UHGV virus genome: UHGV-0814049
Origin: a virus
Strand: one strand, 5' to 3'
DNA length: 12,537 nt
Shown here: positions 1 to 12,537 of the stretch, piece after piece
How positions within the stretch are numbered: position 1 is the first letter of the stretch
Layout: the number at the start of each line of letters is the position of its first letter
Notes under the pieces: model-generated
Told to the model about the DNA's origin: nothing
The model's database searches: none
The model's input: the letters and a program-made list of their open reading frames with translations, nothing else
Program-made: the position numbers and the translations under genes

Positions 1-950
1 ACTGCTTTTGAAAGGCCGGGGCTTTGCTCTATCTCGTTGAGAGAATCAAGCGCTGTGCTGAACGTATCAACTGCACCCTGAGCGGCGGCCTGCCTGTCAG
101 CGCGGGCTATGTCAGCCTTTTGCCGAACATCTGCCTGTTTCTGTTTTAGCTCTTCAAGCTTTAACTGATTGCTTTCTCTGGCTATTTGTCTGTCCAGAGC
201 CTTTTCTTGTAATTCTGCTCTTTGTATTTCGCGGGAAAGAGCAGCATTCTGTGCGCTGATGTTCTGTCCACGTATCTGGATGTCCTGCCCTCTCGCCTGA
301 AGTGCTTCGCTGGCCTGATTGCTGCGGATTGTCTCTGCCAGTCTGCCTCGGTCAATCTCACGACCAGCTATCTTGTCCTGAACATTGAAGTAATCAATCG
401 GACCAAGCGCAGCCATTCCAAGGTGATCAACAAACTCACCAAACCCTGAAGGATTCTGCTGATACATCTGAGCAACGTTGTTAGGGTCAACACCGACGCG
501 AGTCAGTTCCTTGGCGTTGTTTTGCAGCCATGATTTCATTGCTTCTGGAGACGATGACGCAAGGCGTGCGCCAGCCGCTAAGGTGCCGATAGAATTACGC
601 TGGTCTTCATCAATGAATCCCATGCCTTTACGAACGGATTCAATCTGGTCTGGATATTGAGTAGCCAACTGACGCAAAGCACCGCGATCACCAGACGCAT
701 AAGCATTAGCGTATGCCTGCTGAAATTCTTTCTGCCGTTGAGCCTGCTTTTCCTGCTGAAAAACACCCGCAATACCAGAAAGACCTTGCAAAGCTGTCAG
801 CCCAACATTGTTAGCGCCTGAACGCTCAATATCATTGTTCTGCCTGATAAGCTGAAGCGTGTTGCCGATGTCATTTACGCTCGGAGCGTTCGAGTTGACG
901 CCGCCGATACCAGCCAACAATCCGCCATTTGATCCTTGCCAAGTAGCCAT
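1..950 (-). CDS. gp20-like DNA-ejection (E) protein, N-terminal ~316 codons; 3' end lies beyond window start
   Basis: ATG at 948-950 (minus) sits 9 nt after the gp7 stop, with a G-rich RBS-like GGGG. Hand translation starts MATWQGSNGGLLAGIGGVNSNAPSVNDIGNT... and I found no stop in this frame down to position 1. Absent from the ORF track presumably because it has no in-window stop. Identity is inferred from position after the gp7 homolog; one 60-nt line (841-900) could not be confidently re-read, so an internal lesion is not excluded. Confidence 0.65.
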   Translation of the reverse strand, partial: MATWQGSNGGLLAGIGGVNSNAPSVNDIGNTLQLIRQNNDIERSGANNVGLTALQGLSGIAGVFQQEKQAQRQKEFQQAYANAYASGDRGALRQLATQYPDQIESVRKGMGFIDEDQRNSIGTLAAGARLASSSPEAMKSWLQNNAKELTRVGVDPNNVAQMYQQNPSGFGEFVDHLGMAALGPIDYFNVQDKIAGREIDRGRLAETIRSNQASEALQARGQDIQIRGQNISAQNAALSREIQRAELQEKALDRQIARESNQLKLEELKQKQADVRQKADIARADRQAAAQGAVDTFSTALDSLNEIEQSPGLSKA

Positions 951-959
951 GATTACCCC

Positions 960-1655
960 TTAAAACAACGAACCAAGCAGGCCAAGCCCGCCACCAATTG
1001 CAGCGCCTAATCCAGTACCAAGTCCGGGGACAATAGAGCCAAGAGCGGCCCCAGTCATAGCTCCTGAAGCTCCTCCGCTAATTGCTGTCTGAAGACCGGA
1101 TGGCTTATTGGCATTAGCAGCGGCAAGAGCTGCGCTTTGCTGTGCAATGCTGCTCATGTTGTTGGCGTACGTCTGCCCGGCGTTTGCCTGACCTTGCAGC
1201 GCACCAAGCCCAACGTTTGCCAGATTGTTGTAATTGCTCATCTGGTTTGATAACCAAGACTGACCGAGAGTCGGCGCGATCGTAGCCAGTTGATTGCTTG
1301 TGGCTGTCGAACCAAGTCCTCCCGTAGCCTCCGCAGCAGCAAGACTCTGGTAACGCGCCTGACCTGCGAGGTCTTTATACTGCTGAGAATTGTAATACTG
1401 ATTAAGTGCCTGTCCCTGACCTTCTAAACTGGAAAGGTTCTGAAGCTGGTTAACATACTGCTCCGCAAGCGGCGTGAACGGAGCAAGGTTTTTCATGATC
1501 GTCTGCCACTGCTGATTTTGCAGGTCTGCGGCATACTTCTGAGCTTCTGCGGCATACTTTGCACTTTTATCAGAACTGCCACCTTTCCCGCCTTTTTCAG
1601 GGCAATAAGGTTCCTCGCCGCGCAGTTTTCTGCCAAGCTTAAATGCATATAACAT
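960..1655 (-). CDS. gp7-like ejection protein (231 aa) with Gly/Ala-rich hydrophobic C-terminus
   Basis: ORF-track protein MLYAFKLGRKLRGEEPYCPEKGGKGG... resembles P22 gp7 as I recall it, and is similar in length (P22 gp7 ~229 aa). RBS GGGAGA upstream of ATG at 1653-1655. Sits between the gp14 and gp20 homologs as in P22. Confidence 0.8.
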   Translation of the reverse strand: MLYAFKLGRKLRGEEPYCPEKGGKGGSSDKSAKYAAEAQKYAADLQNQQWQTIMKNLAPFTPLAEQYVNQLQNLSSLEGQGQALNQYYNSQQYKDLAGQARYQSLAAAEATGGLGSTATSNQLATIAPTLGQSWLSNQMSNYNNLANVGLGALQGQANAGQTYANNMSSIAQQSAALAAANANKPSGLQTAISGGASGAMTGAALGSIVPGLGTGLGAAIGGGLGLLGSLF

Positions 1656-1657
1656 GG

Positions 1658-2113
1658 CTATCTCCCGTGATTCAGGAATTCGATTAGTTCTTCGCGTGTA
1701 GCACTGTAAAATGTCACGTCATCCACGCCTTTGAAGTATTTCTTGATGGTTCCTACACGCTTAAGTCCAATCATTGCGCAGTACATCTGACCGTGGCGGA
1801 ATTTGCGTGCGGCGAACGATGTGACGCACTGAACGGTGGTGTTAGTCAGAATGTATCGCCAGAACGCCAGCCCGATTTCCTTGCTGAAGCCACGAACCTC
1901 TGGCAGGTACATGGCGTGGCAATCGAATGTCAGCGGCTGAATCTCCTGATAGTAAACAATGCCACCAAACTGACCGTGCACGTTCACCTCAAAGTAACGG
2001 CAATCAGGTTTGTAGTCGTATCCATCACCGTTGTTGCTCCCGGCGATAATGTCAGGGTGATTTCCTACTGCTTCTATCAGGTCGATGTTTCGCGTTGGTT
2101 TGAATGTAATCAT
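1658..2113 (-). CDS. gp14-like protein (151 aa), P22 gene 14 position
   Basis: Intact ORF; start ATG overlaps the gp26 stop by 1 nt (TGATG on minus). Identity is inferred from conserved position between tail needle and gp7 homologs; the sequence itself is not independently recognised. Confidence 0.6.
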   Translation of the reverse strand: MITFKPTRNIDLIEAVGNHPDIIAGSNNGDGYDYKPDCRYFEVNVHGQFGGIVYYQEIQPLTFDCHAMYLPEVRGFSKEIGLAFWRYILTNTTVQCVTSFAARKFRHGQMYCAMIGLKRVGTIKKYFKGVDDVTFYSATREELIEFLNHGR

Positions 2114-2814
2114 CAGTCAATCAACCCATGAGTCCGTAATGCATCTTCCAGAGCTTTGATCCGCTGCCGCGCCTGCTGCAATCCTGTAGCCATAGCCGAC
2201 ACCTCAGACCGTGTGTATGTGGCACTTACCGTGTATGTCTGGTTAGCGTTGAATGAGCCGCGAAGAGCCGTACCTGTAGCCGCTGTCCACCCTGTCTGAC
2301 GAGCACCAATAACCTTGGTGCCGCCGACCGAATAGGATGTTGTTACATTGAGGGGAGATGCCAGCGATTGTGTTGCAGTGGCTGTTTTCGATACATAGTC
2401 GTCCTGTAATGCAGAAATGTTGCTCTCAGCAGTCGTAACCCGGCCATCAAGAGCGCTGACGTCAGCCTGTAAAGTGACTATTTCTCCTTCAGCCGTGGTT
2501 AGTCTGACATCCAGCGACGCGATTGCATTGGTATTTGCAGTAATACGGATTTCATGGTCGTCTACGTCGATGCGGAGCTGACGAATTCTTTCTTCGTGAT
2601 CGACCAGAATCACATCCTGCTCATCGTTCCTGACTTGTGCGTCATAAGCGCCCTGTCCGGCCTCGTTGGCCTTGTTCGCCACGTTACCAACATCAGTACC
2701 CTGTGCGATAACGTAAAGCAGATACGACTGCGAGAAGATATTGCGTGGAAGGATTGATGTATCGAGCCGCGTAGCTTGAATGATTACCGGCACATTGAGA
2801 TTCGAATCCGCCAT
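2113..2814 (-). CDS. tail needle / cell-envelope-penetrating protein, P22 gp26 family (233 aa)
   Basis: Translation [43 protein letters not shown]...LRTHGLID closely resembles P22 gp26 as I recall it, and has the same 233-aa length. Start overlaps the upstream stop (TAATG). Confidence 0.9.
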
Positions 2815-4233
2815 TACTCAATCCTTATCTGGCTGCCAGACAGAGTGACAGGTGACTTCGTGATAACGCGCAATTTGAAGCCAACATTTTTCCTGATGCG
2901 CCCTACTCGCTTCCACAAAACGCGTTTGTCGTAAACGAACGGTTCATTCTGCTCAATCATCTGCTCACGCCCGTAATTGATGCCGTCAGTGGTTGCAGAG
3001 AGAAAAAGGCGGTCAGCATACTGCGCAACGCCAGTTGACGACTCAACCTCAAGGTCGAAAACTCTGGCGTTATCCGCTTTGAACAACGGAGTAAACAGCA
3101 GGTGTTCCTGTTGCTTGTCGTACTGGCTGCTGATATCGAACTGCAATCTCCCTGTCATCGATTCAAGCTTATCGCCGCACGTAATTTGGTTGCCTTCGTA
3201 AATGAAGTCGATAGCGCGGTACACATCGTCATACAGGCCTGTTTTCAGTACACACCATTGCGGACCATTGGCGCTTGAAGATGCGTCGTACACGAGGACG
3301 TGGCGCGGCAGGTGAATAATCAGCAACTCATGAGCATCAAACCGCAACGATTCCATCACGCCATCAGCCAGTTCATCAGCAGTGTAGGAGCGGAGGATTT
3401 TCTCAATGCTCGCGCTGGCGATTGGTGATACCTGACCGGAGCCGATGATGTATACAGACGGCGCACCTGTTGCCGGATTGCTGATGAACGCATACGAGTC
3501 AGCAAACGGCGTTTTGCAGTAAGTTCCGGCGATGCCTTTTTGCACCATCAGTGATGGCTGTGCGACATACAAAGCAGCACCAACGGTGGTTGCACCTGTC
3601 AGGGAAAAATATTCAATCGTCGATGAACCAAAGCAGACGATGAAGTCTCGCCATGTCCCGATACCGATGATGCCGTCCGGCTGAGACTCGGCACGGATAT
3701 TGTGCACTGTAGCGGTCAGGATGCGATTCGTCTTCAAGGTCAGTGATAAACCATGAATCAGTTCCGTCTTTTGACCACGCATAACGCCCACGTAAGCGCG
3801 TAATATCGCGGACTGAGCCTAACTCATACTGTGTGAATCCGCTGTCTGTAGGCCAGTTTGAGACGGTTTTAACCGTGCCATCATAGCGATACTCGACCAG
3901 TTGACCATTAACGCCTACTGCCTGTGATGTCCTACCGTGTGCCATTGATACGCGACCACTTCCGGCAACATCACCGACCTCGCTTTCGCCCTTATACAGC
4001 TTGCCTCCGCACACGCGATATACAGCATTCTGCGCCATGTTGTACTCGACGCCTCGCGATACGCCGTTCACGTCAGAGCGTTTGGCAATGCCCGGGAATG
4101 AGCGAAGATATCCGCTGCTGTTCAGGATTTCTTTGGGTGTAGCCAGCATATTCACTGGCAGATAGTCGATATAGTCGGCATTTCGGAAGTCTTTGCCGAC
4201 ACCTTTCATGAGCGGAAGTTGCTGAATCGGCAT
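2814..4233 (-). pseudogene. gp10-like tail hub / head-completion protein, interrupted by an apparent +1 frameshift near 3694-3700
   Basis: Two overlapping minus-strand ORFs (3613..4233, 206 aa; 2814..3791, 325 aa) in different frames. The first starts MPIQQLPLMKGVGKDF... and reads like gp10 up to ...HPDRYSAQY (codon at 3697-3699); the second frame picks up the protein-like sequence at RAESQPDGIIGIGTWRDF (codon at 3693-3695). Joining gives 179+293 = 472 aa, the length of P22 gp10 as I recall it. Minus-strand text ...CAATATCCGTGCCGAG... would read Y-R-A-E if one C were removed. Could be a true inactivating mutation or an assembly/sequencing indel. Confidence 0.75.
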
Positions 4234-4242
4234 TTATTCACC

Positions 4243-4704
4243 TCACGTACTCGGATCATCTTTCTCGATGTAAAACCGATTCCACGTAAACGCGCTTTTG
4301 TTACCACTACCGCGAGGCATGTCATTTCGCCGCTCAAGTGGTGGTATTTTGGTTAAAGCGATACAGATTGTTTGATATGCACTGTCAGCAGCGGTAAGGA
4401 GAGCGTCTGACGGCTGAATGACGTTATCCATGCACACTTGCACAGCGAGTTTCAAAGCGACGCCATCATTTGCCCATGCAGGGATACCTGAATCATCGTC
4501 AGGTAACGGCATGATGCCGTTTTCTGTATCAGCAAACTGATATCCAAGCTCGATACCTTTAGCCTGCCATGCTGCCATCATGTCTTCGAGGTCATTAATG
4601 GCATCTTCAATTGCCTGAGGGTCAGCATCTGTCAACGTGGCATTGGAATACAGCCCGGCTTTTCGTAAAGCCTTAAGAACGAGATCACCCTTCGTTTTCG
4701 CCAT
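4243..4704 (-). CDS. gp4-like head-to-tail adaptor / tail accessory factor (153 aa)
   Basis: Translation MAKTKGDLVLKALRKAGLYSNATLTDADPQAIEDAINDLEDMMAAWQAKG... resembles P22 gp4 as I recall it; position between coat and gp10 matches P22 order. Confidence 0.85.
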   Translation of the reverse strand: MAKTKGDLVLKALRKAGLYSNATLTDADPQAIEDAINDLEDMMAAWQAKGIELGYQFADTENGIMPLPDDDSGIPAWANDGVALKLAVQVCMDNVIQPSDALLTAADSAYQTICIALTKIPPLERRNDMPRGSGNKSAFTWNRFYIEKDDPST

Positions 4705-4873
4705 CTTCTTCCGCCTTAGCCACTTTATGCTTCGTTGCGGTTTCTTCAGGAGTTTTTACCCAGCCTTTTTTCAGGTGAGATTTAACTTCTTCGTCATCAA
4801 CAATGATGTAATCGACAGCAAACTGACCACAGGTGATCATGTTGCCAGGCTTATAGAGCATTGTTCGTGCCAT
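4685..4873 (-). CDS. small hypothetical protein (62 aa) between coat and gp4 homolog
   Basis: Track ORF 4685..4912 trimmed to the internal ATG at 4871-4873 (MARTMLYKPGNMITCGQF...), which has a GGGAGAAG RBS 5-12 nt upstream and lies just downstream of the coat-gene terminator hairpin. The 3' end overlaps the gp4-like start by 20 nt. No recognisable domain. Confidence 0.5.
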   Translation of the reverse strand: MARTMLYKPGNMITCGQFAVDYIIVDDEEVKSHLKKGWVKTPEETATKHKVAKAEEDGENEG

Positions 4874-4883
4874 TGTCTTCTCC

Positions 4884-4907
4884 CAATAAAAATGGGGCCG
4901 AAGCCCC
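4884..4907 (-). terminator. Intrinsic terminator immediately downstream of the coat gene
   Basis: Minus-strand RNA would read GGGGC-UUCG-GCCCC (5-bp GC stem, UUCG tetraloop; plus 4894-4907) followed by AUUUUUAUU (plus 4884-4892), beginning 8 nt after the coat stop (4915-4917). Confidence 0.6.
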
Positions 4908-4914
4908 ACCAAAA

Positions 4915-6168
4915 TTACTGCCCGGCAATAACGATGCCCGTATATTCAGGAACAAGTACAGAGCAACCGTACAGGGTGGTGAAACGCGCAGTGGTTACAC
5001 CTTTGATGTGGTCGAAGGCGTAAGACATGATCAGCGTAGCGCCCTGCTCGGTGGTTGCTGTCATTACCTGTGGACCCTGACCAGTTGGGAACGCCAGCTT
5101 GCCGTACATCAGTTCAACAGAACCATCAGCCCAGAACAGGTTAGCCGGTGCGGCATTTTTGTTGAGAATGGTGATTGCTGCGCTACTTGCCGCATTAGCA
5201 TCAACGTTTGCATATGGTCGGCTGGCGACATCCGCGTTGTCAGGCGGCAGAATTTTCGGGGAGATAGTTACTGTCGTTCCGCTTACTGCCAGAACGCGGA
5301 ATACCTGCGGCTGCCCGGTGGTATCTTTGGTGATCTGGTGTACAGAATTCACCCCTGCGATGGTAAACGCATCGCCAACCTGCAAACCTTCAGCAGATAC
5401 CGTAATGGTCCCCTGTCGGTTATCCACTGGCATATCGTTAGCATCTTTCGCTTCAACCTTGTGCGCAGGTGCTGCTGCCAGCGTAATGGAAGTTGCTGTA
5501 CCCTTCGGAACACGACCAGAAATATCGGTCTTGTAGCTATCGAAGGACGCAACCGGAGGGATTTGCGCTTTTTCGTATGCTGTCAGGGTTGCGCCCTGAG
5601 CATAGGCACGGTGACCAAGCTCGCCAGCAAGGTCTTTGTAGTTGAAGGGGTTCCAGAAAGAGCGACGGTTGATACCCTGAGGTACACCAATCGCCGTCAT
5701 GGTGGCATCAATACCTGCCGCACAGTTCCACAAATCACGGCCCTGTGAACCTGTGGTTGAGTCAGCCATCGTGATCACGTTAGTAGCACGCTGCGTGACC
5801 ATGGAAATCAGGTCAGAGTCAATCTGTGCAGCAAGGCGCATACCTGCGGCTCGACCAGCTTCAGTTTTATGTTCCGGGTCACGCATTTCACGCGCATCCA
5901 GAGTGTACAGAATGTTTTTCGGCTCCTTGAACACAGAAGGAACAAGGCGCTGAACCAGTGCTGTTGGCGTTTTGCTGCTGAGGTCGAGGCCTTCCTCAAT
6001 ATTCATGTGGTAATGCTGCGGACGATACAGAACATCACCTGCTCGCTGCATTGCTGTATCACCGGGACGGAATTTTTTAGCGTTACGGGAAACTACGCAG
6101 GCGGCCTCAAAGCCTTCAACGTAGTTTTCGAACATGATTTCAAGGTCTTTTGCTAATTGGTTAGCCAT
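4915..6168 (-). CDS. major capsid (coat) protein, P22 gp5 family (417 aa)
   Basis: Length and position as in P22-like phages; N-terminal pattern ...AKKFRPGDTAMQRAGDVLYRP... parallels P22 coat AKKYTPP..SMQR as I recall it. RBS GGAG upstream; followed by a terminator. Confidence 0.85.
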   Translation of the reverse strand: MANQLAKDLEIMFENYVEGFEAACVVSRNAKKFRPGDTAMQRAGDVLYRPQHYHMNIEEGLDLSSKTPTALVQRLVPSVFKEPKNILYTLDAREMRDPEHKTEAGRAAGMRLAAQIDSDLISMVTQRATNVITMADSTTGSQGRDLWNCAAGIDATMTAIGVPQGINRRSFWNPFNYKDLAGELGHRAYAQGATLTAYEKAQIPPVASFDSYKTDISGRVPKGTATSITLAAAPAHKVEAKDANDMPVDNRQGTITVSAEGLQVGDAFTIAGVNSVHQITKDTTGQPQVFRVLAVSGTTVTISPKILPPDNADVASRPYANVDANAASSAAITILNKNAAPANLFWADGSVELMYGKLAFPTGQGPQVMTATTEQGATLIMSYAFDHIKGVTTARFTTLYGCSVLVPEYTGIVIAGQ

Positions 6169-6186
6169 GCTTAATGCTCCGATAGG

Positions 6187-7080
6187 TTATTTTTTTGCCT
6201 TTTTAGCGGCGAAATACGGCGTCCAGTCACCAGTTTCCAGCGCCTTGGCTTTCAGTTTGTCGAGGTTGTTGATTACTGCGCCGTTGCTCCCCTTAACTGT
6301 CGGGGTTGTGGCTGCCGTGTTTTTTGCTTTTGGCATGATTCTGGCCTTCGATTCGATACGTTCCAGCAGACGACCAATTGCTACGGGGTTGGTAGCTTCT
6401 GCCAGTTGCTTGCGCAGTTCAGCGTTGCGACCGAGCGCCAGAACAACGATTTCCGGCTTCTCTGACTCAAACAGGATCGCGTTTTGTGTCTCGATGGGGA
6501 TTTCCTCGAGTACGGCCTGTTCTGCTTCCTGATAGCCAGGAACCTTGAGAGCCTTAACACGTTGCTGATATTTGGATAATCGCTCTTGATAGGCAGCCTG
6601 AAGCTCCTGCTCCTTCTGCTTGCGAGCCATCTCCTGTTGCTGGTACTTGCCGTTATCCTCTGCCCACTTAGCCATGCGTTGCTGGTAGATTTCTTCATCG
6701 AAACCGATGTCCTCATCATCCAGTTTTGGCATTCGCGGTGGTTGAGTGATTACCGGCTGCTGCTCGACGGGTTTCTGAGACTGACGCATCAGCTCTTTCA
6801 GCTCACGGTCTTTCTCTTTAATCGTCTTGCGCAGGTGTTTTACCAGTCCATGCTCTGCGCCATCTTCGCTGGTTGGCGAATCCAGCTTTTCGTCACCAAA
6901 GTAGAATTCCTGTTCTGATTCGTCGGCATCAGTTTCAGTAGCTTCCTCTACATCATTGCCGGAGGACTCACTGCCATCTTCTGTTTCGACTTCTTCAGCC
7001 AGTTCGACATCATCAGGAATCTGCTCTGACGCGTCGGTTTCGATTTCAACTTCTGGTGTGTTTTCTGCCATCTGGTCCAT
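6187..7080 (-). CDS. scaffolding protein, P22 gp8-like (297 aa)
   Basis: Located between portal and coat. Very acidic N-terminal ~75 aa, a central charged helical region rich in E/K/Q/R, and a basic C-terminal tail (...ETGDWTPYFAAKKAKK) consistent with a coat-binding helix-turn-helix end. Length close to P22 gp8 (~303 aa). Confidence 0.8.
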   Translation of the reverse strand: MDQMAENTPEVEIETDASEQIPDDVELAEEVETEDGSESSGNDVEEATETDADESEQEFYFGDEKLDSPTSEDGAEHGLVKHLRKTIKEKDRELKELMRQSQKPVEQQPVITQPPRMPKLDDEDIGFDEEIYQQRMAKWAEDNGKYQQQEMARKQKEQELQAAYQERLSKYQQRVKALKVPGYQEAEQAVLEEIPIETQNAILFESEKPEIVVLALGRNAELRKQLAEATNPVAIGRLLERIESKARIMPKAKNTAATTPTVKGSNGAVINNLDKLKAKALETGDWTPYFAAKKAKK

Positions 7081-7170
7081 TTGTTACCCCTGTTTACTCG
7101 ATGTTCAGCCCATCGGAAGGCAATAGGGTGCCAGGCCTCATAAAGACAGCCATTGCACGTTATGGGTTAA

Positions 7171-9354
7171 TTACTGCTGTGGTTGTTGCTGAGTTGATTT
7201 TTGCAGGATGCTGTTGATGTCCATGCGCTGCGCATGACCCTGTGCCTGACTTTTCAGGACAAGCTCTGCATCAGCACGGGCATTGTCTCCTTGCTGTTGC
7301 TGGAACTGTCCGAGCAGTTTCAGAGCCTCGCGGATATCAGATTTCTGCTGACTATCGGCAGATGCGAGTATTTTCACAACATTTGCCGCTGCAACCTGAG
7401 CATCAGTCTGTGCCTGGAATGCTTTAACCTGAATGGCTGCCTGTTCGTTCTGCGCTTTCTGCAATTCAGCCTGACCAGCAAGAAGCTGACCTTGCGCTGC
7501 AACCATAGCCGGATCTGGCTGACTGGCCTGTTGTTGTTTCGCCTGTTCAACCATCTGCTGTTCTTCTGGCGTTCTCGGCTTGATAACTCCAGACAGAAGC
7601 AACTGATTGTGGTTGTATTCTTTAAGGTCGTCCATCCCTTCGCCGTCCATATTGTCGAGGATCATCGACGATACAAGGTCGTGTTTCGGCGTTCCGGGCG
7701 GGATAAGTGCCAGCATGGAAAGTAACGACTTAACCGTTGCATCACGGCGAGTAGCGAACGACTGACCGACATCGACAGTCACTTCATAGTTACCCTGCGA
7801 AAGGTCGTTAAGCGCGATAACCTGGCCTGTCTGACGGTCAACCACTTCACCAGTCATCAGCGCCACGTCATCGCTGCCGTCCTCATTAACGATACGCATC
7901 GGCGTATCGCTGCCATAGACTTCACGAGCCATAGAAAGCCACACAACGCCAGCGCGACGCATGGATTTAGCCATGTTGTCCATGTAGATATAGGACTGCG
8001 TATCCATCCGGTTAAAGATGCTATCAACGGTATCGGTGGCGACGTTGCTCGGCATGTTCTCAAGCTGCGACGCACCTGTTATTTGCTGAATAGCCGTTCC
8101 GGTGTACTGCAATAGCCCGGCAAGAGCTGGAGGCATTTGTGTCGGAGGCGTATAACTGCTGACCTGAGCCTGCGCAGTAATATCTCCGTTTTTGTTTTTC
8201 AGACTGACCATCGGCAGGAACGCCGGGCGATTTTTGTTGCGCTCCGCCCAATGAGTGGCAAGAGGACCAGGAATCATGTCAACATCAACTACAGGAATGC
8301 CATCGCCGCCAGCCTGAGTGGCGTTATCTGCAATCATGGAAACCATCAGGTTCTCAAGACGCTGTGCATCCATCGCTTTTGCAGCGTGGCCTTCGATTCG
8401 CTCCTGATTATCAACAAATGAGCGACGCCCATATACCGGGATGAGAGGAATATGTTCACCCGGAATACGCTTCGGTTCTTCCAGCCATTCAGCGCCAGAC
8501 AGAAGACCGCAATAAACGCGGCGCTTCTTCACCGTTCGCTCGCCAATCAGTTCGAATGCACCATCGGTCAGCTCGTCGACAATATCTTTGATTTGCTCTT
8601 CATCATAGATTGCCGTTTCTCCGCTAACAGGGTTGCGCCACGCCGTGAGCTTCACCTTCTCTATGCGAACTTCGTAGTAGCGTCCAACATAGATGGCATC
8701 GGGCGTTGACCAGTCATATTGAGTGCCAGTGTCATCACGAGAAAGGCTTGCCGCGATGGAATCAGGGTATTCAGCCTCGAACGCTTTAGGCGTCATGGAG
8801 AACATTTCCATAGCCCACATAGCATCAGAGCGGTCATATTGCTTGCTGTCCTGATCGAAGAAGACGCATGTCGCTGGGTCGTAAACAGGAAGAAGGCTGA
8901 TGCGTCGCTGCTCGTTACTCGGATCCATTTCATCTTCGTAATCGGCACACATGCGGAAACAACCGAATCCGCCCGTTACAGCATCATCAAATGCGTTATC
9001 ACACGCTTCGCCACCGGATGTTTCCTGATAGTCAGCGCGGAATTTGCCGTTCATCTTTTCGGCTAACGCTTCCGATGCCTTATCGTCCTTCGGCCTGAAT
9101 TTAACGCTGATGCGATTCTGTCGATACTCGCCAATGATGCGATCACATTCACGGGCAATCTTATTCAGTTCAAAGCGCGGATAATGCTCAAACCTGCCTT
9201 CATCAAATGAGTAACCAGCGTTTGTGCTGCCTTCCCACTGTGCGCCGGATACCCGGACGAAACGTTGAGCCTCAATAATCTGCTCACGCATATCCTGCGT
9301 TGCTGACCAGGCATTATCAAAGTTGCACAGCACCTTGCGATGCCAGTCAGTCAT
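7171..9354 (-). CDS. portal protein, P22 gp1 family (727 aa)
   Basis: Size matches P22 portal (~725 aa). Gln-rich C-terminal ~120 aa predicted helical extension (...QQMVEQAKQQQASQ...QQQPQQ) typical of P22-type portal barrels. Sits immediately downstream of large terminase. Confidence 0.9.
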   Translation of the reverse strand: MTDWHRKVLCNFDNAWSATQDMREQIIEAQRFVRVSGAQWEGSTNAGYSFDEGRFEHYPRFELNKIARECDRIIGEYRQNRISVKFRPKDDKASEALAEKMNGKFRADYQETSGGEACDNAFDDAVTGGFGCFRMCADYEDEMDPSNEQRRISLLPVYDPATCVFFDQDSKQYDRSDAMWAMEMFSMTPKAFEAEYPDSIAASLSRDDTGTQYDWSTPDAIYVGRYYEVRIEKVKLTAWRNPVSGETAIYDEEQIKDIVDELTDGAFELIGERTVKKRRVYCGLLSGAEWLEEPKRIPGEHIPLIPVYGRRSFVDNQERIEGHAAKAMDAQRLENLMVSMIADNATQAGGDGIPVVDVDMIPGPLATHWAERNKNRPAFLPMVSLKNKNGDITAQAQVSSYTPPTQMPPALAGLLQYTGTAIQQITGASQLENMPSNVATDTVDSIFNRMDTQSYIYMDNMAKSMRRAGVVWLSMAREVYGSDTPMRIVNEDGSDDVALMTGEVVDRQTGQVIALNDLSQGNYEVTVDVGQSFATRRDATVKSLLSMLALIPPGTPKHDLVSSMILDNMDGEGMDDLKEYNHNQLLLSGVIKPRTPEEQQMVEQAKQQQASQPDPAMVAAQGQLLAGQAELQKAQNEQAAIQVKAFQAQTDAQVAAANVVKILASADSQQKSDIREALKLLGQFQQQQGDNARADAELVLKSQAQGHAQRMDINSILQKSTQQQPQQ

Positions 9355-9369
9355 CTTTTTTCTGCCATA

Positions 9370-10785
9370 TCAACCTACACCACAAGGAATTGAGTAACTG
9401 GAATAGTCGGGTTGCGCAGCCGACTCCGGGCAATGCATACACATCATCAGCGCATCAGCCAGGTTAGGAGATGGAATACCGAGCTTCTGCTTCATATCGA
9501 CCTTAGTCATTAGCTCCAGCTTCCCGTTGTTATTGAATTTGCGCTGAATCTGCGTCAGTTCTGCAAACAGCTTCTCCAGCATATTCTCGCCTATCGCTTC
9601 TTTGTCGAAACTCAGCATGTCGTCGGGGTCTGCATACTCACCGTGGACAACCGCCCGATATGTCAGATACAGCCTGTCAGCCAGCACGTAATAGAATTGC
9701 GCTCGCTTATTGCGGAATATATCGCCAATAGTGCGAACGTTGTCGCCCTGTACGACTTCATCAGCCCATGCTCCGGCCTGATACGGTGCATCTTCATCGA
9801 ATGGCGATTCGCTGCCCTTGAACATCGTGGCGGTGATTTTCTTGCCGGAGAACGCTTCCGTTGTCTGTCTGCGTAGCCCGGCACCAACACCATCACCATC
9901 CCACAAGTAGTGGTCAGCGCCGTCTTCAATCGCCAGCGAAGTAGCCCAGTCAGCACCCTCGTTGATGTCCATCAGCAGACCTTCGGCAATGCGCTTAACT
10001 ACCGAACCGTGACGCGATGCATAACCTTTAGCATCTGGCCCTGTATCTGATGGGTCATGCGCAGAGACAACAGCGCCTTTCGCTTTCCATCCGAGTTTCT
10101 TGTGCGCATCGGTTGCGGCTTCAAGCCATTCACGTTTGATGATTGCCATATCACTTGCGCTTACTGGCTCACCAAGCCAGATGTGACGATACAGTGTCGG
10201 GTTTCTGCGTTTACACTCTTCCATCTCCAGACGGAGAACTTCAGGAAAGTGCGGGTTGTCGGTGTAGTTCACCGTCAGCAGACAAATATCATCAGGAGGG
10301 TTTACGACGAATCGCTGATAGGTATCGTCGAGGATGTTTTTCGGGTTGAAGCTCACCCATATTTCAGAGAACGGCTTACGGATGGTTGGTATCAGGATAT
10401 CCCACGATTCCTTTGTTACCGCTTCCGCTTCTTCCACCCAGCAGATATCAATACCTTCTAGCGATTTAATCTTCGTCGGGTTGTTTTTAATGCCGTAGAA
10501 CATGAATTCAGCATTCGTTCCGAGATGACGAATCATGGAACGCTGAATTTCAAACTCAGCCGAATACCCTTCCCGCTCTATGGTGTCTTCAAGCAACCGG
10601 ATTACCGAATCGCTGATACTGTTTTGCAGTTCACGAGCGCAGAGAATACGCACCGGCTGCCGACGCGCCGCTTCAACAAGCAGCCTCGCGATTGCCCATG
10701 ACTTACCGCTACCTCGACCGCCTTTGGCGACTTTATAGCGATGCGCCTCAATGAACGGTTCAAAGATAGGATTAATCGAGGTCAT
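9370..10785 (-). CDS. terminase large subunit (471 aa)
   Basis: N-terminal Walker A P-loop (KVAKGGRGSGKSW), then an ATPase region and a C-terminal nuclease-type region with conserved acidic residues. Start ATG overlaps the small-terminase stop (ATGA at 10782-10785). Length like Sf6-type TerL (~470 aa). Confidence 0.95.
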   Translation of the reverse strand: MTSINPIFEPFIEAHRYKVAKGGRGSGKSWAIARLLVEAARRQPVRILCARELQNSISDSVIRLLEDTIEREGYSAEFEIQRSMIRHLGTNAEFMFYGIKNNPTKIKSLEGIDICWVEEAEAVTKESWDILIPTIRKPFSEIWVSFNPKNILDDTYQRFVVNPPDDICLLTVNYTDNPHFPEVLRLEMEECKRRNPTLYRHIWLGEPVSASDMAIIKREWLEAATDAHKKLGWKAKGAVVSAHDPSDTGPDAKGYASRHGSVVKRIAEGLLMDINEGADWATSLAIEDGADHYLWDGDGVGAGLRRQTTEAFSGKKITATMFKGSESPFDEDAPYQAGAWADEVVQGDNVRTIGDIFRNKRAQFYYVLADRLYLTYRAVVHGEYADPDDMLSFDKEAIGENMLEKLFAELTQIQRKFNNNGKLELMTKVDMKQKLGIPSPNLADALMMCMHCPESAAQPDYSSYSIPCGVG

Positions 10786-11222
10786 TTTCCGAATAGAGTG
10801 CTCATCGGTGATGTTTCAATCTGGATTGCGCCGCCGTCTTTGCCTGTTAGCTCGTGATCAACCTTATCGCGCCATTTATCCTTCTGTCGGTTCTTAAGCC
10901 AGAAGATGGCGGCGGTTGTATCAGGCGGGTAATACTTCTCAAGCGGAGTTTCGACAATTCTGTTTTCAATAACACGAATATCGATGTCTGGAGCCACGAA
11001 GCCCATAGCGCGTTGATAAAGACGATCACTAACTTCTGCATCAGCGACGGCCTTACCCTTTTTTATGGACTCTAAAAACTCCGGATATTCCAATTTCCAA
11101 TTGTTGATTGTTGCCTCGCTAACTTCAAAGAAGTCCGCGAGTTCGGCGTCTGTATAGCCCAGCAAGCACAGTTTGCGTGCCTGTTCGGCATACGCCTCTT
11201 GATACTTCGTTGGGCGCGCCAT
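10782..11222 (-). CDS. terminase small subunit (146 aa)
   Basis: Immediately upstream of and translationally coupled to the large terminase. N-terminal HTH-like segment (LCLLGYTDAELADFFEVSEATINNW) typical of TerS DNA-binding domains. RBS GGAG upstream. Confidence 0.8.
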   Translation of the reverse strand: MARPTKYQEAYAEQARKLCLLGYTDAELADFFEVSEATINNWKLEYPEFLESIKKGKAVADAEVSDRLYQRAMGFVAPDIDIRVIENRIVETPLEKYYPPDTTAAIFWLKNRQKDKWRDKVDHELTGKDGGAIQIETSPMSTLFGK

Positions 11223-11224
11223 GT

Positions 11225-11467
11225 TTATGCTCCGGTAGTGAACAGGTCTAACGCTTCCTTCGATTTACGCACCGCTTCGATAGTGCGGGTCGTGATATCC
11301 GAATTAGCGCCGCCTGACTGGAAGTGAATTTTGAATAGCTCAAGCTTCAGTTCGTCAGTGCCGATGAATTGAAATGCTTCCTCTGCGGCTGCGTTCTGGT
11401 TCATGACCAGTTTGTAAATCTCTAACTGGAATTTCTGTTCTTCAGCCATGGGAATAATCTCTGCCAT
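11225..11467 (-). CDS. hypothetical protein (80 aa), translationally coupled to small terminase
   Basis: ATG at 11465-11467 with ACGGAG RBS 7 nt upstream. Stop (11225-11227) is 2 nt from the terS start (TAA-AC-ATG). Normal GC content. No recognisable domain. Confidence 0.6.
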   Translation of the reverse strand: MAEIIPMAEEQKFQLEIYKLVMNQNAAAEEAFQFIGTDELKLELFKIHFQSGGANSDITTRTIEAVRKSKEALDLFTTGA

Positions 11468-11714
11468 TGTTGGCTCCGTTTATCCGTTAAAAGGGATATC
11501 AGTTAAGTTATCCCGTGTAGGGTATAAGCCATTGTCGAGACCACTCATTGAATGGTCTCTGCAATAACCGATGTCTTTCCATCAGTCCGCCACCACAAAG
11601 AATCTTTTTTGCCATAAGGCTGGAGGTTCATCTCTCAGTGGCTGCCAGTGTTATTTCCCCACTTACTGGCTTGGGTTGTTTCGCTGTACTGCCGTTAATT
11701 GGTGAGTCCGGGGA

Positions 11715-12200
11715 TTATTTCAGTTCGTTACCAGGCATTTCTTTTAGCTCTTTCAAATGACAACGATTGAGACTAAACCACTCCCCGTGCGACCTATAGT
11801 TGTAATATTTTTGGTGCAATTTGGTTTCAAGCTCTCTATCGGCCGGAATCTTTGCAATTAGATTTAGCTTCCCACCACTCATGCGATATATCTCTGAAAT
11901 TCGTTTATTAACCCTGCGACTAAACCCTATTTTTGTTAGCCCACTATCTTCAGCATGCAGAACGTACACATATGATTTTTGCGAAGCACTGGGTGCGACT
12001 TTGTTGTAATTAATCATGTCAAACATGAAGCCTTGCTTTAGCAAAGTTTCAAAAAAGATAGAATTAACACACCCATTCCTTCTCAGCTCTGCACTTAGCT
12101 TGTCAATTTCCTCTATGATGTCGCCAGACCCCTTTCCACTTATAAGAAAATCTTGGTACATGCGACCAATTCTTGAGGTAATTTCAACAAAGTTATTCAT
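11715..12200 (-). CDS. T5orf172 / GIY-YIG-like domain protein (161 aa) in an AT-richer island; unknown N-terminal ~75 aa
   Basis: C-terminal half has YVYVLHAEDSGLTKIGFS ... R..KRISEI ... ELETKLHQKYYNYR ... GEWFSL, matching the conserved pattern of the T5orf172 domain (YxYxL-KIG-R-E-GEWF) as I recall it. The gene is visibly AT-rich with frequent AGA/AGG/ATA/AAA codons, unlike the flanking phage genes. Separated from the packaging operon by a ~250-nt noncoding gap. Confidence 0.75.
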   Translation of the reverse strand: MNNFVEITSRIGRMYQDFLISGKGSGDIIEEIDKLSAELRRNGCVNSIFFETLLKQGFMFDMINYNKVAPSASQKSYVYVLHAEDSGLTKIGFSRRVNKRISEIYRMSGGKLNLIAKIPADRELETKLHQKYYNYRSHGEWFSLNRCHLKELKEMPGNELK

Positions 12201-12393
12201 AGCGTTTACCTTTTAGAAAGATGAGCCTGTTCGCACAGAAAAGCCGTCCCCGAGATGGTCGCCACCATATACGGCAATTCTCAGGCTCAGCTTTCTGAAA
12301 GACTCGGGATTGTTACGCGCTGCGATGCGCGGTTTACTGCAGATGTAAAAAAGCCCCGCGAATACGAGGCTAAATCCTGGTATTTGTAATGAC

Positions 12394-12537
12394 TGGCTCT
12401 TATCTCAACGCAGCAACTCACAAGACGGGATCGTGAAAGAAATCAAAGGCGCGGACACGTTCATCTTTGGTCATACGCCAGCAGTGAAACCACTTAAATT
12501 TGCCAACCAAATGTATATCGATACCGGAGCAGTGTTC
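12394..12537 (+). pseudogene. 3' fragment of a lambda-type Ser/Thr protein phosphatase (NinI/PrpA family), lacking the catalytic N-terminus
   Basis: Plus frame reads ...[48 protein letters not shown] to the window end, matching the C-terminal region of lambda phosphatase as I recall it. The same frame has a TAA at 12346-12348 and no ATG upstream of the homologous part, so the metal-binding N-terminal motifs are absent. Confidence 0.6.

What the first reader, a model, noticed from the sequence alone, without database searches (positions are those of the whole stretch)
3613..3791. Apparent +1 frameshift splitting the gp10-like tail hub gene
The two ORFs overlap over 3613..3791 in different frames, and the gp10-like reading switches frame between codon Y (3697-3699) and codon R (3693-3695). 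Splicing the frames gives exactly 472 aa, the P22 gp10 length as I recall it, which argues for a single inserted base around 3694-3700 (plus GG at 3695-3696 / minus CC). gp10 is required for tail assembly and DNA retention in P22, so if real this lesion would make the prophage unable to produce infectious particles. Alternatively it is an assembly or sequencing error. The local sequence is not a slippery heptamer, so programmed frameshifting is unlikely.
Basis: partly seen in the sequence, partly recalled or inferred. Interest (0 to 1): 0.5.

Follow-up and report, generated by a model that had tools for sequence, protein, structure and literature searches.

The report
Frameshifted tail-hub gene in P22-like prophage
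One extra base splits the essential tail-hub gene (P22 gp10 / Sf6 gp8 family) of a P22-like phage into two overlapping reading frames, which is an ordinary recent knockout or a sequencing error, not new biology.

Summary
The gp10-family tail-hub gene (minus strand, 2814-4233) is 1420 nt here. It is 1419 nt in every relative checked. The extra base is one C of a minus-strand CC (plus GG 3695-3696), between codons Y179 and R180. Removing it gives a 472-aa protein, 98.5-99.2% identical to Sf6 gp8, HK620 gp10 and Huey, and matching the solved Sf6 and P22 hub structures end to end.

The insertion is private. It has 0 hits in 5,426 complete E. coli genomes, GTDB representatives, IMG/VR and JGI metagenomes, and none of 120 fetched loci carries it. 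The wild-type word is in at least 120 viral contigs. Both halves show dN/dS of 0.00-0.06, so the lesion is very recent or an artefact. There is no slippery site and no conservation, so programmed frameshifting and a natural two-piece gene are rejected.

As written, the gene encodes 179 native plus 27 aberrant residues. This product cannot form the six-bladed propeller or the adaptor-binding domain, which is built from both termini.

Two other private oddities are nearby: an A7->A6 change at the portal 5' end, and an inverted join to a ninI fragment of exactly 127 nt. Together they suggest a short-read contig from a rearranged, defective prophage. My estimate is about 65% real mutation and 28% sequencing error. 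Interest is low.

The parts
3695..3696 (-). Site of the single extra base. The minus strand has CC (plus GG) where all relatives have one C. It lies between codon Y179 (3699-3697) and codon R180 (3695-3693).
   Evidence: Alignment. tblastn HSP break. The pile-up of 120 loci places the gap at 3695 (72 loci) or 3696 (48 loci), so 120 of 120 lack the base.
3613..4233 (-). 5' ORF as written: 206 aa. It holds native gp10 residues 1-179 plus a 27-residue out-of-frame tail (PCRVSAGRHHRYRDMARLHRLLWFIDD), with stop TGA at 3615-3613.
   Evidence: No protein in the 5.8-billion-cluster collection shares the tail; the highest query coverage is 87%, which is residues 1-179.
2814..3695 (-). Native codons 180-472 plus the stop of the tail-hub gene, now in the +1 frame. 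The mechanical ORF extends upstream to GTG 3791, adding about 30 non-native codons.
3613..3791 (-). Overlap of the two reading frames. This is the finding's interval and the only stretch in which a +1 shift could rejoin the frames.
   Evidence: Codon-by-codon reading found no CUU-UGA, CCC-UGA, tandem rare-codon or homopolymer motif at the lesion.
4243..4704 (-). Head-to-tail adaptor (P22 gp4 / Sf6 gp7 family). It is intact and is the upstream neighbour and binding partner of the hub.
   Evidence: PF11650 at 140 bits. PHROG 637. 100% identical to the E. coli PM7 protein.
2113..2814 (-). Tail needle (P22 gp26 type, 233 aa). It is intact and is the downstream neighbour; its start overlaps the hub's stop.
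   Evidence: PHROG 1219, E = 1.4e-126. Full-length tblastn match.

Best explanation
This is a genuine and very recent single-base insertion: a duplicated C on the coding strand, at plus 3695/3696. It frameshifts the tail-hub gene (P22 gp10 / Sf6 gp8 family) of a P22-like (Lederbergvirus-type) prophage.

Shown: translation from ATG 4233 yields 179 native residues, then 27 wrong ones, then a stop at 3613. Codons 180-472 are left in the +1 frame without a start of their own.

Inferred from the solved structure: the hub protomer is a six-bladed beta-propeller. Its adaptor-binding lamin-B1-like domain is built from both the N and C termini. The truncated product can therefore neither close the propeller nor dock on the gp4 adaptor ring. 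Without a hub, neither the needle plug nor the tailspikes can attach. Packaged DNA would leak and no infectious particles would form.

Inferred from context: the element appears to be already defective. Its late operon is joined, in inverted orientation, to the middle of a ninI phosphatase gene instead of to the Q/lysis cassette. The frameshift would then be one lesion of early prophage decay, not a regulatory device.
For: - Lesion and exact position.
- Family identity and collinear halves.
- The repaired protein is 472 aa. It is 98.5-99.2% identical to Sf6, HK620, Huey and E. coli 7/2 orthologues and matches 7SG7 and 8TVR end to end.
- Private allele. The mutant 24-mer has 0 hits in genome contigs, viral contigs and metagenome contigs. 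A 54-mer centred on the lesion has 0 hits in 5,426 complete E. coli genomes. The wild-type word is in at least 120 viral contigs.
- Recent. dN/dS is 0.00-0.02 upstream and 0.02-0.06 downstream of the lesion against seven relatives. There are only 3 private substitutions in the gene.
- All other late genes are single-frame and full length.
- Structure-based null prediction and the role of the hub come from PMC9728967. Stoichiometry of 12 gp4 and 6 gp10 comes from PMC3741392.
- Defective-element context. Homology to the normal layout ends at 12414. Window 12411-12537 (+) is 100% identical to nt ~495-621 of ninI in inverted orientation, joined through the 4-nt microhomology CAGC. This junction is absent from all collections searched.
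- Read support (inference). The ninI stretch is exactly 127 nt, the largest default SPAdes k. That suggests a short-read contig end, and single-base consensus indel errors are rare in such assemblies.
- Other frameshifted gp10 alleles exist in public assemblies at other positions, for example a 291-aa form with 387 member sequences. Natural knockouts of this gene do occur.
Against: - No reads are available, so a consensus error cannot be excluded.
- The window carries a second rare single-base indel in a homopolymer (portal 5' A7->A6). Comparators show at most 2 uncompensated frameshifts in 469 kb. An excess of indels without an excess of substitutions is what error-prone chemistry would produce.
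- The private nonsynonymous/synonymous ratio is not raised: 10/19 here against 330/486 pooled (Fisher p = 0.57). There is no independent signature of relaxed selection.
- The k = 127 reading is an inference from one number.
- An inverted junction with microhomology a few kb away is also the typical form of a multiple-displacement-amplification chimera.
- The source genome could not be found, so the host, the integration state and the rest of the element are unknown.
Confidence: 0.65

Rival explanations
1. It is a sequencing or assembly artefact. The real DNA has one C, the tail-hub gene is intact, and the phage is fully functional at this locus.
For: - The allele is unique among all sequences searched.
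- Both halves are under strong purifying selection.
- The repaired protein is essentially wild type.
- A second rare 1-nt indel sits in an A7 homopolymer only 5.7 kb away. That gives 2 indels in 12.5 kb, against at most 2 in 469 kb of comparator DNA.
- There is no excess of private nonsynonymous changes.
- The inverted microhomology junction at 12411-12414 fits an MDA chimera (my knowledge of Lasken & Stockwell 2007). Combined with homopolymer-error chemistry, this would explain all three oddities as artefacts.
Against: - The insertion is C->CC, not a long homopolymer, and lies in no Dam/Dcm motif (read directly). It is an atypical site for systematic indel errors.
- The 127-nt repeat tail at the window end suggests an Illumina-type de Bruijn contig, where consensus indels are rare (inference).
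- The A6 portal allele recurs in 3 independent complete genomes, where PGAP calls a normal 727-aa portal. It may be a real and benign variant.
- The other 11 genes carry no indel errors.
Confidence: 0.28
2. The gene is functionally rescued. Either low-level +1 ribosomal frameshifting in the 3613-3791 overlap makes near-full-length hub protein, or the two halves are made separately and assemble as a split beta-propeller.
For: - The two frames overlap by 179 nt, so a +1 shift anywhere in that stretch would rejoin them.
- Two CUU-N codons in the zero frame (CTT CAT and CTT TGG) could in principle let tRNA-Leu re-pair at +1, as in prfB (read; mechanism from my own knowledge).
- GTG 3791 and ATG 3782 exist in the downstream frame.
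Against: - The insertion is absent from every relative, so nothing has been selected to read through it.
- At the lesion itself (UAU CCG UGC) no tRNA can re-pair at +1.
- The CUU sites have no in-frame stop, no rare A-site codon and no upstream Shine-Dalgarno stimulator.
- A shift at the CUU sites would replace 18-21 residues inside a propeller blade.
- There is no homopolymer to support transcriptional slippage.
- The fragments would carry 27 and about 26-30 foreign residues at the break, and the adaptor-binding domain needs both termini in one fold.
- No homologue is naturally split: 97 of 97 are intact.
Confidence: 0.03

Closest known systems
P22 gp10 / Sf6 gp8 / HK620 gp10 tail hub ('packaged DNA stabilization protein gp10', Pfam PF11134, PHROG 578 'head closure Hc3')
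   Same: - Same family, and the same position between the gp4 adaptor and the gp26 needle.
- The repaired product is 472 aa, 98.5-99.2% identical to Sf6, HK620 and Huey orthologues.
- It gives full-length matches to solved structures 7SG7 and 8TVR.
   Different: Here the ORF is interrupted by one extra base after codon 179. All 97 full-length comparators, and all listed phage and E. coli hits, are uninterrupted 1419-nt genes.
Frameshifted structural-gene pseudogenes in decaying or cryptic enterobacterial prophages, including other gp10 frameshift alleles in public assemblies
   Same: - A single-base indel inactivates an essential virion gene while the neighbouring genes stay intact.
- Public data hold gp10 alleles frameshifted near residues ~150-165 and ~232, including a 291-aa form with 387 member sequences.
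- A related E. coli prophage (Z0117EC0117) carries a frameshifted ninB and a partial dnaB.
   Different: - The position here (codon 179/180) is not shared with any of them.
- There is no substitution-level signature of decay yet, so if real this is at the very start of the process.
Programmed +1 ribosomal frameshifting (prfB type, CUU UGA C with an upstream Shine-Dalgarno)
   Same: Reading through would need a +1 shift, and the two frames overlap.
   Different: There is no conserved shift site, no stimulatory element, no conservation of the split in relatives, and the site is not slippery. It neither works like this family nor belongs to it.

Membership tests
P22 gp10 / Sf6 gp8 tail hub (PF11134 Phage_stabilise; PHROG 578) | Sequence matches the family profile above the curated threshold across the whole profile | tested here: met
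   ORF1 scores 356 bits on profile 1-177 and ORF2 scores 621 bits on profile 175-469, against a cutoff of 25. PHROG 578 matches at 1-180 and 178-470. The repaired protein matches 7SG7 and 8TVR over residues 1-472.
P22 gp10 / Sf6 gp8 tail hub (PF11134 Phage_stabilise; PHROG 578) | Encoded as one uninterrupted ORF of about 472 codons | tested here: not met
   The gene is 1420 nt, with a frame break after codon 179. 97 of 97 comparators are ungapped with no internal stops. As written, this is a pseudogene of the family, not a functional member.
P22 gp10 / Sf6 gp8 tail hub (PF11134 Phage_stabilise; PHROG 578) | Conserved gene order: gp4 adaptor, then hub, then gp26 needle, then gp14, gp7 and gp20 | tested here: met
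   and the annotated relatives.
P22 gp10 / Sf6 gp8 tail hub (PF11134 Phage_stabilise; PHROG 578) | Six-bladed beta-propeller plus a lamin-B1-like domain formed by both the N and C termini, assembling as a hexamer on the gp4 dodecamer | not tested
   No model was built. The 206-aa product actually encoded lacks the C-terminal 293 residues and cannot satisfy this feature (inference).
P22 gp10 / Sf6 gp8 tail hub (PF11134 Phage_stabilise; PHROG 578) | Function: retention of packaged DNA and recruitment of the needle and tailspikes | not testable with these tools
   This needs induction, electron microscopy, plaque assays and complementation.
Programmed ribosomal frameshift site | The frame split is conserved among homologues | tested here: not met
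   None of 120 loci carries the extra base. There are 0 hits in 5,426 E. coli genomes and 0 in the three large collections.
Programmed ribosomal frameshift site | A shift-prone motif with a stimulator at the frame junction | tested here: not met
   The sequence CAA UAU CCG UGC CGA was read directly. There is no re-pairing option, no stop or hungry codon, no upstream Shine-Dalgarno and no homopolymer.
Prophage pseudogene (real inactivating mutation) | Reading frame disrupted relative to intact orthologues | tested here: met
Prophage pseudogene (real inactivating mutation) | Independent signs that the element is defective or under relaxed selection | tested here: inconclusive
   For: a private inverted junction to a ninI fragment at 12411-12414 and a rare portal A6 allele. 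Against: the private N/S ratio is not elevated and dN/dS is 0.00-0.06.
Prophage pseudogene (real inactivating mutation) | The lesion is present in the underlying reads or DNA | not testable with these tools
   No reads are available, and the source contig was not found by exact protein look-ups.

The most novel reading that the evidence does not exclude
The frameshift is real and the 206-aa fragment is expressed from the prophage. The fragment holds 179 native residues: half of the adaptor-binding domain plus the first propeller blades. It would act as a dominant-negative decoy, occupying gp4 adaptor rings or co-assembling with hub monomers of superinfecting P22-like phages. In that case a 'broken' structural gene would have been co-opted as an assembly-poisoning defence. 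Nothing here supports this beyond the intact 5' half and its intact translation start. Nothing strictly excludes it either.
Probability: 0.02. Interest if true: 0.55.

Novelty: already known. Interest (0 to 1): 0.1.

Why it matters
If the lesion is real, this P22-like prophage cannot build tails or retain packaged DNA. It cannot spread as a virus unless a related phage rescues it by recombination or complementation. That is useful for annotating the source strain, for example when predicting inducible phages or transduction risk. Biologically it is routine: single-base knockouts of prophage virion genes are common, and this gene family, its structure and its role are well characterised. If the lesion is an error, the only consequence is a corrected annotation. 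The practical lesson is that the call needs read-level confirmation, and that the gene should be annotated as a frameshifted pseudogene of gp10, not as two hypothetical proteins.

Tried and rejected
1. Natural two-gene architecture. Rejected: all relatives have one 1419-nt ORF.

2. Programmed +1 frameshifting or transcriptional slippage. Rejected: there is no motif and no conservation.

3. Looking for the same allele elsewhere, to show inheritance and so prove it real. No hits came from genome, viral or metagenome contig scans, from complete E. coli genomes or from the protein-cluster search, where the highest coverage was 87%, meaning no shared out-of-frame tail.

4. Finding the source contig by exact protein look-up. 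The 206-aa ORF, gp26 and the portal are not on record. The gp7 allele is widespread, but its carriers are only 91-97% identical to the window.

5. Dating the lesion. dN/dS is very low on both sides. The private nonsynonymous/synonymous ratio compared with 115 comparators shows no excess. This says the lesion is recent but does not separate a real mutation from an error.

6. Base rate of frameshifts in comparators. There are at most 2 uncompensated events in 469 kb. This shows the window is unusual, but the result fits both explanations.

7. Rfam and tRNA scans of the window found nothing.

8. One Pfam call failed because I gave a wrong frame for the partial gp20. The six-frame check showed gp20 is open and runs off the left end.

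Full report
**What the window is.** All long genes lie on the minus strand and form the late (morphogenesis) block of a P22-like phage of the Sf6/HK620/CUS-3 type.

| Gene | Coordinates | Note |
|---|---|---|
| DUF2560 | 11225-11467 | |
| small terminase | 10782-11222 | |
| large terminase | 9370-10785 | |
| portal | 7171-9354 | |
| scaffold | 6187-7080 | |
| coat | 4915-6168 | |
| small ORF | 4688-4873 | 62 aa |
| gp4-type adaptor | 4243-4704 | |
| gp10-type tail hub | 2814-4233 | split |
| gp26-type needle | 2113-2814 | |
| gp14 | 1658-2113 | |
| gp7 | 960-1655 | |
| gp20 | 950 downwards | runs off the left end |

These assignments rest. The closest public relatives are prophages of E. coli and phages such as Huey, HK620, Sf6 and CUS-3, at about 94-97% nucleotide identity. 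No record holds the window itself.

**The observation.**
- Two ORFs, 3613..4233 (206 aa) and 2814..3791 (325 aa), overlap over 3613-3791 in different frames.
- Both belong to one family with collinear coordinates. Pfam PF11134 matches profile 1-177 and then 175-469, at 356 and 621 bits against a cutoff of 25. PHROG 578 matches 1-180 and then 178-470.
- The gene region is 1420 nt here. Every top hit spans 1419 nt, in 122 phage records and 855 E. coli genomes with at least 80% coverage.
- A five-way DNA alignment has one gap column: AATATCCGTGCC in the window against AATAT-CGTGCC elsewhere.
- tblastn with an intact orthologue breaks between aa 179 (ending at 3697) and aa 180 (starting at 3695).
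- In a pile-up of all fetched loci, 120 of 120 lack this base.
- Deleting one G of plus 3695-3696 gives a 472-aa protein without stops. It is 98.5-99.2% identical to the E. coli 7/2, Huey, Sf6 and HK620 proteins. It matches the solved Sf6 gp8 (7SG7) and P22 gp10 (8TVR, 8EAP) chains end to end.

**Is it shared?** No.
- A 24-mer carrying the insertion has no exact match in one genome per GTDB species, in IMG/VR or in JGI metagenomes. The wild-type 23-mer occurs in at least 120 viral contigs.
- A 54-mer centred on the lesion was designed so that wild-type sequences cannot seed a 28-nt word. It has no match in 5,426 complete E. coli genomes.
- A protein search with the 206-aa ORF returned no sequence covering the out-of-frame tail; the highest coverage was 87%.
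- That search did reveal other frameshifted gp10 alleles at other positions. One is a 291-aa form with 387 member sequences, and there are several forms of about 205-243 aa. Natural knockouts of this gene therefore exist.

**How old is it?** Against seven relatives, dN/dS is 0.00-0.02 for codons 1-179 and 0.02-0.06 for codons 180-472. The gene has three private substitutions: one synonymous change upstream, and K362R and C467S downstream. Both halves were under strong purifying selection for essentially all of their history. The lesion is therefore very recent, or not real.

**What it does if real.** Translation gives 179 native residues, then 27 aberrant residues, then a stop at 3613. According to the 2.8-Å Sf6 tail structure, the hub protomer is an interrupted six-bladed beta-propeller. 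Its apical lamin-B1-like domain is formed jointly by the N- and C-terminal extensions. That domain inserts between two adaptor subunits. The hub also recruits the six tailspikes and is plugged by the needle (PMC9728967). P22 tails contain 12 gp4 and 6 gp10 (PMC3741392). A product lacking residues 180-472 cannot close the propeller or form the docking domain; this step is inference. From established P22 genetics (Strauss & King 1984, my own knowledge), gene 10 mutants package DNA but lose it and make no infectious particles.

**Rivals considered.**
- *Programmed +1 frameshifting or a natural split.* Excluded, because the split is not conserved and the site (UAU CCG UGC) offers no re-pairing, no pause codon, no Shine-Dalgarno stimulator and no homopolymer. 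Two CUU-N codons later in the overlap could allow only unstimulated, trace-level slippage. That slippage would replace 18-21 residues inside a blade.
- *Sequencing or assembly error.* This remains the serious rival.

**Evidence bearing on real versus error.**

(a) A second rare single-base indel lies at the portal 5' end.
- Relatives have ATGGCAGAAAAAAAGATGAC (A7). The window has A6 at 9356-9361.
- A7 is present in 17 fetched loci and A6 in none. 27 of 28 covering loci show the gap.
- A6 does recur in 3 of 5,426 complete E. coli genomes. There PGAP calls a normal 727-aa portal from the internal ATG.
- The Pfam portal domain starts only at residue 10 of the short form, so this change is probably benign.
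- In the window the upstream mini-ORF ends in TGA overlapping that ATG (ATGA). This would allow coupled re-initiation (read; inference).

(b) Comparators show at most two uncompensated frameshifts in 469 kb of aligned late-region DNA. Two in 12.5 kb is unusual.

(c) The window's private nonsynonymous/synonymous count (10/19) is no higher than the pooled comparators' (330/486, Fisher p = 0.57). There is no independent sign of prolonged relaxed selection. Points (b) and (c) together lean towards error.

(d) The right end of the window is rearranged.
- Homology to the normal layout (…Rz, small ORF, GIY-YIG, DUF2560, TerS) stops at 12414.
- Window 12411-12537 on the plus strand is 100% identical to nt ~495-621 of a lambdoid ninI Ser/Thr phosphatase gene. 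This is the opposite orientation. The join runs through the microhomology CAGC.
- In the related prophage of strain Z0117EC0117 both pieces lie about 2.5 kb apart. An inversion of the ninI'-Q-holin-endolysin-Rz segment would create exactly this junction.
- No collection holds the junction.

(e) The ninI-identical tail is exactly 127 nt, the largest default SPAdes k-mer. A de Bruijn contig ends when its last k-mer lies wholly inside a repeat. I therefore infer three things. The window is a whole short-read contig. The junction is read-supported. The normal continuation is absent on that side. In such assemblies single-base consensus indels are rare, especially at a non-homopolymer C->CC. This tips my estimate towards a real mutation in a prophage whose late operon is already cut off from Q/pR'. 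The alternative artefact story is an MDA chimera combined with homopolymer-error chemistry. It is coherent, but it needs a less common data type.

**Verdict.** It is a private, very recent +1-nt frameshift in a well-known essential virion gene. My estimates are about 65% genuine inactivating mutation in a probably already defective P22-like prophage, about 28% sequencing or assembly error, and about 3% any form of functional rescue. The remainder is unassigned. Nothing about it is mechanistically new, so interest is low.

Noticed in passing
window 9356-9361 (minus-strand A-run, portal 5' end; upstream ATG at 9368-9366, internal ATG at 9354-9352): One A is missing from an A7 run that is conserved in relatives (A6 here). 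The portal start that PGAP annotates in relatives (MAEKKMTD...) now stops after 5 codons, at a TGA overlapping the internal ATG (ATGA). The portal therefore starts at 9354 and is 727 aa. A6 is absent from the 125 loci fetched at that stage but present in 3 of 5,426 complete E. coli genomes, where it is annotated as a normal portal. It is probably benign, but it is a second rare 1-nt indel in the window.
   Followed up: yes
window 12411-12537 (+), junction at 12411-12414: The late region is joined in inverted orientation to the 3' third of a lambdoid ninI Ser/Thr phosphatase gene (100% identity), through the 4-nt microhomology CAGC. Relatives have the Rz/endolysin/holin/Q cassette at this point. 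The junction is found in no public collection searched. The ninI piece is exactly 127 nt, which looks like the k-mer overhang of a short-read de Bruijn contig end.
   Followed up: partly
window 11715-12200 (-): A 161-aa GIY-YIG / T5orf172 (MUG113) nuclease-like ORF (PHROG 4284) sits between the lysis region and DUF2560/TerS. Many relatives (E. coli PM7, SCU-109) carry a Rha-family regulator at this position, so this is a swappable slot of moron or homing-endonuclease type.
   Followed up: partly
window 3148 and 2834 (gp10 codons 362 and 467): The only two private substitutions downstream of the frameshift are both nonsynonymous (K362R and C467S). The single private change upstream (4006) is synonymous. 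The numbers are too small to show relaxed selection.
   Followed up: yes
proteins P0001, P0004, P0006, P0011-P0013, P0016: Public assemblies contain several independent frameshifted gp10 alleles at other positions (near residues ~150-165 and ~232). One is a 291-aa form represented by 387 member sequences, suggesting a widely sampled clone with a dead hub gene.
   Followed up: partly
window 2113-2814 versus relatives L001, L126 and L129: The needle gene here is the short 233-aa P22-type allele. The closest gp10 relatives carry 282-317-aa 'tail needle knob' alleles. A mosaic boundary therefore sits right at the gp10 stop / gp26 start overlap.
   Followed up: no
L129 (E. coli Z0117EC0117, NZ_CP098187.1), locus 1-1041: This related prophage shares the A6 portal allele. 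It also carries a frameshifted ninB and a partial dnaB-like gene, which is an example of stepwise decay in the same phage group.
   Followed up: no

What the first reader, a model, noticed from the sequence alone, without database searches (positions are those of the whole stretch)
11468..12254. AT-rich moron encoding a standalone T5orf172/GIY-YIG-like protein where a lysis cassette would be expected
The 161-aa protein (11715..12200, minus) combines a C-terminal T5orf172-type motif set (YVYVL...KIGFS...R...E...GEWF) with an unrecognisable N-terminal ~75 aa. Its base composition and codon usage differ visibly from the adjacent phage genes, indicating separate horizontal acquisition. It sits directly upstream of the packaging genes, a classic moron/accessory slot in lambdoid phages. 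T5orf172 domains belong to the GIY-YIG-like superfamily and are common in phages and mobile elements, but their function is essentially uncharacterised. Possible roles (superinfection exclusion, defence or anti-defence, nuclease or DNA binding) are inference only. I see no partner gene on the same strand, so this looks like a single-gene candidate rather than a demonstrable multi-gene system.
Basis: partly seen in the sequence, partly recalled or inferred. Interest (0 to 1): 0.65.

Follow-up and report, generated by a model that had tools for sequence, protein, structure and literature searches.

The report
Known phage GIY-YIG-type nuclease gene
The gene is real, but it is a near-identical copy of an already annotated and still untested accessory gene of P22-like phages, which most likely encodes a small DNA-cutting enzyme carried in a swappable slot between the cell-lysis genes and the DNA-packaging genes.

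Summary
ORF 11715-12200 (minus strand, 161 aa) is intact, matches Pfam MUG113 and T5orf172 above their cut-offs, and is the lowest-GC stretch of the window (0.387 against 0.50).

It is not new. It is 99.4% identical to gene 68 of Salmonella phage epsilon34, occurs in 56 of 5,426 complete E. coli genomes, and RefSeq labels it 'GIY-YIG nuclease family protein'.

- It does not stand where a lysis cassette belongs. In intact relatives the cassette lies directly upstream. In this window an inverted fragment of a phosphatase gene abuts at about 12414.
- The 'unrecognisable' N-terminus is a three-helix bundle homologous to the small lambdoid protein HkbL (hhalign E 8.6e-17).
- T5orf172 domains are partly characterised as nucleases and homing endonucleases.

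The C-terminal domain models as a GIY-YIG fold, and its Tyr, Arg and Glu motif positions are invariant.

The gene is one of several interchangeable cargo genes (others are Rha or KilA-N plus HkbL) behind a terminator and a conserved structured leader.

Most likely it is a late-expressed endonuclease used in conflict between mobile elements. That role is inferred, not shown.

The parts
11715..12200 (-). Intact 161-codon gene, ortholog of epsilon34 gene 68 / g341c gene 64 (RefSeq name 'GIY-YIG nuclease family protein').
   Evidence: ORF list. Pfam MUG113 and T5orf172. phrog_4284 full length. 99.4% identity to epsilon34, g341c and NM-3. Present in 56 of 5,426 E. coli genomes.
11997..12200 (-). 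N-terminal domain, residues 1-68: an acidic three-helix bundle (pI 5.2) homologous to the free-standing lambdoid protein HkbL / phrog_875.
   Evidence: AF2 helices 2-21, 25-41 and 47-68. hhalign A2 against A4: probability 98.8%, E 8.6e-17. BLASTP against HkbL: 33% identity, E 6e-12. phrog_875 matched by 10 of 14 family members. Charges.
11739..11972 (-). C-terminal T5orf172/MUG113 domain, residues 77-154: basic (net +6) with a GIY-YIG fold. Invariant residues are Y79, K90, G92, R100, E125, H129 and E140-W141-F142.
12208..12303 (-). Conserved nested hairpin in the leader. Its proximal arm ends in CUAAAAGG (the Shine-Dalgarno sequence), 9 nt before the ATG.
   Evidence: Inverted repeat 12282-12301 / 12210-12229. 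MFE -41.7 kcal/mol, z -2.48. 24 variants fold alike. 6 pairs with changes on both sides against 1.5 in shuffles, 0 of 500 shuffles reaching that. No Rfam match.
12352..12371 (-). Rho-independent terminator that closes the lysis cassette in relatives, upstream of the gene.
   Evidence: Terminator scan. Annotated as a terminator at the equivalent position in epsilon34 and HK106.
12196..12414 (-). Leader segment shared with phages that carry a different cargo gene (CUS-3, Sf101). This is the right-hand boundary of the swap.
   Evidence: blastn boundaries at 96.8-97.7% identity.
11468..11717 (-). Downstream segment shared with CUS-3 and Sf101; the left-hand swap boundary is at the stop codon. It holds the last codons of the displaced Rha-type gene and a remnant of ST64T orf118 (11532-11615).
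   Evidence: blastn boundaries. epsilon34 misc_feature.
11225..11467 (-). DUF2560 gene (P22 orf80 / HK620 hkbM), a constant neighbour of the slot in P22-like phages. The similarity to epsilon34 stops at its end.
   Evidence: Pfam DUF2560 E 1.1e-42. Present in 29 of 29 loci of the ~99% tier. Mosaic boundary.
12411..12537 (+). Inverted 3' fragment of a lambda-type Ser/Thr phosphatase gene, joined to the leader through a 4-nt overlap (CAGC, 12411-12414). It replaces the lysis cassette found here in relatives.
   Evidence: Translation. NCBIfam phosphatase models. Mapping onto the E. coli E1 prophage. The junction 26-mer is absent from the genome and metagenome contig collections.

Best explanation
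Shown: this is an intact copy of a known accessory gene of P22-like and other lambdoid phages, the ortholog of epsilon34 gene 68. Its product has two domains. The first is an acidic three-helix bundle homologous to the small lambdoid protein HkbL. The second is a basic T5orf172/MUG113 domain with a GIY-YIG nuclease fold and a fully conserved motif set (Tyr79, Lys90-Ile-Gly92, Arg100, Glu125, His129, Glu140). The gene is one of several interchangeable cargo genes in a fixed slot between the lysis cassette and the packaging genes; the others are Rha+ORF11CD3, or KilA-N followed by HkbL. The slot lies behind a terminator and a conserved structured leader.

Inferred: the gene is transcribed with the late operon by antiterminated read-through. 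The protein is a metal-dependent DNA endonuclease made late in infection. It has no DNA-reading head of its own, so the helical domain would serve for self-association or for docking onto a partner, possibly a Bro-network DNA-binding protein. Its role would be conflict between mobile elements: it cuts DNA of co-resident or co-infecting phages or satellites, and the resulting breaks also favour its own spread by recombination, in a homing-like way.
For: Identity and family:
- Pfam MUG113 at 4.8e-13 and T5orf172 at 2.6e-09.
- 99.4% identity to epsilon34 gp68.

Fold and active site:
- C-terminal domain model with pLDDT 95.1.
- Motif residues are invariant in 20 full-length and 63 domain sequences, down to about 25% identity.
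- Y79, K90/G92 and R100 align with I-TevI Y6, Y17/G19 and R27.

Precedent for catalysis and for the setting:
- ICP1 Odn nuclease, tested with an E180A mutant at the conserved glutamate.
- T5orf172 homing endonucleases, most often found in terminase neighbourhoods (35%).

Cassette behaviour:
- Swap boundaries at the ATG and at the stop codon.
- Low GC confined to the ORF.
- The ~99%-identical gene is linked to two unrelated terminase types.
- 98.7% nucleotide identity to epsilon34 next to unrelated packaging genes.

Position:
- An Rz homologue ends less than 1 kb upstream in 66 of 72 viral loci. HK106 has the same layout.

N-terminal domain and Bro-network link:
- The N-domain is homologous to HkbL, and HkbL genes follow KilA-N genes in the same slot.
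- Distant relatives overlap or adjoin Rha and KilA-N genes.
- The N-domain is acidic and has only one Cys.

Late expression:
- Terminator upstream and no promoter-like site.
Against: - There is no experimental evidence for cleavage by this protein or by any close relative.
- The second motif tyrosine is a lysine. This follows the KIG pattern that is invariant across the T5orf172/MUG113 relatives aligned here, but it differs from studied GIY-YIG enzymes.
- The equivalence of Glu125 with the I-TevI catalytic Glu75 rests on topology only. The profile alignment was unreliable in that half.
- No target, no partner and no Bro-network gene is visible in this window.
- Expression timing is inferred from annotation of relatives.
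- The hairpin covering the Shine-Dalgarno sequence could keep expression low.
- The mosaic boundary at DUF2560/terS also exists in phages that carry other cargo genes. It therefore does not point specifically to nuclease-driven exchange.
Confidence: 0.45

Rival explanations
1. It is a classical free-standing homing endonuclease. The protein recognises and cuts a specific site in the same slot of phages that lack it, and repair copies the gene in.
For: - It belongs to the T5orf172 family, whose phage members are treated as homing endonucleases and sit near terminase genes.
- It is sporadically present among near-identical backbones: 3 isolated phages among 269 phage records that match the region, and 56 of 5,426 E. 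coli genomes.
- The motif set is intact.
- The same gene occurs in different lysis and packaging backgrounds.
Against: - It has no sequence-reading domain. 87% of surveyed T5orf172 HEGs carry CapR/DUF723/DUF4397 zinc fingers. This N-domain is an acidic helical bundle with one Cys.
- At 161 aa it is shorter than I-TevI (245 aa, from memory).
- The slot is never seen empty. The gene replaces Rha or KilA-N cargo at shared flanks, which ordinary homologous recombination explains.
- Relatives at 33-40% identity sit in other accessory zones, between tail genes.
Confidence: 0.2
2. It is a non-catalytic DNA- or protein-binding regulator of the Bro network (Rha / KilA-N / antirepressor type). In this reading the T5orf172 domain only binds nucleic acid.
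For: - It occupies the same slot as Rha+ORF11CD3 and KilA-N+ORF11CD3/P63C proteins.
- T5orf172 was first noted as a partner of the Bro-N and KilA-N domains and was predicted to bind DNA (PMC8096241).
- Relatives lie in Arc-controlled Bro-N/Rha operons.
- HkbL has a basic tail in the place where this protein has the basic T5orf172 domain.
Against: The Tyr, Arg and Glu positions are invariant across 63 diverse sequences, which is what is expected for catalysis. In the one documented domestication, CapR, it is the DNA-binding head that is kept, not the T5orf172 domain.
Confidence: 0.15
3. It is a true moron expressed from the prophage, giving the lysogen defence or superinfection exclusion through a nuclease.
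For: - Foreign base composition.
- A terminator separates it from the upstream genes.
- A weak match to a PADLOC candidate system, PDC-S57, at E 1.5e-4.
- One relative lies beside an Imm_superinfect gene.
- The gene is intact in a prophage that shows possible decay.
Against: - No promoter-like site in 1.3 kb, where shuffles give 2.3.
- No promoter is annotated at this position in epsilon34 or HK106.
- The PADLOC hit covers only the nuclease domain.
- The gene lies inside the late operon, on the late strand.
Confidence: 0.12
4. It is a helper nuclease for DNA packaging, like the HNH protein gp74 of HK97 that assists terminase.
For: The gene lies just upstream of the terminase genes, in the place where HK97-like phages carry their HNH gene.
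Against: - HK106 carries both a family member and the HNH gene.
- Terminase genes 97-99% identical to those of this window occur in phages that lack this gene or carry another allele.
- The ~99%-identical gene is linked to two unrelated terminase types.
Confidence: 0.03

Closest known systems
Gene 68 of Salmonella phage epsilon34 (YP_002533529.1), gene 64 of g341c, and E. coli prophage protein WP_001058931.1
   Same: 99.4% amino-acid identity over all 161 residues. Same leader, same terminator and same DUF2560 neighbour.
   Different: In those genomes a complete lysis cassette lies upstream. Here an inverted phosphatase fragment does. epsilon34 has unrelated packaging genes. None of these proteins has been studied experimentally, as far as the searchable literature shows.
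T5orf172 homing endonucleases and the nuclease Odn (Gp88) of vibriophage ICP1
   Same: Same Pfam domain. The arginine and glutamate are conserved. Phage-encoded, and found near terminase genes.
   Different: The ICP1 proteins carry a DNA-binding head: CapR-type zinc fingers, or RepA_N in Odn. This protein has an HkbL-like helical bundle and no zinc-finger motif. ICP1 is a lytic phage, whereas this gene is in a temperate lambdoid phage.
HK620 HkbL / HK97 p61 (NP_597908) / Stx2-1717 gp50 (phrog_875)
   Same: Homologous to residues 1-68 (hhalign E 8.6e-17). Encoded in the same slot between Rz and the terminase genes.
   Different: These are free-standing proteins of 77-85 aa with a Lys/Arg-rich tail in place of the nuclease domain. 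They follow a KilA-N gene, often with a 4-base overlap.
HK106 gp64 (GIY-YIG nuclease family protein)
   Same: Same two-domain family and same layout of Rz, terminator, then the gene.
   Different: Only about 32% identical. It lies in a siphovirus beside an HNH gene. This allele also fills the slot in P22-like backbones that are otherwise 97-99% identical to this window.
I-TevI catalytic domain, SLX1/HIGLE and T4 endonuclease II (solved GIY-YIG nucleases)
   Different: Sequence similarity is not significant (E 0.13-0.52). Lys replaces the second tyrosine. The GEWF strand is specific to T5orf172/MUG113.

Membership tests
T5orf172 / MUG113 (Pfam PF10544 / PF13455, GIY-YIG clan) | Profile match above the curated gathering score. 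| tested here: met
   MUG113 49.9 bits against a cut-off of 22.3. T5orf172 38 bits against a cut-off of 20.
T5orf172 / MUG113 (Pfam PF10544 / PF13455, GIY-YIG clan) | GIY-YIG-type alpha/beta fold (beta-beta-alpha-beta-alpha core). | tested here: met
T5orf172 / MUG113 (Pfam PF10544 / PF13455, GIY-YIG clan) | Conserved motif residues: Tyr of the first motif, the xIG motif, Arg and Glu. | tested here: met
   Y79, K90, G92, R100, E125, H129 and E140-W-F are invariant in A1 (20 sequences) and A3 (63 sequences). The first-half positions align with I-TevI.
T5orf172 / MUG113 (Pfam PF10544 / PF13455, GIY-YIG clan) | Metal-dependent nuclease activity. | not testable with these tools
   Needs biochemistry. 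The only precedent is ICP1 Odn.
Free-standing homing endonuclease | A nuclease domain joined to a sequence-specific DNA-binding domain. | tested here: not met
   The N-domain is an acidic three-helix bundle with one Cys and no Pfam hit. 87% of T5orf172 HEGs carry zinc-finger heads.
Free-standing homing endonuclease | Sporadic presence at a fixed site among closely related genomes, near essential genes. | tested here: met
   The alternative state is another gene, not an empty site.
Free-standing homing endonuclease | Cleavage of the allele that lacks the gene, and biased inheritance in crosses. | not testable with these tools
   Needs cleavage assays and phage crosses.
Moron (independently expressed insertion in a phage operon) | Extra gene relative to related phages, with foreign base composition. 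| tested here: inconclusive
   The composition is foreign. However, the gene replaces an Rha-type gene from its ATG to 7 codons before its stop, rather than being added.
Moron (independently expressed insertion in a phage operon) | Its own promoter, and usually its own terminator. | tested here: not met
   No promoter-like site in 11200-12537. The only strong terminator lies upstream of the gene. A consensus scan cannot exclude an atypical promoter.
Bro network of domain-swapping phage proteins | Carries or accompanies Bro-N, KilA-N, Rha, ANT, ORF11CD3 or P63C modules. | tested here: inconclusive
   The protein has none of those domains. It does share its slot with Rha and KilA-N cargo. Its N-domain is the usual companion of KilA-N genes. 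Distant relatives overlap or adjoin Rha and KilA-N genes. None of the Bro-network markers used appears in the 80 viral loci.
Lysis cassette (holin, endolysin, spanin) | Homology to a lysis protein, or a conserved place inside the cassette. | tested here: not met
   No such Pfam or PHROG match. In relatives the gene follows Rz and a terminator.
Terminase-associated helper nuclease (HK97 gp74 type) | Co-inherited with, and needed by, a particular terminase. | tested here: not met
   The gene is linked to two unrelated terminase types and is absent from phages with near-identical terminases. HK106 has both genes.
PADLOC candidate defence system PDC-S57 | Full-length match to the system's protein model. 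| tested here: not met
   E 1.5e-4, covering only residues 74-145 and model positions 4-82 of 212.

The most novel reading that the evidence does not exclude
The HkbL-like head is a docking module that places the nuclease on DNA-bound Bro-network proteins (Rha or KilA-N type). This would give lambdoid phages a split nuclease with exchangeable specificity, used against rival phages or satellites. In addition, the conserved nested hairpin in the leader would be an undescribed cis-acting RNA that controls translation or processing of whichever cargo gene occupies the slot between the lysis and packaging genes.
Probability: 0.15. Interest if true: 0.7.

Novelty: already known. Interest (0 to 1): 0.3.

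Why it matters
As a gene, it matters little. It is a deposited and correctly labelled accessory gene that is common in P22-like prophages of E. coli and Salmonella.

Three points could repay experiments:
- It is a compact T5orf172 nuclease without the DNA-reading head that characterised relatives have. How it finds a substrate is therefore an open question that can be tested directly.
- Its N-terminal domain links it to HkbL, a widespread small protein of unknown function that usually accompanies KilA-N genes. Solving one would inform the other.
- The slot is preceded by a conserved structured leader that several unrelated cargo genes share. This may be a general control element of lambdoid late operons.

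Tried and rejected
- Profile searches against PDB sequences gave only non-significant GIY-YIG hits.
- NCBIfam gave no match for the protein.
- tblastn of this protein's own N-domain found only its orthologs. A profile search of 5.8 billion proteins found only a truncated copy. The HkbL link appeared only with a divergent family member as the query.
- The junction 26-mer was not found in the genome or metagenome contig collections. An exact-protein look-up found only a 1-kb contig. The source of the window and the reality of the junction therefore remain open.
- The promoter scan found nothing, and Rfam found nothing.
- hhalign against I-TevI was weak (probability 18%) and unreliable for the second half.
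- I considered a conserved upstream peptide (MVATISG...) inside the leader and rejected it. Its start and stop are lost in diverged variants and its frame shifts between variants.
- I considered a lysis role and a packaging-helper role and rejected both on context.
- The literature search for 'boundary sequences' gave nothing on this leader.

Full report
**Observation**

The ORF at 11715-12200 on the minus strand is real. It has 161 codons and an ATG start. It matches Pfam MUG113 (E 4.8e-13, residues 90-154) and T5orf172 (E 2.6e-09, residues 77-154), both well above their curated cut-offs. It also matches phrog_4284 over its full length (E 5e-75).

Its GC content is 0.387 and its GC3 is 0.395. 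The ten neighbouring genes have GC of 0.47-0.52. The ORF contains the lowest-GC 486-bp stretch of the window, while the intergenic DNA on either side is normal at 0.47 and 0.495.

**Identity**

The protein is 99.4% identical to gene 68 of Salmonella phage epsilon34, to gene 64 of g341c, and to a gene of phage NM-3. RefSeq names it 'GIY-YIG nuclease family protein'. The gene with its flanks occurs in 56 of 5,426 complete E. coli genomes. A 90%-identity cluster of the large protein collection holds 249 member sequences. The epsilon34 genome paper gave no hits for 'gene 68', and its moron discussion concerns the ant region. I found no experimental work on this protein.

**Where it sits**

In epsilon34 the order is holin, endolysin, Rz/Rz1, gp67, an annotated rho-independent terminator, gene 68, a remnant of ST64T orf118, DUF2560, and then the packaging genes. 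The E. coli E1 prophage has phosphatase, Q, holin, lysin, Rz, a 50-aa ORF, this gene, DUF2560, terS, terL, portal. The gene therefore follows the lysis cassette and does not replace it.

CUS-3 and Sf101 match the window up to 11717, the last base of the stop codon, and again from 12196, four bases past the ATG. Between those points they carry an Rha+ORF11CD3 gene. The last seven codons of that Rha gene survive just downstream of the stop codon here. This shows that the ORF displaced an Rha-type gene.

In 80 viral contigs the family falls into three identity tiers: about 99%, about 60% and 31-34%. In 66 of the 72 contigs with enough flank, an Rz homologue ends less than 1 kb upstream. The split is 28 of 28, 4 of 7 and 34 of 37 for the three tiers. 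The ~99% copies are linked to two unrelated terminase types, 15 of the window type and 12 of the epsilon34 type.

The window is 98.7% identical to epsilon34 over 11225-12414. Outside that segment terS and terL have no real match, and portal and coat are 34% and 29% identical at the protein level. HK106, a siphovirus, has Rz, a terminator, a 32%-identical family member, an HNH gene, and then the genome end.

**The right-hand edge of the window**

Similarity to all relatives stops at 12414. From 12411 onward the plus strand encodes residues of a lambda-type Ser/Thr phosphatase. Against the E1 prophage, window 12300-12414 matches positions 6833-6947 in the forward direction, and window 12411-12537 matches 9917 down to 9791 in inverted orientation. 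The two matches share CAGC.

This fits an inversion of about 3 kb carrying Q and the lysis genes. It fits an assembly chimera equally well. The junction is absent from both contig collections and from all complete E. coli genomes. The gp10 homologue also carries an extra C at 3696 that splits it.

**The protein**

The full-length model has pLDDT 89.3. It shows three helices (2-21, 25-41, 47-68) followed by a beta-beta-alpha-beta-alpha-beta-alpha domain.

**Company it keeps**

HkbL-type genes lie in the same slot directly after KilA-N genes: KilA-N+ORF11CD3 in HK620 and KilA-N+P63C in HK97. They overlap the KilA-N gene by four bases in HK620, Stx2-1717 and a Klebsiella phage.

More distant full-length relatives of the fusion protein lie in other accessory zones:
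- P0021 overlaps an upstream Rha gene by four bases, in an Arc-Arc-Bro-N-Rha operon between tail genes.
- P0018 adjoins a KilA-N+P63C gene.
- P0016 lies between tail genes.

[quoted passage not shown] T5orf172 is described as co-occurring with Bro-N and KilA-N and as lying in the GIY-YIG superfamily (PMC8096241).

**Mechanism**

Published work shows that a T5orf172 domain can be an active nuclease: ICP1 Odn was tested with an E180A mutant at the conserved glutamate. It also shows that phage T5orf172 genes behave as homing endonucleases, most often in terminase neighbourhoods (35%), and that 87% of them carry zinc-finger DNA-binding heads.

This protein keeps the catalytic positions but lacks such a head. 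I therefore favour an endonuclease whose helical domain mediates self-association or partner docking. The terminator upstream and the absence of a promoter-like site suggest it is made late. Its likely use is conflict between mobile elements, with homing-like spread as a side effect.

The identity, architecture and context are shown. Catalysis, timing, partner and role are inferred. Rival readings are scored in the report sections: canonical homing endonuclease, non-catalytic Bro-type regulator, lysogen-expressed defence, and packaging helper.

**A side finding**

The leader holds a nested hairpin at 12208-12303 on the minus strand, with MFE -41.7 kcal/mol and z -2.48. It occurs in 24 distinct variants, down to about 71% identity, upstream of four different cargo genes, and every variant folds alike.

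On a 21-sequence alignment 98% of cells pair. Six pairs changed on both sides, against 1.5 +/- 0.7 in shuffles (0 of 500 shuffles reach that), and slid controls give 0-3. The proximal arm ends in the invariant CUAAAAGG that carries the Shine-Dalgarno sequence. Rfam has no match.

The caveats are that the sequences are closely related, few lineages contribute the changes, and the structure was derived from the same alignment.

**Verdict**

This is a real gene, correctly recognised as T5orf172-like and horizontally exchanged, but already known and annotated. The lysis-cassette framing, the 'unrecognisable' N-terminus and the 'uncharacterised domain' claim do not hold. Interest is modest. The open points are how a nuclease without a DNA-reading head is targeted, what HkbL-type domains do, and whether the leader is a regulatory RNA.

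Noticed in passing
window 12411-12537 (junction at 12411-12414): Similarity to all related phages ends at 12414. From there the plus strand encodes the 3' part of a lambda-type Ser/Thr phosphatase gene, inverted relative to its normal orientation and joined through a 4-nt overlap (CAGC). This fits either a ~3-kb inversion of the Q-lysis segment or an assembly chimera. The junction was not found in any public collection searched.
   Followed up: partly
window 12208-12303, minus strand: A conserved nested hairpin in the leader ahead of the slot's first gene. It is shared by phages with four different cargo genes, shows compensatory changes, and covers the Shine-Dalgarno sequence. There is no Rfam match. 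It may be a translational control element or an RNase III processing site.
   Followed up: partly
window 3696 (gp10 homologue, 2814-4233, minus strand): A single extra C relative to CUS-3 splits the gene for the packaged-DNA stabilisation protein into ORFs of 206 and 325 codons. It is either a pseudogene in a decaying prophage or a sequencing error.
   Followed up: partly
window 11532-11615, minus strand: A 28-codon remnant of the N-terminus of ST64T orf118 (a gp49_66-type gene) lies between the gene and DUF2560. epsilon34 annotates the same remnant, which is a sign of earlier rearrangements in this slot.
   Followed up: no
L014 1498-2249 (HK620), L013 1261-2225 (HK97), L015 1998-2749, L016 1734-2746: Free-standing HkbL-type genes always follow a KilA-N-domain gene, usually with a 4-base stop/start overlap. 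This suggests a two-protein unit of unknown function that is widespread in lambdoid phages.
   Followed up: partly
L078, L079, L081, L082, L088 compared with the window: A second allele of the family, the HK106 type at about 33% identity, fills the same slot in P22-like backbones whose DUF2560 and terminase genes are 97-99% identical to this window. Two very different alleles therefore alternate at one site.
   Followed up: partly
L009 6001-6498 (P0014); also P0004, P0005, P0013: These are truncated or chimeric copies. For example, one fuses YbcO and Rz fragments to the last ~45 residues of this protein in a degraded prophage. The gene evidently decays along with its prophage.
   Followed up: no
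window 12209-12269, minus strand; P0010; CUS-3 ORF ECRS218_0024: A short upstream reading frame (MVATISG...) inside the leader hairpin is sometimes fused to the downstream gene by gene callers. Its start, stop and frame are not conserved across variants, so it is probably an annotation artefact.
   Followed up: yes

What the first reader, a model, noticed from the sequence alone, without database searches (positions are those of the whole stretch)
12221..12537. Opposite-strand remnants (NinH-like ORF plus 5'-truncated Ser/Thr phosphatase) abutting the moron: composite or decaying prophage junction
On the plus strand a short frame (12225..12389, ATG at 12255) reads ...AVPEMVATIYGNSQAQLSERLGIVTRCDARF..., loosely resembling lambda NinH as I recall it (…IPDMLVEAYGNQTEVARRL…). 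Only a few nt after its stop, a different frame encodes just the C-terminal ~48 aa of a lambda-type phosphatase (homology starts near W at 12394). In lambda ninH and ninI are adjacent, so this looks like a nin-region fragment with an internal deletion, oriented away from the morphogenesis operon. Together with the absence of Q/holin/endolysin genes upstream of terS on the minus strand and the gp10 frameshift, this suggests either a rearranged defective prophage or two prophage pieces joined here.
Basis: partly seen in the sequence, partly recalled or inferred. Interest (0 to 1): 0.45.

Follow-up and report, generated by a model that had tools for sequence, protein, structure and literature searches.

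The report
Prophage breakpoint beside conserved leader RNA
The supposed NinH-like gene is a conserved non-coding RNA leader plus a terminator of P22-like phages. The phosphatase piece is real and marks a one-off breakpoint where the phage's lysis genes should be, which is an ordinary sign of a rearranged prophage or of an assembly boundary.

Summary
The plus-strand ORF at 12255-12389 exists, but it is not a NinH remnant. Window 11500-12414 is 99% identical and collinear with epsilon34, g341c and about 55 E. coli P22-like prophages. In those, 12201-12404 is the intergenic stretch between the lysis cassette and the accessory-gene ("moron") slot.

That stretch holds a rho-independent terminator (12371->12352, minus strand) and a roughly 125-nt structured leader (12322->12195, minus strand). 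The leader sits directly upstream of rha, ant, KilA-N or, here, GIY-YIG genes in at least 145 phage records. Its helices covary. In P22 it coincides with the published small RNA "P22F", which has no known function.

The phosphatase fragment is real. Window 12411-12537 is 127/127 identical to nt 495-621 (aa 166-207 of 223) of a prophage Ser/Thr phosphatase gene, in inverted orientation. It joins the P22-like sequence through a 4-nt microhomology (CAGC, 12411-12414), 7-10 nt inside the small gene that follows Rz. I found this junction in no other sequence searched.

The most likely cause is illegitimate recombination, either an inversion or a join of two prophages, which cuts the head genes off from Q, the late promoter and the lysis genes. 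An assembly or chimera artefact is not excluded, because the fragment is exactly 127 nt, a common assembler k-mer length. Interest is low for the junction and moderate for the RNA.

The parts
11715..12200 (-). GIY-YIG / T5orf172-type nuclease gene (161 aa). This is the accessory gene ('moron') occupying the slot that holds rha, KilA-N, ant or other genes in related phages.
   Evidence: ORF. Pfam MUG113 4.8e-13 and T5orf172 2.6e-9. Annotated as a GIY-YIG nuclease family protein in E. coli prophages and epsilon34.
12195..12322 (-). Structured leader RNA directly upstream of the moron's start codon, homologous to the P22 rha leader / sncRNA 'P22F'.
- Helix A: 12301-12272 pairs with 12246-12210.
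- Apical hairpin: 12268-12264 pairs with 12259-12255, loop GGCG.
- Helix B: 12308-12303 pairs with 12254-12249.
- Shine-Dalgarno AAAGG at 12213-12209; start codon at 12200-12198.
   Evidence: Fold -61.4 kcal/mol, z = -2.8. Conserved in 145 phage records and at least 120 IMG/VR contigs. Homology with rha-carrying phages stops at the start codon. Covariance model R1 scores 149.4 bits here and 55.4 bits on P22. Pair counts: 98.9% of cells paired and 14/31 pairs changed on both sides; helix B 6/6 pairs changed on both sides. The P22F sequence lies on the P22 copy.
12255..12389 (+). It is an antisense reading frame across the leader RNA and the terminator, and most likely not a gene.
   Evidence: ORF. 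No Pfam hit at E<=10. tblastn finds no ninH. The frame is broken or has lost its start in homologs. It is not annotated by PGAP in E. coli prophages or in epsilon34. A few phage records annotate it automatically as a hypothetical protein.
12346..12371 (-). Rho-independent terminator downstream of the lysis cassette: stem AGCCUCGU/GCGGGGCU, loop AUUC, followed by a U-run.
   Evidence: Found by the pattern scan. Annotated as a rho-independent terminator at the same place in epsilon34 and phi80. The stem differs but stays complementary among phages: GCCUCG/CGGGGC, GCCCGG/CCGGGC, GCCAGC/GCUGGC, GCCUGAC/GUCGGGC.
12405..12414 (-). Last 10 nt (two codons plus one base, and the stop) of the 50-aa gene that follows Rz (similar to Sf6 gene 65 and epsilon34 gene 67). 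The rest of that gene and everything upstream of it are missing.
   Evidence: The CDS in relatives corresponds to window 12405-12557.
12411..12414 (.). Breakpoint: the 4-nt microhomology CAGC is shared by both parental sequences.
   Evidence: The window is identical to the canonical P22-like sequence through 12414 and to the phosphatase gene from 12411. The junction is absent from all collections searched.
12411..12537 (+). Internal fragment of a lambdoid Ser/Thr phosphatase gene (nt 495-621; residues S166-F207 of 223), inverted relative to the normal P22-like gene order. It has no start codon before GVG... position 12433 (a GTG) and lacks all N-terminal metal-binding motifs, so it is a pseudogene fragment.
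   Evidence: 127/127 identity to the NCCP15648 gene. The Metallophos domain spans residues 14-187 of the full protein. The fragment alone gives no Pfam hit.

Best explanation
Two unrelated things abut here.

**1. Window 12201-12404 is ordinary, intact, non-coding sequence of a P22-like late operon, read on the minus strand.**
- It holds the terminator that follows the lysis genes.
- It then holds a roughly 125-nt structured leader that runs up to the start codon of whatever accessory gene sits in this slot (here a GIY-YIG nuclease).
- The leader can form a long hairpin (helix A) whose base pairs with four of the five Shine-Dalgarno bases.
- It can also form a second helix (B) that cannot coexist with a full helix A. 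By inference, the leader sets how much of the downstream, often toxic, gene is translated from the late transcript, or marks a processing site that yields the stable small RNA seen in P22.
- The 'NinH-like' ORF is the antisense reading of this RNA.

**2. At 12411-12414 the phage sequence breaks.**
- Through a 4-nt microhomology it is joined to the inside of a phosphatase gene in the opposite orientation.
- The likeliest cause is one illegitimate-recombination event. This could be an inversion of the roughly 3-kb phosphatase-Q-lysis segment of the same prophage, or a deletion or inversion joining two oppositely oriented lambdoid prophages.
- The result is a dead phosphatase stub. The packaging and head genes are separated from the late promoter, Q and the lysis genes, so the prophage would be defective.

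Shown: collinearity, the breakpoint position, the truncation, the RNA covariation. Inferred: the mechanism of the rearrangement, the defectiveness, and the function of the RNA.
For: **Intergenic identity of 12201-12404**
- Window 11500-12414 is 99% identical and collinear to about 55 E. coli prophages and to epsilon34 and g341c. In those, 12201-12404 is intergenic with an annotated terminator.

**The breakpoint**
- Collinearity ends at 12414. Window 12411-12537 is 127/127 identical to phosphatase nt 495-621 on the other strand. The upstream 31 nt are unrelated to the phosphatase gene (8/31).
- In normal relatives the phosphatase lies about 3 kb further on, on the minus strand.
- The junction is absent from 5,426 complete E. 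coli genomes, genome contigs, metagenome contigs, IMG/VR and 160 fetched loci. The canonical continuation is present in 51 loci, including the only contig that encodes the identical GIY-YIG protein.

**The leader RNA**
- It is conserved upstream of rha, ant, KilA-N and GIY-YIG genes.
- Pair counts: helix A plus apical hairpin, 98.9% paired with 14/31 pairs changed on both sides and 0/500 shuffles as good. Helix B, 6/6 pairs changed on both sides.
- Helix B occurs in six different complementary versions in the raw sequences.
- G.U pairs favour the minus (mRNA) sense: 11 against 2, plus three G.U pairs in the P22 helix.
- P22F, an 89-nt RNA detected in infected cells, ends 6 nt before the rha ATG and maps onto the P22 copy (PMC13397905).
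Against: **The junction**
- Nothing beyond 12537 can be seen. The reciprocal junction, the identity of the partner (same or second prophage) and read support are all unknown.
- The phosphatase part is exactly 127 nt. That is the length expected if the window is a de Bruijn contig (k=127) that ends at the first k-mer shared with another phosphatase copy. The window end is then an assembly boundary, and a chimeric-read origin of the join cannot be excluded. Inverted, nearby, microhomology joins are also typical amplification chimeras (my own knowledge).

**The RNA**
- The covariation counts were made on alignments fitted to each structure.
- Most sequences are near-identical, so the support comes from about 6-8 divergent lineages.
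- Helix B is not the minimum-energy fold: -28.3 against -42.1 kcal/mol.
- No promoter-like site was found between the terminator and the gene.
- No experiment links the leader to regulation.
Confidence: 0.72

Rival explanations
1. The region is a nin-region remnant on the plus strand: a decayed ninH followed by ninI (phosphatase) with an internal deletion that removed the 3' end of ninH and the first two-thirds of the phosphatase.
For: A local resemblance to NinH of 9/22 identities at the same N-terminal offset. ninH and the phosphatase gene are adjacent and overlapping in real prophages. The phosphatase fragment is genuine.
Against: - Window 12201-12414 is 99% identical to the intergenic region after the lysis genes in intact phages. 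It continues there into the small post-Rz gene, not into nin genes.
- There is no Pfam NinH hit at E<=10, whereas a real NinH scores 149.5 bits.
- tblastn finds no ninH in 50,697 phage records.
- The ORF is broken in homologs.
- The sequence is constrained as an RNA structure on the opposite strand.
- The breakpoint is 22 nt downstream of the ORF's stop, inside a different gene's 3' end.
Confidence: 0.03
2. The junction is not biological. It would be an assembly or library artefact: a chimeric read or amplification fold-back, or a contig that runs k bases into a repeat node. In that case the prophage in the real genome carries the normal Rz-lysis-Q continuation.
For: - The phosphatase stretch is exactly 127 nt (12411-12537), counted from the first base shared with phosphatase genes to the last base of the window. 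127 is a standard maximal assembler k-mer (my own knowledge).
- Draft contigs of related prophages often end in this same region (L155, L156, L159).
- The junction is seen nowhere else.
- The two joined points lie only about 3 kb apart, in inverted orientation, in a normal prophage. That is the usual geometry of amplification chimeras.
Against: - A 4-nt overlap cannot cause a de Bruijn mis-join at large k. The junction k-mers must therefore exist in reads.
- If the canonical continuation were also present, the contig should have stopped or branched at 12414 instead of running through it. This is an inference about assembly graphs, not tested.
- The gp10 frameshift in the same window independently suggests a decaying prophage.
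Confidence: 0.22
3. The plus-strand ORF (12255-12389) is a real small protein gene of unknown function, transcribed divergently from the moron.
For: - The ATG and the first 18 codons are conserved in most homologs, and three of the five substitutions seen in that stretch are synonymous (my reading).
- Some phage records annotate it as a hypothetical protein.
Against: - The start codon is lost in phi80, Gally, klb_E and Providencia-type copies.
- The stop position varies from 19 to 44 codons, and an 11-nt deletion occurs in one Stx phage.
- No sigma-70-like promoter was found.
- Conservation is explained by the covarying RNA helices on the other strand.
- The frame has no family match.
Confidence: 0.04

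Closest known systems
P22 small non-coding RNA 'P22F' / the rha (ORF201) leader of P22 and phi80 (PMC13397905, 2026; rha genetics: Henthorn & Friedman 1995, cited in PMC4936722)
   Same: - Same position: after the post-lysis terminator, ending a few nt before the start codon of the slot gene, on the late-operon strand.
- Model R1 built from the window's family hits P22 at 55.4 bits (E 2.6e-12), overlapping P22F.
- Same helix A, GGCG-loop apical hairpin and helix B, with compensating sequence differences.
   Different: - The window copy is the commoner sequence type: 87-99% identical across Stx phages, phi80 and Klebsiella/Enterobacter phages.
- It precedes a GIY-YIG nuclease gene instead of rha.
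- Expression of this copy has not been shown.
- The paper gives P22F no structure or function. The covarying two-helix architecture is my inference.
Lambda NinH (Pfam PF06322, Phage_NinH)
   Same: A 22-residue local resemblance (K-x-[IV]-P-[DE]-M ... Y-G-N ... R-L), 9 identities.
   Different: - No profile match.
- No start codon at the aligned N-terminus.
- Wrong genomic context and wrong strand.
- Not conserved as an ORF.
- The DNA is an RNA-structure element of the opposite strand.
Lambda-type Ser/Thr protein phosphatase (NinI / PP-lambda; Pfam Metallophos PF00149) of lambdoid prophages
   Same: Residues 166-207 are encoded with 100% nucleotide identity to E. coli prophage genes, including the GHTP motif.
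   Different: - Lacks residues 1-165, including the GDLHG, GDLVDRG and GNHE motifs and the start codon.
- Inverted relative to the neighbouring late genes.
- It is a gene fragment, not a gene.
Structured mRNA leaders that gate translation by folding. Examples, from my own knowledge: the lambda N leader RNase III hairpin, and the delayed folding of the MS2 maturation-gene leader.
   Same: A long hairpin ends at the ribosome-binding site, and an alternative pairing can form earlier during transcription. The element lies inside a polycistronic phage transcript, upstream of a gene whose product is harmful if over-made.
   Different: No sequence relationship. No evidence here for RNase III cleavage or kinetic trapping. 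This is an analogy of mechanism only.
Rearranged or decaying lambdoid prophages (general class)
   Same: Truncated gene fragments, loss of the lysis/Q module, and a frameshifted structural gene (gp10).
   Different: This particular junction (post-Rz gene codon -3 joined to phosphatase codon 165/166, inverted) was not found in any other genome searched.

Membership tests
Phage NinH (PF06322) | Significant match to the NinH profile | tested here: not met
   No Pfam family at E<=10 for the 54-aa frame. A genuine NinH scores 149.5 bits, E 2.4e-44.
Phage NinH (PF06322) | Complete ORF of about 60-68 aa with a start at the aligned N-terminus | tested here: not met
   There is a stop codon immediately before ACSHRK. 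The first ATG (12255) lies after the aligned K-x-V-P-E residues. The ORF has 44 codons.
Phage NinH (PF06322) | Location in the nin region, between ninG (or rusA) and the phosphatase or Q gene, on the same strand | tested here: not met
   In relatives this DNA lies between the lysis cassette and the moron and terS genes. Their true ninH lies more than 3 kb away, on the strand opposite to the window's plus-strand frame.
Phage NinH (PF06322) | Reading frame conserved among homologous loci | tested here: not met
   Premature TGA in Stx-type copies, ATG lost in phi80, Gally and klb_E, and a frame-shifting T12247 present in only 33 of 132 loci.
Lambda-type Ser/Thr phosphatase (Metallophos, PF00149) | Sequence identity to phosphatase genes | tested here: met
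   127/127 nt identical to nt 495-621 of WP_001271133.1's gene. 1,149 E. coli records match.
Lambda-type Ser/Thr phosphatase (Metallophos, PF00149) | Complete catalytic domain with the metal-binding motifs GDxHG, GDxVDRG and GNHE, and a start codon | tested here: not met
   The domain spans residues 14-187. The window has only residues 166-207. The 31 nt upstream are unrelated (8/31). The fragment alone gives no Pfam hit.
rha-type leader RNA (P22F-like element; no Rfam family) | Match to a covariance model of the element | tested here: met
   149.4 bits, E about 1e-37, at 12322-12195 on the minus strand. This is partly circular because the window sequence is in the seed. Independent members not in the seed also match: P22 at 55.4 bits, the ant-leader copy L007:3827-3952 at 48.9 bits and L145 at 53.3 bits. 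Rfam 15 has no match at E<=1.
rha-type leader RNA (P22F-like element; no Rfam family) | Helices A and B and the apical hairpin maintained by compensatory changes | tested here: met
   98.9% and 99.4% of cells paired, 14/31 and 9/11 pairs changed on both sides, 0/500 shuffles as good, and slid controls 28-54% paired. Caveat: the alignments were fitted to the models. The raw sequences show helix B as CCCGAG/CUCGGG, CGAGAG/CUCUCG, CCAAGAG/CUCUUGG, CACAGA/UCUGUG, AGAGAG/CUCUCU and CCACCGA/UCGGUGG.
rha-type leader RNA (P22F-like element; no Rfam family) | Position between the post-lysis terminator and the start codon of the slot gene, on the late-operon strand | tested here: met
rha-type leader RNA (P22F-like element; no Rfam family) | Expressed as RNA and functional in regulation | not testable with these tools
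   The only evidence is the P22 RNA-seq and RT-PCR detection of P22F (PMC13397905).
Rho-independent terminator | GC-rich stem-loop followed by a U-run, conserved in position | tested here: met
   8-bp stem with 5 GC pairs, then TTTTTT. Annotated in epsilon34 and phi80. The stem covaries among phages.
Assembly-boundary artefact (contig ending k bases into a repeat) | The terminal shared stretch equals the assembler's k, and another copy of the repeat exists in the same genome | not testable with these tools
   The length is 127 nt. The assembler, the reads and the rest of the genome are not available.

The most novel reading that the evidence does not exclude
The 12195-12322 element is a member of a widespread leader RNA of lambdoid phages that Rfam does not list. 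It sits in front of antirepressor-like or other harmful accessory genes (rha, ant, KilA-N, GIY-YIG). It switches between two mutually exclusive, covariation-supported folds: a long hairpin that covers the ribosome-binding site, and helix B. In this way it would gate translation of the downstream gene within the late transcript, and it would be the source of the stable small RNA P22F.
Probability: 0.4. Interest if true: 0.55.

Novelty: new member of a known kind. Interest (0 to 1): 0.25.

Why it matters
**For annotation**
- It removes a false 'NinH-like' pseudogene call.
- It places the prophage breakpoint to within 4 nt.
- If the junction is real, the head and packaging genes in this window are cut off from their promoter, Q and the lysis genes. 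Together with the gp10 frameshift, that predicts a non-inducible, decaying prophage.

**More generally**
- A plausible-looking short ORF can be the antisense shadow of a conserved structured RNA.
- The leader itself is the more interesting object. It is shared across P22-like, Stx, phi80-like, Klebsiella, Enterobacter and Providencia phages, marks a hot spot for accessory-gene exchange, has a detected RNA product in P22, and has no assigned function.

Tried and rejected
**Looking for the junction elsewhere. All searches were negative.**
- Exact 41-mer and 24-mer scans of genome contigs, metagenome contigs and IMG/VR.
- megablast of 12201-12537 against 5,426 complete E. coli genomes: no record covers at least 80% of the query.
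- A 16-mer scan of all 160 fetched loci.

**Looking for the source assembly by exact protein**
- The GIY-YIG protein is on only one Logan contig, and that contig has the canonical continuation.
- The frameshifted gp10 fragment and terL are not on record.
- Contigs carrying the terS and DUF2560 proteins all have the normal lysis cassette.

**Testing NinH homology.** Pfam at E<=10, pairwise BLASTP and tblastn against phages gave no support.

**Testing for a known RNA family.** An Rfam 15 scan of 11000-12537 at E<=1 found nothing.

**Structural alternatives rejected**
- The MFE version of the apical hairpin (GGUGG/CCAUC). Covariation supports ATGGT/ACCAT with a tetraloop instead.
- A local CUUUCAGAAAG hairpin. 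It is not conserved in Providencia or phi80.
- A pseudoknot with full helices A and B together. It is geometrically impossible with 1-2 nt linkers across a roughly 30-bp helix (inference).

**Other**
- The MAFFT alignment A1 misaligns single-base indels, so I used model-based alignments for the counts, with that caveat.
- Henthorn & Friedman 1995 (PMC177009) could not be read.
- The promoter scan found no sigma-70-like site in 11200-12537.
Full report
**What the window is.** The window carries the late region of a P22-like (Lederbergvirus-type) prophage on the minus strand: ejection and tail genes, gp10, coat, scaffold, portal, and then the genes below.

| Feature | Coordinates |
|---|---|
| terL | 9370-10785 |
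| terS | 10782-11222 |
| DUF2560 gene | 11225-11467 |
| GIY-YIG/T5orf172 'moron' | 11715-12200 |

The best complete E. coli genomes match at about 96% identity and only up to position 12414.

**Checking the observation.**
- The phosphatase part holds up fully. Window 12411-12537 is 127/127 identical to nt 495-621 of a 672-nt prophage Ser/Thr phosphatase gene (E. coli NCCP15648, WP_001271133.1), which encodes S166-F207 of 223 residues.
- The 31 nt before 12411 share 8/31 bases with the gene, which is chance level.
- The full protein's Metallophos domain covers residues 14-187. The fragment therefore keeps only the GHTP motif and has no start codon before a GTG at 12433.
- The homology starts at 12411, not at the tryptophan near 12394.

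**The 'NinH-like' ORF.**
- Pairwise BLASTP against a real NinH gives 9/22 identities and 23.1 bits. By my arithmetic that score is expected about once by chance when the six frames of about 317 nt are compared with a lambda proteome that I took, from memory, to be about 14,500 aa.
- Pfam finds nothing at E<=10, while a real NinH scores 149.5 bits.
- tblastn against 50,697 phage records at E<=10 finds 127 records. The 40 listed are all the same intergenic locus in other phages or short weak matches with no ninH annotated, and none is a ninH gene.

**What 12201-12404 really is.**
- Window 11500-12414 is 98.7-99.3% identical and collinear with about 55 E. coli prophages and with Salmonella phages epsilon34 and g341c.
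- In those, the stretch equivalent to 12201-12404 is intergenic. It lies between the 50-aa gene that follows Rz and the GIY-YIG gene.
- epsilon34 annotates a rho-independent terminator at the position equal to window 12347-12370. The pattern scan finds it at 12371->12352, followed by a T-run. Its stem differs but stays complementary among phages.
- The remaining roughly 150 nt are conserved far beyond P22-like phages. There are 145 phage records, including Stx1/Stx2 phages, phi80, HK639, HK106 and Klebsiella, Enterobacter, Hafnia and Providencia phages, and at least 120 IMG/VR contigs.
- In every annotated locus I fetched, this sequence lies between the lysis genes and a gene of the rha, KilA-N or ant type.
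- Similarity to the window stops at the start codon of that gene. The region is therefore a leader module that stays in place while the downstream gene is exchanged.

**The leader is a structured RNA on the minus (late-operon) strand.**
- It folds into a long hairpin (helix A: 12301-12272 with 12246-12210) capped by a small hairpin with a GGCG loop (12268-12264 with 12259-12255). The fold energy is -61.4 kcal/mol, z = -2.8.
- The base of helix A pairs with AAAG of the Shine-Dalgarno AAAGG at 12213-12209, nine nt before the ATG.
- A second helix (B: 12308-12303 CCCGAG with 12254-12249 CUCGGG) joins the segment just 5' of helix A to the segment just 3' of the apical hairpin.
- A covariance model of helix A plus the apical hairpin recovered all homologs. 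It also recovered divergent copies that were not in the seed: upstream of ant in an Stx phage (L007:3827-3952), upstream of a KilA-N gene (L145), two more copies (L132, L014), and phage P22 itself.

| Structure counted | Cells paired | Pairs changed on both sides | Shuffles as good | Slid controls paired |
|---|---|---|---|---|
| Helix A + apical hairpin | 98.9% | 14 of 31 | 0/500 | 41-54% |
| Helix B + apical hairpin | 99.4% | 9 of 11 (helix B: 6 of 6) | 0/500 | 28-54% |

- These alignments were fitted to the structures, which inflates the counts. The raw sequences nevertheless show helix B in six different complementary versions.
- G.U pairs favour the mRNA sense, 11 against 2. The P22 helix has three G.U pairs.
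- Helices A and B cannot both be fully formed. One- and two-nucleotide linkers would have to span a roughly 30-bp helix (inference from geometry).
- Helix A is the stable fold (-42.1 kcal/mol). A fold constrained to include helix B reaches -28.3 kcal/mol.
- Rfam 15 has no match at E<=1.

**Link to published work.**
- A 2026 paper reports ten small RNAs from P22-infected Salmonella. 'P22F' is 89 nt, lies at AF217253 21301-21389, ends 6 nt before the rha ATG, and has no known function (PMC13397905).
- That sequence lies exactly on the P22 copy of this element. An RNA from this element therefore exists in at least one phage.
- rha is known to be harmful to phage growth in IHF-defective hosts and to be regulated by IHF (Henthorn & Friedman 1995, as summarised in PMC4936722). 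I could not read the original paper.

**Why the plus-strand ORF is not a gene.**
- Its ATG is the 5' arm of the apical hairpin.
- phi80, Gally, klb_E and Providencia-type copies lack that ATG.
- Stx-type copies hit TGA after ...SERLG.
- One copy has an 11-nt deletion.
- The residues 'KAV' before the ATG depend on an extra T12247 that 99 of 132 loci lack.
- PGAP and the epsilon34 authors do not annotate it. A few automatic annotations do.

**The junction.**
- The window follows the canonical sequence through 12414 (...CTCAACGCAGC) and the phosphatase gene from 12411 (CAGCAACTCAC...). The two share CAGC.
- On the phage side the break is 7-10 nt inside the 3' end of the small post-Rz gene, whose stop-codon complement is at 12405-12407. 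On the other side it falls at phosphatase codon 165/166.
- In normal relatives the phosphatase lies about 3 kb to the right on the minus strand, followed leftwards by Q, holin, endolysin, Rz and the small gene. The window shows one end of what could be either of two events:
  - an inversion of exactly that segment, or
  - a join to a second, oppositely oriented lambdoid prophage.
- Either event would separate the packaging and head genes from the late promoter, Q and the lysis genes. Together with the one-base insertion that splits gp10, this fits a defective prophage.
- The junction occurs nowhere else that I could search. The only contig with the identical GIY-YIG protein continues canonically.

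**A caution about the junction.**
- The phosphatase stretch is exactly 127 nt, from the first shared base to the last base of the window. That is what a de Bruijn assembler with k=127 produces when a contig ends at the first k-mer shared with another path.
- The window is therefore probably a contig end, and the genome probably has another copy of this phosphatase sequence.
- This does not make the junction false, because a 4-nt overlap cannot cause a mis-join at that k. It does mean the join rests on reads I cannot inspect.
- Inverted, nearby, microhomology joins are also the usual form of amplification chimeras (my own knowledge). I put about 0.2 on an artefact.

**Verdict.**
The phosphatase fragment, its orientation and the missing lysis module hold up. 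The NinH resemblance does not.
There is a rearranged or composite prophage junction, but it is not a ninH-ninI deletion remnant.
- The junction is an ordinary kind of event.
- The leader RNA is the more interesting by-product. It belongs to a family with one published, uncharacterised member (P22F) and no Rfam entry, and its architecture suggests translational gating of the downstream accessory gene. That function is inferred, not shown.

Noticed in passing
window 12195-12322 (minus); also L007:3827-3952, L132:3859-3978, L014:8524-8628, L145:4946-5077, L161:575-701: A conserved structured leader RNA with two covarying, mutually exclusive helices sits upstream of rha, ant, KilA-N or GIY-YIG genes in many lambdoid phages. 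Some phages carry a second, divergent copy in front of another antirepressor-type gene. It is not in Rfam 15. The P22 copy coincides with the published sncRNA P22F.
   Followed up: yes
window 12411-12537: The phosphatase-identical stretch is exactly 127 nt and runs to the last base of the window. This suggests the window is a de Bruijn contig (k=127) that ends at a repeat shared with another phosphatase copy in the same genome.
   Followed up: partly
window about 3695 (gp10 gene, 2814-4233, minus): One extra G relative to E. coli SCU-109 splits gp10 into two overlapping ORFs (2814-3791 and 3613-4233). The site is not a long homopolymer. Whether it is a real mutation or a sequencing error cannot be told.
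   Followed up: partly
window 11532-11615 (minus): epsilon34 annotates the equivalent stretch as 'similar to the N-terminus of phage ST64T orf118'. It would be a remnant of an earlier occupant, downstream of the GIY-YIG gene. I did not analyse it further.
   Followed up: no
loci L140-L159 (slot between the small post-Rz gene and the DUF2560 gene): The same slot holds very different accessory genes in otherwise similar prophages: Rha, KilA-N, Tad2-like (PF11195), Phage_gp49_66, GIY-YIG/T5orf172, or nothing. Model R1 gave no hit in the Tad2-like and gp49_66 loci that I searched (L140, L141, L147).
   Followed up: partly
L161 (P22, AF217253) 627-1232: P22 ORF201 (rha) is annotated from a GTG inside the leader hairpin. 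The start conserved across homologs is the ATG 69 nt downstream (MNELIANHDF...). phi80 and the Klebsiella phage Chronis have similarly over-extended rha annotations.
   Followed up: partly
L004 (g341c) 1789-1959, equal to window 12213-12383 (minus): g341c annotates a 56-aa minus-strand 'gene 63' across the leader and terminator. In the window that frame contains stop codons, so this too is probably not a gene.
   Followed up: partly
window 12323-12345 (minus): A small GC hairpin (CGCGC AUCGCA GCGCG) lies between the terminator and the leader. It is present in variant form in most homologs and in P22. I did not test it for covariation.
   Followed up: no
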